Shown here one piece after another: positions 1 through 64,000 of a stretch of 64,000 nucleotides of DNA. The translations under genes were made by a program, and so were the position numbers. The notes under the pieces are model-generated. The model saw only the letters and a program-made list of their open reading frames with translations. It had not been told where the DNA came from and searched no databases. The stretch is from Escherichia coli (GTDB lineage Bacteria; Pseudomonadota; Gammaproteobacteria; Enterobacterales; Enterobacteriaceae). The DNA lies in assembly GCF_044647545.1 (NCBI RefSeq), contig NZ_CP172818.1. The stretch is one strand, 5' to 3'. Numbering within the stretch: the stretch's first letter is position 1; each line of letters begins with the position of its first letter.

Positions 1-8
1 ATCTTCAA

Positions 9-2348
9 TTACTCGTTATCCGGGTTAAGACGACGACGGCTGATAATACGCAGCAAACGCCACAGTACCCATGCCAGCAGCACGACGCTGATTGCCGCCA
101 GCACCGCCAGCAGAATCGGATGGTTTGCCAGGGCATACCATAAGCGTTCGAACCACGGCAGATGGCCAACGTAATAGACGTCGCCAACGCGTAGGCTATT
201 GATACCGGACTCGCGGATCACCGCGACCGAACCGAACATGGTGGCGCGTTTGCCGCTATCGTTCACCGCATCGTTAAGCATTTCATAACCGCGTGGGCTA
301 TCTGCCAGCAGCGCAATCACGCTACGCTGGTCGTTATACGGCGACTGGAAGCCAATCACCGCTGCCATCGCACCGGAAGAGGTCAGCGTTGACTGAGTTT
401 CTGCCGCGCGATCGCTCTCGTCCGGTACAATGCCGGGGAACGGGGTCTGGCGCATCGGCGTTTTCACCCAGCTTTCGGTCGCCTGCACCAACAGATCGAT
501 CTGCTTATCGTCTTTCAGTTTGTCCGGGATACCACCGACGATCATGATGTCGGCATCTTTGCCCTGAATGGTGCTGCCATCATCGGTCACCGTCAGGTTA
601 ATCGCCGGGAAGCCCGTCTGCGCACCGATAAAGCCAACGGTATTCAGCAAGGTTTCCATCTGTGCTTCGTTAGGCGCTTTCGGCATCACGGTGATGGTTT
701 GTGACAGATCCGCCATCCGGCTGAACGGGAAGCCCGCGTTAGCAAAGGCGCGTAGATCCGGCATCGGAATGAAGTGGTAATACTTCGAGAAGTCGATGGT
801 GGAATCATCACCAATCACCACATGATTCTGCACCGGCTGGAAGGTAATGCAGTTATCCACCGAACCGCCCGGCATCGGGTTCATATACTCAAAGTCAAAG
901 CGCAGCTGGTTGGTCGCGCCCAGTTTCAGCGCCGGAATAGAGACATCCGTTTTGCCATCCAGCAAACCTTGTAATACCGGAATCCGCAGCAGCAGGCGGT
1001 TCGCCTCCTGTTTACTGCTCAGGTTGAAGGATTGCAGGAACTGGTTATTCAGGCTGATATCCATCCGCGAACTGTCTTTCACCGGCGGCATGGTGTAGCG
1101 ATAGTTGATATCCATATCAATGCCGGTACTGCGCATCAGGTAGAGATCCGGCGGCAGATTTAGCGAAACGTTAATCGCTGCTGGCTCAAGACCGCTGGAT
1201 TGTAACTGTTCTTCATAGGTTTTCAGTTCACCAAAGGTGACCGGACGATCGGTACGCACCCAGTTCGGCGCATCGTACGGCTTACGCGGTAGCAGCGGTT
1301 TCACTTCATTCACTACCACGCTTTCACCACGGAACAGAATGTTACCCTGAGCGATACCTTTCGCTGCCTGCAACAGGTCTTTGTCGTCACGACCAAACAC
1401 CACCAGCAGTTTGACGTAAGGATTCTGCGGATGGTTGATCATCTCAATCACCGGGGCTTTTACCGCCGGATGATCGTGCAGGAAGTCCGGGCGTTTGTCA
1501 TTAGTGGCAAAAACAATGGCATTGCGATTCGGCAGTTGGTTATAGAGCACCGGGAAATTCTGCCCACGCCAGCCAGAACGCGAACCAAACCACGAGGCGA
1601 CAATAGCTGATGCTTGTTGCAATCCAGTATCTGGCGTACCCGCAAAGACCATCGGCAAGGTGTTGGTGCGGTTATCACGCGGGTCAAAGAATGGTACCGG
1701 GAAGTGTGACAGGTCATTCTTCACATTCAGGGTCTGATAGGTCAAATCCAGTCCACTGCTCCGCCCAACATCCAGCCAAAGCGTGGTGCTGGCCGGGTTT
1801 TCGCACACGTCCTGATAATGGCCGACAAACTCCAGCCGCACACGGTTGAAGTCGGTAATAAACAGTGGGTTAATGGGCATTTGCGCCAGCGTTTTTTTAC
1901 CCAACTGTTCTTTGGTCACTGGCAGCACGCCCATCAGCTCATCATTGAGATAAACCTTTAACTGCGACTGGACAGGCAGTAACGATGGCGATGGCGTGTA
2001 TTCGAGGTTGAGCATCGCCTTCGTCACCACTTCATCGCTGCGCATACCAAACTCAATGCTGCCGTTCGGGTTAATGCCACGTAGCACCATGCTGCCCGGC
2101 GGCGGCGCGATTTGCGCAAAGGTCAGCTTCACATCACGCGAAGGACCGTTCTGCGCCACGATGGGGGCATCAGCGCCCTGCACGCCTGGCATCACTTGCC
2201 CCACCTGCGGATTTTGTTCCGTCTGGGCGGCTACAGCTGGCTCAGCATTGATCAGTGGTTGCGTTGCTGGCGTCGCCTGCGTCATGAAAGAGGGGAACGC
2301 ACTCATCCCCATAGCCACTGCACAAATCCAGAATAGTTTTCTTTTCAT
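9..2348 (-). CDS. bcsB: Cellulose synthase periplasmic subunit BcsB (c-di-GMP-regulated cellulose synthase regulatory subunit)
   Basis: Minus-strand ORF 9..2435; N-terminus trimmed to the Met of MKRKLFWICAVAMG (signal peptide) at 2348, giving 779 aa, the length I recall for E. coli BcsB; immediately downstream of bcsA as in the bcsQAB operon. Confidence 0.9.
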   Translation of the reverse strand: MKRKLFWICAVAMGMSAFPSFMTQATPATQPLINAEPAVAAQTEQNPQVGQVMPGVQGADAPIVAQNGPSRDVKLTFAQIAPPPGSMVLRGINPNGSIEFGMRSDEVVTKAMLNLEYTPSPSLLPVQSQLKVYLNDELMGVLPVTKEQLGKKTLAQMPINPLFITDFNRVRLEFVGHYQDVCENPASTTLWLDVGRSSGLDLTYQTLNVKNDLSHFPVPFFDPRDNRTNTLPMVFAGTPDTGLQQASAIVASWFGSRSGWRGQNFPVLYNQLPNRNAIVFATNDKRPDFLHDHPAVKAPVIEMINHPQNPYVKLLVVFGRDDKDLLQAAKGIAQGNILFRGESVVVNEVKPLLPRKPYDAPNWVRTDRPVTFGELKTYEEQLQSSGLEPAAINVSLNLPPDLYLMRSTGIDMDINYRYTMPPVKDSSRMDISLNNQFLQSFNLSSKQEANRLLLRIPVLQGLLDGKTDVSIPALKLGATNQLRFDFEYMNPMPGGSVDNCITFQPVQNHVVIGDDSTIDFSKYYHFIPMPDLRAFANAGFPFSRMADLSQTITVMPKAPNEAQMETLLNTVGFIGAQTGFPAINLTVTDDGSTIQGKDADIMIVGGIPDKLKDDKQIDLLVQATESWVKTPMRQTPFPGIVPDESDRAAETQSTLTSSGAMAAVIGFQSPYNDQRSVIALLADSPRGYEMLNDAVNDSGKRATMFGSVAVIRESGINSLRVGDVYYVGHLPWFERLWYALANHPILLAVLAAISVVLLAWVLWRLLRIISRRRLNPDNE

Positions 2349-2358
2349 CGCGTTATCA

Positions 2359-4977
2359 TCATTGTTGAGCCAAAGCCTGATCCGATGGTTGTGCCGTTTC
2401 GCTCCGCTCCGGGCGGCGCGGAATAAACGATACAACCCAGGAAACCAGAGAAGTCAGCACACGGAATATGCCCTTCACCGAAGAAGGCGCAAACTCCGCC
2501 AGATGGCGGTAGCCACGGAAGCCGAGCTTCAGAATATCCAGCAGACTTTCCAGCGGCTTATCTTCCGGATAGCTGTCCTGCCAGAGCGCCCATGTATCCG
2601 CACGGGCAAACGTACACTGCACAAAATCGATATGTTGCTGGGTGGTGAGCGGCATTAATTTCAGCCCAACTTCATTACCCATCACGCGCGCCACCTGGGT
2701 CGGGAAGACGTATTCCTGCTGACCGCGTTTAAGCAACAGATTCACTTTCTGCCCTTCCAGAATCTGCGCCTGACCGTTGATCTTGATCCCCAAACCACCG
2801 TCGGAGAAATCCTGAACGGTACACGAGAAGAGGTGACCATCTTCGCGGGCAATTGCCGCGGGCATCGTCATCTCCACGCGGTGCGATCGGCGTACCTGTT
2901 TGCTTTCTACCGATACCGCAACTGCGCCGCCAAGAACAATCAGGTTGTAGAATACCCACACCATACTGACGACCACGGTGAGCATCTCGGTTGGCGGGCC
3001 ATAGAAGTAGCGCCAGATGCCTACCGCAACGCCCACCAGGTTGAGCAGAACAAGGAAGATGTAGGGCCGCGAGATCACCCAGTCGACGTACTCTTCTTCC
3101 ACCAGTCCACCTTTGGCGGTGACGTTAAATTTGCCTTTGTGCGGGTTAATCAGCGCCACCAGCGTCGGTGGTGCGATATACCACGCCAGCACCGTTTCGT
3201 AGATTTCACTCCAGAAAGAGTGGCGATATTTGCCCTGGATCTTCGAGTTGGTCAGGCTGGCATGAATCATATGCGGCAGCACGAACAGGGCGATCATCAA
3301 CGCTGGCGCATAGATGATGTAGGCATGCAGCAGCAGGAACGCCAGCGGCGCAGTCAGGAAGATCAGTCGTGGAATGCCCGACAAGAAGTGGAACATGGCG
3401 TTGACATAGCACAGCCGCTGAGCAAACTTCAGCCCTTTACCGGTGAGCGGGTTATCGAGACGGAAGATTTGCACCATCCCGCGCGCCCAGCGAATACGCT
3501 GACCGATATGCGCCGACAGACTTTCGGTCGCCAGCCCCGCCGCCTGCGGAATACGCATATATGCAGAGGTGTAGCCACGACGGTGCAAACGCAGAGAAGT
3601 ATGCGCATCTTCGGTTACCGTTTCGACAGCAATGCCGCCAATCTCATCCAGCGGCTTACGGCGAATCACCGCACATGAACCGCAGAAGAAGGTGGCGTCC
3701 CACATATCGTTGCCATCCTGCACCAGACCATAGAACAGCGTACCTTCGTTCGGTGTTTTACGGAAACGTCCCAGGTTGCGTTCAAACGGGTCCGGTGAGA
3801 AGAAGTGGTGCGGCGTCTGCATCATCGCCAGTTGTTTTTCTTTCAGGAACCAGCCCATGGTCATTTGCAGGAACGATCGCGTTGGTACGTGGTCGCAGTC
3901 GAAAATCGACACGAACTCGCCTTTGGCATATTTCAGCGCATTGTTGATGTTGCCCGCTTTCGCATGTTCATGAGTGGTACGGGCGATATATTTCACCCCC
4001 ACGTTTTGCGCAAACTGGCGAAACTCTTCCCTGCCGCCGTCATCAAGGATCCAAATGTTCAGCTTGTCTTTCGGCCAGTCGATACCCAGCGAGGCGTAAA
4101 TCGTATTTTTCACCACGTTGAGATCTTCGTTGTAAGTCGGGACAAAGATATCCACCGACGGCCACAGCGACATATCTTTCGGCAATGGCACCGGCTGACG
4201 ATTCAGCGGCCATACCACCTGGAAGTAACCGAGCACCAGCACAATCCACGCGTACGTTTCGGCGAACAGCAGAATAAGCCCGCACACCAGGCTGACCGGA
4301 TCGTCCCAGTTCAGCGTAGAGGTGTAGCGCCACCAGATATAACGGCAAGAAACGGTCAGCGACAGCACAATCAACATTAGCGCCGAGAAGCGCCCCGGCA
4401 TCCGCCGTACGATCAGCGCTACACCCCACAGCAGCATCAGGAAGATAAACTGCGCCAGCGGGTTAAACGGCTGGGTAACGCAGATTAACGCCAGAATCAG
4501 CGAGAAGGTGACGATGATACCGAGGATCAACCGCCGCGCCCCGGCGCTCAAATGGCCGAGTTCTTTTTTCTCATCGAGATGCTGTGTTTTATGGCTAACG
4601 CGCTCAGGCAGCTCGTTCATCCATTGATGGTAACGTCCACGAATATTCTGCAGACCTGAAAATGTCCGCCTGCGCGGTTTCGGCGTTTCTTTGCGCGATG
4701 TACCGATCAGTAACCAGCATGTTTGAATGAGATAACGGACCGGGTCCAGCGGACGCGGACGCGAGGCGTTGATATGCGGATACAGGTTTTTATGTTCTGC
4801 GCGAATACGCTGCCAGCGCGGGTGCTCCAGCGGAATAAAAATCCAGGCCAGGATCAACCAAAAACAGCCGAGCGTCGCGCTGAAAGCCGACGCACCGTGA
4901 CGACGATAATCGCGATAACGCCCGATAAGCCGCGCGTTGACCGGCGGGATAAGCAACCACCGGGTCAGGATACTCAT
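2359..4977 (-). CDS. bcsA: Cellulose synthase catalytic subunit BcsA (GT2 glycosyltransferase with C-terminal PilZ domain)
   Basis: ORF 2359..5025 trimmed to MSILTRWLL start (872 aa); multiple TM segments; GT2 motifs (DDG, DCDH, QRIRWARG) and a PilZ-like RxxxR region visible in the translation. Confidence 0.9.
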   Translation of the reverse strand: MSILTRWLLIPPVNARLIGRYRDYRRHGASAFSATLGCFWLILAWIFIPLEHPRWQRIRAEHKNLYPHINASRPRPLDPVRYLIQTCWLLIGTSRKETPKPRRRTFSGLQNIRGRYHQWMNELPERVSHKTQHLDEKKELGHLSAGARRLILGIIVTFSLILALICVTQPFNPLAQFIFLMLLWGVALIVRRMPGRFSALMLIVLSLTVSCRYIWWRYTSTLNWDDPVSLVCGLILLFAETYAWIVLVLGYFQVVWPLNRQPVPLPKDMSLWPSVDIFVPTYNEDLNVVKNTIYASLGIDWPKDKLNIWILDDGGREEFRQFAQNVGVKYIARTTHEHAKAGNINNALKYAKGEFVSIFDCDHVPTRSFLQMTMGWFLKEKQLAMMQTPHHFFSPDPFERNLGRFRKTPNEGTLFYGLVQDGNDMWDATFFCGSCAVIRRKPLDEIGGIAVETVTEDAHTSLRLHRRGYTSAYMRIPQAAGLATESLSAHIGQRIRWARGMVQIFRLDNPLTGKGLKFAQRLCYVNAMFHFLSGIPRLIFLTAPLAFLLLHAYIIYAPALMIALFVLPHMIHASLTNSKIQGKYRHSFWSEIYETVLAWYIAPPTLVALINPHKGKFNVTAKGGLVEEEYVDWVISRPYIFLVLLNLVGVAVGIWRYFYGPPTEMLTVVVSMVWVFYNLIVLGGAVAVSVESKQVRRSHRVEMTMPAAIAREDGHLFSCTVQDFSDGGLGIKINGQAQILEGQKVNLLLKRGQQEYVFPTQVARVMGNEVGLKLMPLTTQQHIDFVQCTFARADTWALWQDSYPEDKPLESLLDILKLGFRGYRHLAEFAPSSVKGIFRVLTSLVSWVVSFIPRRPERSETAQPSDQALAQQ

Positions 4978-5726
4978 GATGCACTCCCGACTGGCGTTTT
5001 CAGCCCGGAATAGTTCAACAGGCACCAGTTAGCCAGCGTCAGTATCTCTTCAGCCGCCAGCGCATCACTGCGGTATTCACCGACTGGTTGCTTAGCCGCC
5101 AGGCATTGAGCCATCGCTTCATCACGATGAATGAGTATTGGCAGTAATCGGCGCTGGCTTTGCAACCAAAGCTGGTAAATATCGTCCTGAACCTGACTGC
5201 CGATACGGAAGTCATTAATCAAAATATGCGCGCCATCCGGCAGCGCTTGCTGATGCAGTCGGATATGGCAGTTGGCATCCACATTGACGATTGCCAGCGA
5301 GTGATCGCACAAACTCAGCAGCTGGTGGGTTATCTGTGAGGCATCACGCGGTAAGTCAATTAAAATCCACTGGTAACGCCCGCTGGCTTTTAGTTGCTGT
5401 AAGCCGGAGCAAATATCGCTCAGCCGGGTTTGCCAGTGCTGTGGATTTTCTTGTTCTTCAATGGATAACTGACCAAAAGGCAGCAAATCGAGCTGCGAGG
5501 TATAGCGCAACCCGGCGTCACGCCAGTCCTGGCCATCCAGCATAGCTCTGGCCCAGCCCTGACGGTGGGTAAAATCAACGTTAAATGACAGGCGCAACAA
5601 GTTGTCCGGGCAGGCATCGACCACCAGGACATTTTCTCCCAACATTTGTAATGACCAGGCTAATGCGGCGGTGATGGTTGTTGTCCCCACGCCTCCCCGC
5701 ACCCCCTGCAATCCCAGTACGGCCAT
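4974..5726 (-). CDS. bcsQ: Cellulose biosynthesis protein BcsQ (MinD/ParA-like ATPase); intact reading frame
   Basis: 250-aa ORF starting MAVLGLQGVRGGVGTTT (deviant Walker A); overlaps bcsA start by 4 nt; codon 6 is TTG (plus-strand caa at 5709-5711), so there is no premature stop. Confidence 0.85.
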   Translation of the reverse strand: MAVLGLQGVRGGVGTTTITAALAWSLQMLGENVLVVDACPDNLLRLSFNVDFTHRQGWARAMLDGQDWRDAGLRYTSQLDLLPFGQLSIEEQENPQHWQTRLSDICSGLQQLKASGRYQWILIDLPRDASQITHQLLSLCDHSLAIVNVDANCHIRLHQQALPDGAHILINDFRIGSQVQDDIYQLWLQSQRRLLPILIHRDEAMAQCLAAKQPVGEYRSDALAAEEILTLANWCLLNYSGLKTPVGSAS

Positions 5727-5737
5727 TCACCAATCCC

Positions 5738-5926
5738 CTACTTTTGTTGCGCAAACTCTGCCAGCAACGGCCAGCGTTTTAATGCCGCGGCCAACTGTTC
5801 GCGTTGGGAAATATCGGCATAATCAATATCAGGCAGTGAAAATGCCTGCTTTAACGCCAAAATATCATTCTGGAAGATATAGCCTATCGCGGGATCAGGC
5901 AGAGTATCTGGTTCATTGTTATTCAT
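5738..5926 (-). CDS. bcsR: Cellulose biosynthesis protein BcsR (YhjR), small DUF2629 protein
   Basis: ORF 5738..5968 trimmed to MNNNEPDTLPDP start (62 aa); first gene of the bcsRQAB operon, divergent from bcsE. Confidence 0.7.
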   Translation of the reverse strand: MNNNEPDTLPDPAIGYIFQNDILALKQAFSLPDIDYADISQREQLAAALKRWPLLAEFAQQK

Positions 5927-6197
5927 TTGCTTGATCCCTATGAAATAACCGTACCGTTCATGAGACAATTCTAACTGTGAGCATTTCGCCGGTTTATTGT
6001 TTACGGCGAGACGGGAATGTGCTCACTTTTTGACTTTCCGTTACGCAACAGAAAAAGTTAAAAACGAAAAGACTAAAATCACATGTCTTGTGACCTGCTA
6101 AATTGATTCACATGCTAAATCTGATAAGTTTTAATTTCAATGGTAGGTTTATTTCTTAGCTTTCGCTAGTAAACTGATAATCAGACAAAATGTTGAC
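5927..6197. promoter_or_regulatory. Divergent intergenic promoter region between bcsR(QAB) and bcsE(FG)
   Basis: AT-rich 270 bp spacer between divergently oriented operon first genes; individual promoter elements not mapped. Confidence 0.4.
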
Positions 6198-7769
6198 ATG
6201 AGGGACATTGTGGACCCTGTATTCTCTATCGGTATCTCATCATTATGGGATGAGCTGCGACATATGCCAGCAGGCGGCGTCTGGTGGTTTAACGTCGATC
6301 GCCATGAAGATGCTATCAGTCTGGCGAATCAAACAATTGCATCCCAGGCTGAAACCGCACACGTCGCGGTCATTAGCATGGACAGCGATCCAGCGAAAAT
6401 CTTTCAATTAGATGATTCTCAAGGGCCGGGAAAAATAACATTATTTTCAATGCTAAATCATGAAAAAGGTCTATACTATTTGGCCCGTGATTTGCAGTGT
6501 TCTATTGATCCCCATAATTACCTTTTTATTCTTGTTTGCGCAAATAACGCATGGCAAAACATTCCTGCCGAGCGGCTTCGCTCATGGTTGGATAAAATGA
6601 ATAAATGGAGCCGGCTAAACCATTGTTCGCTTTTGGTAATTAATTCCGGAAATAATAACGATAAACAATTTTCATTGTTACTTGAGGAATACCGTTCACT
6701 TTTTGGTCTTGCCAGTTTGCGTTTTCAGGGCGACCAACATTTGCTGGATATTGCTTTCTGGTGCAACGAAAAAGGGGTCAGCGCCCGTCAGCAGCTTAGC
6801 GTTCAGCAACAAAATGGTTGCTGGACATTAGTTCAACACCAAGAGGCGGAAATCCAACCACGCAGCGACGAAAAACGCATTCTGAGTAATGTTTCTGTAC
6901 TTGAAGGTGCGCCGCCGCTATCGGAACACTGGCAACTGTTCAACAATAACGAAGTCCTGTTTAATGAAGCCCGTACCGCTCAGGCGGCGACGGTGGTCTT
7001 TTCTTTACAACAAAATGCGCAAATCGAGCCACTGGCCCGCAGCATTCATACTCTGCGTCGCCAGCGCGGTAGTGCGATGAAAATCCTCGTACGGGAAAAT
7101 ACCGCTAGCCTGCGCGCCACCGATGAACGTTTGTTATTGGCCTGCGGTGCAAATATGGTTATCCCATGGAATGCCCCACTCTCCCGCTGTCTGACGATGA
7201 TCGAAAGCGTGCAAGGGCAGAAGTTTAGTCGCTATGTGCCGGAAGATATCACTACCTTGCTGTCAATGACCCAGCCGCTCAAACTGCGTGGTTTCCAGAA
7301 GTGGGATGTGTTCTGTAATGCCGTCAACAACATGATGAATAACCCTCTATTACCTGCCCACGGTAAAGGCGTTCTGGTTGCCCTACGTCCGGTACCGGGT
7401 ATCCGCGTTGAGCAAGCCCTGACGCTATGTCGCCCTAATCGCACCGGCGATATCATGACCATTGGCGGTAATCGGCTGGTGCTGTTTCTCTCATTCTGTC
7501 GGATTAACGATCTGGATACCGCGTTGAATCATATTTTCCCATTGCCTACTGGCGACATTTTCTCAAACCGTATGGTCTGGTTTGAAGATGATCAAATCAG
7601 TGCCGAGCTGGTGCAGATGCGCCTGCTTGCCCCAGAACAATGGGGCATGCCGCTGCCTTTAACGCAAAGTTCTAAACCGGTCATCAATGCCGAGCACGAT
7701 GGTCGCCACTGGCGACGAATACCAGAACCAATGCGACTGTTAGATGATGCTGTGGAGCGCTCATCATGA
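6198..7769 (+). CDS. bcsE: Cellulose biosynthesis protein BcsE (c-di-GMP-binding GIL-domain protein)
   Basis: 523-aa ORF starting at ATG 6198; expected position and length for BcsE (YhjS). Confidence 0.85.
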
Positions 7770-7957
7770 TGACCATCAGCGATATCATTGAAATTATTGT
7801 CGTTTGCGCACTGATATTTTTCCCGCTGGGCTATCTGGCGCGGCACTCTTTGCGACGCATTCGCGACACCTTACGTTTGTTCTTTGCTAAACCTCGTTAT
7901 GTTAAACCGGCCGGGACGTTACGCCGCACGGAAAAAGCCAGGGCAACCAAAAAATGA
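7766..7957 (+). CDS. bcsF: Cellulose biosynthesis protein BcsF (small membrane protein)
   Basis: 63-aa ORF with one hydrophobic helix ([18 protein letters not shown]); 4-nt overlaps with bcsE and bcsG indicate translational coupling. Confidence 0.7.
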
Positions 7958-9633
7958 CTCAATTTACGCAAAATACCGCCATGCCTTCTTCCCTCTGGCA
8001 ATACTGGCGCGGCCTTTCCGGCTGGAACTTCTATTTTCTGGTTAAGTTCGGCCTGTTGTGGGCGGGATATCTTAACTTCCATCCGCTCCTCAATCTGGTG
8101 TTTGCCGCGTTTCTGCTGATGCCCATTCCGCGCTACAGCCTGCATCGCTTACGCCACTGGATTGCCCTGCCGATCGGCTTTGCTTTGTTCTGGCATGACA
8201 CCTGGTTGCCTGGCCCGGAAAGCATAATGAGCCAGGGTTCGCAGGTGGCGGGGTTCAGTACCGATTATTTAATCGACCTTGTCACACGCTTTATTAACTG
8301 GCAGATGATTGGGGCCATTTTTGTTTTATTAGTGGCCTGGTTATTCCTGTCACAATGGATTCGCATTACCGTTTTTGTGGTTGCCATTCTGCTATGGCTG
8401 AACGTACTTACCCTGGCGGGACCAAGTTTCTCCTTGTGGCCAGCCGGTCAACCAACGACCACTGTAACAACGACGGGTGGTAACGCAGCGGCAACCGTTG
8501 CGGCGACGGGTGGCGCACCGGTAGTGGGTGATATGCCCGCACAAACTGCACCGCCAACAACGGCGAACCTTAACGCCTGGCTGAATAATTTCTATAACGC
8601 GGAGGCGAAACGTAAATCAATCTTCCCGTCTTCGCTGCCCGCTGATGCTCAGCCATTTGAACTACTGGTGATTAATATCTGTTCGCTTTCCTGGTCGGAT
8701 ATTGAAGCCGCCGGGTTGATGTCGCATCCGCTGTGGTCGCATTTCGATATTGAGTTCAAGAACTTTAACTCCGCCACCTCCTACAGTGGCCCGGCGGCGA
8801 TCCGTTTACTGCGCGCCAGCTGCGGGCAGACTTCGCACACTAATCTGTATCAACCGGCAAATAACGACTGCTATCTGTTTGATAACCTGTCGAAACTGGG
8901 CTTTACCCAGCACCTGATGATGGGACATAACGGCCAGTTCGGCGGTTTTTTGAAAGAAGTTCGCGAAAATGGCGGCATGCAGACCGAATTGATGGATCAA
9001 ACAAATCTGCCGGTTGTTTTGCTGGGCTTTGATGGTTCGCCGGTTTATGACGATACCGCCGTGCTTAACCGCTGGCTGGACGTTACCGAAAAAGATAAAA
9101 ACAGCCGTAGTGCCACGTTCTACAACACGCTTCCACTGCATGACGGCAACCATTATCCGGGCGTCAGCAAAACAGCGGATTACAAAGCGAGGGCGCAGAA
9201 ATTCTTTGATGAACTGGACGCCTTCTTTACTGAACTGGAGAAATCGGGTCGTAAAGTGATGGTGGTCGTGGTGCCAGAACACGGCGGCGCGCTGAAGGGC
9301 GACAGAATGCAGGTATCTGGCCTACGTGATATCCCTAGCCCGTCTATCACAGACGTCCCCGTTGGGGTGAAATTCTTCGGCATGAAGGCACCACATCAGG
9401 GGGCACCGATTGTCATCGACCAACCGAGCAGCTTCCTGGCTATCTCCGATCTGGTGGTTCGCGTTCTTGATGGCAAGATTTTCTCCGAAGACAATGTTGA
9501 CTGGAAAAAACTCACCAGTGGGTTGCCACAAACAGCACCGGTCTCCGAGAACTCAAATGCAGTAGTTATTCAATACCAGGATAAACCGTACGTTCGCCTG
9601 AACGGCGGCGACTGGGTGCCTTACCCGCAATAA
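7954..9633 (+). CDS. bcsG: Cellulose phosphoethanolamine transferase BcsG (alkaline-phosphatase superfamily)
   Basis: 559-aa ORF; N-terminal TM helices, a Thr/Ala/Gly-rich linker ([20 protein letters not shown]), then a C-terminal catalytic domain; correct position after bcsF. Confidence 0.85.
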
Positions 9634-9718
9634 GAACGAAAAAGGCCGCAGAGTTTCCCCCTGCGGCCTGATCCGGGCGCAAATTGCCATTACGGCAGCC
9701 TGACGCCCACATGACACG

Positions 9719-9826
9719 TTACTTCCGCTTATTCAGCCAGTTCACGATCAGACTGGCAAGAATGCCAGCAATGACCGGAGCCGCTAAATCATGCCAGAAG
9801 GCCATGCCCAGCTCTGCGAGCGTCAT
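9719..9826 (-). CDS. ldrD: Type I toxin LdrD (35-aa small toxic membrane peptide)
   Basis: Minus-strand reading MTLAELGMAFWHDLAAPVIAGILASLIVNWLNKRK (35 aa) from ATG at 9826 to stop at 9719; matches the Ldr toxin family sequence. Confidence 0.8.
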   Translation of the reverse strand: MTLAELGMAFWHDLAAPVIAGILASLIVNWLNKRK

Positions 9827-9871
9827 ATAGCCGCCTGAGTTGTAATGACAACGTTTCGCGGCTATTCTTGA

Positions 9872-9938
9872 GTGGTCTAGAGTCAAGATTAGCCCCCGTG
9901 ATGTTGTCAGGTGCATACCTGCAACGTGCGGGGGTTTT
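9872..9938 (+). ncRNA. rdlD: Antisense antitoxin RNA RdlD (approximate boundaries)
   Basis: Plus-strand GC hairpin (cccccg...cggggg, 9893-9934) followed by TTTT lies in the ldrD 5' leader, where the Rdl antisense RNA is expected; the 5' end is a guess. Confidence 0.4.
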
Positions 9939-10301
9939 CTCTCTCCAGCAACCAATGCCACCAGGGATAAAGCCCCCGCAACATTGCGCCTCACCGGAAC
10001 CTTTCCGGCTTGCCACTGATTCTACGATTGCTTTTTACCGTCAGCACCCGGCAATCTTCCTCATTGCGTGATGCATTCCAGCTTAATTTCTTTATTTGCA
10101 ATAGTTGCAGTTCATATCCGGGCTGACTCCAGACTGGTAGTGAAATGCGCATTTTTGTAGAATTGCGCCTCCTCGCGACCTCCCCAGTGAATCTGTTGCC
10201 TCATTTTTTACATACTGCGTATTCGACTTCTCCACCTGTTGCGCAAGAGAAACTGGGTTTATTCATTTTTGCGAGGCCGACTTCTTTCTGGACAGGACTT
10301 T

Positions 10302-11573
10302 ATGCAGCACAACACACTACCGAAACACGATCAGAAAATGCCGTTTACACGCTACGACTTCGGCTGGGTTTTATTATGCATAGGCATGGCGATTGGTGCC
10401 GGAACCGTGCTGATGCCAGTACAAATTGGCTTGAAGGGAATTTGGGTATTTATTACCGCAGCGATCATTGCTTATCCTGCCACCTGGGTAGTGCAGGACA
10501 TTTATTTAAAAACCCTTTCTGAAAGCGATTCCTGTAATGACTACACCGATATTATCAGTCATTACCTGGGGAAGAACTGGGGAATTTTCCTCGGGGTTAT
10601 CTACTTTTTGATGATTATCCACGGGATTTTTATCTACTCTCTCTCCGTGGTTTTCGACAGCGCCTCGTACCTGAAAACCTTCGGTTTAACCGATGCCGAT
10701 CTTTCACAATCTCTACTTTATAAAGTCGCCATTTTCGCCGTACTGGTGGCAATTGCGTCTGGTGGTGAACGATTACTGTTTAAGATTTCCGGGCCAATGG
10801 TGGTGGTCAAAGTAGGGATTATCGTCGTGTTCGGTTTTGCGATGATCCCGCACTGGAATTTCGCCAATATAACCGCCTTCCCGCAAGCCTCCGTCTTTTT
10901 CCGCGATGTCCTGCTTACCATTCCCTTTTGCTTCTTTTCTGCGGTATTTATTCAGGTACTTAACCCAATGAATATTGCCTATCGTAAACGGGAAGCGGAT
11001 AAAGTACTGGCAACCCGGCTCGCGCTGCGTACCCACCGAATTAGTTATGTCACGCTCATCGCGGTGATCCTGTTTTTTGCCTTTTCGTTTACCTTCTCAA
11101 TTAGCCACGAAGAAGCCGTTTCTGCCTTTGAACAAAATATCTCGGCACTGGCACTGGCCGCGCAGGTGATCCCTGGGCATATCATTCATATCACCTCTAC
11201 GGTGCTGAATATCTTTGCCGTACTGACCGCATTCTTTGGCATTTATCTCGGTTTCCACGAGGCCATTAAAGGCATTATTCTCAATCTGTTAAGCCGAATT
11301 ATTGATACCAGGAAAATTAATTCACGCGTGCTGACTCTGGCGATCTGCGCTTTTATCGTCATTACGTTGACGATTTGGGTTTCGTTTCGTGTATCGGTGC
11401 TGGTGTTCTTTCAGTTGGGAAGCCCGTTATATGGCATTGTGTCGTGCCTCATTCCGTTTTTCCTGATCTATAAAGTCGCACAACTGGAAAAACTTCGCGG
11501 ATTTAAAGCCTGGCTGATTCTGCTTTACGGCATTTTGCTATGCTTGTCGCCACTGTTGAAGCTGATTGAGTAA
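10302..11573 (+). CDS. yhjV: Inner-membrane transporter YhjV (HAAAP family, serine/threonine/aromatic amino acid permease-like)
   Basis: ORF 10239..11573 trimmed to [12 protein letters not shown] (423 aa); polytopic membrane protein. Confidence 0.8.
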
Positions 11574-11602
11574 ACCGGAGCGCACGGCCCCGGTTTTGTG
11601 AG

Positions 11603-12607
11603 TTAACGCTGCGGATTTTCATCCTGATCAACAGCAAAACAAGCTACCAGTTGACCGCCGTAGTCTTTTAGCTGCGGCTGCAACTGGGTGCAGGGGCCGA
11701 AGCGCCGACGACAGCGGGCGTTAAACGCGCAGCCCGGCGGTGGATTGAGCGGGCTTGGCAGTTCACCGGTGAGCTTGATGCGCTCGCGGCGATCGTCCGG
11801 GTTCAGGCGCGGCGTCGCGGAGAGTAGCGCCTGAGTGTACGGATGACGCGGGTTATTGAAGATTTGGTCCTTCGTTCCCTTCTCCACGCAGCGGCCCAGG
11901 TACATCACCATCACTTCATCGGCAATGTGCTCAACCACTGACAGGTCGTGGGAGATAAAGACATAAGACAGCCCCAACTCCTGCTGCAAATCCATCATCA
12001 GGTTGAGCACCTGCGCACGCACTGAGACGTCCAGCGCGGAAACCGGCTCATCGGCAATCACCACATCCGGGTCGAGCATCAGACCACGGGCAATGGCGAT
12101 ACGCTGACGCTGACCGCCGGAGAACATATGCGGATAGCGGTCGTAATGCTCGGTTTTCAGGCCGACTTTCGCCATCATCGACAGGGCTTTTTCCCGACGC
12201 TGATCTTTGCTTAAGCTGGTATTAATAAGCAGCGGCTCTTCAAGAATTTGCCCAACTTTTTTACGCGGATTTAGCGAACCATAGGGATTCTGAAAGACGA
12301 TCTGGATTTTCTGCCGACGCAACTTCTGCGCCTGCGGATCGTGCTTGAGCAGATCCTGCCCCTGGTAATACAGCTCACCACCGGTGGGCGTTTCGATCAT
12401 CGTCAGTAACCGACCGAGGGTCGATTTACCGCAGCCAGATTCACCTACTACTGCCAGCGTTTTGCCACGTTCAAGGTTAAACGAAACGCCGTCCAGCGCC
12501 TTCACCAGACGTTCCGGCGCGAACATACCTTTCTTCACCGGATAATGTTTTTTCAGGTCGATAGCCTGCAACAGCGGTTGTTGCGAGGTGGCCTCTTGCG
12601 TACTCAT
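11603..12607 (-). CDS. dppF: Dipeptide ABC transporter ATP-binding protein DppF
   Basis: 334-aa ORF; Walker [13 protein letters not shown] signature SGGQRQR and Walker B DEPVSALD visible. Confidence 0.9.
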
Positions 12608-13587
12608 AGTGTCGGCCTCCCGGCATCATCAAGTGGGTAGTGGCATTTGGACTGACGCCCGTCAGCGAGCATATTCAGCGCCGGTTCTTCAGCGCGGCAT
12701 TTGTCAGTGGCGTAGGGGCAGCGCGGGTTAAGCAGGCAGCCGTTCGGACGGTCATACTTGCCGGGAACAACACCTGGCAACGACGCCAGACGTTCTTTAT
12801 CCTGAGCAAATTCCGGCAGCGCACGCAGCAATGCCTGAGTATACGGGTGACGCGGCGCATGGAAGATGGCGTGCGCATCGCCCGTTTCTACTACCTGGCC
12901 TGCATACATCACGATAATTTTATGTGCCGCTTCCGCCACCAGCGCCAGGTCATGGGTAATTAACACCAGCGCCATGTTCTCTTTCTGCTGTAGCTCCAGC
13001 AGCAGTTCGATGATTTGCGCCTGAATGGTCACGTCCAGCGCGGTGGTCGGTTCATCGGCAATCAGCAGTTTTGGCCGACAGGCAATCGCTATGGCGATCA
13101 TCACGCGCTGGCTCATGCCGCCGGAAAGCTGATGCGGGTAAACATCCAGACGCGATGCCGGATCGGGAATACCGACCTGATTCAGCAGGTCAATCGCCCG
13201 CTGACGGCGGGTACTTTTGTTGCCGCCCTGATGCACCTTAATCGCTTCCATAATCTGGAAACCCACGGTGTAGCACGGGTTAAGGCTGGTCATCGGGTCC
13301 TGGAAGATCATCGCCACTTCGGCACCCACCAGGTTGCGGCGCTCTTTTTCTGAGATACGCTGTAAATCCTGACCGTTAAACTCCAGCTTTTCCGCCATTA
13401 CGCGGCCCGGATAATCAATCAGCCCCATAATCGCCAGCGAACTGACCGATTTACCAGAGCCGGACTCACCCACAATCCCGACCACTTCGCCCTGTTTTAC
13501 GCTGTAGCTGATGCGGTCTACGGCGCGGAACGGTGCGCTTTCGTCGCCGAAATGCACCGATAATTTATCTACATTTAATAACGCCAT
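12604..13587 (-). CDS. dppD: Dipeptide ABC transporter ATP-binding protein DppD
   Basis: 327-aa ORF; Walker A GESGSGKS and signature LSGGMSQR; 4-nt overlap with dppF. Confidence 0.9.
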
Positions 13588-13597
13588 CTCGAACCTC

Positions 13598-14500
13598 TTA
13601 CTGCTTCAGTTTGGGATCGAGCGCGTCACGCAGACCGTCACCCATCAGGTTAAATGCCAGCACCGTCAGCAGTATCGCCAGACCCGGGAAGGTCACGACC
13701 CACCAGGCGCTTTGCGCAAACTGCAACACGTCGGAGAGCATAGTGCCCCACTCCGGTGTTGGCGGCTGAGCCCCCATGCCGAGGAAACCAAGAGCAGCCA
13801 TATCGAGAATGGCGTTAGAGAAACCGAGCGACGCCTGAACAATCAGCGGCGCAAGGCAGTTCGGGAAGATGTTAATAAACATCTGGCGCATTGCCCCGGC
13901 ACCCGCCACGCGAGACGCGGTGACGTAATCGCGGTTAACTTCCACCAGCACGGCGGCGCGGGTTAAGCGCACATAATGCGGCAGCGCAACGAAGGTTAGC
14001 GCCAGCGCGGCGTTACCAATCGACGGGCCGAAAATCGCCACCAGCACCAGTGCCAGCAGTAGACTTGGCAGCGCCAGCATGATATCGACCACGCGCATGA
14101 TGATGTTATCGACCAGACCGCCAAAGTAACCAGCGATCAGGCCGAGAATAACGCCCATAATCAGCGATAACACCACTACCAGACAGCCAACCAGCAGCGA
14201 CAAGCGCGCGCCGTACATCAGCCGCGACAGCACATCACGCCCCACGTCATCAGTGCCCAGCAAGTGCGCCATGCTGCCGCCTTCCTGCCAGGCTGGCGGG
14301 GCGAGCAGTGCATCGCGGAACTGTTCCGCCGGGTTATAGGGTGCAATCCAGTTGGCAAAGATCGCGATAAACAGCACGATGACGACGTAAACCAGCCCGA
14401 CAACCGCGCCTTTGTTGCGTTTAAAATAGTGCCAGAACTCCTGTAACGGGGTCATCGGCACCGGTGCGCTAATCACTTTATTTTCAGTAACCTGTGACAT
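13598..14500 (-). CDS. dppC: Dipeptide ABC transporter permease DppC
   Basis: 300-aa polytopic membrane ORF in the expected operon position. Confidence 0.9.
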
Positions 14501-14509
14501 GATGTCCCC

Positions 14510-15529
14510 TTACTTCTTATGACGAATACGCGGGTTCACCACGCCGTACAGCAAATCGACCAGCAGGTTGACGAGGATAATCATCGTCGCCACCAGCAAT
14601 ACGCCGCCCTGCACTACCGGATAATCGCGGCGTTGCAGTGCGTCAATCAACCAGCGCCCCAGACCGGGCCACGAGAAGATGGTTTCAGTCAGAATCGCCC
14701 CCGCCAGCAATGTTCCCACCTGCAGGCCGATAACGGTCACCACCGGCAGCATCGCGTTACGCAGCGCATGGACGATAATCACCCGCATCCGGGTAAGACC
14801 TTTGGCACGCGCGGTGCGGATATAATCTTCGCCCAGCACTTCCAGCATCGAGGAGCGCGTCATACGCACAATGACCGCCAGCGGGATGGTACCCAGCACA
14901 ATGGCGGGTAGGATCATATGGGCGACGGCATCGATAAAGTTACCGTCTTCACCCCAGATGGCGGTGTCGATCAGCATAAAACCGGTTAACGGATTGGAAT
15001 CATCGAGGAACACCATGTCGCTCACACGACCGGAGACAGGCGTCAGGTTCCAGTGCACCGAAACCAGCATGATCAGCATCATGCCCCACCAGAAAATTGG
15101 CATCGAGTAGCCGGTCAGCGCCAGGCCAACCGCTGTGTGATCGAAAATGGAACCACGTTTAACCGCAGCCAGCACACCAACCGGAATACCGACTGCCGTC
15201 GCAAAAATCATCGCGCAGACGCCAAGTTCCAGCGTAGCCTGAAAGCGCGGCACGAACTCTTCCCATACCGGAATTCGGCTTTTCATGGAAATGCCTAAAT
15301 CACCGTGCATTACGCCCCAAATGTAATGGAGATACTGCTGCCACATCGGTTTATCTAAGCCGAGTTCAGCCAGCAATTGCGCGTGACGCTCTGGGGAGAT
15401 CCCACGCTCGCCCGCCATGATCATCACCGGATCGCCCGGGATCATGTGGACAAAGGCAAATGTGAGAAGGGTAATACCGATAAACGTGGGGATGACGAGT
15501 CCCAAACGTCGGAGAATAAACTGCAACAT
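14510..15529 (-). CDS. dppB: Dipeptide ABC transporter permease DppB
   Basis: 339-aa polytopic membrane ORF in the expected operon position. Confidence 0.9.
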   Translation of the reverse strand: MLQFILRRLGLVIPTFIGITLLTFAFVHMIPGDPVMIMAGERGISPERHAQLLAELGLDKPMWQQYLHYIWGVMHGDLGISMKSRIPVWEEFVPRFQATLELGVCAMIFATAVGIPVGVLAAVKRGSIFDHTAVGLALTGYSMPIFWWGMMLIMLVSVHWNLTPVSGRVSDMVFLDDSNPLTGFMLIDTAIWGEDGNFIDAVAHMILPAIVLGTIPLAVIVRMTRSSMLEVLGEDYIRTARAKGLTRMRVIIVHALRNAMLPVVTVIGLQVGTLLAGAILTETIFSWPGLGRWLIDALQRRDYPVVQGGVLLVATMIILVNLLVDLLYGVVNPRIRHKK

Positions 15530-15602
15530 AACCCGGATTCTCTATAATGACCCGCAGCCTGGAACTGCGTGTCTGTATTGCTCACAAATCAATTCCCGCC
15601 TT

Positions 15603-15672
15603 TGTGGGACAGGGAATGAAGTATTGCTGCCGGATGGCGCTGCACGCAGAGGCACAGCGCCACCGGGTATGG
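15603..15672. repeat. REP-like palindromic stem-loop in the dppA-dppB intergenic region
   Basis: Imperfect palindrome ccggatggcgctg...cagcgccaccgg in the 150 bp spacer downstream of dppA; a candidate REP or attenuating hairpin. Confidence 0.45.
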
Positions 15673-15679
15673 CTTTTAA

Positions 15680-17287
15680 TTATTCGATAGAGACATTTTC
15701 GAAGTGATGTTTGCCTAATGGATCAACCACATAGCCTTTAACTTCTTTGCGTACCGGTTCAAACACGGTGGAGTGAGCGATGATCAGTGCCGGAGCCTGA
15801 TCGTGCATCACGACCTGTGCTTGTTTGTACAGTTCAACACGTTTATTGTGGTCGTCGGTAGCACGCGCCGGTTGAATCAGATCTTCAAACGGTTTGTAGC
15901 ACCATTTTGAGTAGTTGGAGCCTTGTTCAGAGGCGGCGCAGCTGAACAGGGTGGCGAAGAAGTTATCCGGATCCCCGTTATCGCCAGTCCAGCCCATCAT
16001 TACCGTCTGATGCTCGCCATCTTTCGCACGCTTGAGGTACTCACCCCATTCGTAGGTGACGATTTTGGCCTGCACGCCCACTTTCGCCCAGTCTGCCTGA
16101 ATCATCTCCGCCATGCGGCGAGCATTCGGGTTATACGGACGTTGTACTGGCATTGCCCACAGGTCGATGGAGAAACCTTTTTCCAGACCCGCTTCTTTCA
16201 GCAAGGCTTTCGCTTTTTCAGGATCGTAAGTGTAGTCCTGAACGTCGTCGTTATAGCCCCACATGGTTGGCGGGATCAGGTTTTTCGCTGATACGCCCGC
16301 GCCCTGATAAACTGCTTTGATGATGGCGTCTTTGTTCACCGCGTAGGTCAGAGCCTGGCGAACTTTCACGTCATCCAGTGGTTTTTTCTGCACGTTATAC
16401 GAGAGATAACCGACATTCAGCCCCGGCATTTCCATCAGGTTGATGGATTTATCCTGCTTCATGCGGGCGATATCTGCCGGGTTCGGGTACGGCATCACCT
16501 GGCATTCGTTCTTCTGCAATTTCGCGTAACGCACGGAAGCGTCAGGAGTAATAGAGAAGACCAGCGTATCGATCTTCGGTTTGGTGCCCCAGTAGCCATC
16601 AAACGCTTTATAGCGAATACGGGAATCTTTCTGGTACTGCTGTAACTGGAACGGGCCGGTACCGATTGGGTTGAGATCCAGTTTTTCCGGTGTACCGGCT
16701 TTCATCATCGCGTCAGCATATTCTTTTGACAGAATAGAGGCGAAGTCCATTGCCAGGTCAGCGAGGAACGGCGCTTCCGGGCGAGTCAGCACAAACTGAA
16801 CGGTGTTATCGTCCACCTTTTTCACTTCGCTGATCAGCTCCGGCAAGCCCATGCCTTCAAAGTATTCGTAGCTGCCGCCAGAAACTTTATGGTACGGGTT
16901 TTGCGCGTTTTTCTGACGATCGAACGAGAACACCACGTCATCGGCGTTCAGTTCGCGCGTCGGTTTGAATTCTTTATTGTCGTGCCACTTCACACCTTTA
17001 CGCAGATGGAAGGTATAGGTTTTACCGTCTTCGCTGACTTCCCACTTTTCAGCGAGGCCCGGGATCACTTCGGTGGTGCCGATTTTAAATTCAACCAGAC
17101 GGTTATAAAGCGGTACGGAAGAGGCGTCATAGGTGGTGCCGGAGGTAAACAGCTGCGGGTTAAACCCTTCCGGAGATCCTTCTGAGCAATAAACCAGAGT
17201 TTTAGCCTGAACACTTGCTGCGACGGTCATAGCCACCAGGCTGAGACCAAGCTTCAGCATCCCTGACTTTTTCAAGGAAATACGCAT
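15680..17287 (-). CDS. dppA: Periplasmic dipeptide-binding protein DppA
   Basis: 535-aa ORF with N-terminal signal peptide (MRISLKKSGMLKLGLSLVAMTVAASVQA); solute-binding protein family 5. Confidence 0.9.
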   Translation of the reverse strand: MRISLKKSGMLKLGLSLVAMTVAASVQAKTLVYCSEGSPEGFNPQLFTSGTTYDASSVPLYNRLVEFKIGTTEVIPGLAEKWEVSEDGKTYTFHLRKGVKWHDNKEFKPTRELNADDVVFSFDRQKNAQNPYHKVSGGSYEYFEGMGLPELISEVKKVDDNTVQFVLTRPEAPFLADLAMDFASILSKEYADAMMKAGTPEKLDLNPIGTGPFQLQQYQKDSRIRYKAFDGYWGTKPKIDTLVFSITPDASVRYAKLQKNECQVMPYPNPADIARMKQDKSINLMEMPGLNVGYLSYNVQKKPLDDVKVRQALTYAVNKDAIIKAVYQGAGVSAKNLIPPTMWGYNDDVQDYTYDPEKAKALLKEAGLEKGFSIDLWAMPVQRPYNPNARRMAEMIQADWAKVGVQAKIVTYEWGEYLKRAKDGEHQTVMMGWTGDNGDPDNFFATLFSCAASEQGSNYSKWCYKPFEDLIQPARATDDHNKRVELYKQAQVVMHDQAPALIIAHSTVFEPVRKEVKGYVVDPLGKHHFENVSIE

Positions 17288-17857
17288 TATTCTGCTCCAA
17301 TTGTGATGTTTGTTGTTTTAACCCTTTGCAGTGGGTTGTCGCCGCCTGACCTTTTTTGTTTTTTGCCCGGTCGGGTCAACGTTATGAGGTGGGGATGCCG
17401 TACTAATTAACATCAGTGTAACAGTGCGGATCCTCCAGAAAATGCCCCTCGTGACCTACAATCTGTCAACAGAATGTGAAAACGTCAATACAGCCAACCG
17501 GGATTTACACCAACGGTGAGAATCAACAAACAAAGATTAAAAAAACTTCAAACAGCTATTTGCAGCAGAGAAATTTGTGCTACGCCAACACAACCAGAAC
17601 AATCAGCTTAATATTTAGCAACATTTGGTGATTAAGTTTTATGCATTTAATGAAAAAAATCTGAGGTAAAGGTGGATATCTGAGCGATTAATACCATGAA
17701 CGCTAAAACGCACAGGGGAAAATGCCAGCGCCAGCCATAAGTAACGCAAAAAAAGATTTAAGCAAATATAAAAAAAGACAATGGTTTCTGTCACAAATCC
17801 GTTAATGGATAGTGAGATATGGGGCGCAAATTTGGCAGGGAAATGTGTGGTGTGTAG

Positions 17858-17960
17858 ATCGGATAAGGCGGTCGCGCCGCATCCGACAATGGGCCGGTAC
17901 ATTTGCCTGATGCGACGCTGACGCGCCTTATCAGGCCTGCATCGAGTCGAACCTCCTTGT
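17858..17960. repeat. BIME/REP element (two inverted REP units)
   Basis: ggataaggcggtcgcgccgcatccgaca followed by gcctgatgcgacgctgacgcgccttatcaggcctgc; matches the REP consensus pattern (GCCGGATGCGGCG...CTTATCAGGCCTAC). Confidence 0.6.
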
Positions 17961-18139
17961 CCCCCGATAAGACCGGTATTTCAATCACCACATGAGACTT
18001 CAGACGCATACAAGCTCTGCATCAATTAGCATGCTAATTTCGCCTTTGCAGTGACAGCTGATATACACGTGCTTCTGGCCAGCCCTGCGGCCTTTAACAG
18101 GTCAGACTGGCAGTGTCCGCACCTCAGGTTCTGGATGAC

Positions 18140-18690
18140 TTTCGCTTTTTCTCCAGCTCCAGGCCCTTTTTTTCCAGGAGATGCTCCTGCATGGCTTTCA
18201 GATATTCATTTTTGGGCGGAAAATACGCGGGTCTTTTTTTCTCTCTTTCCGGGTTCTGTTTTCCTCGTTTTTATGGGTGTCATCAAAAAGGGGTTTGCTT
18301 TTCTCCTTCCTGCGCCTTAAAAAGGCCTCATCACCAGATTTTTTGGTTCCTTTTTTCCCATTTTTTAACCGGTTTTGGGTGGGGAAGTTTAAACCGGGGG
18401 GCGCCCGGGGGAGAGACACAATAACCGAGAGGATAAAAAAACACGCAAAGTTTTTTTTTTGGAGAAAAGAGCGCTGGTGTGTGTGTACAATGGTGTGAGA
18501 GGGGGGAGGAGAAAAAAAAAAAATATAGTGTGGGAGGGGGGGGTGTGAAAGAGGTAATATTGTTGTGGTAGAGAAGATATGACGACATGAGGGGAGGTGA
18601 TGTTTTATGGGGGGGTGTTTTTTTTAATATATGTGTGTTATATACTGTGCTTTTAGATGTGAGATAATGTTTGATATATGGGCAGTTCAT
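18140..18690. other. Anomalous low-complexity, homopolymer-rich, C-depleted tract (non-coding; probable artefact or foreign/synthetic insert)
   Basis: Runs of T (up to 10), A (12) and G (8), GT dinucleotide repeats, near absence of C on the plus strand after about 18470, and no plausible ORF; composition unlike the flanking E. coli sequence. Confidence 0.6.
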
Positions 18691-18765
18691 GGCGCGTCTT
18701 ATCAGGCCTACGTCGAATCGAACCTCCCCGCCCCCGGGGGTTCTCTTCCTCATGAGCTACAGATG

Positions 18766-18794
18766 CAAAAAAGCCTGCTCGTTGAGCAGGCTTT
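18766..18794 (-). terminator. Rho-independent terminator of proK
   Basis: Hairpin gcctgctc-gttg-agcaggc followed by a T-run on the minus strand, 8 nt downstream of the tRNA 3' end. Confidence 0.7.
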
Positions 18795-18801
18795 TCGAAT
18801 T

Positions 18802-18878
<77 letters not shown>

Positions 18879-18969
18879 AATGCGGGGCGCATCTTACTGC
18901 GCAGATACGCCCTCGTCAATCCCTTAATAGCAAAATGCCTTTTGATCGGCGAGAAAGTCAGCAGGCTTC

Positions 18970-20661
18970 TTAGTTAGCCGCTGCCTCTTTTGCCTGCGGG
19001 ATGTGGCACCAGTTGTTGTTTTCGTTAATTCCACCATCCGGTGAAGTATAGCCAAGACACCCCATGATGGTGTCGTACAGCTCTACATGACGGCGTGGCA
19101 CTTTCATGTCGGCTTCTTTTTTCAGCTGCGCAAATGCCTGCGCATTGACCGGATTTTCCAGATATTTATCCGACATCCAGACCATCATCGGCACACGGAA
19201 CTGTTCCGGCGGTGCCAGTTCACGCGGCGTGCCGTGCAGGTGCTCGCGTTCATTAATTGACTCACCGTGGTCAGCTGCATAGAACACAATCGCTTTCTTA
19301 TCGCGAACCTGATCAATCACGCTGGAAATAAAGTGATCCACATAGGTCACCGAGTTGTCGTATGAGTTGATCATCTGCGCTTTGGTACAGCCGCTATCAA
19401 CACCAATACATTCCGGCTTCCACTGCGCAAAGCTGCGCGGGTAACGCTGGGTGTAGTTAAAGTGTGAGCCTTTGGTATGCAGAATGATCAGATGCTTACC
19501 ATCCGGGTTGCGCCCCAGCGACTGCTGCATTTCGTCTACCAGCAACATATCATCTACCGGTTTGCCACGGTTACGTGGCTCCGCACCAATCTGCTCACGA
19601 TAAGCAATGTTGTCCGCCATCGTATTGCTGTAGAACCACATTTCGCTTTGCATAGCGTAGAGATCAGAAGTGAATCCTAACTGCTTCAGCACCGCGAAAA
19701 TATTCTGTTCTTTTAATGTGCGCTGCGGATTATCTTCTGCTCCACCCTGACGTACAAACATGCAACGCAGTGAGAGTTTGGTTGCAGTATCACAGGAGTA
19801 ACCACGGAACGCCGCCAGATTTTTCTCCTGAGCCAGTTTCGGTGTGGTATTGCGTTCATAGCCGAAAATGCCCATATGATCCCAGCGCGTGGTTTCACCA
19901 ATAATGAAAACGACATATGTATCATCAACGTTTTGTGGAGCCTGGTACGTAAACTTCTTCGCAGGGTTAAGGAGAGAATTGTTATCGGAAGATTCATCGA
20001 CCCGCGCCCAGGCATAAAGACCTAATGCCGAAAGCCAGTTTGATGGCAGATAAGAGTTCGCGACGACGCCGCCATAACTCGGCAAATCAACACCTGTCGC
20101 CCTCTCCACTTTCTTCTGCTGGATATCCAGCAAACGAATCGGTGCCCAAACCATAATACCTGCCAGTACGACGACCGCCAGGCTGCGAATACGCTGCCCT
20201 GGGGTTCGCAGTTGTCGGAGCAAGGTGTAACGACAGCGGTTATTCCAGATAAGGATAAGAGGCAACGCGCTTACGGCGATTAACCAGAGAATAAAGTTCA
20301 GACCAACAACTTCTTTTGACAGGTCGATATCGGTGGTCATGACGGATGCGATGATGCCATAACCAATGACTACATTAAGGAAGGTCATGTAATAGCTGGC
20401 ACCTGCGGAAAAGAGCACCACCAGCGATGCCAGAATACGCCAGCTGCGGCGGCCAAACAGCGAAAGAAGACGTAGTAAAAAGAAGGTCACCAGTACGGTG
20501 GCAGCCAGTTCAACAACAGCAGAAATGCCTTTCCAGACGGTAAAATCGTGCGCATAGCTGCCGAAACGGCGGTAAAAAACCGCGCCATTCATAAAAAGGC
20601 CAATATAGATTGCAAGCAAAAAGCTCAGCTTCTGCTGTGTAATCGATTTGATGTATCTCAT
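18970..20661 (-). CDS. eptB: Kdo2-lipid A phosphoethanolamine transferase EptB
   Basis: ORF 18970..20694 trimmed to [14 protein letters not shown] (563 aa); N-terminal TM helices plus a sulfatase-type catalytic domain. Confidence 0.85.
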
Positions 20662-20882
20662 GCAAACAAACCCTGGACAAACAGGTGATAACACCCTGCT
20701 TAGCGGCTTTTCAGGCCCGGCAGGGGAAAAGTGCGGAGGTAGTCAGATAAGTAAAATCTACACGCGCGAATAAGTAGACCACAGCAAAGGGAAAAAGTGT
20801 GGGGAAAGAGTGTGCATGAAGCACAAATTTACAAAAATGCAAGTTTGAAAAGAGACTTTAGCGTTACAAAAAGCAGTAAAAA

Positions 20883-20912
20883 GGGCCAGTTAACTGGCCC
20901 AAATTTTACGCG
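20883..20912 (-). terminator. Rho-independent terminator downstream of yhjX
   Basis: Hairpin gggccagttaactggccc followed by a T-run on the minus strand. Confidence 0.55.
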
Positions 20913-20984
20913 TCATTGTTTATACATTGCGTTGAAGCGTTTGATTCACACTAAGGCTAAAGCCCAGTAGCTCGCGGCAGATGA

Positions 20985-22193
20985 TTAAAGGGAGCCATGC
21001 GCCTCACGCAACATTTTCTGCTCTGGCTGACGAATCGTCGTAGAGAGCGCCAGTGACAGAATCAGCAGGGCAAAAATGACGTAGAAAGTCACATAGAAGC
21101 CGCCAAACAGTGAGGCGATAATCGACCCACAAATGCTGCCGATACCGAAACCGAGATAAATCACACCGTAGTTTTTCGCCAGGTTATTGAGGCCGAAGAA
21201 CTCACTGACCAGTGACGGGAACACCGTGATAGTGCCGCCAAAGTTAAACGCCACGCAGGCAATCGCTGCAAAGAACGTCACTGCATTCAATGGTGCAAAC
21301 AGCAGGGCCGCCATACCCACCAGCGATATCACCTGACCAATGGTGATAACACGGATACGGGCGATTTTGTCAGACAGAATACCCAGCACCAGACGACCAG
21401 AAAGGTTGGCGATGGAAATAACCGTCACAGCATTGGCTGCGGAAATTGCATCAAGATGCGCCAGACTTTGAGCGATATCTTTCGCTACACCAATCACATA
21501 CAGACCACTCATGCACGCAGTCAGGAACATAACCGCTAACATCCAGTACTGCGGTTTACGCATCGACTCTGCCAGGGTGTAGTCCTTCTCCACCACACCA
21601 TTGCTGGTTTTCACTTCCTGCTTCGGCGCATCTTTCATTAACGTTGCGCCAAAGACAATCATCACCAGTACAATCGCGCCCCAAATAACAAAGGTTTTTT
21701 CCAGACCCACCGTTTCGAGCAGGTGCGTGTCGATAAATTTAAAACCCAGGCTGCCCAGACCATAAGAACCGATAGCAAAAGCAGAGATAAGTCCCTTACG
21801 CTCCGGAAACCACTTCACGCAGTTAGAGAGCGTCAGCAGGTAACCCGCGCCATCCGCCAGACCGACCAGCACACCGGCGCTTAACCACAGCATCATCAGG
21901 TTGTTGGAATGCGCGGTCAGGAAGAAGCCTAATCCCAGCAAAATGCCGGAAGCCATGGTGACGCGTTTAACGCCAAAACGTTCCTGCAATTTGCCCGCAA
22001 CAGAAGATGAAATTGCCAGCCCCAGACTTAACAAGCCGAAAGAGAAAGCAACCTGGCTTACAGGAGCCCCCAGCTTGGCAGAAAGCGCACCGTTAAACAG
22101 ACTCCAGGTATAAACCGACCCCAGAGCAAACTGGGTAATGATAGTACCGATGAGTGTCAGCCAGCGAGTACGCTGATAATTTGAAGGTGTCAT
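20985..22193 (-). CDS. yhjX: MFS transporter YhjX (oxalate/formate antiporter-like)
   Basis: ORF 20985..22238 trimmed to MTPSNYQRTRW (402 aa); 12-TM MFS topology. Confidence 0.85.
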   Translation of the reverse strand: MTPSNYQRTRWLTLIGTIITQFALGSVYTWSLFNGALSAKLGAPVSQVAFSFGLLSLGLAISSSVAGKLQERFGVKRVTMASGILLGLGFFLTAHSNNLMMLWLSAGVLVGLADGAGYLLTLSNCVKWFPERKGLISAFAIGSYGLGSLGFKFIDTHLLETVGLEKTFVIWGAIVLVMIVFGATLMKDAPKQEVKTSNGVVEKDYTLAESMRKPQYWMLAVMFLTACMSGLYVIGVAKDIAQSLAHLDAISAANAVTVISIANLSGRLVLGILSDKIARIRVITIGQVISLVGMAALLFAPLNAVTFFAAIACVAFNFGGTITVFPSLVSEFFGLNNLAKNYGVIYLGFGIGSICGSIIASLFGGFYVTFYVIFALLILSLALSTTIRQPEQKMLREAHGSL

Positions 22194-22421
22194 GGCAGTA
22201 TTCCTGCAGTAATAAAAAGGAAAAATCTCTGCTGACAACCATAACGAAGTGCGCTTTATGCCTGGGGAAAAACGGCATGAAATGCCATCAGAACGGAATG
22301 AAATGCATTAGTTCAGGAATGAATGACTCGACAATTATTCGCCAAATTTATTATTTAGTAAGTTAGTCCCCACTATCGCCACATTAGTTGTTATTTATGG
22401 GTTTCAATTGTATCTATAACG

Positions 22422-23120
22422 TTAAAATCTGGCACTAACCCCCATCGTATACAGATAGTCGCTATTGTTAGTGGTATTTTCTGCCTGAGATAGCGCCGCA
22501 TAGGCAGCAATATTTTGATTGAGCAACATATCAGCGCCTACGGTGACATCCAGCCAGTTGCCGTTCTGGTTTGTCGCCGTCATCCGGCTCAGGCCTGATT
22601 GCGCCTTCCAGATATTCTCGCCAAATTGCTGGTTATAGCTGATTTGCGCCCAGGGTCGGAGATCGCCAAGCCGGGAGTCAACACGCCAGCCTAAAGTACT
22701 CACGCTGGCATGCCATAACGGATCAGTCAGCGTGGTAGTACTGTCGCCAAACTCGTTATACATCGAGGTGGTTGTGCCATCGTAATGTAATGCCGCGACC
22801 GGACCGGTTGTAACCTGTTGATATAAAGGAAAATTCCACCCCATACTCATACTACTGGTGACATCCACAGGGGTTTCTTCCGCCAGATTGACTTCCAGTC
22901 CCAGCGCCCTTTGGCTACTTTGAATACGTTGCGACAAAATATCGTTGTAATCAGGTTGATGATCGCTATCCCAGGTGTAACGCTCTGTGGAATGTCCGGG
23001 TTGCGTATCAACGATATATTCTTGTTGCCAGGCGTAAGCTGTGTTGAGAAAAAAGGCACTGATTACCACGCTCACCAGCAGGCTTAGCTGCCAGCGACCA
23101 CCGCTTTTTTTTATGATCAT
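22422..23120 (-). CDS. yhjY: Uncharacterized outer-membrane protein YhjY (autotransporter beta-domain-like)
   Basis: About 232-aa ORF with an N-terminal signal-like segment and C-terminal aromatic residue (ends ...MGVSARF) typical of beta-barrel proteins; start codon choice is uncertain. Confidence 0.65.
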   Translation of the reverse strand: MIIKKSGGRWQLSLLVSVVISAFFLNTAYAWQQEYIVDTQPGHSTERYTWDSDHQPDYNDILSQRIQSSQRALGLEVNLAEETPVDVTSSMSMGWNFPLYQQVTTGPVAALHYDGTTTSMYNEFGDSTTTLTDPLWHASVSTLGWRVDSRLGDLRPWAQISYNQQFGENIWKAQSGLSRMTATNQNGNWLDVTVGADMLLNQNIAAYAALSQAENTTNNSDYLYTMGVSARF

Positions 23121-23277
23121 TAACACGACTCCAGGGAAGAGCCGAATTCGGCAATATTATTGTCATTGTATGAAGGATATCGGGCATAGTAGCCCTGTAT
23201 TAAATATTGACTTTTTCACCGATGCGTCAAGAAAAGCGGCTGAAATTTTTACGATCGGGTACATAGCGAGGGAAAGT

Positions 23278-23841
23278 ATGGAACGTTGCGGCTGGGTGAG
23301 TCAGGACCCGCTTTATATTGCCTACCATGATAATGAATGGGGCGTGCCTGAAACTGACAGTAAAAAACTGTTCGAAATGATCTGCCTTGAAGGGCAGCAG
23401 GCTGGATTATCGTGGATCACCGTCCTCAAAAAACGCGAAAACTATCGCGCCAGCTTTCATCAGTTCGATCCGGTGAAGGTGGCAGCAATGCAGGAAGAGG
23501 ATGTCGAAAGACTGGTACAGGACGCCGGGATTATCCGCCATCGCGGGAAAATTCAGGCAATTATTGGTAATGCGCGGGCGTACCTGCAAATGGAACAGAA
23601 CGGCGAACCGTTTGCCGACTTTGTCTGGTCGTTTGTCAATCATCAACCACAGGTGACACAAGCCACAACGTTGAGCGAAATCCCTACATCTACGCCCGCC
23701 TCCGACGCTCTATCTAAAGCCCTGAAAAAGCGTGGTTTTAAGTTTGTTGGTACCACAATCTGTTACTCCTTTATGCAGGCATGTGGGCTGGTGAATGATC
23801 ATGTGGTTGGCTGCTGTTGCTATCCGGGAAATAAACCATGA
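23278..23841 (+). CDS. tag: DNA-3-methyladenine glycosylase I
   Basis: ORF 23041..23841 trimmed to MERCGWVSQDPLYIAYHDNEWGVP (187 aa); conserved Tag N-terminus. Confidence 0.9.
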   Translation: MERCGWVSQDPLYIAYHDNEWGVPETDSKKLFEMICLEGQQAGLSWITVLKKRENYRASFHQFDPVKVAAMQEEDVERLVQDAGIIRHRGKIQAIIGNARAYLQMEQNGEPFADFVWSFVNHQPQVTQATTLSEIPTSTPASDALSKALKKRGFKFVGTTICYSFMQACGLVNDHVVGCCCYPGNKP

Positions 23842-24278
23842 TTCGGGAAGCGCAACGTTCAGAACTCCCCGCGATCCTCGAACTGTGGCTGGAAAGTACA
23901 ACCTGGGGGCATCCCTTTATAAAAGCGAATTACTGGCGTGATTGCATTCCGCTGGTGCGGGATGCCTATCTTGCCAACGCGCAAAACTGGGTCTGGGAAG
24001 AAGACGGTAAGCTTCTCGGTTTTGTCAGCATTATGGAAGGCCGATTTCTGGCTGCAATGTTTGTCGCACCGAAGGCCGTCAGACGCGGTATTGGTAAGGC
24101 GCTAATGCAGTATGTGCAGCAGCGCCATCCCCATCTGATGCTGGAGGTTTATCAAAAAAATCAACCGGCGATAGATTTTTACCAGGCGCAGGGTTTTCAC
24201 ATTGTCGATTGCGCATGGCAGGATGAAACCCAACTACCCACCTGGATTATGAGCTGGCCGGTGGTTCAAACGCTGTAA
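23838..24278 (+). CDS. yiaC: GNAT-family N-acetyltransferase YiaC
   Basis: 146-aa ORF overlapping the tag stop by 4 nt; acetyl-CoA-binding motif RRGIGKALM. Confidence 0.8.
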
Positions 24279-26580
24279 GTGTCAGTTCCGGACCGTTGTA
24301 TTTTTCCAGCCATGCCAGCGCCGTATTACCCGCACAGCCATTCCCCAGCCGCGAGCTGGGGAGATCTTTGGTCAGAACGTTCACCGCGCCGTTTTTACAA
24401 ATACCGTCAGCGGTTAAATCCAGATCCGGCCATGCCCCTTCATGAATGCAAATCACGCCAGGTTTAATTCCCTCGCTAATGACCGCTCCGGCAAGAATTT
24501 GCCCGCGTGCGTTCCACAGCCGAACAGTATCGCCATCTTGTATGCCGCGCGCCTGAGCATCGTCAGGATGAATGGTGACAGGCTCACGGTTTGCCACCGC
24601 GTACAATTCGCGCAGAGAACTGTAATTCAGCTGGCTGTGCAGACGATGTGCCGGATGAGCAGAAAGTACCTGCAACTGTTCCGGTTCGGCATTGCCCTGC
24701 CATTCGTCCGGCTCCAGCCACATTGGATGCCCCGGGCAATCCGGATAAGCGTAATCAGCAATACGCTGCGAGAAGATTTCAATCTTGCCGCTGGCGGTTT
24801 TTAATGGATGCGCCTGCGGATCGCGGCGAAAATCGGCGAAGCGAATAAACCGCTCGCTGTCCGGGTTTTCCGGCATCTCAATTAACTGGTTGGCTTCCCA
24901 TAACTCAGCAAATGGCGGCAATTCAACCTGCTGGCTTGCCCCGCGCTGCCGGGCAACGTTATAAAACGTTTCCAGCCATTGCAGCTCACTTTTTCCTTCC
25001 GTAAACCGCGCATAGCCGCCCTTCTCCCAACGTTCACTCAACTCGGCAAAGACATCAAAATCATTACGCGCTTCATAACGTGGAGGCACCACTTGCTTCA
25101 TCGGCACCAGATGCTGATTACTGTAATCGCCGGTCATGGTGAGATCATTACGCTCAAACGAAGTGGTCGCAGGCAGAACGATATCCGCGTGTTTCGCCGC
25201 AGCCGTCCAGAAGCATTCAGAGATCACCACCAGCTCCGGTTTTTGCCAGGCACGGATCAGGCGATTGGTATCCTGATGATGAGTAAAGTTGGCACCGCCC
25301 GCCCACCAGATAAAACGAATATCCGGGAAATGTCGGTCCATACCGTTATGTTGATATGCGCCACCAGGGTTTTCCAGTGCTTCAACAATGCGGGCGACAG
25401 GGATTTTATCTACCGCATCGGTGCCACCCGGCAAGCTGCCCTGCATGGAAGAGAGCACCGCAGCGCGGCGCGTGGGGTTACCACCATTGGCAAAATGGTA
25501 AGAAAGACCAAAACCGCCGCCGGGTGTGCCGATTTGCCCCAACATTGCCGCCAGCGTGACGAGCATCCAGTGTTTTTGCTCACCAAACTGTTGGCGCTGC
25601 ATTCCCCAGCCTGCCATCAGCATGGTGGTATTTTGGTGGAAAATAGCCGCCAGCTCGCGGATTTTCGCTGCGCCAACACCACAAATCTCTGCCGCCCATT
25701 CGGCGTTTTTCGCTATACCGTCACTCTCGCCCAGCAAATAAGAGGCGAAGACGGCATAACCTGTGGTGCAACGCGCCAGAAACGCTTCGTCGTGCCAACC
25801 ATTTTCCACCAGCGTATGGGCGATCCCCAGCATCAACGCAACATCGGTGCCCATGTGCGGAGCCACCCATTCCATTTTATCGCCAAAGAAATCGACGGTT
25901 TCCGATCGCATTGGATCAATGCAGATCAGCTTTTTCCCGCTGTCACGCAGTGCGGAAAAGTAAGAAAGCCCCTGCTCATCGGATGCATTCCACGCAATTT
26001 TCAGCGTATTGAGTGGGTTAGCACTCCATAGCACCACGACATCGCTATGTTCCAATACCAACGGCCAACTGGTTTGCTGTTGATAAACTTCGCTGCCCCC
26101 CACGACATACGGCATGATCGCCTGTGCTGCACCGGTCGAATAATCCCCCAGATGCCCGGTATAACCGCCTGCAAGCGCCATATAGCGTTGTAATAATGTC
26201 GAGGCCTTATGCAGCACGCCGTTTGAACGCCAGCCGTAGGAACCAGCAAAAATCGATGCCGGACCATAAGCCTCACGAATACGTTTATGTTGATGGTGAA
26301 TAAGCTCCAGCGCCTCATCCCAACTCACGCGAACAAATTCATCCTGCCCACGAATGCCTTGCGGATTTTCCGGTGACGCAAGAAAGCCTTTGCGCACCAT
26401 TGGAAATCGCACCCGCGTATTGCTGTGAACCTGGTCGCGAACCGCGCTCTGCAAGGAGTTTTCCATTCCTGTGGCTAACGCGCCACGCGAGCTAAACACG
26501 GTTTCGCCGTCGGTTTCAACCAGCATAGGCCCCCAGTGGGCGGCAGTCAGAACGGAATATCGTGAGGATGAGTTGGCCAA
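24247..26580 (-). CDS. bisC: Biotin sulfoxide reductase BisC (molybdopterin oxidoreductase)
   Basis: 777-aa ORF; DMSO-reductase-family architecture. Confidence 0.9.
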
Positions 26581-26732
26581 ACCGAAGACTCCTGAAAGGT
26601 TAGATGTATTGAGCAGTTAAATATTACTTACAAATTTCCGAGTATTCCCAGGAATAATCTTCATGCTCACGCGGCATAATCTCCCGCCACGGAACCCGTG
26701 GCAAAGAATAAAAAGGTTATTAAGGATTAACA

Positions 26733-27392
26733 ATGAAGAAACGTGTTTATCTTATTGCCGCCGTAGTGAGTGGCGCTCTGGCGGTATCTGGCTGTACAAC
26801 TAACCCTTACACCGGCGAACGCGAAGCAGGTAAATCTGCTATCGGCGCAGGTCTGGGCTCTCTCGTTGGCGCGGGTATTGGTGCGCTCTCTTCTTCGAAG
26901 AAAGATCGCGGTAAAGGCGCGCTCATTGGCGCAGCAGCAGGCGCAGCTCTGGGCGGCGGCGTTGGTTATTACATGGATGTGCAGGAAGCGAAGCTGCGTG
27001 ACAAAATGCGCGGCACTGGTGTTAGCGTAACCCGCAGCGGGGATAACATTATCCTCAATATGCCGAACAATGTGACCTTCGACAGCAGCAGCGCAACCCT
27101 GAAACCGGCGGGCGCTAACACCCTGACCGGCGTGGCAATGGTACTGAAAGAGTATCCGAAAACGGCGGTTAACGTGATTGGTTATACCGACAGCACGGGG
27201 GGTCACGACCTGAACATGCGTCTCTCCCAGCAGCGTGCGGATTCCGTTGCCAGCGCGTTGATCACCCAGGGCGTGGACGCCAGCCGCATCCGTACTCAGG
27301 GCCTTGGCCCGGCTAACCCAATCGCCAGCAACAGCACCGCAGAAGGTAAGGCGCAAAACCGCCGTGTAGAAATTACCTTAAGCCCACTGTAA
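26733..27392 (+). CDS. yiaD: OmpA-family lipoprotein YiaD
   Basis: 219-aa ORF; lipobox AVSGC; glycine-zipper region; C-terminal OmpA-like domain (NRRVEI). Confidence 0.85.
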   Translation: MKKRVYLIAAVVSGALAVSGCTTNPYTGEREAGKSAIGAGLGSLVGAGIGALSSSKKDRGKGALIGAAAGAALGGGVGYYMDVQEAKLRDKMRGTGVSVTRSGDNIILNMPNNVTFDSSSATLKPAGANTLTGVAMVLKEYPKTAVNVIGYTDSTGGHDLNMRLSQQRADSVASALITQGVDASRIRTQGLGPANPIASNSTAEGKAQNRRVEITLSPL

Positions 27393-27495
27393 TCCCTTTC
27401 ATGTCAGGTGATGCAGAAATCACCTGGCATTCTTCAGTTTTCCTTCATCATATTTCAGGCTAAGGTGATCGCCTTATCAGTGAATGGAGAGAAGC

Positions 27496-28470
27496 ATGAA
27501 GCCGTCCGTTATCCTCTACAAAGCCTTACCTGATGATTTACTGCAACGCCTGCAAGAACATTTCACCGTTCACCAGGTAGCAAACCTCAGCCCACAAACC
27601 GTCGAACAAAATGCAGCAATTTTTGCCGAAGCTGAAGGCTTGCTGGGTTCAAATGAGAATGTTGATGCCGCATTGCTGGAAAAAATGCCGAAACTGCGTG
27701 CCACATCAACGATCTCCGTCGGCTATGACAATTTTGATGTCGATGCGCTTACCGCCCGAAAAATTCTGCTGATGCACACACCAACCGTATTAACAGAAAC
27801 CGTCGCCGATACGCTGATGGCGCTGGTGTTGTCTACCGCTCGTCGGGTTGTGGAGGTAGCAGAACGGGTAAAAGCAGGCGAATGGACCGCGAGCATAGGC
27901 CCGGACTGGTACGGCACTGACGTTCACCATAAAACACTGGGCATTGTCGGGATGGGACGGATCGGCATGGCGCTGGCACAACGTGCGCACTTTGGCTTCA
28001 ACATGCCCATCCTCTATAACGCGCGTCGCCACCATAAAGAAGCAGAAGAACGCTTCAACGCCCGCTACTGCGATTTGGATACTCTGTTACAAGAGTCAGA
28101 TTTCGTTTGTCTGATCCTGCCGTTAACGGATGAGACGCATCATCTGTTTGGCGCAGAACAATTCGCCAAAATGAAACCCTCCGCCATTTTCATTAATGCC
28201 GGACGTGGCCCGGTGGTTGATGAAAATGCACTGATTGCTGCATTGCAGAAAGGCGAAATTCACGCCGCCGGGCTGGATGTCTTCGAACAAGAGCCACTGT
28301 CCGTAGATTCGCCGTTGCTCTCAATGGCCAACGTCGTCGCAGTACCGCATATTGGATCTGCCACCCATGAGACGCGTTATGGCATGGCCGCCTGTGCCGT
28401 GGATAATTTGATTGATGCGTTACAAGGAAAGGTTGAGAAGAACTGTGTGAATCCGCACGTCGCGGACTAA
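27496..28470 (+). CDS. ghrB: Glyoxylate/hydroxypyruvate reductase B (2-ketogluconate reductase)
   Basis: ORF trimmed to [15 protein letters not shown] (324 aa); D-2-hydroxyacid dehydrogenase NAD-binding motif GIVGMGRIG. Confidence 0.85.
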
Positions 28471-28519
28471 GCCGCGACTGCGTGGAGTAAAGCCCGATAA
28501 TCGCTCGGGCTTTTACTCT

Positions 28520-29230
28520 TTATTGGGTTGCAGTAACTGCTGTAGTCCAGGCCTGATTAAACGCCTGATGCTGTGCCGGTAATGGCGCAATCAGTTTGTT
28601 ATATTCACTTGCCTGCTGTGACGTCGGGAACTGGATGCCATTTGCGACAAAGCTCACCTGAGTACCTTGCTGAGCAATGTAGTCTCCAACCATCACCAGT
28701 TGTTGCGTGAAAGTTTGTGCAGCCGGAATCAACGGTTGCAATGCATCAGCTGGCGTCGTTACCACTTTGGTGAATGCCTGATCAAAGACCGGTTTCAGGT
28801 CATCACTCTGTTTTAACGCAGAGTGTGCAGCATCGGCCTGCAACTTCGCATTTTGCAGCTGTTGCGCCAGCACACCCAGCGAACCGTTCATTTCACGCAG
28901 TGGGCCGCTTTGCGTAACGTAATCCTGCGGTACGCGAATTGCGTTAACGCTGTCTACAACCGGGCGCAGACCGGAATCCATCGCCTGATTCACCTGCTGT
29001 GAATAACCATACAGAATCGCGTAATCAGAGACAAAAGGACCAAACTGTTTTTTCTGATCGGCAGTCAGGGTTGGTAGACGTTCACCGCTACGCATCACTG
29101 TATTCTGCAGGAAGTCGATAAACGCTTTACGCTGATCGCCTTCTTTATCAAAACACCCACTCAGGCTAACTACCATTAATAACGCCGCAAGAGGCGCAAA
29201 CCAGCGAGAGCAGGACTTTCCTGTCGCCAT
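28520..29230 (-). CDS. yiaF: Uncharacterized lipoprotein YiaF
   Basis: ORF trimmed to MATGKSCSRWFAPLAALLMVVSLSGC (236 aa); lipobox LSGC. Confidence 0.75.
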   Translation of the reverse strand: MATGKSCSRWFAPLAALLMVVSLSGCFDKEGDQRKAFIDFLQNTVMRSGERLPTLTADQKKQFGPFVSDYAILYGYSQQVNQAMDSGLRPVVDSVNAIRVPQDYVTQSGPLREMNGSLGVLAQQLQNAKLQADAAHSALKQSDDLKPVFDQAFTKVVTTPADALQPLIPAAQTFTQQLVMVGDYIAQQGTQVSFVANGIQFPTSQQASEYNKLIAPLPAQHQAFNQAWTTAVTATQ

Positions 29231-29663
29231 TTTCTTACTCCTTTCACCCAAAAAAAGCGCACAACGACACACGCGTGTCTGACGTGACAAGGATAGTCCA
29301 GGACAGGCTTGCAGGATACCCTTTCTACGTAATCTTCCTGGTAAAATCATGGAGAAAATGAAACAAGGTTAATTTGTTGTTTCATTGTTAAAAAATGATA
29401 GTGCCGTTGCTTTTTTTGTAGCCAGAGATTTACGCCTTCTCAGAACGTTAGATTTTCGAAATCTTTACAAACCGGGAGTGGTAAGAGATATATCGGCATT
29501 TATCAGATCGTTAGGTGGCTATAAGTCACGCTAAATGACTGGCTGAATCGAATCATAGCCAGAGCATGCCCTGACTACACCCCGCTGTGTCTGTTTTTCC
29601 CGACTATTCTTAATGAGCTTCGATGCAATTCACGATCCCGCAGTGTGATTTGAGGAGTTTTCA

Positions 29664-29954
29664 ATGGAATATAAAGATCCAATGCATGAGCTGTTGAGCA
29701 GCCTGGAACAGATTGTTTTTAAAGATGAAACGCAGAAAATTACCCTGACGCACAGAACAACGTCCTGTACCGAAATTGAGCAGTTACGAAAAGGGACAGG
29801 GTTAAAAATCGATGATTTCGCCCGGGTTTTGGGCGTATCAGTCGCCATGGTAAAGGAATGGGAATCCAGACGCGTGAAGCCTTCAAGTGCCGAACTAAAA
29901 TTGATGCGTTTGATTCAAGCCAACCCGGCATTAAGTAAGCAGTTGATGGAATAG
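29664..29954 (+). CDS. yiaG: HTH-type (XRE-like) transcriptional regulator YiaG
   Basis: 96-aa ORF with a helix-turn-helix segment (LRKGTGLKIDDFARVLGVSVAMVKEWE). Confidence 0.75.
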   Translation: MEYKDPMHELLSSLEQIVFKDETQKITLTHRTTSCTEIEQLRKGTGLKIDDFARVLGVSVAMVKEWESRRVKPSSAELKLMRLIQANPALSKQLME

Positions 29955-30038
29955 ACTTTTATCCACTTTATTGCTGTTTACGGTCCTGATGACAGGACCG
30001 TTTTCCAACCGATTAATCATAAATATGAAAAATAATTG

Positions 30039-30234
30039 TTGCATCACCCGCCAATGCGTGGCTTAATGCACATCAACGGTTTGACGTACAGACCATTAAA
30101 GCAGTGTAGTAAGGCAAGTCCCTTCAAGAGTTATCGTTGATACCCCTCGTAGTGCACATTCCTTTAACGCTTCAAAATCTGTAAAGCACGCCATATCGCC
30201 GAAAGGCACACTTAATTATTAAAGGTAATACACT
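30039..30234 (+). promoter_or_regulatory. cspA: cspA promoter (-35 TTGCAT, -10 CTTAAT, AT-rich UP element) and about 160-nt cold-responsive 5' UTR
   Basis: TTGCAT at 30039-30044 and CTTAAT at 30062-30067 with a 17 bp spacer; a long leader precedes the ATG at 30235, consistent with the thermosensing cspA 5' UTR. Confidence 0.7.
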
Positions 30235-30447
30235 ATGTCTGGTAAAATGACTGGTATCGTAAAATGGTTCAACGCTGACAAAGGCTTCGGCTTCATCACT
30301 CCTGACGATGGCTCTAAAGACGTGTTCGTACACTTCTCTGCTATCCAGAACGATGGTTACAAATCTCTGGACGAAGGTCAGAAAGTGTCCTTCACCATCG
30401 AAAGCGGCGCTAAAGGCCCGGCAGCTGGTAACGTAACCAGCCTGTAA
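30235..30447 (+). CDS. cspA: Major cold shock protein CspA
   Basis: 70-aa [73 protein letters not shown]; RNP1 motif KGFGFI and RNP2 motif VFVHF. Confidence 0.95.
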
Positions 30448-30474
30448 TCTCTGCTTAAAAGCACAGAATCTAAG

Positions 30475-30502
30475 ATCCCTGCCAAATGGCGGGGATTTTT
30501 TT
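30475..30502 (+). terminator. Rho-independent terminator of cspA
   Basis: Hairpin atccctgcc-aaat-ggcggggat followed by TTTTTTT. Confidence 0.7.
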
Positions 30503-30635
30503 ATTTGTTTATTCAGGAAATAAATAATCGTTCGCGTAATAAAATCTATTATTATTTTTGTGAAGAATAAATTTGGGTGCAATGAGAATGCGCAACGCCG
30601 TAAGAAAGGCGGGAATAACTTCCCGCCGAAGACGC

Positions 30636-30788
30636 TTACTCTTTCAATTTGCAGGCTAAAAACGCCGCCAGCTCATAATTCTCCTGTTTAATATGCAATT
30701 CACACAGTGAATCTCTTATCATCCAGGTGAAAAATAAAAGCGTGAAACAAATCACTATTAAAGAAAGTAATCTATATTTCTGCGGCAT
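30636..30788 (-). CDS. hokA: Type I toxin HokA (Hok/Gef family small membrane peptide); locus disrupted by IS150
   Basis: 50-aa reading MPQKYRLLSLIVICFTLLFFTWMIRDSLCELHIKQENYELAAFLACKLKE; the IS150 left end begins 33 bp upstream of the start codon. Confidence 0.8.
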   Translation of the reverse strand: MPQKYRLLSLIVICFTLLFFTWMIRDSLCELHIKQENYELAAFLACKLKE

Positions 30789-30867
30789 TCCCAGCCTCCT
30801 GTGTTGATTTCCACCGAGTATGTACTGCACCCATTTTGTTGGACGATGAAATGGAATAGCCCCTGAT

Positions 30868-31389
30868 ATGTCAAAGCCAAAATACCCTTTTGAAAAGCGC
30901 CTTGAAGTCGTGAATCACTACTTCACTACTGATGATGGTTACAGGATCATCTCGGCACGTTTTGGTGTCCCCCGAACCCAGGTCAGGACATGGGTTGCCC
31001 TCTATGAAAAACATGGAGAAAAAGGTTTAATTCCCAAACCTAAAGGTGTTAGTGCTGATCCAGAGTTGCGTATTAAGGTCGTGAAAGCTGTGATCGAGCA
31101 GCACATGTCCCTTAATCAGGCTGCTGCTCACTTTATGCTTGCTGGTAGTGGTTCTGTAGCCAGGTGGCTGAAGGTTTATGAAGAGCGCGGAGAAGCTGGT
31201 TTACGCGCGCTCAAGATTGGCACCAAAAGAAACATTGCAATATCAGTTGATCCAGAAAAAGCGGCATCAGCATTGGAGCTGTCAAAAGACCGACGTATTG
31301 AGGATCTTGAAAGGCAAGTTCGATTTCTTGAAACGCGGCTTATGTATCTAAAAAAGCTGAAAGCCTTAGCTCATCCCACGAAAAAGTGA
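30868..31389 (+). CDS. insJ: IS150 transposase OrfA (InsJ), HTH DNA-binding protein
   Basis: 173-aa ORF MSKPKYPFEKRLEVVNHYFTTDDGYRII...; IS3-family OrfA. Confidence 0.9.
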   Translation: MSKPKYPFEKRLEVVNHYFTTDDGYRIISARFGVPRTQVRTWVALYEKHGEKGLIPKPKGVSADPELRIKVVKAVIEQHMSLNQAAAHFMLAGSGSVARWLKVYEERGEAGLRALKIGTKRNIAISVDPEKAASALELSKDRRIEDLERQVRFLETRLMYLKKLKALAHPTKK

Positions 31390-32237
31390 AAGTACTCAAC
31401 GAGCTAAGGCAGTTTTATCCTCTTGATGAGCTTCTCAGGGCTGCGGAGATACCGCGCAGTACGTTTTATTACCATCTAAAGGCTCTCAGCAAGCCTGACA
31501 AGTATGCGGACGTTAAAAAGCGTATTGGTGAGATTTATCACGAGAATAGAGGCCGATACGGATACCGTAGGGTAACGCTGTCTCTTCATCGAGAAGGGAA
31601 ACAGATTAACCATAAAGCTGTTCAGCGCCTGATGGGAACCCTCTCACTTAAAGCAGCGATTAAGGTCAAGCGATACCGCTCTTACAGAGGAGAGGTAGGG
31701 CAAACCGCCCCTAATGTTCTCCAAAGAGATTTCAAGGCTACGCGGCCAAACGAGAAGTGGGTTACCGATGTTACTGAATTTGCAGTCAATGGGCGCAAGC
31801 TGTATTTGTCTCCAGTAATAGATCTCTTCAACAACGAAGTTATTTCTTACAGCCTTTCGGAAAGACCAGTGATGAACATGGTTGAGAATATGCTCGATCA
31901 GGCATTCAAAAAGCTTAATCCTCACGAGCATCCTGTTCTGCACTCTGACCAGGGATGGCAGTATCGTATGAGAAAATATCAAAATATTCTTAAAGAACAT
32001 GGTATTAAACAAAGCATGTCCAGAAAAGGCAATTGTCTGGATAATGCTGTGGTGGAGTGTTTCTTTGGAACCTTAAAGTCGGAGTGTTTTTATCTTGATG
32101 AGTTCAGTAATATAAGCGAACTGAAGGATGCTGTTACGGAATATATTGAATACTACAACAGCAGAAGAATTAGCCTGAAATTAAAAAGTCTGACTCCAAT
32201 TGAATATCGGAATCAGACCTATATGCCTCGTGTTTAA
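31386..32237 (+). CDS. insK: IS150 transposase OrfB (InsK), DDE integrase catalytic domain; expressed as an OrfAB fusion by -1 frameshifting
   Basis: 283-aa ORF in the -1 frame relative to insJ; DDE-type motifs; slippery A_AAA_AAG at 31349-31355 within the overlap region. Confidence 0.85.
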
Positions 32238-32473
32238 CTGTCCAACTTTTTGGGGTCAGTACACACTTTGATTTATAGTCAGGTGGGGCTTTTCTCTGTC
32301 TGCCTTTCGGTGAATACCTGAGACAAACAGTCTCAAGCACCCGTGGCTATTCTAGCTTAATAAGTTCGTTTCTTCTCCTTGATATAATCCTAAAAAAATC
32401 TCATAAAATTAATATATGAGACAATCTTTATTCAGCAGAAGATTATTAAAGGTTGCTCTATTATTTAGCGATA

Positions 32474-32502
32474 AAAAAGCCTGCCAGATGGCAGGCTTTT
32501 TA
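32474..32502 (-). terminator. Rho-independent terminator of glyQS
   Basis: Hairpin gcctgccagatggcaggc flanked by A-run and T-run (U-run on the minus strand), 13 nt downstream of the glyS stop. Confidence 0.75.
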
Positions 32503-32514
32503 ATAACGACGTTA

Positions 32515-34584
32515 TTACTGCAACAGCGAAATATCCGCAACTCGCAGGAATAATTCGCGCAGTTTCTCCAGCATGGTAAGACGGTTGATTCGCAATTCTT
32601 TGTCATCAACCATGACCATCACTTTATCGAAGAAGGCATCAACCGGTTCACGCAGCTCAGCCAGTTCGACCAGCGCATCCTGGTAACGACCTTCAGCAAA
32701 GTACGGCTCTAGCTTGTCACGTAGCACCACAACCTGCATCGCCAGTTTAATTTCTTCCGGCTCTTTCAGAGTAGAGGCATTCACGCGGTCGCTCAGCACT
32801 TCGTCAGATTTCGCCAGAATGTTAGATACACGCTTGTTCGCCGCCGCCAGTGCTGCAGCTGCATCCAGGGTACGGAAGTGCGATACCGCTTTCATTCGGG
32901 CATCGAAATCAGCCGGACGAGTCGGACGACGCGCCAGTACCGCCTGGATGGTGTCAACGGTGTAACCTTCGTCCTGATACCAGGCGCGGAAGCGACCGAG
33001 CATAAAGTCGATAACATCATCAACCACGTTGGCATTAGTCAGCTTATCGCCATACAGACGCACTGCTTCTTCGGTCAGGGTTTGCAGGTCAAGATTGAGG
33101 TTCTTCTCAACGATAATACGCAGCACGCCAAGTGCGGCACGACGCAACGCAAACGGGTCTTTGTCGCCTTTCGGATGCTGGCCGATACCGAAGATACCCG
33201 CCAGAGTATCCATCTTGTCAGCAATCGCCAGCGCACAGGCTACCGGGTTAGACGGCAGGTCATCACCGGCAAAGCGCGGCTGATACTGCTCGTTCAGCGC
33301 CACGGCAACATCTTCCGCTTCGCCATCGTGACGCGCGTAGTGCATCCCCATAACGCCCTGGGTGTCGGTGAACTCGAAGACCATGTTGGTCATCAGGTCG
33401 CACTTGGACAGCAGGCCCGCACGGGTTGCGTGGTTAACGTCAGCGCCAATCTGTTCAGCAATCCAGCCAGCCAGCGCCTGGATGCGGTCAGTTTTGTCGC
33501 GCAGTGTACCCAGCTGTTGCTGGAACAACACGGTTTGCAGGCGCGGCAGGTTATCTTCAAGACGTTTTTTACGGTCGGTATTGAAGAAGAACTCGGCATC
33601 CGCCAGACGTGGACGAACGACTTTCTCGTTACCGGAGATAATCTGCTGCGGATCTTTCGATTCGATGTTGGCAACGAAGATAAAGTTCGGCAGCAGTTTG
33701 CCGTCGTTCGCATACACCGGGAAGTATTTCTGGTCACCTTTCATGGTGTAAACCAGCGCTTCAGACGGCACCGCGAGGAATTTCTCTTCGAATTTTGCGG
33801 TCAGCACAACCGGCCATTCCACCAGCGAAGCGACTTCTTCCAACAGGCTTTCGCTTAAGTCAGCGTTACCGCCAATCTTACGCGCCGCTTCTTCGGCATC
33901 GGCTTTAATCTTCGCCTTACGTTCTTCGTAATCGGCGATGACTTTCCCGCGCTCACGCAGAATTTCCGGATACTGATCAGCATTGTCGATAGTGAATTCC
34001 GGCTCGCCCATAAAGCGGTGGCCGCGAATCACGCGATCGGACTGAATGCCCAGAATGGTAGCCGGAATAACTTTGTCGCCCAGCAGCAGGGTCACGGTGT
34101 GCACCGGACGCACGAAGTGCACGTCGCTTGCACCCCAACGCATCAGTTTCGGGATCGGCAGTTTCGCCAGCGAAGTCGCAACCATATTCGGCAGCAGTGC
34201 TTCGGTGCTTTCGCCCTTCACGTGGGCGCGATACAGCAGCCATTCACCTTTATCGGTAGTCAGACGCTCAGCCTGGTCAACGGTAATACCGCAACCACGC
34301 GCCCAGCCTTCTGCCGCTTTGCTCGGTTTGCCTTCAGCGTCGAACGCCTGAGCAATCGCCGGGCCGCGTTTTTCGATTTCACGATCCGGTTGCGCTTCCG
34401 CCAGGTTAGCTACTTTCAGCGCCAGACGACGCGGAGCAGCAAACCATTGAACGGTGCCGTGTGCGAGGCCAGCGTTATCCAGCTCCGCAGTAAAGTTCGC
34501 AGCAAAGGACTCAGCCAGGCTGCGCAGTGCTTTTGGTGGCAGCTCTTCAGTGCCGATTTCCACCAGAAAAGTTTTCTCAGACAT
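32515..34584 (-). CDS. glyS: Glycine--tRNA ligase beta subunit
   Basis: 689-aa [23 protein letters not shown]...; directly downstream of glyQ. Confidence 0.95.
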
Positions 34585-34593
34585 AGCCGCCTC

Positions 34594-35505
34594 TTACTTA
34601 TCTTTGTTGCACATCGGGAAGCCGAGGGCTTCACGGGAAGCGTAGTATGCTTCTGCCACTGCTTTGGTCAGGGTGCGAATGCGCAGAATATAGCGCTGAC
34701 GCTCGGTGACGGAGATGGCTTTACGCGCATCCAGCAGGTTGAAGCTGTGGGCGGCTTTCAGAATACGCTCGTAGGCTGGCAGCGGCAGCGGATTTTCCAG
34801 CGCCAGCAGCTGCTGCGCTTCTTTCTCGTACTGCTCAAAGCAGGTGAACAGGAAGTCCACATCCGCGTATTCGAAGTTGTAAGTGGACTGCTCCACTTCG
34901 TTCTGATGGAACACGTCGCCGTAGGTGGTTTTACCCAGCGGGCCGTCGCTCCAGACCAGGTCGTAAACGCTGTCTACGCCCTGAATGTACATTGCCAGAC
35001 GTTCCAGACCGTAGGTGATCTCGCCGGTAACCGGTTTACACTCCAGACCACCAACCTGCTGGAAGTAAGTGAACTGCGTCACTTCCATGCCGTTCAGCCA
35101 CACTTCCCAGCCCAGCCCCCAGGCACCCAGCGTCGGGTTTTCCCAGTTATCTTCCACGAAACGGATGTCGTGGATGGTCGGGTCCATGCCCAGCTCTTTC
35201 AGAGAACCAAGGTACAGCTCCTGAATATTGTCCGGCGATGGCTTAATGACCACCTGGAACTGATAGTAGTGCTGTAAACGGTTGGGGTTTTCGCCGTAGC
35301 GACCATCGGTCGGGCGACGAGAAGGCTGAACATAAGCAGCCGCCATCGGTTCTGGCCCCAGCGCGCGCAGACAGGTCATTGGGTGAGAGGTTCCCGCGCC
35401 GACTTCCATGTCCAATGGTTGAACAATGGTGCAGCCCTGGCGAGCCCAGTAATCCTGTAAGGTCAGGATCAAGCCCTGGAAGGTCCTGGTATCAAACTTT
35501 TGCAT
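34594..35505 (-). CDS. glyQ: Glycine--tRNA ligase alpha subunit
   Basis: 303-aa [45 protein letters not shown]... Confidence 0.95.
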
Positions 35506-35599
35506 ATTATTTCGTGCTGGATACGTGTGGATTTAAAGGAAGGGATCAGTATACCCGCTGGATGGAAGATATACAGTACGAAACGGGAAAAAGCAGGGC

Positions 35600-35908
35600 T
35601 TAACGCATGGAAAGATGCAAAAAATGGCCATCTGCGTCAAAAGAACAGACAAACTGCTCTTTACGGAAGGTATAACCGCGCATTTCGTAGCTCCCCTGAA
35701 ACTGTTCAAATGCGGTGACGTCGATTTTTTGCGCACCTGTATTATAGCGTTTTGCCGCCTGATCTTTGCATAGCCCTTCCATATTCAACGAACGCAGAGG
35801 ATCAACCTTTACCCGTTGTGCTTTCTGCACGGGTGGCGGTGTAGAACAACCCACTAGCGCCATAAGCACCATAAGCGCCATTGCCGGAAAGAAAGCGTTC
35901 ATCATCAT
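35600..35908 (-). CDS. ysaB: Uncharacterized lipoprotein YsaB
   Basis: About 100-aa ORF with signal peptide and lipobox LVGC; start ambiguous among three consecutive ATG codons. Confidence 0.6.
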   Translation of the reverse strand: MMMNAFFPAMALMVLMALVGCSTPPPVQKAQRVKVDPLRSLNMEGLCKDQAAKRYNTGAQKIDVTAFEQFQGSYEMRGYTFRKEQFVCSFDADGHFLHLSMR

Positions 35909-36082
35909 TAAATTACCGTCTGGTTTGCAGGTGAGTCTTATTATTTATATCGGTATAGTGGCTGATATCTTACGAATTTCCTTAAGCCTCTATAAGCTGT
36001 AGTGATAAAACTCAGATTATTCCAGTGCGCCAACCGAATGATTTATCGGTCAGACTTTTTTTAACCAGATACAGAGACACAG

Positions 36083-37078
36083 ATGCAGCCCAAAATTTAC
36101 TGGATTGATAACCTGCGAGGGATAGCGTGTTTAATGGTGGTGATGATTCACACCACTACCTGGTATGTGACCAATGCTCATAGTGTTAGCCCCGTCACAT
36201 GGGATATCGCCAATGTTCTGAATTCTGCCTCTCGTGTCAGCGTGCCGCTATTTTTCATGATTTCCGGCTATCTCTTTTTTGGCGTACGCAGCGCCCAGCC
36301 GCGCCATTTCTTGCGTATCGGCTTATGTCTGCTTTTTTATAGCGCAATCGCACTGCTCTACATTGCGCTATTTACCTCCATCAATGTAGAGATAGCGCTT
36401 AAAAACCTGCTGCAAAAGCCTGTTTTTTACCACTTATGGTTTTTCTTCGCGATTGCGGTGATTTATCTGGTTTCACCGCTGATTCAGGTGAAGAACGTCG
36501 GCGGAAAAATGTTGCTGGTGCTAATGGTGGTGATTGGTATCATCGCTAACCCAAACACCGTGCCGCAGAAAATCGACGGTTTTGAATGGCTGCCAATTAA
36601 CTTATATATCAATGGCGATACTTTTTACTACATCCTGTATGGCATGTTGGGCCGCGCTATAGGGATGATGGACACACAGCATAAAGCACTGTCGTGGGTG
36701 TGCGCCGCACTGTTTGCGACGGGGGTTTTTATTATCTCTCGCGGGACATTATATGAATTGCAGTGGCGCGGAAATTTTGCCGATACCTGGTATCTTTACT
36801 GTGGGCCGATGGTTTTTATCTGCGCAATCACGCTATTGACTCTGGTTAAAAACACGCTGGATACACACACTGTTCCCGGGCTTGGGCTGATATCACGCCA
36901 TTCTTTAGGTATATACGGGTTCCATGCATTGATTATCCATGCGCTGCGTACCCGGGGGATTGAGCTTAAAAACTGGCCAATACTCGATATTATTTGGATC
37001 TTTTGCGCGACGTTGGCAGCGAGTTTGTTACTTTCTATGCTGGTACAACAAATCGACAGAAACAGACTAGTGAGTTAA
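36083..37078 (+). CDS. wecH: O-acetyltransferase WecH (enterobacterial common antigen acetylation), acyltransferase-3 family
   Basis: 331-aa polytopic membrane [28 protein letters not shown]... Confidence 0.8.
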
Positions 37079-37084
37079 ATAAAA

Positions 37085-37110
37085 GCCCGGTCACATTGGA
37101 CTGACCGGGC
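37085..37110. terminator. Bidirectional hairpin terminator between convergent wecH and yiaA
   Basis: Perfect inverted repeat gcccggtca...tgaccgggc flanked by A-run and T-rich sequence. Confidence 0.5.
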
Positions 37111-37119
37111 TTATGTGAA

Positions 37120-37560
37120 TTATTCGCTGTATTCTTCCTGGGTAACCTGTGTTTCTTTTGGTGGGTTTATTCCGGCATCACGAATATTCTTCTGCACCGC
37201 TACTGCACCAAACAAGCTTAAGAAGAAAGCCAGTCCATAAAAACCTTTCTCGCTGAGTAATAACGTCGCATTCCACAGACCTACCATCAGTAACGCAACA
37301 GAGATAATAAAGACAGTCAGGCAGGTCATATAATAAATGGAGGTGGTCGGTATGCCTTCATACTTGTCCCGAACGGTCTTTTGATAAGACGCCGCAGAAA
37401 ACAGTCCTAATACCAGTACGGCAAAATAATATCCTTTTTCATTTAACTGCATCTCTGCATTCCATAGCCCTAACAGATAGGTAACGATACCACCAACGAG
37501 AGCTATCCATGACACAATACTAAATGCCGGTGAATAGGTTGATATTTTGTTGTCCATCAC
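37120..37560 (-). CDS. yiaA: Inner membrane protein YiaA
   Basis: About 145-aa ORF with four hydrophobic segments; internally duplicated and paralogous to adjacent yiaB. Confidence 0.7.
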
Positions 37561-37602
37561 AGTATTCCTTTCATTCCTGAATGTGTAAGAGGTTTATGTT
37601 GC

Positions 37603-37944
37603 TCATGCCGAGCGAAACAAACGCATTTGACCAAACAAGCAGACAAAAAAGGCGATGGGATAAATCACCATTTCATAAGCATTGATAGGTGCGTTTAAAA
37701 CACCGATAAACAAGAGACCGATAGTGATTAACGCCAGCAACTGGCAGACGCGGATAAAAAAATCATCCAGTTGCCCGAGTTTTTCTGCGCGAAGATATGC
37801 ATAATTGCCAAAAGTTGCTGTCATTAACACGCCAAGAAAATAGCCTTTTCCACTTAACAATGGGCATGAGATCCATAGCCCAACCAGATAAACCAGCGCC
37901 CCGACAACAAATAATAGTTTTGCCACAGTCTTTGAGGTTTTCAT
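37603..37944 (-). CDS. yiaB: Inner membrane protein YiaB
   Basis: ORF trimmed to MKTSKTVAKLLFVVGALVY (113 aa); YiaA/YiaB family. Confidence 0.7.
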   Translation of the reverse strand: MKTSKTVAKLLFVVGALVYLVGLWISCPLLSGKGYFLGVLMTATFGNYAYLRAEKLGQLDDFFIRVCQLLALITIGLLFIGVLNAPINAYEMVIYPIAFFVCLFGQMRLFRSA

Positions 37945-38112
37945 AACGATCTCCATATCTACCAGCGATACATTACGAGTAACCAACGAAAGACAAAACT
38001 GAAAAATGCCATTAACAAATGATTTTCAGAATAAATTCATACTAAATATTAATTAATTACTGAGATATATAGATGTGAATTATCCCCCACCCGGTCAGGC
38101 AGGGGATAACGT

Positions 38113-39567
38113 TTACGCCATTAATGGCAGAAGTTGCTGATAGAGGCGACGGAACGTTTCTCGTCGTGGCTGATAAGCGGCATAACGCTGCGCATCTGGT
38201 AGATGCGACTGTTCTAACGGTAGCTGCGGCAACAACTCAATGAGCGATTTCTCTGGATTCGCCGCAATCTGCGCCAGCCTTGCTGCGCCCAGTGCTGGCC
38301 CCACATCCCCCCCCGTACGGTAATCGAGCTGCTGACCGCTGATATCCGCCAGCATCTGACGCCAGTACTCACTACGAGCCCCGCCACCAATCAGCGTAAC
38401 ACTTTGCGGTTTAATGCCGCAGGCATGTACGACATCCATGCCATCTGCCAGCGCATAACCCACGCCTTCCAGCACTGCTCGCGCCAGTTCATTAGCACCA
38501 TGTTGATGGGTCAAACCAAAGAAAACCCCCTTCGCCTGGGGATTGTTGTGTGGCGTACGTTCACCGGAAAGATAAGGCAGAAACCAGACAGGCTCGGTAC
38601 TTTCATCAGCCTGTTGAGCAGCCGCGATTAAAGCTGGAACATTGCTCAGACCGGTTAATTTTGCGGCCCAATCCAGGCAAGAAGCCGCACTCAGCATCAC
38701 AGACATTAAATGCCAACGCTGCGGGAGCGCATGGCAAAAGCTGTGTACGGCGCTTTCTGGCTTGCTTAAGAATCCTTCGCTGACAGCAAAATAGACCCCC
38801 GACGTCCCCAGCGATAACATTGCCTGATTAGCATCAACCATTCCCACACCAATCGCACCAGCTGCATTATCGCCACCGCCTGCGACAACAGGCACCGCCG
38901 CCATACCCCACGCTTTCGCAACTTCAGGTAGCAAAGCACCAGTAATTTCGCTGCCTTCGTATAATGCGGGCATCTGGTCACGAGATAAGTGGCAAGCCTG
39001 CAGCATGAGATCGCTCCAGTCACGCTTTGCGACATCCAGCCACATAGTGCCAGCTGCGTCAGACATATCGCTGGCAAACTCCCCCGTCATACGCAGACGC
39101 AAGTAATCTTTCGGTAATAATACTTTATCGATTTGACGGAATATCTCCGGCTCATGCCGCTGAACCCATAACAATTTAGGCGCAGTAAATCCGGGCATCA
39201 TCAGGTTGCCGGTAATCACCCGCGATTGCGGAACTCGCGCTTCCAGCAAAGTGCACTCTTGCGCACAGCGCCCGTCGTTCCACAAAATGGCAGGGCGTAA
39301 CACCCGTTGCTGAGTATCCAGTAAGGTTGCACCGTGCATCTGTCCGGCAATACCTAATGCTTTAACGTCTTGCAGAGAATGCTGAACGCCCAGAGCTTTC
39401 ATTGCGCGATCAGTTGCCTGCCACCACTGTTCCGGGTCTTGTTCCGACCAGAGTGGATGCGGGCGCGAAACGGTCAGCTTTTCCGTTTGCGCAGCAACCA
39501 CCTCACCCTGCTCATTGAGCAAAATAACTTTTACGCCCGAGGTGCCAAGATCTATCCCGATATACAT
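38113..39567 (-). CDS. xylB: Xylulokinase
   Basis: 484-aa ORF MYIGIDLGTSGVKVILLNEQGEVV... (FGGY carbohydrate kinase N-terminus). Confidence 0.9.
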   Translation of the reverse strand: MYIGIDLGTSGVKVILLNEQGEVVAAQTEKLTVSRPHPLWSEQDPEQWWQATDRAMKALGVQHSLQDVKALGIAGQMHGATLLDTQQRVLRPAILWNDGRCAQECTLLEARVPQSRVITGNLMMPGFTAPKLLWVQRHEPEIFRQIDKVLLPKDYLRLRMTGEFASDMSDAAGTMWLDVAKRDWSDLMLQACHLSRDQMPALYEGSEITGALLPEVAKAWGMAAVPVVAGGGDNAAGAIGVGMVDANQAMLSLGTSGVYFAVSEGFLSKPESAVHSFCHALPQRWHLMSVMLSAASCLDWAAKLTGLSNVPALIAAAQQADESTEPVWFLPYLSGERTPHNNPQAKGVFFGLTHQHGANELARAVLEGVGYALADGMDVVHACGIKPQSVTLIGGGARSEYWRQMLADISGQQLDYRTGGDVGPALGAARLAQIAANPEKSLIELLPQLPLEQSHLPDAQRYAAYQPRRETFRRLYQQLLPLMA

Positions 39568-39638
39568 ATCGATCGTTCCTTAAAAAAATGCCCGGTATCG
39601 CTACTGATAACCGGGCCAACGGACTGCACAGTTAGCCG

Positions 39639-40961
39639 TTATTTGTCGAACAGATAATGATTTACCAGATTTTCCAGTTGCTCCTGGCGACCACTCTGAT
39701 GCACCGGAGACAAATTATGTTCCTGAGCATATTTGGCTAAATCTGCCAGTGACATTTGGCCTTTCAGGATTTGCTGGCCTAATTCGCTATTCCAGCCGGA
39801 ATAACGCTGCGCGATGCGTTTATCCAGCTCGCCATCTTCAATCATGCGCGCTGCAATTTTCAGCGCCAACGCCATCGTATCCATCGCGCCGATATGACCG
39901 TAAAACAGATCATATTTATCAGTACTTTGACGACGTACTTTGGCATCGAAGTTCAGACCACCGGTGGTGAAACCGCCTGCTTTGAGAATTTCATACATCA
40001 CCAGCGCATTCTCTTCCACACTGTTCGGGAACTGGTCGGTGTCCCAGCCCAGTTGCGCATCGCCACGGTTGGCGTCGACAGAACCGAACAGGCCAAGCGC
40101 AATGGCGGTGGCTATTTCATGATGGAAAGAGTGACCTGCCAGCGTCGCGTGGTTAGCTTCAATATTCAGTTTAATCTCTTTTTCCAGACCAAACTGTTTC
40201 AGGAAGCCATAGACCGTCGCAGCATCGTAATCATATTGATGTTTGGTCGGTTCTTGCGGTTTCGGTTCGATAAGCAACGTCCCCTGGAAACCGATTTTAT
40301 GTTTATGCTCAACCACCATCTGCATAAAGCGGCCCAGCTGTTCACGCTCCTGACGCAAGTCGGTATTTAACAGCGTTTCGTAACCTTCACGACCGCCCCA
40401 CAGGACATAGTTTTCACCGCCCAATTTATGGGTTGCTTCCATCGCTGTAACAACTTGCGTTGCCGCCCAACTGAAGACTTCAGGATCTGGGTTCGTCGCC
40501 GCACCCGCGCCATAACGAGGGTTTGTAAAGCAGTTAGCGGTTCCCCACAGCAGCTTCACGCCGCTCTCTTCTTGCTTGCCTGCCAGGACATCAACCATTT
40601 GCGCAAAATTATTGATGTACTCTTTTAACGACGCGCCCTCAGGGGAAACATCCACATCGTGGAAGCAATAAAATGGCACATGTAACTTGTGGAAAAACTC
40701 AAATGCGACATCTGCTTTACGCTTCGCCAACGCCAGTGCCTCACCAGGCTGCTGCCACGGACGATTAAACGCCCCCACACCAAACATGTCCGCCCCGTTC
40801 CAGCAGAAGGTGTGCCAGTAGCAGGCGGCAAATCGCAAGTGCTCTTCCATACGCTTGCCCAACACCAGTTCGTCGGGATTGTAGTGACGGAATGCTAACG
40901 GGTTTGAGGATTTTGAGCCTTCATAACGAACGCGATCGAGCTGGTCAAAATAGGCTTGCAT
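39639..40961 (-). CDS. xylA: Xylose isomerase
   Basis: ORF trimmed to [31 protein letters not shown] (440 aa). Confidence 0.9.
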
Positions 40962-41326
40962 ATTGAACTCCATAATCAGGTAATGCCGCGGGTGATGGAT
41001 GATGTCGTAATATTGGGCACTCCCTTTCAGTTGCTCAATTATGTTATTTCACACTGCTATTGAGATAATTCACAAGTGTGCGCTCGCTCGCAAAATAAAA
41101 TGGAATGATGAAACTGGGTAATTCCTCGAAGAGAAAAATGCAATAAGTACAATTGCGCAACAAAAGTAAGATCTCGGTCATAAATCAAGAAATAAACCAA
41201 AAATCGTAATCGAAAGATAAAAATCTGTAATTGTTTTCCCCTGTTTAGTTGCTAAAAATTGGTTACGTTTATCGCGGTGATTGTTACTTATTAAAGCTGT
41301 CCTCTAACTACAGAAGGCCCTACACC
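40962..41326. promoter_or_regulatory. Divergent xylAB / xylFGH control region (expected XylR and CRP binding sites)
   Basis: 365 bp AT-rich spacer between divergent xylA and xylF; regulation by XylR and CRP is established knowledge and the individual sites were not mapped here. Confidence 0.5.
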
Positions 41327-42319
41327 ATGAAAATAAAGAACATTCTACTCACCCTTTGCACCTCACTTCTGCTTACCAACGTTGCGGCTCACGCCAAAGA
41401 AGTCAAAATAGGTATGGCGATTGATGATCTCCGTCTTGAACGCTGGCAAAAAGATCGAGATATTTTTGTGAAAAAGGCAGAATCTCTCGGCGCGAAAGTA
41501 TTTGTACAGTCTGCAAATGGCAATGAAGAAACACAAATGTCGCAGATTGAAAACATGATTAACCGGGGTGTCGATGTTCTTGTCATTATTCCTTATAACG
41601 GTCAGGTATTAAGTAACGTTGTAAAAGAAGCCAAACAAGAAGGTATTAAAGTATTAGCTTACGACCGTATGATTAACGATGCGGATATCGATTTTTATAT
41701 TTCTTTCGATAACGAAAAAGTCGGTGAACTGCAGGCAAAAGCCCTGGTCGATATTGTTCCGCAAGGTAATTACTTCCTGATGGGCGGTTCGCCGGTAGAT
41801 AACAACGCCAAGCTGTTCCGCGCCGGGCAAATGAAAGTGTTACAACCTTACGTTGATTCCGGAAAAATTAAAGTCGTTGGTGACCAATGGGTTGATGGCT
41901 GGTTACCGGAAAACGCATTGAAAATTATGGAAAACGCGCTAACCGCCAATAATAACAAAATTGATGCTGTAGTTGCCTCAAACGATGCCACCGCAGGTGG
42001 GGCAATTCAGGCATTAAGCGCGCAAGGTTTATCAGGGAAAGTAGCAATTTCCGGCCAGGATGCGGATCTCGCAGGTATTAAACGTATTGCTGCCGGTACG
42101 CAAACTATGACGGTGTATAAACCTATTACGTTGTTGGCAAATACTGCCGCAGAAATTGCCGTTGAGTTGGGCAATGGTCAGGAACCAAAAGCAGATACCA
42201 CACTGAATAATGGCCTGAAAGATGTTCCCTCCCGCCTGCTGACACCGATCGATGTGAATAAAAACAACATCAAAGACACGGTAGTTAAAGACGGATTCCA
42301 CAAAGAGAGCGAGCTGTAA
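41327..42319 (+). CDS. xylF: D-xylose ABC transporter periplasmic binding protein
   Basis: ORF trimmed to MKIKNILLTLCTSLLLTNVAAHA (330 aa) with signal peptide. Confidence 0.9.
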   Translation: MKIKNILLTLCTSLLLTNVAAHAKEVKIGMAIDDLRLERWQKDRDIFVKKAESLGAKVFVQSANGNEETQMSQIENMINRGVDVLVIIPYNGQVLSNVVKEAKQEGIKVLAYDRMINDADIDFYISFDNEKVGELQAKALVDIVPQGNYFLMGGSPVDNNAKLFRAGQMKVLQPYVDSGKIKVVGDQWVDGWLPENALKIMENALTANNNKIDAVVASNDATAGGAIQALSAQGLSGKVAISGQDADLAGIKRIAAGTQTMTVYKPITLLANTAAEIAVELGNGQEPKADTTLNNGLKDVPSRLLTPIDVNKNNIKDTVVKDGFHKESEL

Positions 42320-42396
42320 GCGTTACGCCCCGGCGCAGAGCGGGGGCGTGATTTCTCTCCATGCCGCGTGAATGAATTGGCTTAGGTGGAGTCGTT

Positions 42397-43938
42397 ATGC
42401 CTTATCTACTTGAAATGAAGAACATTACCAAAACCTTCGGCAGTGTGAAGGCGATTGATAACGTCAGCTTGCGGTTGAATGCTGGCGAAATCGTCTCACT
42501 CTGTGGGGAAAATGGGTCTGGTAAATCAACGCTGATGAAAGTGCTGTGTGGTATTTATCCCCATGGCTCCTACGAAGGCGACATTATTTTTGCGGGAGAA
42601 GAGATTCAGGCGAGTCACATCCGCGATACCGAACGCAAAGGTATCGCCATCATTCACCAGGAATTGGCCCTGGTGAAAGAATTGACCGTACTGGAAAATA
42701 TTTTCCTGGGTAACGAAATAACCCACAATGGTATTATGGACTATGATCTGATGACGCTACGCTGTCAGAAGCTGCTCGCACAGGTCAGTTTATCCATTTC
42801 ACCTGATACCCGCGTTGGCGATTTAGGACTTGGGCAACAACAACTGGTTGAAATTGCCAAGGCACTTAATAAACAGGTGCGCTTGTTAATTCTCGATGAG
42901 CCGACAGCCTCATTAACTGAGCAGGAAACGTCGGTTTTACTGGATATTATTCGCGATCTACAACAGCACGGTATCGCCTGTATTTATATTTCGCACAAAC
43001 TCAACGAAGTCAAAGCGATTTCCGATACGATTTGCGTTATTCGCGACGGTCAGCACATTGGCACGCGTGATGCTGCTGGAATGAGTGAAGACGATATTAT
43101 CACCATGATGGTCGGGCGAGAGTTAACCGCGCTTTACCCTAATGAACCACATACCACCGGAGATGAAATATTACGTATTGAACATCTGACGGCATGGCAT
43201 CCGGTTAATCGTCATATTAAACGAGTTAATGATGTCTCGTTTTCCCTGAAACGTGGCGAAATACTGGGTATTGCCGGACTCGTTGGTGCCGGACGTACCG
43301 AGACTATTCAGTGCCTGTTTGGTGTGTGGCCCGGACAATGGGAAGGGAAAATTTATATTGACGGCAAACAGGTAGATATTCGTAACTGTCAGCAAGCCAT
43401 CGCCCAGGGGATTGCGATGGTACCCGAAGACAGAAAGCGCGACGGCATCGTTCCGGTAATGGCGGTTGGTAAAAATATTACCCTCGCCGCACTCAATAAA
43501 TTTACCGGCGGTATTAGCCAGCTTGATGACGCGGCAGAGCAAAAATGTATTCTGGAATCAATCCAGCAACTCAAAGTTAAAACGTCGTCCTCCGACCTTG
43601 CTATTGGACGTTTGAGCGGCGGCAATCAACAAAAAGCGATCCTCGCTCGCTGTCTGTTACTTAACCCGCGCATTCTCATTCTTGATGAACCCACCAGGGG
43701 TATCGATATTGGCGCGAAATACGAGATCTACAAATTAATTAACCAACTCGTCCAGCAGGGTATTGCCGTTATTGTCATCTCTTCCGAATTACCTGAAGTG
43801 CTCGGCCTTAGCGATCGTGTACTGGTGATGCATGAAGGGAAACTAAAAGCCAACCTGATAAATCATAACCTGACTCAGGAGCAGGTGATGGAAGCCGCAT
43901 TGAGGAGCGAACATCATGTCGAAAAGCAATCCGTCTGA
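42397..43938 (+). CDS. xylG: D-xylose ABC transporter ATP-binding protein (two fused ABC domains)
   Basis: 513-aa ORF; Walker [10 protein letters not shown]; second ABC signature LSGGNQQK. Confidence 0.9.
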
Positions 43939-45097
43939 AGTGAAATTAGCCGTACCGACATCCGGTGGCTTTTCCGGGCTGAAATCACTGAATTTGCAGG
44001 TCTTCGTGATGATTGCAGCTATCATCGCAATCATGCTGTTCTTTACCTGGACCACCGATGGTGCCTACTTAAGCGCCCGTAACGTCTCCAACCTGTTACG
44101 CCAAACCGCGATTACCGGCATCCTCGCGGTAGGAATGGTGTTCGTCATAATTTCTGCTGAAATCAACCTTTCCGTCGGCTCAATGATGGGGCTGTTAGGT
44201 GGCGTCGCGGCGATTTGTGACGTCTGGCTAGGCTGGCCTTTGCCACTTACCATCATTGTGACTTTGGTTCTGGGACTGCTTCTCGGTGCCTGGAACGGAT
44301 GGTGGGTCGCGTACCGCAAAGTCCCTTCATTTATTGTCACCCTCGCGGGCATGTTGGCATTTCGCGGCATACTCATTGGCATCACCAACGGCACGACTGT
44401 TTCCCCCACCAGCGCCGCGATGTCACAAATCGGGCAAAGCTATCTACCCGCCAGCACCGGCTTCATCATTGGCGCGCTTGGCTTAATGGCTTTTGTTGGC
44501 TGGCAATGGCGCGGAAGAATGCGCCGTCAGGCTTTGGGTTTGCAGTCTCCGGCTTCTACCGCAGTAGTCGGTCGCCAGGCTTTAACCGCTATCATCGTAT
44601 TAGGCGCAATCTGGCTGTTGAATGATTACCGTGGCGTTCCCACTCCTGTTCTGCTGCTGACGTTGCTGTTACTCGGCGGAATGTTTATGGCAACGCGGAC
44701 GGCATTTGGACGACGCATTTATGCCATCGGCGGCAATCTGGAAGCAGCACGGCTCTCCGGGATTAACGTTGAACGCACCAAACTTGCCGTGTTCGCTATT
44801 AACGGATTAATGGTCGCCATCGCCGGATTAATCCTCAGTTCTCGACTTGGCGCTGGTTCACCTTCTGCGGGGAATATCGCCGAGCTGGACGCAATTGCCG
44901 CATGTGTGATTGGCGGCACCAGTCTGGCAGGCGGCGTCGGGAGCGTGGCTGGAGCGGTAATGGGGGCATTCATCATGGCTTCACTGGATAACGGCATGAG
45001 TATGATGGATGTACCGACCTTCTGGCAGTATATCGTTAAAGGTGCGATTCTGTTGCTGGCAGTATGGATGGACTCCGCAACCAAACGCCGTTCTTGA
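43916..45097 (+). CDS. xylH: D-xylose ABC transporter permease
   Basis: 393-aa polytopic membrane ORF overlapping the xylG 3' end. Confidence 0.9.
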
Positions 45098-45174
45098 TTT
45101 TGATAAAAATTTTCTCAAAGCCGGTAACGTATTACCGGTTTTGAGTTTTTGCATGATTCAGCAGGAAAAGAACC

Positions 45175-46353
45175 ATGTTTACTAAACGTCACCGCATCAC
45201 ATTACTGTTCAATGCCAATAAAGCCTATGACCGGCAGGTAGTAGAAGGCGTAGGGGAATATTTACAGGCGTCACAATCGGAATGGGATATTTTCATTGAA
45301 GAAGATTTCCGCGCCCGCATTGATAAAATCAAGGACTGGTTAGGAGATGGCGTCATTGCCGACTTCGACGACAAACAAATCGAGCAAGCGCTAGCTGATG
45401 TCGACGTCCCCATTGTTGGGGTTGGTGGCTCGTATCACCTTGCCGAAAGTTACCCACCCGTTCATTACATTGCCACCGATAACTATGCGCTGGTTGAAAG
45501 CGCATTTTTGCATTTAAAAGAGAAAGGCGTTAACCGCTTTGCTTTTTATGGTCTTCCGGAATCAAGCGGTAAACGTTGGGCCACTGAACGCGAATATGCA
45601 TTTCGTCAGCTTGTCGCCGAAGAAAAGTATCGCGGAGTGGTTTATCAGGGGTTAGAAACCGCGCCAGAGAACTGGCAACACGCGCAAAATCGGCTGGCAG
45701 ACTGGCTACAAACGCTGCCACCGCAAACCGGGATTATTGCCGTTACTGACGCCCGGGCGCGGCATATTCTGCAAGTATGTGAACATCTACACATTCCCGT
45801 ACCGGAAAAATTATGCGTGATTGGCATCGATAACGAAGAACTGACCCGCTATCTTTCGCGCGTCGCTCTCTCTTCTGTCGCTCAGGGCGCACGGCAAATG
45901 GGCTATCAGGCGGCAAAACTGTTGCATCGATTATTAGATAAAGAAGAAATGCCGCTACAGCGGATTTTGGTCCCACCAGTTCGCGTCATTGAACGGCGCT
46001 CAACAGATTACCGCTCGCTGACCGATCCCGCCGTTATTCAGGCCATGCATTACATTCGTAATCACGCCTGTAAAGGGATTAAAGTGGATCAGGTACTGGA
46101 TGCGGTGGGCATATCACGCTCCAATCTTGAGAAGCGTTTTAAAGAAGAGGTGGGTGAAACCATCCATGCCATGATTCATGCCGAGAAGCTGGAGAAAGCG
46201 CGCAGTCTGCTGATTTCAACCACCTTGTCAATTAACGAGATATCGCAAATGTGCGGTTATCCATCGCTGCAATATTTCTACTCTGTTTTTAAAAAAGCAT
46301 ATGACACAACGCCAAAAGAGTATCGCGATGTAAATAGCGAGGTCATGTTGTAG
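45175..46353 (+). CDS. xylR: Xylose operon transcriptional activator XylR (AraC family with periplasmic-binding-protein-like sensor domain)
   Basis: 392-aa ORF; C-terminal AraC-type HTH (INEISQMCGYPSLQYFYSVFKKAYDTTPKEYR). Confidence 0.9.
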   Translation: MFTKRHRITLLFNANKAYDRQVVEGVGEYLQASQSEWDIFIEEDFRARIDKIKDWLGDGVIADFDDKQIEQALADVDVPIVGVGGSYHLAESYPPVHYIATDNYALVESAFLHLKEKGVNRFAFYGLPESSGKRWATEREYAFRQLVAEEKYRGVVYQGLETAPENWQHAQNRLADWLQTLPPQTGIIAVTDARARHILQVCEHLHIPVPEKLCVIGIDNEELTRYLSRVALSSVAQGARQMGYQAAKLLHRLLDKEEMPLQRILVPPVRVIERRSTDYRSLTDPAVIQAMHYIRNHACKGIKVDQVLDAVGISRSNLEKRFKEEVGETIHAMIHAEKLEKARSLLISTTLSINEISQMCGYPSLQYFYSVFKKAYDTTPKEYRDVNSEVML

Positions 46354-46359
46354 CGATGA

Positions 46360-46458
46360 TGAGAATTATCGGCGTCGCATCAGGTAACTCAGCACAACCA
46401 CCTGATACGAGCAAAAGCCTTATCCGCCTGACAAGTCGGATAAGGCTCGAGGAAATGC
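46360..46458. repeat. REP/palindromic element between xylR and bax
   Basis: Inverted repeat gccttatccgcctgacaagtcggataaggc and an adjacent cgcatcaggtaactcagcacaaccacctgatacg palindrome. Confidence 0.5.
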
Positions 46459-46460
46459 AA

Positions 46461-47285
46461 TTACATATGCGCCGCGATTAACCGTTGGTTATCCTGGTAC
46501 ATTGCGAACAGGTAGTTGTTATAACTCTTCCCTTTGGTCGAGTAGCCCTTCAGCTTGTGAATCATCGCTGTGGCAGTCACTTCCTGATCCGCTTTACGCA
46601 GTTGTGCACGCGATTTACGGAACGAAGAGTAAGCCGGGTGCGTATTGAGGTTAGTGACATAGGCGCTCACCGATTCTTTGACAGAACTAAACTGTGAGTA
46701 CCCTTTCACTTTACCCGGCGCATTGGTACAACGTCCTTTCATGCATTTCATGCCGAACAGGTTGTTGTTGTTGCGCGCCAGCTTTGACGTTCCCCAACCG
46801 CTTTCTGCTGCAGCCATCGTCGCCACCATACTGGTAGGGATAATGTCTACGCGTTCAAGCAAGGTATTCCACGGGATTTTTCGCGTATTACCAGACCACT
46901 TCACCTTGTAGCGTTTGGCGATGTCTTTCAGACGCGCACGCTCAGCAGGTGACCATTGGCCCTGATACTGTTTTGAAATCAGCCAGTTACGTTCCGCAGT
47001 AATGGCCGCATTTTGGCTGGTAATGTAAGGCATTACAGTCCGGAGAAACGCCTTTTTCCTTGGTGTTCCGGAAGGGTATTTTCGCAAATCAGGAAGTGAA
47101 CTACTCTTTGCACTATTGCGAGAATACTCTTGTTTACTGCTTACCTGTTTATTACTAGCTTTAGTTAAGTGGGACTTTTGACTCGCTGTTGTTGTGTGCG
47201 TCTTCGCTAACACCTCACTCGAAAACACCAGAGTGAGTAACATAAGAATCATCGCCCCATATCGTCGTATGGGAGTCAAAATCAT
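46461..47285 (-). CDS. bax: Bax protein (glucosaminidase-domain-like, secreted)
   Basis: 274-aa ORF with an N-terminal hydrophobic signal-like segment; position between xylR and malS. Confidence 0.75.
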   Translation of the reverse strand: MILTPIRRYGAMILMLLTLVFSSEVLAKTHTTTASQKSHLTKASNKQVSSKQEYSRNSAKSSSLPDLRKYPSGTPRKKAFLRTVMPYITSQNAAITAERNWLISKQYQGQWSPAERARLKDIAKRYKVKWSGNTRKIPWNTLLERVDIIPTSMVATMAAAESGWGTSKLARNNNNLFGMKCMKGRCTNAPGKVKGYSQFSSVKESVSAYVTNLNTHPAYSSFRKSRAQLRKADQEVTATAMIHKLKGYSTKGKSYNNYLFAMYQDNQRLIAAHM

Positions 47286-47604
47286 CAGGTCTCCTGGTCG
47301 GATTTAATCATTCCAACACCTTATATTTTTTACAAATTTGAGAGTTGAATCTCAAATCATATCAAAAATAGCTGTCAAGAGCACCCCAAGGAATAGTCCA
47401 AATCTGAAACTATGTCACGAGTTAACGATTCAGATTGGCGCTAAATCGCAGAAAATGTGGGGTTTATCGCAAAATTCAGCCGTTTTTTGCGCGCGATCGC
47501 TCACCCTTGCTTCTCATCCTGTGGACTTACCGCTCAGGGATGAGTTTTGTCTGGCTTATCGCTGGCAAACTGTCTGAAATCGCAGCAATAAGGACTCATT
47601 CGCC

Positions 47605-49635
47605 ATGAAACTCGCCGCCTGTTTTCTGACACTCCTTCCTGGCTTCGCCGTTGCCGCCAGCTGGACTTCTCCGGGGTTTCCCACCTTTAGCGAACAGGGG
47701 ACGGGAACATTTGTCAGCCACGCGCAGTTGCCCAAAGGTACGCGTCCACTAACGCTAAATTTTGACCAACAGTGCTGGCAGCCTGCGGATGCGATAAAAC
47801 TCAATCAGATGCTTTCCCTGCAACCTTGTAGCAACACGCCGCCTCAATGGCGATTGTTCAGGGACGGCGAATATACGCTGCAACTAGACACCCGCTCCGG
47901 TACACCAACATTGATGATTTCCATCCAGAACGCCGTCGAACCGGTAGCAAGCCTGGTCCGTGAATGCCCGAAATGGGATGGATTACCGCTCACACTGGAT
48001 GTCAGCGCCACTTTTCCGGAGGGAGCCGCCGTCCGGGATTATTACAGCCAGCAAATTGCGATAGTGAAGAACGGTCAAATAACGTTACAACCCGCTGCCA
48101 CCAGCAACGGTTTACTCCTGCTGGAACGGGCAGAAACTGACGCCTCTGCCCCTTTCGACTGGCATAACGCCACGGTTTACTTTGTGCTGACAGATCGTTT
48201 CGAAAACGGCGATCCCAGTAATGACCAGAGTTACGGACGTCATAAAGACGGTATGGCAGAAATTGGCACTTTTCACGGCGGCGATTTACGCGGCCTGACC
48301 AACAAACTGGATTACCTCCAGCAGCTGGGCGTCAATGCTTTATGGATAAGTGCCCCATTTGAGCAAATTCACGGCTGGGTCGGCGGCGGTACAAAAGGCG
48401 ATTTCCCGCATTATGCCTACCACGGTTATTACACACAGGACTGGACGAATCTTGATGCCAATATGGGCCGCGAAGCCGATCTACGGACACTGGTTGATAG
48501 CGCGCATCAGCGCGGTATTCGTATTCTCTTTGATGTCGTGATGAACCACACCGGTTATGCCACACTGGCGGATATGCAGGAGTATCAGTTTGGCGCGTTA
48601 TATCTTTCTGGTGACGAGCTGAAAAAAACGTTGGGTGAACGCTGGAGCGACTGGAAACCTGCCGCCGGGCAAACCTGGCATAGCTTTAACGATTACATTA
48701 ATTTCAGCGACAAAACAGGCTGGGATAAATGGTGGGGAAAAAACTGGATCAGAACCGATATCGGCGATTACGACAATCCTGGATTCGACGATCTCACTAT
48801 GTCGCTGGCCTTTTTGCCGGATATCAAAACCGAATCAACGACCGCTTCTGGTCTGCCGGTGTTCTATAAAAACAAAACGGATACCCACGCTAAAGTCATC
48901 GACGGCTTTACCCCTCGCGATTACTTAACCCACTGGTTAAGTCAGTGGGTTCGCGACTATGGGATTGATGGTTTTCGGGTCGACACCGCCAAACATGTTG
49001 AGTTGCCCGCCTGGCAGCAACTGAAAACCGAAGCCAGCGCCGCGCTTCGCGAATGGAAAAAAGCTAACTCCGACAAAGCATTAGATGACAAGCCTTTCTG
49101 GATGACCGGTGAAGCCTGGGGCCACGGCGTGATGCAAAGTGACTACTATCGCCACGGCTTCGATGCGATGATCAATTTCGATTATCAGGAGCAGGCGGCG
49201 AAAGCAGTCGATTGTTTTGCGCAGATGGATACGACCTGGCAGCAAATGGCGGAGAAATTGCAGGATTTCAACGTGTTGAGCTACCTCTCGTCGCATGATA
49301 CCCGCCTGTTCCGCGAAGGTGGTAATAAAGCAGCAGAGTTATTGTTATTAGCGCCAGGCGCGGTACAAATCTTTTATGGTGATGAATCCTCGCGTCCGTT
49401 CGGCCCCACCGGTTCGGATCCACTGCAAGGCACGCGTTCGGATATGAACTGGCAGGATGTTAGCGGCAAATCTGCCGCCAGCGTCGCGCACTGGCAGAAA
49501 ATCAGCCAGTTCCGCGCCCGCCATCCCGCAATTGGCGAGGGCAAACAAACGACACTTTCGCTGAAGCAGGGCTACGGCTTTGTTCGTGAGCATGGCGACG
49601 ATAAAGTGCTGGTCATCTGGGCTGGGCAACAGTGA
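47605..49635 (+). CDS. malS: Periplasmic alpha-amylase MalS
   Basis: 676-aa ORF with signal peptide MKLAACFLTLLPGFAVAASW; GH13 motifs (DVVMNHTG, GFRVDTAKH). Confidence 0.9.
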   Translation: MKLAACFLTLLPGFAVAASWTSPGFPTFSEQGTGTFVSHAQLPKGTRPLTLNFDQQCWQPADAIKLNQMLSLQPCSNTPPQWRLFRDGEYTLQLDTRSGTPTLMISIQNAVEPVASLVRECPKWDGLPLTLDVSATFPEGAAVRDYYSQQIAIVKNGQITLQPAATSNGLLLLERAETDASAPFDWHNATVYFVLTDRFENGDPSNDQSYGRHKDGMAEIGTFHGGDLRGLTNKLDYLQQLGVNALWISAPFEQIHGWVGGGTKGDFPHYAYHGYYTQDWTNLDANMGREADLRTLVDSAHQRGIRILFDVVMNHTGYATLADMQEYQFGALYLSGDELKKTLGERWSDWKPAAGQTWHSFNDYINFSDKTGWDKWWGKNWIRTDIGDYDNPGFDDLTMSLAFLPDIKTESTTASGLPVFYKNKTDTHAKVIDGFTPRDYLTHWLSQWVRDYGIDGFRVDTAKHVELPAWQQLKTEASAALREWKKANSDKALDDKPFWMTGEAWGHGVMQSDYYRHGFDAMINFDYQEQAAKAVDCFAQMDTTWQQMAEKLQDFNVLSYLSSHDTRLFREGGNKAAELLLLAPGAVQIFYGDESSRPFGPTGSDPLQGTRSDMNWQDVSGKSAASVAHWQKISQFRARHPAIGEGKQTTLSLKQGYGFVREHGDDKVLVIWAGQQ

Positions 49636-49812
49636 CTTTTCCGGCTTCCCGTTCGTCAGTACCTCGGGAAGCCGCCAACCAGGATAAAATGTCAGCTCTA
49701 ATCAGCGTTGCAGGATAAAGCACTGCTCCCTCTTCAACAGAGCGATTTGCACCCCAGCAAATGTAGCGTTATTGTTACCTTCCTTGCTACAGAGTTCGAC
49801 AGATATCCCGCT

Positions 49813-51066
49813 ATGACATTCTCCCTTTTTGGTGACAAATTTACCCGCCACTCCGGCATTACGCTGCTGATGGAAGATCTGAACGACGGTTTACGCACGC
49901 CTGGCGCGATTATGCTCGGCGGCGGTAATCCAGCGCAGATCCCGGAAATGCAAGACTACTTCCAGACGCTACTGACCGACATGCTGGAAAGTGGCAAAGC
50001 GACTGATGCACTGTGCAATTACGACGGTCCACAGGGGAAAACGGAGCTACTCACACTGCTTGCCGGAATGCTGCGCGAGAAGTTGGGTTGGGATATCGAA
50101 CCACAGAATATTGCACTAACAAACGGCAGCCAGAGCGCGTTTTTCTACTTATTTAATCTGTTTGCCGGACGCCGTGCCGATGGTCGGGTCAAAAAAGTGC
50201 TGTTCCCGCTGGCACCTGAATATATTGGCTACGCTGACGCCGGACTGGAAGAAGATCTGTTTGTCTCTGCGCGTCCGAATATTGAACTGCTGCCGGAAGG
50301 CCAGTTTAAATACCACGTCGATTTTGAGCATCTGCATATTGGCGAAGAAACCGGGATGATTTGCGTCTCCCGGCCGACGAATCCAACAGGCAATGTGATT
50401 ACTGACGAAGAGTTGCTGAAGCTTGACGCGCTGGCGAATCAACACGGCATTCCGCTGGTGATTGATAACGCTTATGGCGTCCCGTTCCCGGGTATCATCT
50501 TCAGCGAAGCGCGCCCGCTGTGGAATCCGAATATTGTACTGTGCATGAGTCTTTCCAAGCTGGGACTACCGGGTTCGCGCTGCGGCATTATCATCGCCAA
50601 TGAAAAAATCATCACCGCAATCACCAACATGAACGGCATTATCAGCCTGGCGCCTGGCGGTATTGGTCCGGCGATAATGTGTGAAATGATTAAGCGTAAC
50701 GATCTGCTGCGCCTGTCTGAAACGGTTATCAAACCGTTTTATTACCAGCGTGTTCAGGAAACTATCGCCATCATTCGCCGCTATTTACCGGAAGATCGCT
50801 GCCTGATTCATAAACCGGAAGGAGCCATTTTCCTCTGGCTATGGTTTAAGGATTTGCCAATTACGACCGAGCAGCTCTACCAGCGCCTGAAAGCACGGGG
50901 CGTGCTGATGGTGCCGGGGCACAACTTCTTCCCAGGGCTGGATAAACCGTGGCCACATACACATCAATGTATGCGCATGAACTACGTGCCGGAGCCGGAT
51001 AAAATTGAGGCGGGGGTGAAGATTCTGGCGGAAGAGATAGAAAGAGCCTGGGCTGAAAGCCATTAA
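49813..51066 (+). CDS. avtA: Valine--pyruvate aminotransferase
   Basis: ORF 49708..51066 trimmed to MTFSLFGDKFTRHSGIT (417 aa); PLP class-I aminotransferase lysine region SLSKLGLPG. Confidence 0.85.
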   Translation: MTFSLFGDKFTRHSGITLLMEDLNDGLRTPGAIMLGGGNPAQIPEMQDYFQTLLTDMLESGKATDALCNYDGPQGKTELLTLLAGMLREKLGWDIEPQNIALTNGSQSAFFYLFNLFAGRRADGRVKKVLFPLAPEYIGYADAGLEEDLFVSARPNIELLPEGQFKYHVDFEHLHIGEETGMICVSRPTNPTGNVITDEELLKLDALANQHGIPLVIDNAYGVPFPGIIFSEARPLWNPNIVLCMSLSKLGLPGSRCGIIIANEKIITAITNMNGIISLAPGGIGPAIMCEMIKRNDLLRLSETVIKPFYYQRVQETIAIIRRYLPEDRCLIHKPEGAIFLWLWFKDLPITTEQLYQRLKARGVLMVPGHNFFPGLDKPWPHTHQCMRMNYVPEPDKIEAGVKILAEEIERAWAESH

Positions 51067-51104
51067 TACGCTATTCCGGCGTTGAGAAACGCCGGAAAAA
51101 CGTT

Positions 51105-51578
51105 TCAAACAGGCTGCTGCCGTAGCCGATGCCGCTGCACTTTCTCGACATCCATGCACTGCAACGCCTTTGTCGGGCAGGCTTCAACACAGGCCGGTCC
51201 CGTCGCCCGATGCCAGCACAGATCGCACTTAATCGCCCTCGCATTTTTGCGCGAAGAAACGACCTCCATCGCACCAAACGGGCAAGCCAGCATACAGCTT
51301 TTACAGCCAATGCAACGTGATTGTTCAACGAAAATATGCCCATGTTCGCGGCTTATCGCGTCAACAGGGCACACATTTGCGCACGGTGCATCTTCACACT
51401 GATGACAGGCTACTGCCGTGGTGTAAGTATGATCTTTAATGACACGAATACGCGAAATAAACTCACCGTGTGACAACGCAGCGCAATCCTGATTCTCCTG
51501 ATGCGACACTGCGCAAGCCACTTCACAGGTACGGCAACCGATACATTTCGTCGCATCCGCAATAATAAACCGGTTCAT
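51105..51578 (-). CDS. ysaA: Ferredoxin-like protein YsaA (four [4Fe-4S] cluster motifs)
   Basis: Four Cys clusters visible: CIGCRTCEVAC, CHQCEDAPCANVCP, CIGCKSCMLACP, CDLCWHRATGPACVEACP; about 157 aa. Confidence 0.75.
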   Translation of the reverse strand: MNRFIIADATKCIGCRTCEVACAVSHQENQDCAALSHGEFISRIRVIKDHTYTTAVACHQCEDAPCANVCPVDAISREHGHIFVEQSRCIGCKSCMLACPFGAMEVVSSRKNARAIKCDLCWHRATGPACVEACPTKALQCMDVEKVQRHRLRQQPV

Positions 51579-51679
51579 GATCACTCCTTTGCACTAAAAC
51601 AGCAGAGTGCCAGAGAGCGCGTCTCTACTGCTTTGATCCAACGAAGGAAATGTTAAAGTTTTGGCACTTGTCCAAAGCG

Positions 51680-52528
51680 TTATGTGATCGCGCCCTGGTC
51701 GTCCCTGACAGTAAATCCCAGTTCATTAGAAATAGCCTGCGCGGTTTCACGCAGTGGTTTCAGGAGATTTTTCTCCCCCACCTGTTTCAGACGTGATGTC
51801 GAAAGCGAAATCGACACGGCGTACGGCACCCGCCCATGAATATCAAACACCGGAACAGCAATACAGGAGACGCCGAGTTCGTTTTCTTCTCTGTCCATCG
51901 CCGCTCCGCTTTCACGAATGTGCGCCAGTTCGTCGAACATCGCGGGCAGCTCGGTAATGGTATTGCGGGTTAACGGCTGGATCTCATGCTGATGGCTTTC
52001 CCAGTATGACTTCACGTAGTCCGGGTGACCAAACGCCATGTAGATCTTGCCCATTGCGGAACAGTAGAGCGGCATATGCTGGCCAATATAGGCACGGGTT
52101 CGCAGCATCCCGGTTGTGGGTTCCAGCTTATAAATCAAAATAGCGTGATCGTCTTCGCGGCTGGAGAAGTTAATAGTTTCACCAGTGGCGATGTTCAGTG
52201 CCTCAAGATGCGGAGCGGCGATATGAATGATATTCAGCGAAGACAGCGCCTTCTGCCCGACGGCAATAAATTTGGTGGTCAGGCGGTAACTCCCTGCGGC
52301 GGGCGCGGTGGTCACATAGCCGCAGGATTGTAATCCCTGCAATAAGCGATGGACGGTACTCTTATTTAAACCAGCCAGTTCCGAAAGATGCGCCAACGGA
52401 CAACCGTTTGGATAGTTGCTCAAAATCTCAATCAGCATCAACCCGCGAAACAGACTCTGGCTTCCGGCTGGACGCTCTTTTTCCTGCGCCATCTCGTTCT
52501 CTTTTTTTCCCATCACTTCTTTCCCCAT
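51680..52528 (-). CDS. yiaJ: IclR-family transcriptional repressor YiaJ (regulator of the yiaK-sgbE operon)
   Basis: 282-aa ORF with N-terminal HTH (LAHLSELAGLNKSTVHRLLQGL); divergent from yiaK. Confidence 0.8.
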   Translation of the reverse strand: MGKEVMGKKENEMAQEKERPAGSQSLFRGLMLIEILSNYPNGCPLAHLSELAGLNKSTVHRLLQGLQSCGYVTTAPAAGSYRLTTKFIAVGQKALSSLNIIHIAAPHLEALNIATGETINFSSREDDHAILIYKLEPTTGMLRTRAYIGQHMPLYCSAMGKIYMAFGHPDYVKSYWESHQHEIQPLTRNTITELPAMFDELAHIRESGAAMDREENELGVSCIAVPVFDIHGRVPYAVSISLSTSRLKQVGEKNLLKPLRETAQAISNELGFTVRDDQGAIT

Positions 52529-52728
52529 TTTGTCGCGTCCTGATGGTAGCGCAAAGTGTGCCGTAGTTCACGATCTCGACAGATAATTTATAACCACTTG
52601 ATTCTTAAGTTTTTTGAAATTCGTCAATCCGATTGCTTTGTTAAAAAGTGATCGATATATTTGAAATCAAGTTTCGCATATTGAAATTTTAAGCCAAAAA
52701 AGCGATCAAAAAAACAAGGAAACCTGGG
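52529..52728. promoter_or_regulatory. Divergent yiaJ / yiaK promoter-operator region
   Basis: 200 bp AT-rich spacer between divergent genes; operator sites not mapped. Confidence 0.4.
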
Positions 52729-53727
52729 ATGAAAGTGACATTTGAGCAGTTAAAAGCAGCCTTTAATCGGGTCTTAATTTCACGCGGCGTTGACAGCGAA
52801 ACGGCTGACGCCTGTGCAGAGATGTTCGCCCGCACCACCGAATCCGGCGTTTATTCTCACGGCGTTAATCGTTTCCCTCGTTTCATTCAACAACTGGAAA
52901 ACGGCGATATCATTCCTGATGCCCAACCCAAACGTATAACCAGCCTCGGCGCAATTGAACAGTGGGACGCTCAGCGTTCGATCGGTAACCTGACAGCGAA
53001 AAAGATGATGGATCGCGCCATTGAACTGGCTGCCGATCACGGTATTGGTCTGGTGGCACTACGTAATGCCAACCACTGGATGCGCGGCGGCAGCTACGGC
53101 TGGCAGGCGGCGGAAAAAGGCTATATTGGCATTTGCTGGACCAACTCCATCGCCGTAATGCCGCCGTGGGGCGCAAAAGAGTGTCGCATCGGCACCAACC
53201 CGCTGATCGTCGCCATTCCTTCTACCCCAATCACCATGGTCGATATGTCGATGTCGATGTTCTCTTACGGCATGTTAGAAGTTAACCGTCTGGCAGGCCG
53301 TCAGCTCCCGGTCGATGGTGGCTTTGATGATGAGGGCAATTTGACCAAAGAACCTGGCGTTATCGAGAAGAATCGCCGCATTTTGCCGATGGGCTACTGG
53401 AAAGGTTCTGGCATGTCGATTGTGCTGGATATGATCGCCACTCTCCTTTCCGACGGCGCATCGGTTGCCGAAGTCACCCAGGACAACAGCGACGAATACG
53501 GCGTTTCGCAAATCTTTATCGCCATCGAAGTGGATAAATTGATCGACGGCCCCACCCGCGATGCCAAGCTGCAACGCATCATGGATTACGTTACTACCGC
53601 TGAACGCGCTGACGAAAACCAGGCCATCCGCTTACCCGGCCACGAATTTACTACCCTGCTGGCCGAAAACCGCCGTAACGGCATCACTGTTGATGACAGC
53701 GTGTGGGCCAAAATCCAGGCGTTATGA
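52729..53727 (+). CDS. yiaK: 2,3-diketo-L-gulonate reductase (Ldh2/Mdh2-family NADH oxidoreductase)
   Basis: 332-aa [30 protein letters not shown]... Confidence 0.85.
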
Positions 53728-53735
53728 GGAGATAA

Positions 53736-54206
<471 letters not shown>

Positions 54207-54323
54207 TCGAATAATCGTCTACGCCAGAACGCCTGGGTAATGTTATTGCTCTAACTATATTAATAATTTAGGTTGCTGCACATGCAACTTGAATTATGAC
54301 AGACATAGCCTCAAGGAATAGCT

Positions 54324-54797
54324 ATGAAAAAAATACTTGAAGCAATACTGGCGATTAATCTCGCCGTACTTTCCTGTATTGTGTTTATAAACATTATTTT
54401 AAGATATGGTTTTCAGACAAGCATTTTATCTGTAGATGAATTGTCACGTTATTTATTTGTCTGGTTAACATTTATTGGCGCGATTGTGGCTTTTATGGAT
54501 AACGCCCACGTTCAGGTCACCTTTCTGGTGGAGAAACTCTCCCCCGCATGGCAGCGACGAGTCGCTCTGGTTACCCATTCCTTAATCTTATTTATTTGTG
54601 GCGCACTGGCCTGGGGCGCAACGCTAAAAACAATTCAGGACTGGAGCGATTATTCACCGATCCTCGGTTTGCCCATCGGCCTGATGTATGCCGCTTGTCT
54701 GCCCACCAGCCTCGTTATCGCATTCTTTGAACTGCGTCATTTATATCAACTCATCACGCGTAGCAATTCTCTAACGTCGCCACCGCAAGGAGCTTAA
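54324..54797 (+). CDS. yiaM: TRAP transporter small permease (DctQ-like), 2,3-diketo-L-gulonate uptake
   Basis: 157-aa ORF with four hydrophobic helices. Confidence 0.8.
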
Positions 54798-54799
54798 TC

Positions 54800-56077
54800 A
54801 TGGCTGTGCTGATTTTTCTGGGCTGTCTGTTGGGTGGTATTGCTATCGGTTTGCCTATTGCCTGGGCACTGTTGTTGTGCGGGGCGGCGTTAATGTTCTG
54901 GCTGGGCATGTTTGATGTCCAGATCATGGCACAAACGCTGGTGAACGGAGCCGACAGCTTCTCCCTGCTGGCGATTCCGTTCTTTGTGCTGGCGGGTGAA
55001 ATCATGAATGCGGGCGGCTTGTCAAAACGCATTGTTGACCTGCCGATGAAACTGGTGGGGCATAAACCAGGCGGGCTGGGCTACGTCGGCGTGCTGGCGG
55101 CTATGATTATGGCGAGCCTTTCTGGTTCTGCTGTTGCGGATACCGCCGCCGTTGCCGCGCTATTAGTGCCGATGATGCGCAGCGCTAACTACCCGGTCAA
55201 CCGTGCTGCGGGGCTGATTGCCTCTGGCGGCATTATCGCGCCAATTATTCCCCCTTCCATTCCGTTTATTATCTTCGGCGTTTCCAGCGGATTATCCATC
55301 AGCAAGCTGTTTATGGCGGGTGTTGCCCCAGGCATTATGATGGGCGCAACGCTGATGCTCACATGGTGGTGGCAGGCCAGTCGTCTTAATTTACCCCGTC
55401 AGCAAAAAGCAACGAAACGAGAAATCTGGCACTCTTTTGTTTCCGGTATCTGGGCGCTATTTCTTCCGGTCATTATTATTGGCGGCTTTCGCTCCGGTCT
55501 GTTTACCCCTACCGAAGCCGGGGCCGTTGCTGCTTTCTATGCGCTGTTTGTCGCCACAGTTATTTACCGTGAAATGACCTTCGCCACACTTTGGCATGTA
55601 CTCATTGGCGCGGCGAAAACCACCTCAGTGGTAATGTTTCTGGTGGCCTCGGCACAAGTTTCTGCCTGGCTGATTACCATTGCTGAACTGCCGATGATGG
55701 TTTCTGATTTACTGCAACCGTTGGTCGATTCACCGCGTCTGCTGTTTATCGTTATTATGCTGGCTATCCTGATTGTCGGCATGGTCATGGATTTAACGCC
55801 GACGGTGTTAATTCTTACTCCGGTATTAATGCCTTTAGTTAAAGAGGCAGGAATCGATCCGATTTATTTCGGTGTCATGTTTATCATTAACTGCTCAATC
55901 GGCTTAATTACACCGCCTATCGGTAATGTGCTTAACGTTATTTCAGGGGTGGCAAAACTCAAATTCGATGATGCAGTCAGAGGCGTTTTCCCTTACGTCC
56001 TGGTTTTATATTCATTATTAGTCGTATTTGTTTTTATTCCCGATCTCATCATCCTCCCTTTGAAATGGATTAATTAA
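54800..56077 (+). CDS. yiaN: TRAP transporter large permease (DctM-like)
   Basis: 425-aa polytopic membrane ORF. Confidence 0.85.
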   Translation: MAVLIFLGCLLGGIAIGLPIAWALLLCGAALMFWLGMFDVQIMAQTLVNGADSFSLLAIPFFVLAGEIMNAGGLSKRIVDLPMKLVGHKPGGLGYVGVLAAMIMASLSGSAVADTAAVAALLVPMMRSANYPVNRAAGLIASGGIIAPIIPPSIPFIIFGVSSGLSISKLFMAGVAPGIMMGATLMLTWWWQASRLNLPRQQKATKREIWHSFVSGIWALFLPVIIIGGFRSGLFTPTEAGAVAAFYALFVATVIYREMTFATLWHVLIGAAKTTSVVMFLVASAQVSAWLITIAELPMMVSDLLQPLVDSPRLLFIVIMLAILIVGMVMDLTPTVLILTPVLMPLVKEAGIDPIYFGVMFIINCSIGLITPPIGNVLNVISGVAKLKFDDAVRGVFPYVLVLYSLLVVFVFIPDLIILPLKWIN

Positions 56078-56089
56078 AAGGAAAATATT

Positions 56090-57076
56090 ATGAAATTACG
56101 CTCTGTAACCTACGCATTATTCATTGCTGGCCTGGCTGCATTTAGTACATCTTCAATGGCGGCGCAATCTTTACGTTTCGGTTATGAAACCTCACAAACC
56201 GACTCGCAACATATTGCGGCGAAAAAATTCAATGATTTATTGCAGGAGAGAACCAAAGGCGAGCTGAAATTAAAACTGTTCCCGGACAGCACTCTCGGTA
56301 ACGCGCAGGCGATGATCAGCGGCGTACGTGGCGGCACCATCGATATGGAAATGTCCGGCTCGAATAACTTTGCCGGGTTATCACCAGTGATGAACTTGCT
56401 TGATGTCCCTTTCCTGTTCCGCGATACCGCTCACGCGCATAAAACGCTCGACGGCAAAGTCGGTGATGATCTGAAAGCCTCACTTGAAGGTAAAGGACTG
56501 AAAGTACTGGCCTACTGGGAAAACGGCTGGCGCGATGTCACCAACTCGCGCGCACCGGTTAAAACCCCCGCCGACCTGAAAGGGCTGAAAATCCGCACCA
56601 ACAATAGTCCGATGAATATCGCAGCATTCAAAGTCTTTGGCGCTAACCCGATCCCGATGCCGTTTGCCGAAGTCTATACCGGGCTGGAAACGCGCACTAT
56701 CGACGCTCAGGAACACCCGATCAACGTCGTCTGGTCAGCAAAATTTTTCGAAGTACAGAAGTACCTTTCTCTGACGCACCACGCCTATTCGCCACTTTTG
56801 GTGGTGATCAACAAAGCGAAGTTTGATGGCTTAAGCCCGGAATTCCAGCAGGCGCTGATCTCATCTGCGCAGGAAGCGGGTAACTACCAGCGCAAACTGG
56901 TTGCCGAAGATCAGCAAAAAATCATCGACGGCATGAAAGAAGCGGGCGTGGAAGTCATCACCGATCTCGACCGCAAAGCCTTTAGCGACGCACTGGGGAA
57001 TCAGGTTCGCGACATGTTTGTTAAAGATGTGCCGCAGGGAGCTGATCTGCTGAAAGCCGTGGATGAGGTGCAATAA
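56090..57076 (+). CDS. yiaO: TRAP transporter periplasmic solute-binding protein (DctP-like)
   Basis: 328-aa ORF with signal peptide MKLRSVTYALFIAGLAAFSTSSMA. Confidence 0.85.
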   Translation: MKLRSVTYALFIAGLAAFSTSSMAAQSLRFGYETSQTDSQHIAAKKFNDLLQERTKGELKLKLFPDSTLGNAQAMISGVRGGTIDMEMSGSNNFAGLSPVMNLLDVPFLFRDTAHAHKTLDGKVGDDLKASLEGKGLKVLAYWENGWRDVTNSRAPVKTPADLKGLKIRTNNSPMNIAAFKVFGANPIPMPFAEVYTGLETRTIDAQEHPINVVWSAKFFEVQKYLSLTHHAYSPLLVVINKAKFDGLSPEFQQALISSAQEAGNYQRKLVAEDQQKIIDGMKEAGVEVITDLDRKAFSDALGNQVRDMFVKDVPQGADLLKAVDEVQ

Positions 57077-57079
57077 ACC

Positions 57080-58576
57080 ATGACGCAATACTGGCTGGGG
57101 TTAGATTGTGGCGGTAGCTGGCTGAAAGCCGGGCTGTATGACCGCGAAGGCCGGGAGGCAGGCGTGCAGCGCCTGCCGCTGTGCGCATTAAGCCCGCAGC
57201 CAGGTTGGGCAGAGCGCGATATGGCAGAACTGTGGCAATGCTGCATGGCTATCATTCGCACCCTGCTTACTCATTCTGGTGTCAGCGGGGAACAAATTGT
57301 CGGTATCGGCATCTCCGCACAGGGAAAGGGCTTGTTTTTGCTGGATAAAAACGACAAGCCGCTCGGTAACGCCATTTTGTCCTCGGATCGCCGGGCGATG
57401 GAAATCGTTCGTCGCTGGCAGGAAGATGGCATCCCGGAAAAACTCTACCCGCTGACCCGACAAACCTTGTGGACCGGGCATCCGGTGTCGCTGTTACGCT
57501 GGCTGAAAGAGCACAAACCAGAACGCTACGCGCAAATTGGCTGCGTGATGATGACGCACGACTACCTGCGCTGGTGTTTAACCGGCGTCAAAGGTTGCGA
57601 AGAGAGCAATATTTCCGAGTCCAATCTCTACAACATGAGTCTTGAGGAATATGACCCGTGCCTCACCGACTGGCTGGGGATCGCTGAAATCAACCACGCC
57701 CTGCCGCCTGTTGTCGGATCTGCCGAAATCTGCGGGGAAATCACCGCTCAGACAGCCGCACTGACCGGTCTGAAAGCGGGTACGCCCATTGTCGGCGGCC
57801 TGTTTGATGTGGTTTCCACCGCACTCTGTGCCGGGATCGAAGACGAATTTACCCTTAATGCGGTGATGGGCACCTGGGCGGTGACCAGCGGCATAACCCG
57901 TGGTTTACGTGACGGTGAAGCGCATCCGTATGTCTATGGTCGCTACGTTAACGATGGTCAATTTATCGTTCACGAAGCCAGCCCCACCTCTTCCGGCAAC
58001 CTCGAATGGTTTACCGCACAGTGGGGAGAAATCTCGTTTGATGAGATTAACCAGGCCGTTGCCAGCTTGCCAAAGGCCGGGGGCGATCTCTTTTTCCTGC
58101 CGTTCCTGTACGGCAGCAACGCCGGACTCGAGATGACCAGCGGTTTCTACGGGATGCAGGCCATTCACACCCGCGCACACCTGTTGCAGGCCATTTATGA
58201 AGGCGTGGTGTTCAGCCATATGACCCATCTCAACCGGATGCGCGAACGTTTTACTGATGTGCACACCCTGCGCGTCACTGGCGGCCCGGCGCACTCCGAT
58301 GTCTGGATGCAAATGCTGGCGGACGTCAGCGGGCTGCGTATCGAACTGCCGCAGGTGGAAGAAACCGGCTGCTTTGGTGCGGCACTTGCCGCCCGCGTCG
58401 GCACCGGAGTTTATCGCGATTTCAGCGAAGCCCAACGTGATTTACAGCACCCGGTACGCACCCTGCAGCCGGATATGACCGCACATCAGCTTTACCAACA
58501 AAAATACCAACGTTATCAGCATCTCATTGCCGCACTTCAGGGCTTTCACGCCCGCATCAAGGAGCACACATTATGA
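57080..58576 (+). CDS. lyxK: L-xylulose/3-keto-L-gulonate kinase
   Basis: 498-aa ORF; FGGY kinase N-terminus MTQYWLGLDCGGSWLKAGLYD. Confidence 0.85.
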   Translation: MTQYWLGLDCGGSWLKAGLYDREGREAGVQRLPLCALSPQPGWAERDMAELWQCCMAIIRTLLTHSGVSGEQIVGIGISAQGKGLFLLDKNDKPLGNAILSSDRRAMEIVRRWQEDGIPEKLYPLTRQTLWTGHPVSLLRWLKEHKPERYAQIGCVMMTHDYLRWCLTGVKGCEESNISESNLYNMSLEEYDPCLTDWLGIAEINHALPPVVGSAEICGEITAQTAALTGLKAGTPIVGGLFDVVSTALCAGIEDEFTLNAVMGTWAVTSGITRGLRDGEAHPYVYGRYVNDGQFIVHEASPTSSGNLEWFTAQWGEISFDEINQAVASLPKAGGDLFFLPFLYGSNAGLEMTSGFYGMQAIHTRAHLLQAIYEGVVFSHMTHLNRMRERFTDVHTLRVTGGPAHSDVWMQMLADVSGLRIELPQVEETGCFGAALAARVGTGVYRDFSEAQRDLQHPVRTLQPDMTAHQLYQQKYQRYQHLIAALQGFHARIKEHTL

Positions 58577-59235
58577 GCCGACCACTTCTGCAACTGGCCC
58601 TCGACCACTCATCACTTGAAGACGCACAGCGCGACGTGACGCTGTTAAAAGACAGCGTCGATATCGTCGAAGCGGGCACCATTCTCTGCTTAAACGAAGG
58701 GCTTGGCGCAGTGAAAGCCTTGCGCGAACAGTGCCCGAACAAAATCATCGTCGCTGACTGGAAGGTCGCCGACGCGGGTGAAACGCTCGCGCAACAGGCG
58801 TTTGGCGCAGGCGCTAACTGGATGACCATCATCTGCGCCGCACCGCTCGCGACGGTGGAAAAAGGCCACGCGATGGCGCAACGCTGCGGTGGTGAAATTC
58901 AGATCGAGTTGTTCGGTAACTGGACGCTGGACGACGCCCGCGACTGGCATCGTATTGGCGTGCGGCAGGCCATTTATCATCGCGGTCGCGACGCGCAGGC
59001 CAGCGGGCAACAGTGGGGGGAGGCCGATCTGGCACGCATGAAGGCGCTTTCCGATATCGGCCTTGAGCTTTCCATTACCGGCGGTATTACTCCTGCTGAT
59101 CTGCCACTGTTTAAAGATATCCGCGTAAAGGCGTTTATTGCCGGACGGGCGCTGGCAGGCGCGGCAAATCCGGTGCAGGTGGCTGGCGATTTCCATGCAC
59201 AAATTGATGCCATCTGGGGAGGTGCGCGTGCGTAA
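58573..59235 (+). CDS. sgbH: 3-keto-L-gulonate-6-phosphate decarboxylase
   Basis: 220-aa ORF; OMP-decarboxylase-like fold; 4-nt overlap with lyxK. Confidence 0.85.
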
Positions 59236-60088
59236 TCATCCGTTAGGGATTTATGAAAAAGCGCTGGCGAAAGATCTCTCCTGGCCGGAGCGGCTGGTGC
59301 TGGCAAAAAGCTGTGGCTTTGATTTTGTCGAAATGTCGGTGGATGAAACCGACGAACGGCTCTCACGTCTTGACTGGAGCGCCGCACAACGTGCTTCGCT
59401 GGTCACTGCGATGATCGAAACGGGTGTTGCCATTCCGTCAATGTGCCTGTCTGCCCATCGTCGTTTTCCCTTTGGCAGCCGGGACGAGGCAGTGCGCGAA
59501 CGGGCGCGGGAAATCATGAGTAAAGCGATTCGCCTGGCGCGCGATCTCGGCATTCGCACCATCCAGCTGGCAGGTTATGACGTCTATTACGAAGACCACG
59601 ACGAAGGCACCCAACAACGTTTTGCTGAAGGGCTGGCGTGGGCAGTCGAACAGGCGGCGGCATCACAAGTCATGCTGGCGGTGGAGATTATGGATACCGC
59701 GTTTATGAACTCCATCAGCAAATGGAAAAAATGGGACGAGATGCTCGCCTCGCCGTGGTTCACCGTCTACCCGGACGTCGGCAACCTCAGCGCCTGGGGC
59801 AATGATGTTCCCGCCGAACTGAAACTGGGCATTGACCGTATCGCCGCGATCCACCTGAAAGACACCCTGCCAGTCACCGGGCAAAGCCCCGGACAGTTCC
59901 GTGATGTGCCGTTTGGCGAAGGCTGCGTCGATTTCGTTGGCATCTTCAAAACGCTGCATGAACTGAACTATCGCGGATCATTTCTGATTGAGATGTGGAC
60001 CGAAAAAGCCAAAGAGCCGGTGCTGGAGATTATTCAGGCGCGGCGCTGGATTGAAGCGCGTATGCAGGAGGCCGGATTTATATGTTAG
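59228..60088 (+). CDS. sgbU: L-ribulose-5-phosphate 3-epimerase (L-xylulose-5-phosphate 3-epimerase)
   Basis: ORF 59138..60088 trimmed to an in-frame GTG at 59228 (286 aa, [16 protein letters not shown]...); overlaps the sgbH end by 8 nt. Confidence 0.75.
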
Positions 60089-60777
60089 AGCAACTAAAAG
60101 CCGACGTGCTGGCGGCGAATCTGGCGCTTCCCGTTCATCATCTGGTGACGTTCACCTGGGGCAATGTCAGCGCGGTAGACGAAACGCGGCAATGGATGGT
60201 AATCAAACCTTCCGGCGTCGAGTACAACGTGATGACCGCCGACGATATGGTAGTGGTTGAGATAGCCACCGGTAAGGTGGTGGAAGGCAGAAAAAAACCC
60301 TCGTCCGACACGCCAACGCATCTGGCGCTTTACCGTCGCTATGCCGAAATTGGCGGTATTGTGCATACCCACTCGCGCCACGCCACCATCTGGTCGCAGG
60401 CCGGGCTGGATCTCCCCGCCTGGGGCACCACGCACGCTGATTACTTCTATGGTGCCATCCCCTGCACGCGACAGATGACCGCAGAGGAGATCAACGGCGA
60501 GTATGAATACCAGACCGGCGAAGTGATCATTAAAACCTTCGAAGAACGTGGGTTGAACCCGGCACAAATCCCGGCTGTACTGGTGCATTCTCACGGCCCG
60601 TTCGCCTGGGGAAAAAACGCCGCCGATGCGGTGCATAACGCCGTGGTGCTGGAAGAGTGCGCCTATATGGGCCTGTTCTCGCGCCAGCTTGCACCGCAGC
60701 TCCCTGCGATGCAAAACGAACTGCTGGATAAGCACTACCTGCGTAAACATGGGGCCAATGCCTATTACGGGCAGTAA
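60082..60777 (+). CDS. sgbE: L-ribulose-5-phosphate 4-epimerase
   Basis: 231-aa ORF; class II aldolase/AraD-like. Confidence 0.85.
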
Positions 60778-61123
60778 TCCCTCACGCCGGGGCTTCATTG
60801 CCCCGGCACTACGAATTGATATGTTCCTTGCTGTAACGTCGCTTCCACGCAGCTGGCGTTAAGCCGGTGTGTTTGCGAAAAATCTGCCGGAAATAGCCGA
60901 CGTCATTAAACCGTATTGCCTGGAACAGGCCGACAACGGCGAGTCACTGCATAACCTGTGGCTGCCCGCCGATGCGCCATTTACGACATTTGAAGGTAAT
61001 GGATTGTTCCGCCATAAGATCTTAATCCAGGCACCGGGTTACCGGTATGAACAGAGCAATCCAGAGCAGCAACCGCTGTGGCATTACGACAGTGCGCCAG
61101 CCGCACCGACATCCACCGGTGAA

Positions 61124-61864
61124 TTAAAAACGCCAGCTCACCCCGGTGACAAAGGTAAAACTCTCATTACGATCAATCATCGGGCTGTCGGTAATCTCTT
61201 CCGGCAGCTCGCTGTATCCTGCGCTCGCCATCAATACGACGTGCTCTCCTATCGGGTATTTTGCCGTCAGGCTGACATAGGGCACCCAGGCATCCTGCGC
61301 GGAATAACTTGCCAGACCGCTACGACGGGACTCACTCTCTGAAATGCCATAGTAATAGTCACTGAAATTCTCGTCATAATAGAGAACGCCCAGCGCAGGT
61401 GTCAGCGACAGACGACCTATCTGCATTTTGTGGAATACCGATAGCTCCCCCACCCAGCCGTTGCTGTTATCCAGAACGTCCGCAGCTGCAGAGGCTTTCA
61501 CGGTTCCCCAACGCTCGTGGTGATACCAGGCAACCCCCGCCATAGCCGTACTATCACGCTTATCAAGCTGTTGCATGGCATAATCGTCATTATCGGTAGG
61601 GTCAAATTCCAGCGGCATCCAGGATGCGGTCAGGCTAAGTTCATTTTTTTCACTTTGCGACAGAATAAAACCTAACGTGGTCTGACGAACATAAAAAGTA
61701 TCACCTTCATAACTAATCAGCGGAATTGCCTTCGTATTTTCATTATAACCGCGATAAGGCGATTCATTATAAGCCGCACCAGCACCAATGGATAATTCAG
61801 AAGCAGTTGCGCTTGCCATAAAAGGCAACGCAAATAACGCCACAATATTGCGATTAATTAACAT
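61124..61864 (-). CDS. yiaT: Outer membrane protein YiaT (MipA/OmpV family)
   Basis: 246-aa ORF with signal peptide and C-terminal aromatic residue (ends VSWRF). Confidence 0.75.
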   Translation of the reverse strand: MLINRNIVALFALPFMASATASELSIGAGAAYNESPYRGYNENTKAIPLISYEGDTFYVRQTTLGFILSQSEKNELSLTASWMPLEFDPTDNDDYAMQQLDKRDSTAMAGVAWYHHERWGTVKASAAADVLDNSNGWVGELSVFHKMQIGRLSLTPALGVLYYDENFSDYYYGISESESRRSGLASYSAQDAWVPYVSLTAKYPIGEHVVLMASAGYSELPEEITDSPMIDRNESFTFVTGVSWRF

Positions 61865-61987
61865 GTCCGGTATTCCATTTTAAAATAAGATAAAAAAGAG
61901 TCGGCATAATAATGCTTACAATTTCTCCGGTGCAAGATTCATATTTATATAGTAATATATAAAATTATATATAATTGGGCTGTTGCG

Positions 61988-62962
61988 ATGACAAAATTAC
62001 AACTTAAGTACCGGGAGTTAAAAATTATCTCGGTAATCGCTGCCAGTGAAAATATCAGCCATGCCGCGACTGTACTTGGCATCGCACAGGCCAACGTCAG
62101 CAAATATCTTGCTGATTTTGAATCAAAAGTGGGTTTAAAAGTCTTTGACCGAACCACCCGGCAGCTGATGCTCACACCTTTTGGCACCGCGCTGTTACCG
62201 TACATCAACGACATGCTGGACAGAAACGAGCAACTTAATAATTTTATTGCAGATTATAAGCATGAGAAACGTGGTCGGGTCACCATCTACGCCCCAACCG
62301 GCATAATTACCTATTTATCCAAACATGTAATCGATAAAATTAAAGATATCGGTGATATCACCTTATCGCTAAAAACCTGCAATCTTGAGCGTAATGCCTT
62401 TTATGAAGGCGTCGAATTTCCTGATGATTGTGATGTTTTAATCAGCTACGCTCCACCAAAAGATGAATCGCTGGTTGCCAGTTTTATTACCCAATATGCC
62501 GTAACCGCTTATGCCAGCCAGCGCTATCTTGAGAAACATCCCATTAGCCGTCCTGACGAACTCGAACATCACTCCTGTATTTTGATCGACTCGATGATGA
62601 TCGACGACGCGAATATCTGGCGCTTCAACGTCGCCGGGAGTAAAGAGGTGCGGGATTATCGCGTGAAGGGAAATTACGTTTGCGACAACACGCAATCTGC
62701 GCTGGAGCTGGCACGAAATCACCTGGGGATTGTGTTTGCGCCAGACAAAAGTGTGCAGAGCGACCTGCAAGACGGCACGCTGGTGCCCTGCTTTCAGCAA
62801 CCCTATGAATGGTGGCTGGATCTGGTGGCTATCTTCCGTAAACGGGAATACCAGCCCTGGCGGGTCCAGTATGTGCTGGATGAAATGCTGCGTGAAATTC
62901 GCCACCAGCTTGCTCAGTCGCAGCAACTGCGGCCTGAACAAGCGGCGGAAAGCGAAGATTAA
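61988..62962 (+). CDS. yiaU: LysR-family transcriptional regulator YiaU
   Basis: 324-aa ORF; N-terminal HTH ([19 protein letters not shown]); divergent from yiaT. Confidence 0.75.
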
Positions 62963-64000
62963 TGATCGAGATAAAGGTAATGCACCCAGCTGGTCATGCG
63001 TAATAGCACTTTGCGCATCACCGAGACATGGCTGAAATGATCAGAGTAAACCGCCACCTGGGCGTAAATACCGTCTGGTAAAGCGCTCAAATCAGTGTGC
63101 TCATCCAGTTCAATGGTCGCGATAACGCCATCTGAACCCGGCGCTGTGTTTAACGTCTGTAAGGTGCCGGTCGACTGATAAGCTCCGCCGGGAACGGCTG
63201 GACTAATGGCTGCCAGCTTACCGCTGAATACCTTACCTGGCAGAGCATTAAACACCACTTCCGCATCGTCGCCAGGAGCCAGTCGCAGCAAGGAGTTCTG
63301 ACGGAACTGCGCCACGATTTGTCGTTTCTGATCGGGTATAAACACCATCACCGGACGTAGCGGCAGCGACGCGGCATAGGTACCCGGACGAATCAGTACC
63401 TGGGTCACATAACCATCGCTCGGCGCACGCACTATCGTCTGCTCAAGGTTATATTTTGCTTCCGCGAGCTGTGCTTTCAGGCTGGCGATTTGAGAATGTT
63501 CACCCAACACCAGGCTATCCAGCTGGCTCTGGATCTGTTTTTGTTCCGCCGCCGATGACTTCACGGAGGCTTCCTGCGCCAGATAATTTTGCCGCGCCAC
63601 ATCGATATCGCGTTCTGAAAACGGGTTTACTTTCGCCTGGCTGCCACGTGCGTAACGCTGATACTCTTTAGCGAATTTATCCCGCGTGGCCTTTGCCTGC
63701 TGAGTATTCGCCGCCATCTCATCTAACTCTGCGCCCAACGCCCGCTGTTTATGTTCTGCGGTAACGATATCCGCCATCAGCCGATCCACCCGCGCCTGAT
63801 AACGCGTCGGGTCCAGTCGAAATAGCACCTCACCTTTTTTAATCAGCGTATTTTTCTTATCCGTCACTTCAATCACCACACCAGTCACCTGTGGGACAAC
63901 AGGAATAGAAATAACCGCTTTTTGCGCTTTAAAGGTATACGGATGGTTATAGTTCATTAACAGAATTAGACCGCTGACAATAAATATGCCACCCAGGGCC
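62959..64000 (-). CDS. yiaV: Membrane fusion protein YiaV (HlyD family), N-terminus beyond window end
   Basis: Minus-strand frame open from 62959 to the window edge; coiled-coil-rich periplasmic adaptor-like sequence; truncated by the window. Confidence 0.7.

Follow-up and report, generated by a model that had tools for sequence, protein, structure and literature searches.

The cspA cold-shock control region in an Escherichia coli chromosome: a textbook landmark with two competing, conserved pairings of its cold box

Within the 64,000-nt stretch of Escherichia coli chromosome analysed here (hereafter the window), the region from 30039 to 30234, which runs from the first base of a TTGCAT hexamer to the base before the cspA ATG, is almost certainly the native region controlling cspA, the major cold-shock gene, read on the + strand. 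It is a textbook element, already characterised in K-12, and as such a landmark and no discovery. From 29802 to 30239, promoter and leader are 100% identical, base for base, to E. coli K-12 MG1655 (b3556; window coordinates plus 3,689,814 at cspA), and the cspA mRNA is identical at 423 of 427 positions, the four differences being two synonymous changes and two terminator-loop bases. Gene order (yiaG-cspA-hokA-IS150-glyS) is also that of K-12, and the surrounding genome is ~1.7% diverged from it. An initial annotation of this DNA, made from the sequence, had named the locus as cspA on the + strand and offered it as a landmark; that reading is borne out by a promoter, a leader and an ORF (in translation) identical to K-12, by a full-length match to the Rfam family RF01766 (cspA thermoregulator) and by the shared gene order, and no result spoke against it. 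Our analysis establishes the identity, intactness and conservation of the region and shows that two conserved pairings compete within it. Published experiments on the identical K-12 sequence are the source for where transcription starts, for what the UP element and the extended -10 (TGn) do, and for the two conformers and how efficiently each is translated.

In the proposed mechanism, transcription would start from a sigma-70 promoter with weak core hexamers, which would draw its strength from an A+T-rich UP element contacting the alpha subunit of RNA polymerase and from the extended -10. The 159-160-nt leader, together with roughly the first 30 nt of the coding sequence, would then fold in one of two ways that exclude each other. 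The 37 °C form would have the cold box in a local hairpin and the Shine-Dalgarno sequence (SD) and AUG buried in a long irregular helix, and the mRNA would be poorly translated and decay very fast. In RNA made or folded below ~20 °C an earlier, co-transcriptional fold would persist with the SD in a loop, improving binding of the 30S subunit and stabilising the mRNA, whereupon the CspA protein would feed back on its own message. We infer that a kinetic, co-transcriptional trap keeps this early fold in place in the cold. Two temperature-dependent conformers are reported to have been shown experimentally for the K-12 sequence (Giuliodori et al. 2010, cited in PMC9947658), and accounts of the cold and 37 °C conformers, of SD exposure, of 30S binding and of folding intermediates of 87, 137 and 187 nt are given in PMC9947658 and PMC6386945. 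Fragments of 137 and 187 nt, designed to represent intermediates of co-transcriptional folding, are reported to fold like the full-length cold form (PMC9947658).

Table 1. Features of the cspA locus, and further RNA features of the window (window coordinates).
Feature	Position	Strand	Remarks
yiaG intrinsic terminator, putative	29980-30005	+	hairpin ACGGUCCUG-AUGA-CAGGACCGU, then UUUU (UUUUCC)
A+T-rich UP-like element	30010-30038	+	83% A+T; core AAAATAA at 30029-30035, directly 5' of the -35
-35 hexamer TTGCAT	30039-30044	+	3/6 match to TTGACA
Extended -10 TGG (TGn) and -10 hexamer CTTAAT	30059-30067	+	TGG 30059-30061; CTTAAT 30062-30067, 4/6 match to TATAAT
cspA 5' untranslated leader	30076-30234	+	159 nt; identical to K-12; RF01766 positions 1-160
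Cold-box hairpin	30078-30094	+	GGUUUG / ACGUA loop / CAGACC; Rfam consensus helix
Cold box	30082-30092	+	UGACGUACAGA
Alternative long-range cold-box partner	30178-30192	+	AUCUGUA...GCACGCC; predicted to pair with 30078-30092
Upstream box and small hairpin	30198-30210	+	GCCGAAAGGCACA with GCC-GAAA-GGC hairpin; Rfam helix, 91.7% paired
Shine-Dalgarno AAGG	30222-30225	+	9 nt 5' of AUG
cspA coding sequence	30235-30447	+	70 codons and stop; translation identical to K-12 CspA
Downstream box	30247-30260	+	
cspA intrinsic terminator	30472-30505	+	12-pair stem (30472-30499), then T-run; last helix of RF01766
rdlD antitoxin RNA	9875-9940		Rfam, 88 bits
naRNA4 nucleoid-associated RNA	17857-17937		Rfam, 63 bits
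tRNA	18805-18878	-	Rfam, 60.7 bits

The core hexamers of the promoter are weak. The initial annotation had described them as near-consensus, a description that does not hold: together they match the consensus at 7 of 12 positions (Table 1), and a generic sigma-70 scan, which demanded at least 9 of 12 consensus matches and an A at the second position of the -10, made no call at the cspA promoter. Because this promoter depends on its UP element and TGn, the scan was discarded as a test. The A+T-rich element that had also been noted upstream of the -35 is indeed there, its A+T content comparing with 49% over the whole window and being equalled by just 0.34% of 29-nt segments, and the TGG of the extended -10, absent from the initial annotation, forms the last three bases of the 17-nt spacer (CACCCGCCAATGCGTGG) between -35 and -10. 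Eight bases after the -10 hexamer lies A30076, the published cspA transcription start site. A search of the 64 kb for TTGCAT-N17-CTTAAT gives a single exact match, and allowing one mismatch yields two matches where 0.46 would be expected by chance; the hexamers by themselves are therefore weak evidence, and the real support comes from identity to K-12 and the Rfam match.

Comparison with orthologues shows which parts of the promoter have been kept. When aligned on the conserved GGTTTG at the 5' end of the transcript, promoters across Enterobacteriaceae and Erwiniaceae share the layout (A)AAATAA – 2-4 nt – TTGC(A/T)T – TGn – (C/G)TTAAT – ~8 nt – (A/T)CGGTTTG. TTG[C/T] occupies the -35 position in 69/69 orthologues and a -10-like hexamer is present in 68/69, while an A-rich UP core (AAATA[AG] or an A6 block 5' of the -35) is found in 57/69 and TGnnTTAAT in 55/69. 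As judged from this alignment, the conserved features of the promoter are the TGn extended -10 and the AAAATAA UP-like block. The first two bases of the -10 are non-consensus yet conserved, in agreement with the reported requirement of the cspA promoter for its UP element (Mitta et al. 1997, cited in PMC4956666) and with the extended -10 being reported as critical (Phadtare & Severinov 2005, cited in PMC2613000). Identity to K-12 and a sharp rise in conservation at 30076 suggest that the promoter may be strong and would start transcription ~159-160 nt 5' of the ATG. On its upstream side, the putative yiaG terminator lies 3' of the end of the yiaG ORF at 29954 and has a predicted energy of -15.5 kcal/mol (ViennaRNA). 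A generic terminator scan did not flag this hairpin, since just four T follow the stem. It probably marks the upstream boundary of the cspA control region and insulates the cspA promoter from upstream transcription.

Counted from A30076 the leader is 159 nt long, and counted from 30075, where the RF01766 model starts, it is 160 nt, in keeping with the leader of about 160 nt first annotated here; the Giuliodori group likewise counts 160 nt (PMC6386945). The match to RF01766 spans positions 1-428 of the 428 in the model (window 30075-30502) at 500 bits against a gathering cut-off of 78 bits, a score that is not in itself proof of leader homology, as the model includes coding sequence and a match can be carried by it; the leader alone scores 147 bits over model positions 1-160. 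All 124 of the 124 Rfam consensus pairs are canonical in the window sequence, which, with the unbroken identity to K-12, upholds the earlier view that promoter and leader are intact. The accompanying claim, that the leader has the architecture of the cspA thermosensor, stands in so far as the leader matches RF01766. It needs amending in that the literature places the thermosensor in the 5' portion of the mRNA, first codons included, and does not equate it with the leader; the structural switch extends some 30 nt into the cspA coding sequence, a stretch that takes in the downstream box. The name upstream box, for the segment at 30198-30210, is reportedly that of Yamanaka et al. (1999). The native cspA SD is named as AAGG in PMC9800685, and in the window this motif is fully paired in both the predicted and the Rfam 37 °C-type fold.

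The encoded protein scores 172 bits against the NCBIfam CspA model NF007679, and its gene carries two synonymous differences from K-12, at 30240 and 30321. The first of these makes codon 2 TCT here and TCC in K-12, turning a C-G into a U-G pair in the hairpin just 3' of the AUG, and the U-G pair is also carried by 22 of 65 orthologues. In the terminator, the two loop bases that differ (30485-30486) give a loop of AAAT here vs ATTT in K-12, and a small indel-rich stretch relative to K-12 follows from ~30511, downstream of the terminator. CspA also passes the CspE equivalog model NF049933 (124 bits vs a cut-off of 120), and in PGAP naming equivalog models take precedence. The RefSeq/PGAP name of this gene (WP_000014594.1), which is uniform across 12 of the 12 E. 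coli records listed, is likely traceable to the CspE equivalog match despite the higher score on the CspA model.

Between cspA and hokA, a 23-codon ORF on the + strand (30582-30653; MRMRNAVRKAGITSRRRRLLFQFAG) corresponds to the K-12 small protein YsaE, and it runs antisense over the 3' end of hokA. IS150 (30817-32263) separates the hokA frame (30636-30788, - strand) from the sok RNA (32246-32342, - strand; RF01794, 69.5 bits) and its promoter region, and sits at the same site and in the same orientation as in K-12 despite the ~1.7% divergence of the backbone. In strain FDAARGOS_497, whose flanks are 99.97% identical to the window, the IS150 is inverted, offset by ~44 bp and 98.8% identical, which suggests an independent insertion or replacement at the hokA locus. 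Matches to sok antitoxin RNAs also occur a few kb from cspA in Klebsiella oxytoca (locus L021, 660-811; 121 bits) and Franconibacter (locus L054, 205-358; 89 bits), so that the proximity of hok/sok to cspA is not specific to E. coli.

In E. coli itself the control region is all but universal. The 225 nt of promoter and leader are present in 5422 of 5426 complete genomes, at an identity of at least 99% in 5402, and in nearly all of them as a single copy (median one place, maximum two); the leader alone reaches at least 99% in 5403 of the 5422. A 571-nt query that takes in the flanks and 3' end does so in 2991 records only, which places the control region among the least variable parts of the cspA locus. 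To look further afield, orthologues were picked by the N-terminal CspA pattern MSGKMTG[ILVMF]VKWF, with one genome per species and with upstream sequence playing no part in the choice. All 73 of 73 matches encode CspA orthologues, one of them cut off by the end of its locus, and 69 of the 73 had enough flank for the leader to be compared. The leader aligns with the cspA leaders of other Enterobacteriaceae, as the initial annotation required of a genuine cspA leader, with identities to the window of 55-100% over the 69 orthologues from Enterobacteriaceae and Erwiniaceae. Identity is 98-100% in other Escherichia (100% in 4 of 5), 91-94% in Citrobacter, Salmonella and Intestinirhabdus, 64-79% in Kluyvera, Klebsiella, Raoultella, Enterobacter, Leclercia and Lelliottia, and 55-60% in Franconibacter, Pantoea and Erwinia. 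At the same loci outside Escherichia the 66-nt promoter retains 36-68% identity and the 35 nt upstream of it 9-74%; promoter and upstream DNA have thus diverged more than the leader, which argues that the leader is under stronger constraint.

Thirteen representative orthologues gave full-length RF01766 matches of 184-491 bits. One Enterovibrio leader is in effect unalignable (40% identity), yet the csp gene it precedes (locus L033, 1460-1884), which has the MSGKMTG start, still scores 111.8 bits on RF01766, so that the family cut-off can be reached mainly via coding sequence. The cspA loci of Pantoea, Erwinia and Franconibacter are without an E. coli-type terminator directly 3' of the stop codon and have instead a conserved 3' motif, CTTACGATAGCGATGAAGGCA..CAGCCTGAGCAGT (alignment columns ~450-495).

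Two pairings compete for the arms of the cold box. The first belongs to the fold on which Rfam and ViennaRNA agree: the minimum-energy structure of the full mRNA contains, like the Rfam consensus, the cold-box hairpin, a long helix with interruptions that joins the leader to the early coding sequence, and an inner helix that pairs SD and AUG (predicted unpaired probability ~0.00-0.02 from 10 to 42 °C). Over 65 distinct orthologues the 5' part of this 37 °C-type fold is paired in 83% of cells, vs 30-46% in slid controls in which partners were shifted by 1-3 columns, and the cold-box hairpin in 98.9%, its stem being invariant and its loop variable. In the second, the cold box is predicted to pair instead with the long-range partner at 30178-30192, leaving the SD in a weak A-U hairpin or loop. 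This alternative fold is paired in 78.5% of cells vs 33-47% in slid controls, and its two cold-box helices in 96.4% and 93.5%, in columns that are almost invariant. Both cold-box pairings are thus maintained in 65 distinct sequences from Enterobacteriaceae and Erwiniaceae. Covariation favours neither: changes on both sides of a pair were no better than in shuffles for either fold among the 65 distinct orthologues, and most pairs never vary, as is to be expected where both partner segments of the cold box are almost invariant.

Folding the leader at 37 °C and at 10 °C, the check put forward in the initial annotation, proved not decisive alone. At equilibrium the leader by itself kept one structure from 10 to 42 °C with no switch (SD accessibility 0.33-0.49), and in the full mRNA the closed fold was the minimum-energy structure throughout the same range. 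Forcing the alternative cold-box pairing upon the full mRNA costs 7.8-10 kcal/mol at every temperature, and in this energy model the switch is therefore not an equilibrium property. In growing transcripts the predicted structure switches between the two folds. With 120 nt or 140-159 nt transcribed, the alternative fold is predicted to be optimal at 10, 15 and 37 °C, with 165 nt only at 10-15 °C, and with 180-189 nt again only at 10-15 °C, where the prediction changes between 15 °C and 25-37 °C. That a temperature switch is confined to fragments of 180-189 nt fits the published view of the cold form as kinetically trapped during transcription and involving the start of the coding sequence. Shuffled sequences are as stable as the 189-nt 5' fragment (z = +0.14).

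Several other readings of the region deserve weighing against that of a promoter followed by a thermoregulated leader. The hexamers might have arisen by chance, with the 160 nt a mere spacer between genes or a portion of a yiaG read-through transcript; their 7 of 12 agreement with consensus, the silence of the generic scan and a one-mismatch copy elsewhere in the window (0.46 expected) would all suit such an account. The region is nonetheless identical to an experimentally mapped K-12 promoter, 55-69 of 69 orthologues keep its -35, TGn and -10 at constant spacing from the conserved transcript start, with divergent bases around them, and yiaG is separated from the UP element by a strong hairpin with a T-run. 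Identity to K-12 and conservation in orthologues effectively refute the chance-match or spacer reading, to which we attach next to no credence. That a small protein or an independent small RNA is encoded in the leader is just as hard to believe. Two mechanically called ORFs do overlap the interval (30036-30140, + strand, 34 aa, TTG start; 30096-30209, - strand, 37 aa), but the one on the + strand has its start codon within the promoter, ahead of the first transcribed base, orthologous leaders differ by indels that are not multiples of three, and in Rfam the entire stretch falls into the cis-regulatory cspA family alone.

Two further proposals concern what the leader does, and are to be taken more seriously, though we consider both rather doubtful. 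The leader may act mainly on mRNA stability, exposing the message to rapid degradation by nucleases at 37 °C and stabilising it in the cold, with translational thermosensing at the SD and AUG secondary. The reported half-life of cspA mRNA, ~12 s at 37 °C vs >20 min after cold shock (PMC4956666, citing Mitta et al. 1997), speaks for this, as do a conservation that extends far beyond the SD region and equilibrium folds of the full mRNA in which SD accessibility does not change with temperature. Against it, the cold conformer is reported to bind 30S subunits ~2.5-fold better and to be better translated in purified, nuclease-free systems in vitro (PMC9947658); the stability and translational mechanisms are, moreover, compatible. 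It is likewise possible, and in our view about as doubtful, that the cold box serves above all as an autoregulatory site bound by CspA, which shuts off cspA after acclimation, and is not part of the thermosensor. Its stem is invariant in the 65 distinct orthologues, the cold box is common to cspB and cspG (cspI having the GGUUUG arm only), and in both conformers CspA binding site 1 is reported to map to mRNA nucleotides 12-36 (PMC9947658). Yet the cold box has a conserved alternative partner and changes partner along the predicted folding pathway, which ties it to the structural switch. The autoregulatory and switch roles may coexist. The autoregulation model itself reportedly goes back to Jiang, Fang and Inouye in 1996 and to Bae and colleagues in 1997.

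The leaders of the cold-inducible E. coli paralogues cspB, cspG and cspI are, like that of cspA, ~160 nt long, with a GCGTTAAT-type -10, a 5' GGTTTG cold-box arm and a GCCGAAAGGC-type box; those of cspB and cspG also carry the ACAGAC arm and TCTGT segment of cspA. The GCCGAAAGGC core of the upstream box is conserved in cspB and cspG and has two substitutions in cspI, and the cold-box motif is present in K-12 cspB and cspG, whereas cspI aligns at the GGUUUG arm only. Paralogue leaders nevertheless show a mean column identity of only ~68%, with many indels; they score 113-159 bits against RF01766, compared with 500 bits for the window element, and sit in other loci (the Qin prophage, and next to cspH). 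A blastn search in distant mode with the cspA leader found no cspB, cspG or cspI leaders, the database being too large and the similarity too low, and the K-12 loci were fetched directly for this comparison. On sequence grounds, the element in the window is the cspA orthologue proper and not a paralogue.

Further afield, the cspB/cspC thermoswitches of Staphylococcus aureus resemble cspA in lying in the 5' UTR of cold-shock mRNAs, where alternative conformations are described as favouring translation at low temperature (PMC8034633). As far as the description in that abstract goes, they differ in being unrelated in sequence and structure, outside RF01766 and in a Gram-positive host. Zipper thermometers such as ROSE and fourU share with cspA a cis-acting, temperature-responsive mRNA structure around the SD and AUG, but they melt open on warming, whereas cspA is reported to be more translatable in the cold (PMC9947658). 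The window element does not fit a zipper-type thermometer: the fold predicted for the full-length mRNA has SD and AUG paired at all temperatures between 10 and 42 °C, and the published polarity is the opposite. With the predicted closed fold at minimum energy over the whole of that range, cspA does not work by simple melting.

For the organism, the cspA region anchors the window as a segment of the E. coli chromosome and indicates that the cold-shock control region of this strain is intact. For the family, the comparative data confirm that the leader is better conserved than its own promoter and that the UP core, TTGC, TGn and nTTAAT, non-consensus though they are, have been kept across two families. 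There is, finally, an outside chance that the cold-box arms have, in the 30078-30094 hairpin and the 30178-30192 duplex, two equally conserved and exclusive partners of which the predicted duplex is distinct from the published model of the cold form. Were this improbable proposition true, the mechanism of the switch would be refined, and the switch itself would be older than the split between Enterobacteriaceae and Erwiniaceae.

Follow-up and report, generated by a model that had tools for sequence, protein, structure and literature searches.

The window, a stretch of 64,000 nucleotides from Escherichia coli, contains cspA, hokA, IS150, a sokA remnant and glyS in the same order as MG1655. The locus between cspA and glyS, both of which are present in the window, is very likely hokA/sokA, a chromosomal type I toxin-antitoxin system of E. 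coli that owes its inactivation to the IS150 event also known from K-12. The toxin gene hokA (30636–30788, minus strand) is an intact ORF encoding a 50-aa Hok/Gef membrane toxin, and residues 5–46 of the 50 match the Pfam family HOK_GEF (PF01848) with 77.1 bits at a cutoff of 22. Residue 37 is N in the window and S in K-12, corresponding to a SNP at position 30679. A 64-aa ORF (30636–30830) was also considered as hokA and rejected as a mechanical artefact: its GTG lies within the IS150 inverted repeat with no Shine-Dalgarno sequence (SD) seen in front of it, and hokA corresponds to the internal ATG yielding 50 aa. Just past the stop codon we found a terminator-like GC hairpin (30608–30627, minus strand) of 8 pairs, 6 of them G-C, followed by TTTCTT. 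The 3’ UTR of the hokA mRNA further carries the box CUCAUUGCACCC (30575–30586, minus strand), which is complementary to the mRNA 5’ end GGGUGCUUGAG and resembles an fbi-like fold-back element. On direct reading, GGGUGC at the 5’ end of the leader (32342–32337) can be paired with GCACCC in the 3’ UTR (30575–30580, plus strand numbering). By analogy with hok of plasmid R1, this box presumably serves the fold-back of the mRNA.

Upstream of hokA lies a complete IS150 of the IS3 family (30821–32263, plus strand), 1443 bp in length and with its left end towards hokA. A preliminary description of this locus had already reported a complete element of this length next to an intact 50-aa hokA, and both the exact IS ends and the PF01848 match bear this out. 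The distance of 33 bp given there is correct as a difference between positions; the gap itself, counted from the hokA ATG, comprises 32 nt (30789–30820). The termini TGTACTG...CAGTACA were compared with six other copies including that of K-12, all of which share the same ends and the same length. The terminal inverted repeats are imperfect, with 35-nt arms that are 71% complementary. Since more than 6,000 E. coli records contain an annotated IS150 matching the element at ~99% identity, a chance resemblance can be dismissed. The element consists of two overlapping ORFs, insJ (orfA; 30868–31389, plus strand), coding for a 173-aa HTH DNA-binding protein, and insK (orfB; 31386–32237, plus strand), coding for 283 aa with the rve/DDE catalytic domain. 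Together with a slippery heptamer A AAA AAG (31350–31356, plus strand), predicted to direct a programmed -1 frameshift resulting in the InsJK transposase, this architecture is that of the IS150 group, and RefSeq labels IS150 transposases “programmed frameshift”. Within the right end of the element, on the hokA-sense strand, a terminator-like hairpin of 15 pairs with a T-rich tail (32186–32220, minus strand) would be expected to halt transcripts coming from the hokA promoter.

Remnants of the hokA control region are located on both sides of the element. On the hokA side the 32 nt at 30789–30820 (minus strand), identified by alignment with empty sites, are what is left of the leader and the mokA frame, the latter in frame with hokA; the equivalent in MG1655 is the mokA pseudogene at 3720448–3720632. 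The hokA SD (AGGAGG) is retained in this remnant, the mok SD and AUG are lost, and so the leader is not intact on this side. The same piece includes TTGATT (30804–30809, plus strand), a putative sokA -35 element suggested by the empty-site alignment and the layout of R1 sok, which is now orphaned. On the far side of IS150 mok/sok-like sequence is present, as the preliminary description requires. The 5’ half of the hokA mRNA leader, running from GGGUGCUUGAG to AAAUCAAAGUG (32264–32342, minus strand), is supported by Rfam family RF01794 and the empty-site alignment and is severed from hokA. A 35-nt 3’ remnant of the sokA antisense RNA (32265–32299, plus strand) maps to the MG1655 sokA pseudogene at 3722077–3722111 and comprises, as read from the alignment, one arm of the terminator hairpin and the U-run. 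Next to the leader, 32343–32385 (minus strand) is the presumed hokA promoter region, with TAGAAT 7 nt 5’ of the leader start. A scan for consensus promoters picked up neither that of hokA nor that of sok, and this was so for the intact locus as well as for the window; their suggested positions follow the R1 analogy, and the ends of the sok RNA are likewise putative. Several sub-threshold Rfam matches near 32441–32614 (STnc370 and several leader families) were dismissed, as all of them fall on the hairpin downstream of glyS (inverted repeat 32475–32500).

When the locus was aligned with EDL933 and OkiPb01703, whose sites are empty, IS150 was seen to replace 38 bp of the leader, AGAGGCTAACCTTATGGTGTCTATACATAGAGGGGCCT. 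The lost segment contains the mok SD, the mok AUG and the first eight mok codons; in EDL933 the SD and AUG read GAGGCCCCUCUAUG, and a mok frame with its own start is absent from the window. It constitutes the top of a GAGGC...GCCTC hairpin whose base is formed by pairing of the flanks. The putative sokA -10, TAACCT in intact alleles, falls into the same 38 bp, and the sok transcription start probably does as well. Since the presumed -10 has been deleted together with the start and one arm of the stem, the promoter, 5’ recognition tail and terminator hairpin of a Sok antisense gene are not present together in the window. The loss is also apparent from RF01794, a family which is named “sok” but aligns with the sense-strand hok mRNA leader from its 5’ end to the hok AUG. 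Uninterrupted loci score ~120 bits over 152 nt, whereas in the window only 32246–32342 is matched (69.5 bits at a gathering score of 59, model positions 1 to ~83) and the alignment collapses beyond. There is thus no continuous leader of ~150 nt up to the hok AUG in the window, IS150 separating its 5’ part from hokA.

The IS is flanked by gta and cac, as noted before, and has no target-site duplication; for other copies we found ccc, aag, cca, ttc and cgct. The duplication is missing because 38 bp of leader were lost. The earlier explanation, a simple insertion with ends set wrong by one base or with a 3-bp duplication altered by later mutation, has a negligible chance of being right and is in effect already refuted: the two flanks do differ and at least one flank base is polymorphic (aac in K-12, cac in the window), but the IS is exactly 1443 bp with termini shared by six other copies, and a point mutation cannot explain the absence of 38 bp that are present in all empty-site alleles examined.

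An intact locus has a leader of ~150 nt between the hokA promoter and the hokA AUG. A hairpin in the middle of this leader, with the arms GAGGC and GCCUC, carries the mok Shine-Dalgarno sequence and the mok AUG, and in hokA mok starts 20 codons upstream of hok and in the same frame. The sokA antisense RNA is expected to start in the region of the mok hairpin and to end upstream at a hairpin followed by a U-run. In the window IS150 occupies exactly the position of the hairpin top. hokA keeps its ORF and SD, but it is cut off from its promoter and the leader’s 5’ half and has lost the mok start, on which translation of hok normally depends, and sokA has presumably lost its -10, its start and the 5’ part responsible for target recognition. 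The preliminary description had proposed that the insertion uncouples hokA from its leader and antisense control. Our data support this, with the difference that the control region has not just been displaced, its 38-bp core having been deleted. From this anatomy and the cited literature, hokA is probably silenced in the IS150 allele. The allele may be tolerated and common because toxin and antitoxin are both disabled.

It is very improbable that hokA still acts as a toxin gene, rewired rather than silenced by an IS150-borne or read-through promoter and perhaps translated as a 64-aa IS-HokA fusion. Such a rewiring would fit with the ORF and its strong SD (AGGAGG) being intact after an apparently long residence of the IS in ~30% of genomes, and with an in-frame ORF from the GTG at 30830 that reaches into IS150. 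However, alleles lacking the IS have an ORF that is just as intact, and its conservation is therefore no argument for expression. We detected no promoter-like site directed towards hokA near the left IS end; the sole one that the IS contains on that strand is 1.3 kb away, and the GTG is not preceded by a recognizable SD. Moreover, an expressed Hok would be toxic once sokA is destroyed, and the hok loci of K-12 are described as putatively inactivated in PMC11551753.

The disruption of hokA by IS150 is itself already known: it is annotated in MG1655, and the literature credits it to Pedersen & Gerdes 1999. PMC11551753, citing the same work, names IS150 as the element that interrupts sokA in MG1655. 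In MG1655 (hokA-mokA’-IS150-sokA’; b4455, b4647, b3557/b3558, b4614) both junctions, the IS orientation, the 38-bp loss and the lack of a duplication are the same as in the window. The two sequences show 37 differences in 2.5 kb, 11 of them SNPs inside IS150, and the first base after the right IS end is C in the window and A in K-12. The closest complete genome, strain XDL, shows 20 differences from the window. With an annotation in the E. coli reference genome and a description dating from 1999, the insertion changes nothing by its mere presence. What is added here is the precise anatomy, which shows the regulatory hairpin to be lost, not moved aside, and corrects the idea of a duplication lost by mutation, as well as a population picture and a testable target rule for IS150.

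The hok/sok (parB) system of plasmid R1 and the hokA locus have several features in common, namely a Hok/Gef toxin, a 5’ GGxGCUUGAG stem, a mok SD GAGGC followed by AUG, GCCUCUUAC, an antisense RNA that overlaps the start of mok and, as a putative fold-back element, a box near the 3’ end that could pair with the 5’ end. They differ in the frame of mok, which according to our reading is another one in R1 and the same as hok in chromosomal hokA. In addition the window holds a chromosomal remnant and no working system, the mok start and the 5’ part of sok having been deleted. IS150 has also been found in the leaders of hokC, hokE, mokB and ldr in evolved REL606 derivatives, and sokE::IS150 is reported for more than 400 isolates and XL1-Blue. 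The other hok loci bearing IS150 share with the window the same IS and the same target class, the leader being hit and the toxin ORF spared. The insertions at the hokC sites, in a plasmid hok and in KE54 hokA are simple ones with a duplication of 3–4 bp and the right IS end towards hok. In contrast, the window has the opposite orientation, the 38-bp deletion and no duplication.

We determined the distribution of hokA alleles among 5,426 complete E. coli genomes. The site is empty in ~52% and the window allele is present in ~30%. In a further 16% an IS150 of independent origin is inserted ~2 bp away from the far junction; it is oriented the other way round and flanked by a clean AAG duplication. 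KE54 represents this allele, which is found in 874 genomes: its IS150 lies in the hokA leader 2 bp off, in opposite orientation, with the AAG duplication and without a deletion. Hence nearly half of the complete E. coli genomes bear IS150 in the hokA leader, via two independent alleles.

We noticed a common pattern at the right end of IS150 insertions. The motif YGRGGC follows the 3–4 bp duplication in 30 of 42 distinct junctions (binomial p ~5e-75), and at least 23 of 43 IS150 sites are hok-family leaders. A comparison of the 24-nt right end of IS150 with species-representative genomes listed mostly IS150-group relatives in Streptococcus, Alistipes and Clostridia, and at least 7 usable enterobacterial loci were found among these matches. 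A 34-nt right-end pattern applied to metagenome contigs worked better than this 24-nt scan. In Buttiauxella brennerae an IS150-like right end abuts the homologous TAC|TCG position of the hok leader. Two de novo laboratory insertions at hokC, at positions 16,972 and 16,989, sit on the motif. They were the only ones of the published IS150 coordinates we tried that were testable on REL606, the others falling inside cusA, chaB and trg; we take the latter to reflect the rearranged genome numbering of REL4536. The searchable literature, as distinct from ISfinder and older subscription papers, yielded no statement of a target rule for IS150.

According to these data IS150 would favour sites at which its right end is followed by a 3–4 bp duplication and then YGRGGC, and the arms of the mok hairpin would supply this motif once per strand. 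We consider it probable that IS150 is directed by sequence and that the arms of the mok SD hairpin (GAGGC...GCCUC), which present YGRGGC on both strands, make hok/sok loci across the Enterobacteriaceae, chromosomal and plasmid-borne alike, traps for IS150. The “adaptive inactivation” repeatedly described for hok/sok in natural isolates and evolution experiments would then largely be mutational bias, and the allele of the window and K-12 would have arisen by use of both arms with excision of the hairpin. An alternative is that IS150 clusters in hok leaders through selection for loss of hok/sok and not through an intrinsic target preference. This corresponds to the interpretation of Finn et al. 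and Durrant et al., who read hok/sok insertions as adaptive inactivation. The motif has a genomic frequency of roughly 1 per kb, and hok leaders, with their share of at least 23 in 43 sites, are far above the expectation from the motif alone, as selection would predict. On the other hand, selection leaves both the single-nucleotide precision and the fixed IS orientation relative to the motif unexplained. The same motif is also found at non-hok targets (e.g. L131, L133, L134, L145, L162, L181, L190 and L192), and the same position is used in diverged hok homologues of several genera. We therefore regard selection as an unlikely sole cause, and the data suggest that the “inactivation hotspots” at hok/sok partly reflect the target bias of IS150.

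If the rule is real, a null model that includes mutational bias is needed wherever evolution experiments or genome-wide association-style screens have taken parallel IS150 insertions in hok/sok as evidence of selection. It would further provide a simple natural system for the target choice of IS3-family transposases. Another member of this family, IS911, reportedly inserts beside sequences resembling its own ends. The likeness to IS150 lies in an asymmetric, end-specific relation of one IS end to a short target a few bp away. The difference is that YGRGGC bears no obvious resemblance to the IS150 tips (TGTACTG), and its recognition by the IS150 transposase is putative.

The target rule also bears on the origin of the window allele. 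The hokA-proximal junction CGAGTA|IRL would be the product expected from a canonical insertion at GTA|AGAGGC, and the far junction lies 2 bp from the second, independently used site. A canonical insertion at this second site would have brought the other IS end to the far junction. One possible course is an origin in two steps, either by a canonical insertion at GTA|AGAGGC with GTA duplication and a subsequent 41-bp deletion at the right end, or by insertion of two IS150 copies at both hot spots which were later rearranged to one. The fit of the proximal junction to a canonical motif site is consistent with such a course. Two IS150-family elements do occur on both motif sites of one hok leader, 46 bp apart (L170), and some IS150 copies (L159, L161, L185) have chimeric flanks and lack a duplication. 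Adjacent deletion and IS-IS recombination are moreover listed as frequent causes of a missing duplication (Ngan et al., PMC11708052). However, canonical insertions at both sites would be inverted with respect to each other, like those of L170; recombination of such copies leads to an inversion of the intervening DNA and not to its deletion. Nor did we find an intermediate: the predicted precursor, IS150 at GTA|AGAGGC with an intact leader, was absent from the 5,426 genomes, the best match being of the K-12 type with 86% coverage in two pieces. An odd match, W444 (H26), likewise had 86% coverage and an IS annotated as a frameshifted pseudogene. Taken together, an origin in two steps is a serious candidate, if the less probable one.

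Most likely the window allele arose in one step, as an IS150-del event that inserted the element, removed the DNA in between and left no duplication. One-step events of this type are documented (PMC11708052). They combine a new IS150 copy with loss of adjacent DNA and never show a target-site duplication, the published example comprising 14 bp (Ngan, Parab, Bertels & Gallie, mBio 2024, PMC11708052), and 14 IS150-plus-deletion events are known from the LTEE (PMC11708052). With an adjacent target loss of 38 bp, i.e. more than 10 bp, and no duplication, the window allele has the features of this class. The published events arose de novo in the laboratory, whereas the window holds an old natural allele for which we infer the single step. 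When assessed as DNA, the mok hairpin was found to be thermodynamically weak (z = -1.6), which counts against the explanation given here.

The genes around the insertion are ordered cspA, hokA, IS150, glyS. In the ORF reading of the window cspA occupies 30235-30447 on the plus strand, together with the cspA thermoregulator RNA (30075-30502, 500 bits), and glyS occupies 32515-34584 on the minus strand. The preliminary description had placed a complete IS150 upstream of an intact 50-aa hokA, which we could confirm from the length of the element (30821-32263, exactly 1443 bp), its termini (TGTACTG...CAGTACA) and a Pfam HOK_GEF match of 77 bits for the ORF (30636-30788, minus strand); the gap between the hokA ATG and IS150 is 32 nt. 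The inverted repeats are imperfect and 35 nt long, and the element carries insJ, with HTH domains, and insK, with rve domains; a slippery site, A AAA AAG, lies between the two. As judged by sequence its identity as IS150 is beyond doubt because it is ~99% identical to annotated IS150 in >6,000 E. coli records. A 64-aa mechanical ORF at 30636-30830 was rejected as an artefact, its GTG start sitting within the IS inverted repeat. The annotation of MG1655 also holds a small-protein gene, ysaE, antisense to the hokA 3' end; the equivalent ORF of the window (30588-30659, plus strand) is contained in mechanical ORFs of 28 and 43 aa.

RF01794, a family named 'sok', models the sense strand of the hok mRNA leader from its 5' end to the hok AUG, as seen from its alignments. 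In the uninterrupted loci of EDL933 and OkiPb01703 it matches 152 nt with ~120 bits, ending at the hokA start codon. In the window the only match lies beyond IS150, at 32246-32342 on the hokA strand (69.5 bits), and its alignment breaks past approximately model position 83. The 5' half of the leader therefore lies beyond IS150, as does the annotated 3' remnant of sokA (32265-32299), and the leader is not intact on the hokA side. The earlier proposal that IS150 parted the control region from hokA is supported, with the correction that the regulatory core was deleted and not displaced.

Aligning the window without IS150 to the empty sites, we found that the element replaces 38 bp, AGAGGCTAACCTTATGGTGTCTATACATAGAGGGGCCT on the plus strand of EDL933 and AGGCCCCUCUAUGUAUAGACACCAUAAGGUUAGCCUCU on the hokA strand. 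The latter includes the mok AUG, eight codons and the greater part of the mok SD. mok and hokA are read in the same frame, in agreement with the MG1655 mokA pseudogene, which shares its 3' end with hokA. If R1 sok is taken as a guide, the plus strand of the segment presumably carried the sok -10 (TAACCT, 17 bp past TTGATT at 30804-30809), the start of sok and an arm of its terminator hairpin. The deleted segment forms the top of a GAGGC...GCCTC hairpin, the base of which is made by the retained flanks; as DNA this hairpin is weak (z = -1.6).

The absence of a target duplication had initially been attributed to ends off by one or to a mutated copy. Neither applies, because six other IS150 copies have identical termini and five of them are flanked by clean duplications (ccc, aag, cca, ttc, cgct). 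The cause of the missing duplication is structural. In the LTEE, 'IS150-del' denotes a new IS150 with an adjacent deletion (published example 14 bp), and the duplication was absent in 14 of 14 such cases and present in all 69 simple insertions (Ngan et al., mBio 2024, PMC11708052). The window allele fits this class.

The interruption of hokA by IS150 is known both from existing annotation and from the literature. The same layout is seen in MG1655 (NC_000913.3), with hokA (b4455), the mokA pseudogene (b4647), IS150 (3720633-3722075) and, one base past the IS, the sokA pseudogene (b4614), and both junction positions are identical to those of the window. MG1655 sokA has been described as "also disrupted by IS150 insertion", with Pedersen & Gerdes 1999 given as the source, and all five hok-sok pairs of K-12 as putatively inactivated (PMC11551753). 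The window is not K-12, differing from it at 37 positions in 2.5 kb; from its closest complete genome, strain XDL, it differs at 20.

The hokA leader is uninterrupted in 2,817 (52%) of 5,426 complete E. coli genomes, and the allele shared by K-12 and the window is found in 1,592-1,638 (about 30%). Another allele, which we first met in strain KE54 (NZ_CP141079.1 2753600-2757600), accounts for a further 874 (16%). Here IS150 lies in the same cspA-hokA-glyS leader in reverse orientation, with a clean AAG duplication and without deletion, 2 bp from the far junction of the window allele; it is a second, independent insertion. None of the 5,426 genomes yielded the predicted precursor, in which IS150 would be followed on its right side by an intact leader. 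In a record of the K-12 derivative BW25113 (NZ_CP122319.1) a second IS150 match at ~1,524,863, beside the expected hokA copy, may be a recent laboratory transposition.

The only part of this analysis that might be new is the target motif. Five IS150 copies taken at even steps from the initial search all lay within type I toxin loci (sib/ibsA, hokA and the hok leaders of three plasmids). By scanning for exact matches we then obtained 43 distinct right-end flanks; metagenome contigs supplied 69 of the junctions, E. coli records and a single Enterobacter genome the others. Leaving out the K-12 allele, the right end was followed by a 3-4 bp duplication and YGRGGC in 30 of 42 distinct flanks (background 0.00077 per position, binomial p ~5e-75), which shows a strong and asymmetric target preference. 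At least 23 flanks are hok-family leaders; in the 17 flanks where phmmer detected a Hok ORF it always lay downstream of the IS and ran in the same direction. In hok leaders the motif is the mok SD (CGAGGC or TGAGGC), with the right end always toward hok, and the same motif also occurs in non-hok targets. Diverged flanks next to identical IS ends argue for independent insertions. IS150-like ends lie at the same places in Buttiauxella and Superficieibacter, one of them at TAC|TCG, the homologue of the window's proximal junction (30818-30820).

The rule also fits two insertions that arose de novo in the laboratory, in the hokC leader of a strain derived from REL606 (positions 16,972 and 16,989; PMC5419217); mapped on REL606, they land on ACC|CGAGGC and CAC|T-CGGGGC. 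The intact hokA leader carries the motif once per strand, each time as an arm of the hairpin: GTA|AGAGGC on the plus strand and AAG|UGAGGC on the hokA strand. The endpoints of the 38-bp deletion (flanked in the window by 30818-30820 and 32264-32266) coincide with both sites. hok/sok loci are known hotspots of mobile-element insertion, which the literature reads as adaptive loss; we found no target consensus for IS150 stated in the literature searched, ISfinder and older papers being outside its reach.

One hok leader (OKMA01000136.1) holds two IS150-family elements with right ends facing across ~46 bp, occupying both motif sites (cta|AGAGGC ... GGCCTCG|tgt, then TGTAATGACCCC). Three IS150 copies (L159, L161, L185) have no duplication, and their left and right flanks stem from different loci; in the first two the left flank is a plasmid-type hok leader and the right flank another hok-type leader. 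This implies IS150-mediated recombination between loci. In E. coli LP50-1 (NZ_CP101858.1) IS150 with a CCC duplication sits at the tip of a hairpin in the SIB RNA/ibsA type I locus, departing from the YGRGGC rule at the usual offset; hairpin structure may thus also draw IS150.

As for function, hokA keeps an intact ORF preceded by a good SD (AGGAGG); it has lost the start of mok, half of the leader and, presumably, its promoter. The candidate promoter sequence, TAGAAT, located 7 nt upstream of the 5' end of the leader, would now fire into the IS150 right end, just within which its transcription would meet a terminator-like hairpin of 15 pairs with a T-rich tail (32186-32220, minus strand, read from 32220 to 32186), oriented against transcription entering from outside. 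No promoter-like site facing hokA was found near the IS150 left end in a scan of the window. sokA is cut down to a 3' stub, and both partners would therefore be disabled. The allele should be neutral.

Motif-like hexamers also occur within IS150, ~35-44 nt from each end (30859-30864 and 32225-32230; GCCCCT and GCCTCG on the plus strand, AGGGGC and CGAGGC on the minus strand), which could be coincidence or tied to target reading by the transposase. Scanned against genome contigs, the final 24 nt of IS150 (GTCCAACTTTTTGGGGTCAGTACA) matched exactly, among the matches listed, in many assemblies of Streptococcus, Alistipes/Rikenellaceae, Clostridia, Leptotrichia and Fusobacterium, in most cases at the end of a contig. 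An identical terminal repeat is therefore common to IS150-group elements of distant phyla. The window contains a second type I locus, ldrD/rdlD, with an rdlD antitoxin RNA match at 9875-9940 (88 bits), and IS150 insertions in ldr leaders have also been reported by a published evolution experiment. An naRNA4 match (63 bits, just above the gathering score) and tRNA-Pro(CGG), listed at 17857-17937 and 18802-18878, are ordinary features.

Follow-up and report, generated by a model that had tools for sequence, protein, structure and literature searches.

In the dnaX gene of Escherichia coli, the slippery heptamer A_AAA_AAG is followed at a spacing of 6 nt by a stem-loop, and an upstream Shine-Dalgarno (SD) sequence is used as well. 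The shift in dnaX ends translation early and gives the gamma subunit. Among the insertion sequences (IS) of the IS3 family, IS911 has an extra upstream SD-like stimulator together with a branched structure, and IS3 has a pseudoknot. A further member of this family, IS150, actively generates mutations in production strains and in evolution experiments with E. coli. IS911, IS3 and IS2 share with IS150 an A_AAA_AAG-type heptamer in the overlap of orfA and orfB, a downstream RNA structure and an OrfAB transposase (PMC4066793). With reference to Vogele et al. 1991, the text of PMC4066793 describes insJ of IS150 as a proven example of -1 frameshifting with a stem-loop as stimulator. The corresponding statements in PMC8254509 and PMC5771124 cite the same work for frameshifting that is required and highly frequent in IS150, and PMC5771124 gives a frameshift efficiency of about 50%. 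In the supplement of PMC4066793, the cluster A_AAA_AAG_37 corresponds to insJ (IS3 family, IS150 group, IS150) and is flagged 'true'; the motif is listed at codon 163, with a shifted product of 456 aa, an unshifted product of 173 aa, a conserved hairpin and an 'N' for a conserved SD.

Here we analysed the insJ/insK region in a window of 64,000 nt, by which we mean the whole stretch of DNA under study, from E. coli contig NZ_CP172818.1 (assembly GCF_044647545.1). We are highly confident that the feature at the end of insJ is the programmed -1 ribosomal frameshift cassette of IS150 (IS3 family, IS150 subgroup). This reading draws on the phase of the heptamer, the arrangement of the frames, the predicted hairpin, conservation and covariation in relatives, the unbroken match of the fused protein to the IS3 transposase model and the assignment of the element to IS150, and no feature of the sequence speaks against it. 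Slippage, its efficiency and its stimulation by the stem are carried over from the literature on IS150 and not read from the window. Ribosomes that translate orfA (insJ) would reach A_AAA_AAG with Lys-tRNAs on the codons AAA and AAG, and the hairpin 6 nt downstream, located at the mRNA entrance, would resist unwinding and cause a pause. In a fraction of the ribosomes, both tRNAs would slip back by one base onto AAA_AAA, and the orfB (insK) frame would then be read from 31356. The slipped product would be the 456-aa OrfAB, the active transposase, in which HTH DNA-binding domains at the N-terminus are combined with the DDE catalytic domain, whereas non-slipping ribosomes would stop at 31387-31389 and yield the 173-aa OrfA alone. 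Unlike the dnaX shift, the shift in IS150 would extend the protein by 293 residues.

The heptamer AAAAAAG occupies positions 31350..31356 on the plus strand (sequence context ttatgtatctAAAAAAGctgaaagcc). Read from the insJ start at 30868, the zero-frame codons are CUA (31348-50), AAA (31351-53) and AAG (31354-56), where the last two encode Lys162 and Lys163. The phase is hence A_AAA_AAG, of the X_XXY_YYZ type that tandem -1 slippage requires. In the -1 frame, the last stop codon is found at 31329-31331, and frame translation shows that the frame is then open from 31332 to the insK stop at 32235-32237. Both frames are open over 31332-31386 (55 nt), and the heptamer lies inside this stretch. The annotated GTG start of insK (31386) is located 30 nt downstream of the heptamer, and the annotated coding sequences of insJ and insK overlap by only 4 nt (GTGA, 31386-31389). 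A preliminary description of this DNA had reported the heptamer near the insJ end, with insK in the -1 frame and as part of the IS3-family mechanism for making OrfAB, all of which agrees with our results. It had named a heptamer out of phase with insJ and a lack of downstream structure as findings that would speak against this mechanism, and we observed neither. The coordinates given there (31349-31355) read TAAAAAA, as position 31349 is a T, and need to be moved one base to the right. The further claim that the heptamer is inside the insJ/insK overlap applies to the open frames and not to the annotated coding sequences.

The bare heptamer is common in the window, with 27 copies on both strands compared to 16 +/- 4 expected. 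Each of these copies was scored for three properties: an upstream ORF in the zero frame, a downstream ORF in the -1 frame and the folding of the 60 nt that follow. The copy at 31350 is the only one that is both preceded by a long zero-frame ORF (167 codons) and followed by a long -1 ORF (293 codons), and the fold of its following 60 nt ranks third among the 27 copies (-18.5 kcal/mol). As for an SD-like stimulator, none of GGAG, GAGG or AGGA occurs in the 30 nt upstream of the heptamer (31320-31349). IS150, unlike IS911, has no SD-like element, and according to the predictions a simple hairpin with a long loop is enough. An upstream SD is an optional enhancer and not a defining feature of a -1 frameshift signal.

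The predicted hairpin begins after a spacer of 6 nt (CUGAAA, 31357..31362) on the same strand. Its 5' arm (GCCUUAGCUC, 31363..31372) and its 3' arm (GAGCUAAGGC, 31401..31410) were found in the minimum free energy (MFE) and centroid folds and are supported by covariation in relatives. The arms form a perfect, G-C-closed stem of 10 bp and enclose a loop or internal region of 28 nt (31373..31400), in which the stop of insJ and the annotated GTG of insK are located, so that the hairpin has a length of 48 nt. The stem-loop alone (31363-31410) folds with -17.0 kcal/mol (z = -5.2), the 60 nt following the heptamer (31357-31416) reach z = -3.9 at the energy given above, and the 81 nt that include the heptamer (31350-31430) fold with -21.6 kcal/mol (z = -3.5); in each of the three cases, 0 of 200 shuffles were as good. 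The preliminary description had proposed folding the 40 nt downstream of the motif as a check for a stimulatory stem-loop. This interval (31357-31396) reaches only -3.8 kcal/mol (z = -0.8, with 41 of 200 shuffles as good), which is a false negative because the 3' arm begins 45 nt after the heptamer. The check thus succeeds over 60 nt, where a strong and conserved hairpin is present, and fails over the 40 nt that had been suggested. Sharma et al. 2014 (PMC4066793) derived rules for stimulators from 271 IS3-family members: these start 4-10 nt past the motif, have a G-C closing pair with at least three further pairs and span 17-140 nt. The hairpin described here, which is G-C-closed with a 10-bp stem, starts 6 nt past the motif and spans 48 nt, agrees with these rules.

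Several additional structures were considered around the hairpin. The MFE fold of the 81 nt extends the stem by pairing AAAGCU with AGUUUU, which takes up bases of the slippery site; we rejected this extension as irrelevant to the stimulator because these bases are inside the ribosome during slippage and because the extension is not conserved. A search by eye for a pseudoknot yielded only a non-conserved alternative pairing of GCUCAUC with GAUGAGC. Scanning positions 30000..33000 against Rfam with cmscan (E <= 1) gave no match within 31300..31450 and no frameshift-element family; apart from weak terminator-like matches, the scanned region gave only the cspA thermoregulator and sok. Judging from this search, the IS150 signal is not represented by a model in Rfam. 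When 30700..32400 was scanned in a simple manner for promoters and terminators, no convincing promoter emerged, and the frameshift hairpin did not resemble a terminator.

To compare the cassette across elements, we gathered relatives by blastn and by tblastn against plasmids. The elements obtained include ISKpn8, with 94.6% nucleotide identity to IS150, and IS3-family elements on plasmids of Klebsiella, Raoultella and Enterobacter (L003-L006; 64-67% nucleotide and about 66% amino acid identity). More diverged are an IS on an E. coli plasmid (54% amino acid identity in OrfB), a Mycetohabitans element (46%), ISEnfa3 of E. faecium (44%), a B. thuringiensis element (43%) and an L. plantarum element (39%). 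All ten of these frameshift-type relatives have an in-phase A_AAA_AAG at the homologous position (in L. plantarum as A_AAA_AAA), and in each of them the heptamer lies at the transition from a long ORF in the zero frame to a long ORF in the -1 frame. Furthermore, a homologous stem begins 5-6 nt past the motif in all ten. The orfA stop is found 8 to 30 codons past the site, usually inside the hairpin and at a variable position. The loops are wholly divergent in sequence, and the aligned arms of 11 nt are 21 to 44 nt apart.

ISKpn8 and the Klebsiella, Raoultella and Enterobacter plasmid elements, which belong to the IS150 subgroup, have the same two-ORF layout as IS150 in frames 0 and -1, the same heptamer position, the 6-nt spacer and the homologous stem with 26 nt between the 11-nt aligned arms. 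They differ from IS150 in that their stems have 11 bp, with U-A instead of C-G at pair 8 and U-G instead of U-A at pair 5; furthermore, their loop sequence is unrelated and most of them carry the extended motif U_UUA_AAA_AAG. More distant IS3 elements, namely ISKpn38 (L014), L016, ISBt2 (L015), L018, L012, L013 and L019, were left out of the stem alignment. Among these, A_AAA_AAG occurs in ISKpn38 and in L016, an element of B. cereus; a strong downstream hairpin is present only in ISKpn38, and its stem is not homologous. ISBt2 has G_GGA_AAG and L018 is a single fused ORF, and no qualifying heptamer was found in L012, L013 and L019.

We next consider whether the stem is maintained as an RNA structure. 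In a loop-trimmed alignment of nine distinct sequences, 97% of the cells are paired and 5 of the 11 pairs show changes on both sides; the 3' arms in this alignment were picked by best complementarity, which leans towards the structure. At pair 8, IS150 has C-G, the Klebsiella group U-A and L. plantarum A-U; pair 1, otherwise G-C, is A-U in ISEnfa3, and pairs 5, 6 and 7 alternate among A-U, G-U and G-C. None of 500 column shuffles reaches the observed covariation score or the observed percentage of paired cells, and sliding the 3' partner by 1-3 columns reduces the paired cells to 16-46%. In an unbiased MAFFT alignment of the full regions, 10 of 11 sequences are in the same register. The 3' arm of ISEnfa3 was misplaced by MAFFT because the loop of this element is shorter, and we therefore counted the pairs on the loop-trimmed constructs.

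One alternative to the full cassette accepts the shift at the heptamer and holds that the inverted repeat does not stimulate it, with the arms being kept only for the amino acids that they encode in overlapping frames. Indeed, the 5' arm codes for LKAL in OrfA (..KALA..) and for ESLS in OrfAB, and ELR is encoded by the 3' arm in the frame of OrfB, so that part of the conservation of the arms is protein-driven. In addition, 4 of the 11 stem pairs are invariant, and few motifs in E. coli are as prone to shifting as A_AAA_AAG by itself (PMC4066793). Protein coding is, however, a poor match for the double compensatory changes in 5 of the 11 pairs, such as pairs 8 and 1, for the nearly complete pairing between arms whose loops diverge completely in sequence and length, and for the constant start of the stem past the motif. 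Selection on the RNA is indicated by several of the compensated positions, where the changes are synonymous in the OrfAB frame (for example AGC UCA to AGU UCG). Vogele and colleagues are said to have seen about one third of the ribosomes shift and, after mutating the stem-loop, a reduction in frameshifting of about 80%. We thus regard a non-stimulatory repeat as very improbable and retain the stem as the likely stimulator of the cassette. With respect to frameshifting, nothing new is learned here, and the covariation in distant IS150-group members confirms the IS3-family literature. The signal is already described biology; the observation in the preliminary description is borne out and its interpretation is supported.

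A second alternative is that RNA polymerase slips on the A6 run, gaining or losing an A, and that the fusion comes from altered transcripts instead of ribosomal slippage. We consider this to be extremely unlikely, as the A run has a length of only six and known transcriptional slippage sites usually have nine or more A. The idea has precedents, since transcriptional realignment on A/T runs is used by some IS3-family and other IS elements, and IS1447, which was annotated as a member of the IS150 subgroup, uses +1 transcriptional slippage (PMC6211511). The sequence by itself cannot distinguish slippage of the ribosome from slippage of the polymerase. The strict X_XXY_YYZ phase in all relatives speaks against the polymerase, and so does the co-varying hairpin, which lies at the canonical 6-nt spacing and would be without function if the polymerase slipped. 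Furthermore, ribosomal slippage in IS150 counts as proven in the literature. We therefore maintain ribosomal slippage as the explanation for the fusion.

The fused protein is informative about the last alternative, in which the heptamer is incidental and insJ and insK encode separate proteins. The zero-frame gene insJ (orfA, 30868..31389, plus strand) has its ATG at 30868 and its TGA stop at 31387-31389. According to the ORF list, Pfam and the MG1655 annotation, it encodes an HTH DNA-binding protein of 173 aa with the Pfam domains HTH_28 (4e-23), HTH_29 (8e-11), HTH_32 and HTH_23, all above their cut-offs. As annotated, insK (orfB, 31386..32237, plus strand) encodes 283 aa from its GTG in the -1 frame, as seen in the ORF list and the frame translation, with the domains rve (5e-29; the DDE integrase-type catalytic domain), rve_2 and HTH_21. 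The transframe protein OrfAB (30868..32237, plus strand, 456 aa) consists of codons 1-163 in frame 0 (30868..31356) and 293 codons in frame -1 starting at 31356. At the junction, ...LMYLKK is followed by AESLSSSHEK... (junction peptide LMYLKKAESLSSSHEK). OrfA would have a mass of 19 kDa, and the OrfAB fusion is reported at about 49 kD. OrfAB matches the NCBIfam equivalog model NF033516 'IS3 family transposase' with 412 bits (cut-off 160), and this match is one stretch across the junction, covering OrfAB residues 66-448 and model positions 1-369. The catalytic residues of OrfAB are D301, D361, E397 and K404, that is, D(59)D(35)E-K, which agrees with the OrfB motif of the IS150 subgroup, where D(57-60)D(35)E is followed by K about 6-7 residues past E (PMC5771124). 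The values 163, 456 and 173 that we obtained from the window are identical to those listed for IS150 in PMC4066793, a comparison with published data that the preliminary description had suggested. An exact look-up of the 456-aa OrfAB in a collection of 15 billion proteins returned no match; since frames are left unjoined by gene callers, this absence says nothing about the fusion.

For two separate proteins, insK would have to be translated from the GTG at 31386 by termination-reinitiation at GTGA, in line with the K-12 annotation of insJ and insK as separate coding sequences with a 4-nt GTGA overlap, but this is hardly credible, as OrfB alone lacks the N-terminal HTH_28 and HTH_29 that are found in OrfA, the IS3 transposase model runs continuously through the junction, the heptamer, phase, spacer and stem are kept down to about 43% amino acid identity while the orfA stop drifts, and IS150-group elements use OrfAB as transposase (PMC5771124). 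OrfA, OrfB and OrfAB have all been seen for IS150-group elements, which indicates that some OrfB-only product exists beside the fusion (PMC5771124). The frameshift cassette thus stays our preferred reading, and annotation should treat insJ and insK as a single recoded gene for the transposase OrfAB (456 aa) instead of a frameshifted pseudogene or a pair of small, unrelated genes.

As the orfA stop and the insK GTG both fall in the loop of the hairpin, the structure could also affect the production of OrfB. Ribosomes that terminate within the melted hairpin might reinitiate and produce OrfB alone, although we regard this as unlikely. If true, a single RNA element would set a three-way ratio of OrfA, OrfB and OrfAB. 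In a related element, OrfA and OrfB both inhibit transposition (PMC5771124).

Lastly, we examined the element that carries the cassette. It spans 30821..32263 on the plus strand (1443 bp) and has the ends TGTACTG...CAGTACA. The left and right inverted repeats, IRL (30821..30851) and IRR (32233..32263), are imperfect; the arms of this inverted-repeat pair extend over 30817-30851 and 32233-32267 and are 71% complementary. Many complete E. coli genomes carry copies that are 100% identical to the whole element (1443 bp), and a match was found in 2864 of 5426 genomes. In RefSeq, an identical copy is annotated as 'IS3-like element IS150 family transposase; programmed frameshift', with a coding sequence in two joined pieces (1370 nt) that is equivalent to 30868..32237. 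The membership in the IS3 family and the IS150 subgroup is consistent with the imperfect TG...CA ends, the two ORFs in frames 0 and -1, the HTH of OrfA, the D-D-E-K of OrfB and the NF033516 match.

The IS150 of K-12 (insJ/insK, also ins150A/ins150B; Vogele et al. 1991, Nucleic Acids Res 19:4377) is the same element with the same length, the same site and the same frameshift cassette. In MG1655, it is annotated as 'insertion sequence:IS150' at 3720633..3722075, with insJ and insK as separate coding sequences. The two copies are identical at 1433 of 1443 positions (99.3%), and the ten substitutions are all located outside the cassette (0 of 10 in 31338..31420). Three of the ten are nonsynonymous (S221G, R370K and G441S, numbered as in OrfAB), and the variant in the window is the one that occurs with 100% identity in many other E. 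coli. Thus, the assignment to IS150 in the preliminary description is confirmed both by K-12 and by the RefSeq-annotated copies.

In the window and in MG1655, IS150 occupies a common chromosomal site between cspA/hokA and sokA/glyS. No target-site duplication was found at this copy, where the flanks read ..ccgagta before and cactttg.. after the element. An IS-free allele in strain LR-28 has 38 extra bp between the same flanks; the IS-bearing allele therefore has an adjacent 38-bp deletion in the hokA/mokA/sokA locus, and the missing target duplication is explained by this deletion beside the element. The earlier statement that the element is probably intact is thus appropriate for its own sequence and does not extend to the insertion, which has no target-site duplication and abuts the deletion. 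Judged by both ends, both ORFs, the recoding signal and the identity to dispersed copies, the sequence of the element looks fully functional, and the copy appears to have all cis and trans parts for movement. An intact IS150 copy is a practical source of insertions and rearrangements. The same IS150 junction is present in 1647 of 5426 complete genomes, which indicates that the insertion is old and vertically inherited. With 1443 bp, the element marginally exceeds the length range of about 1.2-1.4 kb given for the IS150 subgroup (PMC5771124), yet IS150 is the type element.

The IS150 copy (30821..32263, + strand) interrupts a type I toxin-antitoxin locus, hokA/mokA/sokA. The left flank of the element (30636..30830) holds the hokA ORF on the - strand, and the right flank (32246..32342, - strand) matches the Rfam family sok with 69.5 bits, which is above the gathering score; this match shares the final 18 nt of IS150. 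We thus conclude that IS150 has split the hokA gene from the sokA antisense and promoter region. The same separation is present in K-12.

To the left of the locus, a full-length match to Rfam RF01766 (500 bits) covers the cspA mRNA thermoregulator and the cspA coding sequence (30075..30502, + strand), with the 70 aa CspA encoded at 30235..30447. Since glyS (32515..34584, - strand), which encodes the 689 aa beta subunit of glycine--tRNA ligase, lies directly to the right, the E. coli order cspA-hokA-IS150-sokA-glyS is confirmed. The interval from sokA to the glyS end contains a GC-rich hairpin (32441..32507 on the + strand and 32468..32555 on the - strand) with an A-run on one side and a T-run on the other, aaaaaagcctgccagatggcaggcttttt. 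Its Rfam matches, STnc370 (46 bits compared to a gathering score of 54) and leader families, are sub-threshold, and the hairpin most likely acts as an intrinsic terminator in both directions.

When inspecting the flanks of IS150 (30818..30820 and 32264..32266), we found no target-site duplication. Strain LR-28, an E. coli with an IS-free allele, contains 38 additional bp, agaggctaaccttatggtgtctatgcatagaggggcct, exactly between the two IS flanks (320..358 of the retrieved locus); the IS-bearing allele therefore has an adjacent 38-bp deletion. Among 5426 complete E. coli genomes, the IS-bearing junction was detected in 1647 and the IS-free arrangement in 2826.

The window does not come from K-12 MG1655, to which it is 98.7% identical over 2.7 kb (29986..32687 compared to NC_000913.3 3719800..3722500). 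Despite the shared insertion site, the two IS150 copies differ by ten substitutions, and their OrfAB proteins by three amino acids (S221G, R370K and G441S). In other strains, IS150 copies at different sites are 100% identical to the window variant, which hints at gene conversion between IS150 copies or at in-situ divergence of the K-12 copy.

Many relatives in the IS150 group share the extended run U_UUA_AAA_AAG, in which two slippery heptamers, U_UUA_AAA and A_AAA_AAG, overlap and are both in phase. It occurs in three Klebsiella/Raoultella/Enterobacter elements (L004, L005 and L006, 723-732), in ISEnfa3 (L008, 735-744) and in elements of L. plantarum (L011, 901-910) and B. thuringiensis (L017, 850-859). 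In IS150 and ISKpn8, by contrast, CUA precedes the A-run and thus only a single heptamer is present. In some distant relatives (~33% amino acid identity), the OrfA-like and OrfB-like parts form one unbroken 513-codon ORF, for instance on an Enterobacter hormaechei plasmid (L018, 127..1668; tblastn matches H86-H90). As the ORF is uninterrupted and tblastn matched these relatives in one piece, they are IS3-family transposases without a frameshift.

Follow-up and report, generated by a model that had tools for sequence, protein, structure and literature searches.

A three-unit 9-bp repeat allele in the signal-peptide region of Escherichia coli ysaB, probably a derived slippage polymorphism

The systems closest to the short repeat considered here are slipped-strand mispairing indels at imperfect direct repeats, phase-variable contingency loci and the signal peptides of lipoproteins cleaved by signal peptidase II (SPase II). 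The repeat lies in ysaB, within a 64-kb stretch of E. coli DNA that we refer to as the window. It resembles slipped-strand mispairing indels in its 9-bp period, in its adjacent copies and in a copy number of two in some strains and three in others; the indel coincides with the repeat register, and the one site has seen a gain as well as an apparent loss. Unlike a hypermutable variable-number tandem repeat (VNTR), the array is very short and stable, with one allele unchanged in 829 genomes. As in contingency loci, the repeat sits towards the 5' end of a gene whose product is surface-associated, and its copy number varies between strains, but its unit is a multiple of three, the frame is never broken, both alleles are full-length, and the two states are inherited by whole lineages, with no switching within lineages. 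Neither the frame shift nor the altered promoter spacing that marks such loci is found, as the unit is in frame and no promoter-like site overlaps it. The encoded signal peptide has the hydrophobic core followed by L-V-G-C of SPase II substrates, with the position of the cysteine kept across genera, although in E. coli it begins MMMN, with neither Lys nor Arg, and so departs both from typical lipoprotein signal peptides and from the MMMK or MTMK of Citrobacter and Salmonella. The three-unit form is an ordinary in-frame polymorphism, probably due to slippage, that involves no new mechanism. It is already catalogued, being present and annotated in hundreds of public genomes, and its importance is very little; what it offers is a neat illustration, on a small scale, of how an imperfect repeat can give rise to an in-frame duplication within a signal peptide, the new copy of which then decays and is now and then lost again.

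The gene and its start are placed as follows.

35600..35908, minus strand: ysaB coding sequence, 102 codons plus stop, a YsaB family lipoprotein (assigned by Pfam, DNA identity and synteny)
35900..35908, minus strand: three consecutive ATG codons (MMM), the first being the RefSeq start in both the 99-aa and the 102-aa alleles

The product belongs to Pfam family PF13983 (YsaB), which it matches with an E-value of 9.2e-43 and 144.9 bits (cutoff 27) over residues 28-102 and profile positions 1-75 of 75; an NCBIfam scan of the same product matched no family model. At the DNA level the gene is 100% identical to the annotated ysaB of FDAARGOS_497 (NZ_CP033850.1) and ST648 (NZ_CP008697.1), where the product is annotated as RefSeq WP_000980106.1, and the gene order yiaA-wecH-ysaB-glyQ-glyS is the same as in K-12 and other E. 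coli, which puts the gene in the orthologous position. The list of open reading frames (35908..35600) agrees with the 102 aa from the first ATG given in an earlier note on this DNA, and the length of about 99 aa named there for YsaB is indeed that of K-12, whose gene has two units. The MMM start is kept in Escherichia, Citrobacter, Kluyvera and Leclercia, and Salmonella has MTM. The gene is described as encoding a predicted protein of unknown function (PMC3668246). The glyQS promoter sits in the 97-bp gap downstream of ysaB (PMC10123097), far from the repeat. In strain 22AR0118 (L007, 1583-1766), ysaB is cut short after about 54 codons by an IS66-family element and carries a pseudogene annotation, so at least one clinical isolate can do without the gene. 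In CUVET19-1426 (L006, 1-199), an IS2 transposase gene is found upstream of ysaB in the usual place of wecH.

The window allele has three repeat units.

35873..35881, minus strand: repeat unit 1, ATGGCGCTT, Met10-Ala11-Leu12, present in all E. coli alleles
35864..35872, minus strand: repeat unit 2, ATGGTGCTT, Met13-Val14-Leu15
35855..35863, minus strand: repeat unit 3, ATGGCGCTA, Met16-Ala17-Leu18, with its Leu codon at lipobox position -3

Direct reading of the minus strand from 35881 to 35855 gives ATGGCGCTT-ATGGTGCTT-ATGGCGCTA, which codes for MAL-MVL-MAL within ysaB, as the earlier note had it. The array that the note placed at 35860-35890 is thus real, with a true span of 35855-35881 that differs from that placement by a few bases. 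The ATG triplet is real as well, although the array does not follow it directly, as had been described, and begins 18 nt past the third ATG. The CTA codon of unit 3 doubles as the Leu of the lipobox L-V-G-C (35857-35846). Units 1 and 2 differ at position 5, as do units 2 and 3, and a perfect adjacent 9-mer copy is absent from every register of the window allele. Tandem Repeats Finder (TRF) reports the array at 35856-35881 with period 9, 2.9 copies, 88% matches and a score of 45, which is below the default threshold of 50; it is one of two arrays in the 64-kb window with a TRF score of at least 40. The other is a 13-bp unit, GGGAAAAAGTGTG, at 20789-20814 (2.0 copies, score 45). Just one locus in the window reaches a period-9 self-match of 15/18 or more, compared with a mean of 0.025 per first-order Markov shuffle. 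Stronger evidence than TRF or the shuffles that the array is not due to chance is that genomes differ in copy number at precisely this repeat. The array has the head-to-tail copies of one unit, the copy number varying among related genomes and the confinement of the indel to the repeat that mark a slippage VNTR. It is not hypervariable, having two states only and one apparent revertant.

The two-unit allele of K-12 reads ATGGCGCTT-ATGGTGCTA-GTG and encodes 99 aa. Aligning the window with K-12 at the DNA level places the gap at 35859-35867, inside the array, and the region of the ATG triplet is identical.

35856..35867, minus strand: interval with the 9 bp that the two-unit allele lacks, in four equivalent registers

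The registers are GCTTATGGC, CTTATGGCG, TTATGGCGC and TATGGCGCT, and removal of any one of them restores the K-12 sequence exactly. The earlier note had offered either a slippage-type gain of one 9-bp unit or a difference in start-codon annotation. Three consecutive in-frame ATGs do exist, and the difference between 102 and 99 aa could in principle be a choice among them and nothing more; we regard this as next to impossible, given that the first ATG is used for both RefSeq coding sequences (309 and 300 nt) and that a true 9-bp gap lies in the repeat. Because the RefSeq start is the same ATG in both forms, the 3-aa difference is a real 9-bp indel, and the annotation explanation is rejected. 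Across genera the N-terminus MMM(N/K)xFFPA persists despite synonymous changes in its codons. The 99-aa and 102-aa lengths of YsaB represent real allelic variation, not inconsistent annotation. The gain of a unit by slippage, on the other hand, gains support from the two-unit length found in about 85% of complete E. coli genomes and in the outgroups; an identical repeat count in reference genomes, which the note had named as evidence against it, is not what we found, as K-12 has two units and the window three. Nor is there much to recommend the extra unit as a sequencing or assembly artefact of the window: some platforms miscall short tandem repeats, but 829 complete genomes, each assembled independently, share the identical allele, E. 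coli 536 (NC_008253.1) among them, so that we give this explanation practically no credence.

These counts come from a census of 5,426 complete E. coli genomes. The three-unit junction was found in 829 of them (approximately 15%), on several flanking haplotypes, with the same number recovered independently in a second search, and the two-unit pattern in about 4,550. Genomes with two units include K-12 MG1655, DH5alpha, O157:H7, the ST131 strain JJ1887, REL606 and BL21(RP); those with three include strain ST648, IMT16316, ECONIH1, 536 and F11. ST648 belongs to phylogroup F, and 536 and F11 to phylogroup B2. The three-unit allele is therefore not specific to one strain but an old allele common to 829 complete genomes, and the indel, being present in ST648, 536 and F11 and not in K-12, O157:H7 or ST131, could serve as a minor lineage marker. 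A synthetic four-unit query gave no single-piece match among the complete genomes, and a synthetic one-unit query gave no excess; the search tool joins BLAST pieces, which makes these imperfect tests, informative through their ranking and the recurrence of the count 829 alone. The 61-bp two-unit query did not reach far enough in the 3' direction to tell the alleles apart.

The consequence for the protein depends on where the indel falls in the signal peptide. From established knowledge of SPase II substrates, a lipobox is a [LVI][ASTVI][GAS]C motif at the end of a hydrophobic segment, and the window allele has such a motif, L18-V19-G20-C21, after AFFPAMALMVLMA.

35846..35857, minus strand: lipobox Leu18-Val19-Gly20-Cys21 (CTA GTG GGT TGT), unchanged between the alleles

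Cys21 is the predicted lipid-modified first residue of mature YsaB. The indel is confined to the hydrophobic core: the stretch ahead of the lipobox changes from AFFPAMALMV in the two-unit form to the longer sequence above, the core lengthens from about 10 residues to 13, and the number of residues before the cysteine rises from 17 to 20. Because the indel alters neither LVGC nor Ser+2 nor any other part of mature YsaB, the same product is expected after cleavage by signal peptidase II. Both lengths are within the normal range for lipoproteins, E. coli Lpp having 20 residues before its cysteine, and under the +2 rule a Ser at +2 would allow Lol-dependent sorting to the outer membrane. Mean Kyte-Doolittle hydropathy goes from 1.82 to 1.93, the predicted folding of the 5' mRNA differs between the alleles by less than 3 kcal/mol, and promoter-like, terminator-like and Rfam scans around the repeat found no element overlapping it. 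Neither E. coli allele has a positively charged n-region, with no Lys or Arg in residues 1-20, which is atypical of the signal peptides of lipoproteins. Codon 4 (35897-35899, AAC) gives MMMN in E. coli, compared with Lys4 in Citrobacter, Salmonella and E. albertii. The effect of the third unit is presumably small or nil and the change nearly neutral; the small consequence that the earlier note expected would fit the unchanged lipobox and mature protein.

The direction of the change was examined in a scan of species-representative genomes, which contained 62 ysaB loci; 20 of these were inspected from the annotated start. The lipobox cysteine is at residue 18 in E. albertii, E. whittamii, Escherichia sp. 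MOD1-EC7003 and SCPM-O-B-8794, and likewise in Citrobacter species and Salmonella arizonae/diarizonae (for example, MMMNSFFPAMALMVLVGC in Escherichia and MTMKYFFPVMIAIALVGC in Salmonella). The cysteine itself is kept in all inspected YsaB orthologues but one, that of Enterobacter mori, which reads ...AGR. Because all of the outgroups examined, a cryptic-clade Escherichia among them, have Cys18, we conclude that the three-unit form, with Cys21, is a derived gain within E. coli. Codon 13 provides a further marker. Most E. coli have ATG (Met13) at this position, and the ST131-type strains JJ1887 and M16807 have ATT (Ile13), like E. albertii and E. whittamii. Because ATT is shared with these two species, the two-unit allele of ST131 is ancestral and not the result of a re-deletion. 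With ATG at codon 13 the two 9-mers resemble each other more closely, and it was on this version that the duplication arose.

Our main reading, to which we assign a probability of about 0.85, is that the three-unit allele is a derived minority allele which arose by a slippage duplication followed by a substitution, and that it is old, in frame and without effect on the mature protein. In the ancestral sequence, ATGGCGCTT-ATGGTGCTA (MAL-MVL), the adjacent 9-mers would already have matched at 7/9 positions. Replication slippage or unequal pairing would then have duplicated the 9-bp register GCTTATGGT, giving MAL-MVL-MVL, and a later T>C transition in the new third unit (Val>Ala) would have produced ATGGCGCTT-ATGGTGCTT-ATGGCGCTA. 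The allele may subsequently have spread over flanking haplotypes by recombination or been kept as an old polymorphism, with occasional reversion through deletion of the same 9 bp. Pairs of 9-mers matching at 7/9 or better are not rare, occurring at 163 positions in the window; therefore, the duplication would have exploited a chance microhomology in a signal-peptide sequence rich in Met, Ala, Leu and Val. At least one substitution must have followed the duplication, because no register holds a perfect adjacent copy. The intermediate MAL-MVL-MVL, searched for with a synthetic query, was absent from the 5,426 complete genomes, the best matches being window-type alleles at 98.6%; because of this absence, the order of duplication and substitution is deduced, and slippage as the mechanism of the gain is likewise something we infer. 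The internal core, GCTTATGGTGCTTATGGCGCTAGTG, is identical in 14/14 three-unit alleles inspected, and because all 14 share this two-step internal sequence we favor a single origin. That argument draws on the sequence identity and on the unlikelihood of the same two-step allele arising twice.

The most serious competitor reverses the polarity: the three-unit form would be older in E. coli, and the widespread two-unit form of K-12, O157 and others would derive from a 9-bp deletion. On sequence alone this is one step shorter, as taking GCTTATGGC out of the window allele yields precisely the sequence of K-12, and a comparable deletion is apparent in strain NY1601. Phylogroups B2 and F branch early in E. 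coli, and 536, F11 and ST648, which belong to these groups, all have three units. Against this, every outgroup, including the closest Escherichia, has the two-unit length with Cys18; ysaB of MOD1-EC7003 reads ATGGCGCTT-ATGGTGTTA, which is the K-12 arrangement; and ST131 keeps the ATT of E. albertii and E. whittamii. We therefore consider an older three-unit form unlikely, and as the main explanation a loss in K-12 is ruled out by the two-unit outgroups. A mixed history, in which an early gain was followed by many secondary losses, keeps a small residual probability for some two-unit lineages.

A gain within E. coli could also have been favored by selection, if the longer signal peptide altered the targeting route or processing of YsaB, perhaps offsetting its uncharged n-region. 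The allele is stable and frequent, with one apparent revertant among approximately 550 window-like haplotypes; the region ahead of the core of E. coli YsaB contains neither Lys nor Arg, where Citrobacter, Salmonella and E. albertii have Lys4; and the hydropathy does go up slightly. However, both lengths are normal for lipoprotein signal peptides, and two-unit alleles with the same uncharged n-region predominate, so that a functional, selected variant seems to us very improbable. More speculative still is the idea that the extension is a selected tuning of YsaB export or processing in extraintestinal lineages (ST648; 536/F11), with the repeat acting as a slow, reversible length switch. We return, then, to the reading of an old, derived slippage allele, and to its history in the population.

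A local tree of 870 columns around ysaB unites the three-unit alleles in one clade. With 2.8 kb of flanking sequence (2,826 columns) they are not monophyletic (bootstrap 0/200), and SCU-171 and FDAARGOS_1253 group with ST131. A table of variable sites shows that the locus is mosaic: the three-unit alleles of Ecol_545, SCU-171 and FDAARGOS_1253 (and, by identity, those of 536 and BH100) are in an otherwise ancestral ysaB sequence, and the group of the window, ST648 and YDC107 combines three units with a tight cluster of changes deeper in the gene. The three-unit allele is thus old, and either recombination has carried it between backgrounds or it is a long-standing polymorphism that has persisted.

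The cluster of the window/ST648/YDC107 haplotype consists of eight substitutions in 43 bp at 35733-35775 on the minus strand (codons 45-59), of which six are synonymous and the others are Ala45Gly and Glu59Ala. In the rest of E. coli and in the Escherichia outgroups this stretch has a single conserved version. A donor was sought among the 62 outgroup loci, 17 of which were compared, and none was a better match than ordinary E. coli (58/66). The cluster looks like a short tract imported from an unsampled source, or like a clustered mutation event.

One genome carries this cluster together with two units. NY1601 (NZ_CM135959.1, 1583-1882) has the window-type SNP cluster, the exact two-unit sequence and a 99-aa product, WP_072648203.1. 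It is 99.8% identical to the window haplotype minus 9 bp, and it is the sole complete genome to reach at least 99%. NY1601 is best read as a probable secondary loss of one unit, an apparent reversion through deletion of the same 9 bp, with some probability of an assembly error. The accession number of its protein is much lower than a protein new in this recent assembly should have, which suggests that the same protein had been recorded before.

Several records appear under names that do not fit their sequence. The locus of SCPM-O-B-8794 (NZ_JAATUR010000010.1), which is labelled E. coli, departs from the window sequence at 165 of the 2,826 columns and clusters with E. whittamii, away from E. 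coli; it probably represents a non-coli Escherichia lineage under an E. coli label. Enterobacterial ysaB was also found on a contig labelled 'Chryseobacterium sp. 18061' (CACSKA010000004.1) and on one from an 'uncultured Collinsella sp.' metagenome-assembled genome (CABTAA010000217.1), the latter 100% identical to the query over residues 64-102. Both are most likely mislabelled or contaminated assemblies.

Follow-up and report, generated by a model that had tools for sequence, protein, structure and literature searches.

The window, a 64,000-nt stretch of an Escherichia coli genome, carries the gene cluster lyxK-sgbH-sgbU-sgbE on its plus strand (Table 1). This gene order was confirmed, and sgbU lies between genes for a UlaD-type decarboxylase and an AraD-type 4-epimerase; the last 10 kb of the window is collinear with, and 97.3% identical to, the yiaK-S operon of strain K-12. 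Every junction within the cluster overlaps, by 4, 8 and 7 nt, respectively. At the junction between sgbH and sgbU the upstream frame reads ATC TGG GGA GGT GCG CGT GCG TAA and the downstream frame GAG GTG CGC GTG CGT AAT CAT CCG. The end of SgbH is genuine, since the NF009831 model is matched over positions 1-220 of 220.

Table 1. Genes, initiation signals and other features of the window
Feature	Coordinates	Strand	Remarks
lyxK CDS	57080..58576	+	overlaps the sgbH start by 4 nt (ATGA)
sgbH CDS	58573..59235	+	220 aa, 3-keto-L-gulonate-6-phosphate decarboxylase
sgbU CDS	59228..60088	+	286 aa plus stop, L-ribulose-5-phosphate 3-epimerase family
sgbE CDS	60082..60777	+	overlaps the sgbU end by 7 nt
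sgbH stop codon TAA	59233..59235	+	
sgbU initiation codon GTG	59228..59230	+	start annotated in RefSeq and K-12; SD duplex -12.6 kcal/mol
sgbH/sgbU overlap GTGCGTAA	59228..59235	+	8 nt; -8 'NTGNNTAA' spacing class
Shine-Dalgarno (SD) GGGGAGGTG	59216..59224	+	lies in sgbH codons specifying the conserved C-terminal Trp-Gly-Gly
Candidate start GTG	59222..59224	+	288-aa form; SD duplex -7.2 kcal/mol, SD core overlaps, spacer 0
Candidate start ATG	59207		SD duplex +0.3 kcal/mol
Candidate start ATG	59195..59197	+	297-aa form; SD duplex -5.9 kcal/mol, 11-nt spacer
Candidate start TTG	59138..59140	+	longest-ORF start, 316 aa; SD duplex -3.7 kcal/mol
cspA thermoregulator	30075-30502	+	
rdlD antitoxin RNA	9875-9940	+	
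sok antitoxin RNA	32246-32342	-	
naRNA4	17857-17937	+	
tRNA-Pro(CGG)	18802-18878	-	

The first-pass annotation had proposed that sgbU is initiated at a GTG codon inside the 3' end of sgbH, and not at the head of the longest open reading frame, and its account of the sequence holds in nearly all particulars. The GTG is in frame with the open reading frame ending at 60088 and gives 286 codons, the overlap with sgbH is indeed 8 nt, and the longest frame (59138..60088) does encode 316 aa in another frame than sgbH. The purine-rich stretch gggaggtgcg, to which an SD role had been ascribed, was located at 59217-59226, with its GGAGG core (59218-59222) 5 nt from the GTG. The codon at 59138, by contrast, had been given as ATG where homologues beginning there were named as grounds for rejecting the proposal, and is in fact TTG. 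Four further in-frame candidates had gone unlisted (ATG 59195, TTG 59204, ATG 59207 and GTG 59222).

The proposed start is the one in current use. In three E. coli genomes (100%, 95.5% and 93% identity), the RefSeq PGAP annotation begins sgbU at the equivalent of window 59228, and in the K-12 MG1655 reference (NC_000913.3) sgbU (b3582, NP_418039.2) occupies 3749232..3750092 with sgbH ending at 3749239, so that the GTG start, the 8-nt overlap and the 286-aa length are identical to those of the window. The proposal therefore coincides with curated annotation and adds nothing new to it: the start of sgbU at GTG 59228 is correct, ordinary and already known. Version 2 of NP_418039, together with 297-aa entries in nr, suggests that the start was perhaps revised earlier from a longer form. 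The sgbH-sgbU segment of K-12 is 95.5% identical to that of the window and has no difference relevant to the sgbU start, and the segment of E. coli FDAARGOS_497 is 100% identical.

The K-12 annotation labels the SgbU product 'putative'. The K-12 protein begins MRNHQLG, with Gln at residue 5 (codons 1-6 at 5233-5250 of K-12 locus L084, window 59228-59245), whereas this residue is Pro in the SgbU of the window and in nearly all of 120 homologues, as part of an H-P-L-G motif that precedes the first conserved segment. The Gln5 residue may be connected with the lingering 'putative' label.

Two observations concern the surroundings of the locus. Pseudogene remnants of the K-12 type, ysaC (an AraC-family fragment) and ysaD, occupy the spacer between sgbE and yiaT (60809-61105). 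The sequence of FDAARGOS_497 does not differ from that of the window until about 60912, and this strain carries an MFS transporter and an intact regulator of the AraC family in the spacer. The arrangement in the window looks like a deletion scar common to it and K-12. Elsewhere in the window, the Rfam and ARAGORN matches (the last five rows of Table 1) are all expected in this E. coli chromosomal region.

Homologues and cross-species comparison

When the 316-aa frame is compared with database proteins, 104 of its 120 best homologues begin with Met-Arg at the position that corresponds to codon 59228. The others are of three kinds: proteins of the Hafnia and Pantoea type, which are longer by 1-4 residues, a few automatically annotated forms of 293 or 297 aa, and frameshift fusions. 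The N-terminal alignment with UlaE/SgbU homologues that had been suggested as a check thus supports 59228, and no homologue supports 59138. The NCBIfam model NF009689, which has 286 positions, covers residues 32-315 of the 316-aa frame with its positions 2-285; with position 2 at residue 32, position 1 of the model falls on GTG 59228. Similarly, position 1 of TIGR00542 aligns to residue 32, and the alignment with the UlaE structure 3cqh (PDB; E 3.5e-107) begins at the same residue. The 30-residue extension of the longest frame has no match in the family models or in the UlaE sequence.

The product scores 518.7 bits against TIGR00542 (cut-off 272.15), an equivalog model for L-ribulose-5-phosphate 3-epimerase, and 508 bits against NF009689 (cut-off 200) with end-to-end alignment. 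By model score and gene context, SgbU is assigned to the L-ribulose-5-phosphate 3-epimerase (UlaE/SgbU) family, a function predicted from its sequence.

Two of the database proteins, P0002 and P0014, are 504 aa long and contain both a decarboxylase (PF00215) and an epimerase (PF01261) domain. Their junction reads the 3' end of sgbH in the frame of sgbU, and thus a frameshift inside sgbH fuses the two genes. These entries could be assembly errors or real pseudogene or fusion alleles.

A scan of species-representative genomes yielded 80 loci, which come from Enterobacterales and one Tolumonas. At the position homologous to 59228, 71 of them have ATG and five have GTG (three Escherichia species, one E. 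coli-like MAG and one other); the other four have an ATG 1-4 codons upstream of it. Between the nearest upstream in-frame stop and the homologous codon, 43 of the 80 loci have no in-frame ATG, GTG or TTG. An in-frame stop occurs within 90 nt upstream in 32 loci and within 33 nt in six. Such stops are found even in close relatives, as TAG 45 nt upstream in the E. coli species representative and in E. whittamii and as TAA 60 nt upstream in E. albertii, which excludes an equivalent of TTG 59138 there.

The geometry of the window, with the decarboxylase stop at -8, is found in 21 other species loci. For the 22 loci that have this geometry and align without gaps, we calculated the entropy per column for each codon phase. 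Over the 90 nt that precede the start, it is 1.12 at sgbH third positions, which are the second positions of the sgbU frame, vs 0.29 and 0.35 at the other phases; from +9 to +149 it is 0.79 at sgbU third positions vs 0.11 and 0.04. Variation therefore follows the sgbH frame upstream and the sgbU frame downstream, and the extension is not evolving as sgbU coding sequence. The overlap is ATGCGTAA in Klebsiella, Citrobacter and Raoultella and GTGCGTAA in Escherichia, and the Escherichia GTG is therefore a derived A-to-G change: the ancestral sgbU ATG has been replaced in Escherichia by GTG, 8 nt inside sgbH. The same substitution puts Arg in place of His as the last residue but one of SgbH.

Initiation signals and alternative starts

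We computed the duplex of the 20 nt upstream of each candidate start with the 3' end of 16S rRNA. The pairing of GGGGAGGTG with ACCUCCUUA (-12.6 kcal/mol) is the minimum of all positions between 57100 and 60770, a 3.7-kb operon segment where values average -2.9 kcal/mol, with a 1st percentile of -10.3 kcal/mol; the SD role assigned to the purine-rich stretch is therefore borne out beyond chance. The G-run belongs to the codons for a conserved Ile-Trp-Gly, C-terminal in the decarboxylase. Its distance from the epimerase start does not change across genera, and nearly all of the 80 loci have a TGGGG(A/G) motif at that distance. We consider it very probable that sgbU is translated from GTG 59228 as a 286-aa protein. 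GGGGAGG (59216-59222), 5 nt upstream, would direct initiation at this codon, and the product would begin fMet-Arg-Asn-His-Pro-Leu-Gly. The sgbU/sgbE junction (60082-60088) also has a strong signal, its overlap ATGTTAG following AGGAGG with a duplex of -10.3 kcal/mol. Among the remaining candidates, ATG 59207 was rejected: it has a poor SD, is unconserved and is absent even from K-12.

Initiation at the longest-frame codon TTG 59138 has in its favor solely that the 316-aa frame is open in the window strain. Its SD duplex is poor, the extension has no coding signal in the sgbU frame, and it is broken by in-frame stops in the E. coli representative, E. whittamii and E. albertii, and within 90 nt in 32 of the 80 loci. 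We regard this start as effectively refuted by the stops of close relatives, and its use in the window strain as wildly improbable. The 297-aa form beginning at ATG 59195, as given in some older GenBank annotations, has somewhat more to recommend it, being initiated by an ATG that is conserved across Escherichia loci and being deposited in nr (P0001, 38 member sequences). This ATG, however, is imposed by the sgbH codons for Phe-His-Ala, is open in only 11 of the 80 loci, and has a weak and badly spaced SD (-5.9 kcal/mol, 11 nt). Variation among the 11 extra codons falls on their own second positions, so that they are not under selection in the sgbU frame, and they are left uncovered by the family models and the UlaE sequence. 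We consider this form very unlikely.

Published start-site data bear on the remaining rival, GTG 59222, from which SgbU would be translated, alone or in addition to the 286-aa form, as a 288-aa protein with fMet-Arg before Val-Arg-Asn-His. INRI-seq uses in-vitro transcripts that comprise 30 nt upstream and 153 nt of each K-12 gene (PMC9825163); the construct excludes the ATG 59195 codon and hence says nothing on that start. For b3582, Table S3 of that study gives an in-frame peak at a GTG at -6 (35.7 CPM, 2/5 replicates), and a further non-annotated peak is reported at an out-of-frame CTG at -14 (37 CPM, 3/5 replicates) (PMC9825163). The two sites lie at K-12 3749217-3749225, window about 59214-59224. 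The GTG corresponds to window 59222 and exists in both the window and K-12, but it is a by-product of the choice between the synonymous codons GGC and GGT for an sgbH glycine, requiring GGT, and an equivalent is found in 0 of the 80 species loci. Furthermore, the GGAGG core overlaps this codon and leaves no SD spacer, and the support for it comes from a truncated transcript in vitro, in two of five replicates (PMC9825163). In the same Table S3, both of these non-annotated sgbU sites have an in-vivo Ribo-RET value of 0 (PMC9825163); sgbU is not mentioned in the TRAINSPOTTER N-terminomics supplements. As both peaks lie on or beside the strong SD, they may reflect SD-anchored ribosomes and not productive starts.

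The distribution of this codon within the species was determined with exact 30-nt junction queries in E. coli genomes. The sgbH-sgbU locus is carried by 4856 of the 5426 complete genomes. The haplotype GGT-GCGC-GTG, which has the -6 GTG, is found in 1883 genomes, and the two haplotypes that lack it, GGC-GCGC-GTG and GGC-AAGC-GTG, in 396 and 2523, respectively, so that GTG 59222 is missing from 2919 of the 4802 typed. All three haplotypes keep GTG 59228, which is thus present in at least 4802 of about 4856 locus-carrying genomes. We read the -6 peak as at most minor, allele-specific initiation in vitro near a very strong SD. Translation from GTG 59222 in strains with the GGT allele is in our view improbable, and we find it just as doubtful that GGT-allele E. 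coli (~39%, including the window and K-12) make SgbU as two isoforms of 288 and 286 aa in an allele-dependent manner. GTG 59228 remains the preferred start.

The sgbH-sgbU segment (58573-60088) is unusually diverse in E. coli, with 60 genomes at >=99% identity to that of the window, 2490 at 95-99% and 2306 at 90-95%. The commonest junction haplotype (GGCAAGC) is also present in a MAG labelled Citrobacter sp.

Overlap geometry and translational coupling

In every one of the 80 species loci, the distance from the epimerase start to the stop codon of the decarboxylase gene falls in the range -8 to +4 nt. Over 81 junctions (the 80 loci and the window), the spacing is -8 at 22, -4 at six, -1 at 14, +1 at 14, +2 at 24 and +4 at a single junction. 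The co-directional sgbH and sgbU genes, with stop and start a few nucleotides apart, have the geometry of a coupled pair. According to a review, the -8 spacing (NTGNNTGA) is the third enriched class, behind -4 and -1, and coupling is most efficient at -4 to +3 and falls with longer overlap (PMC12548453). Coupling is therefore plausible, given that -8 is a recognized enriched spacing and that the stop and start are adjacent in 80 of 80 loci. In this mechanism, ribosomes terminating at 59235 would reinitiate at GTG 59228. We lean slightly towards the view that ribosomes ending sgbH help to load the sgbU start by such termination-reinitiation.

Coupling by RNA unfolding was considered as well. 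The fold of 59178-59278 has an MFE of -26.5 kcal/mol vs a shuffle mean of -27.8 kcal/mol (z = 0.39), i.e. no significant structure, and in the centroid structure at the junction both the SD and the start are unpaired. No structure sequestering the ribosome-binding site was found in this fold, and obligatory coupling of the unfolding type is thus unsupported. In the INRI-seq data, the sgbU region binds ribosomes in vitro with only 30 nt upstream and without sgbH translation (PMC9825163), and the site appears able to initiate alone.

Significance and comparison with known systems

The result has very little importance beyond annotation hygiene. It confirms the curated GTG start with its 286-aa product, where a heuristic based on ORF length would wrongly give sgbU 316 or 297 aa. 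The gene also illustrates cleanly how a start can change from ATG to GTG inside a conserved -8 overlap, and how conserved Trp-Gly codons of an upstream gene can encode an SD.

Like other members of the -8 class (NTGNNTGA/TAA), the sgbH/sgbU junction consists of a start codon, two bases and the upstream stop, with the SD inside the upstream gene; at -8 it lies outside the published coupling optimum of -4 to +3 (PMC12548453). The paralogue UlaE (PDB 3cqh, 3cqi, 3cqj and 3cqk), the L-ribulose-5-phosphate 3-epimerase of the ula operon, resembles SgbU in that its N-terminus lies just ahead of the conserved PLGIYEKAL segment and in that its gene follows a decarboxylase gene whose product has Trp-Gly at the C-terminus. 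In contrast to sgbU, K-12 ulaE begins with an ATG 9 nt past the ulaD stop (CTG TGG GGC TAA GGAGCGGAT ATG), with no overlap and with its SD (GGAG) in the spacer, and the protein has two more N-terminal residues (MLSKQI). Judging from its alignment and N-terminus, the paralogue thus uses the same N-terminal boundary as SgbU, with a non-overlapping junction.
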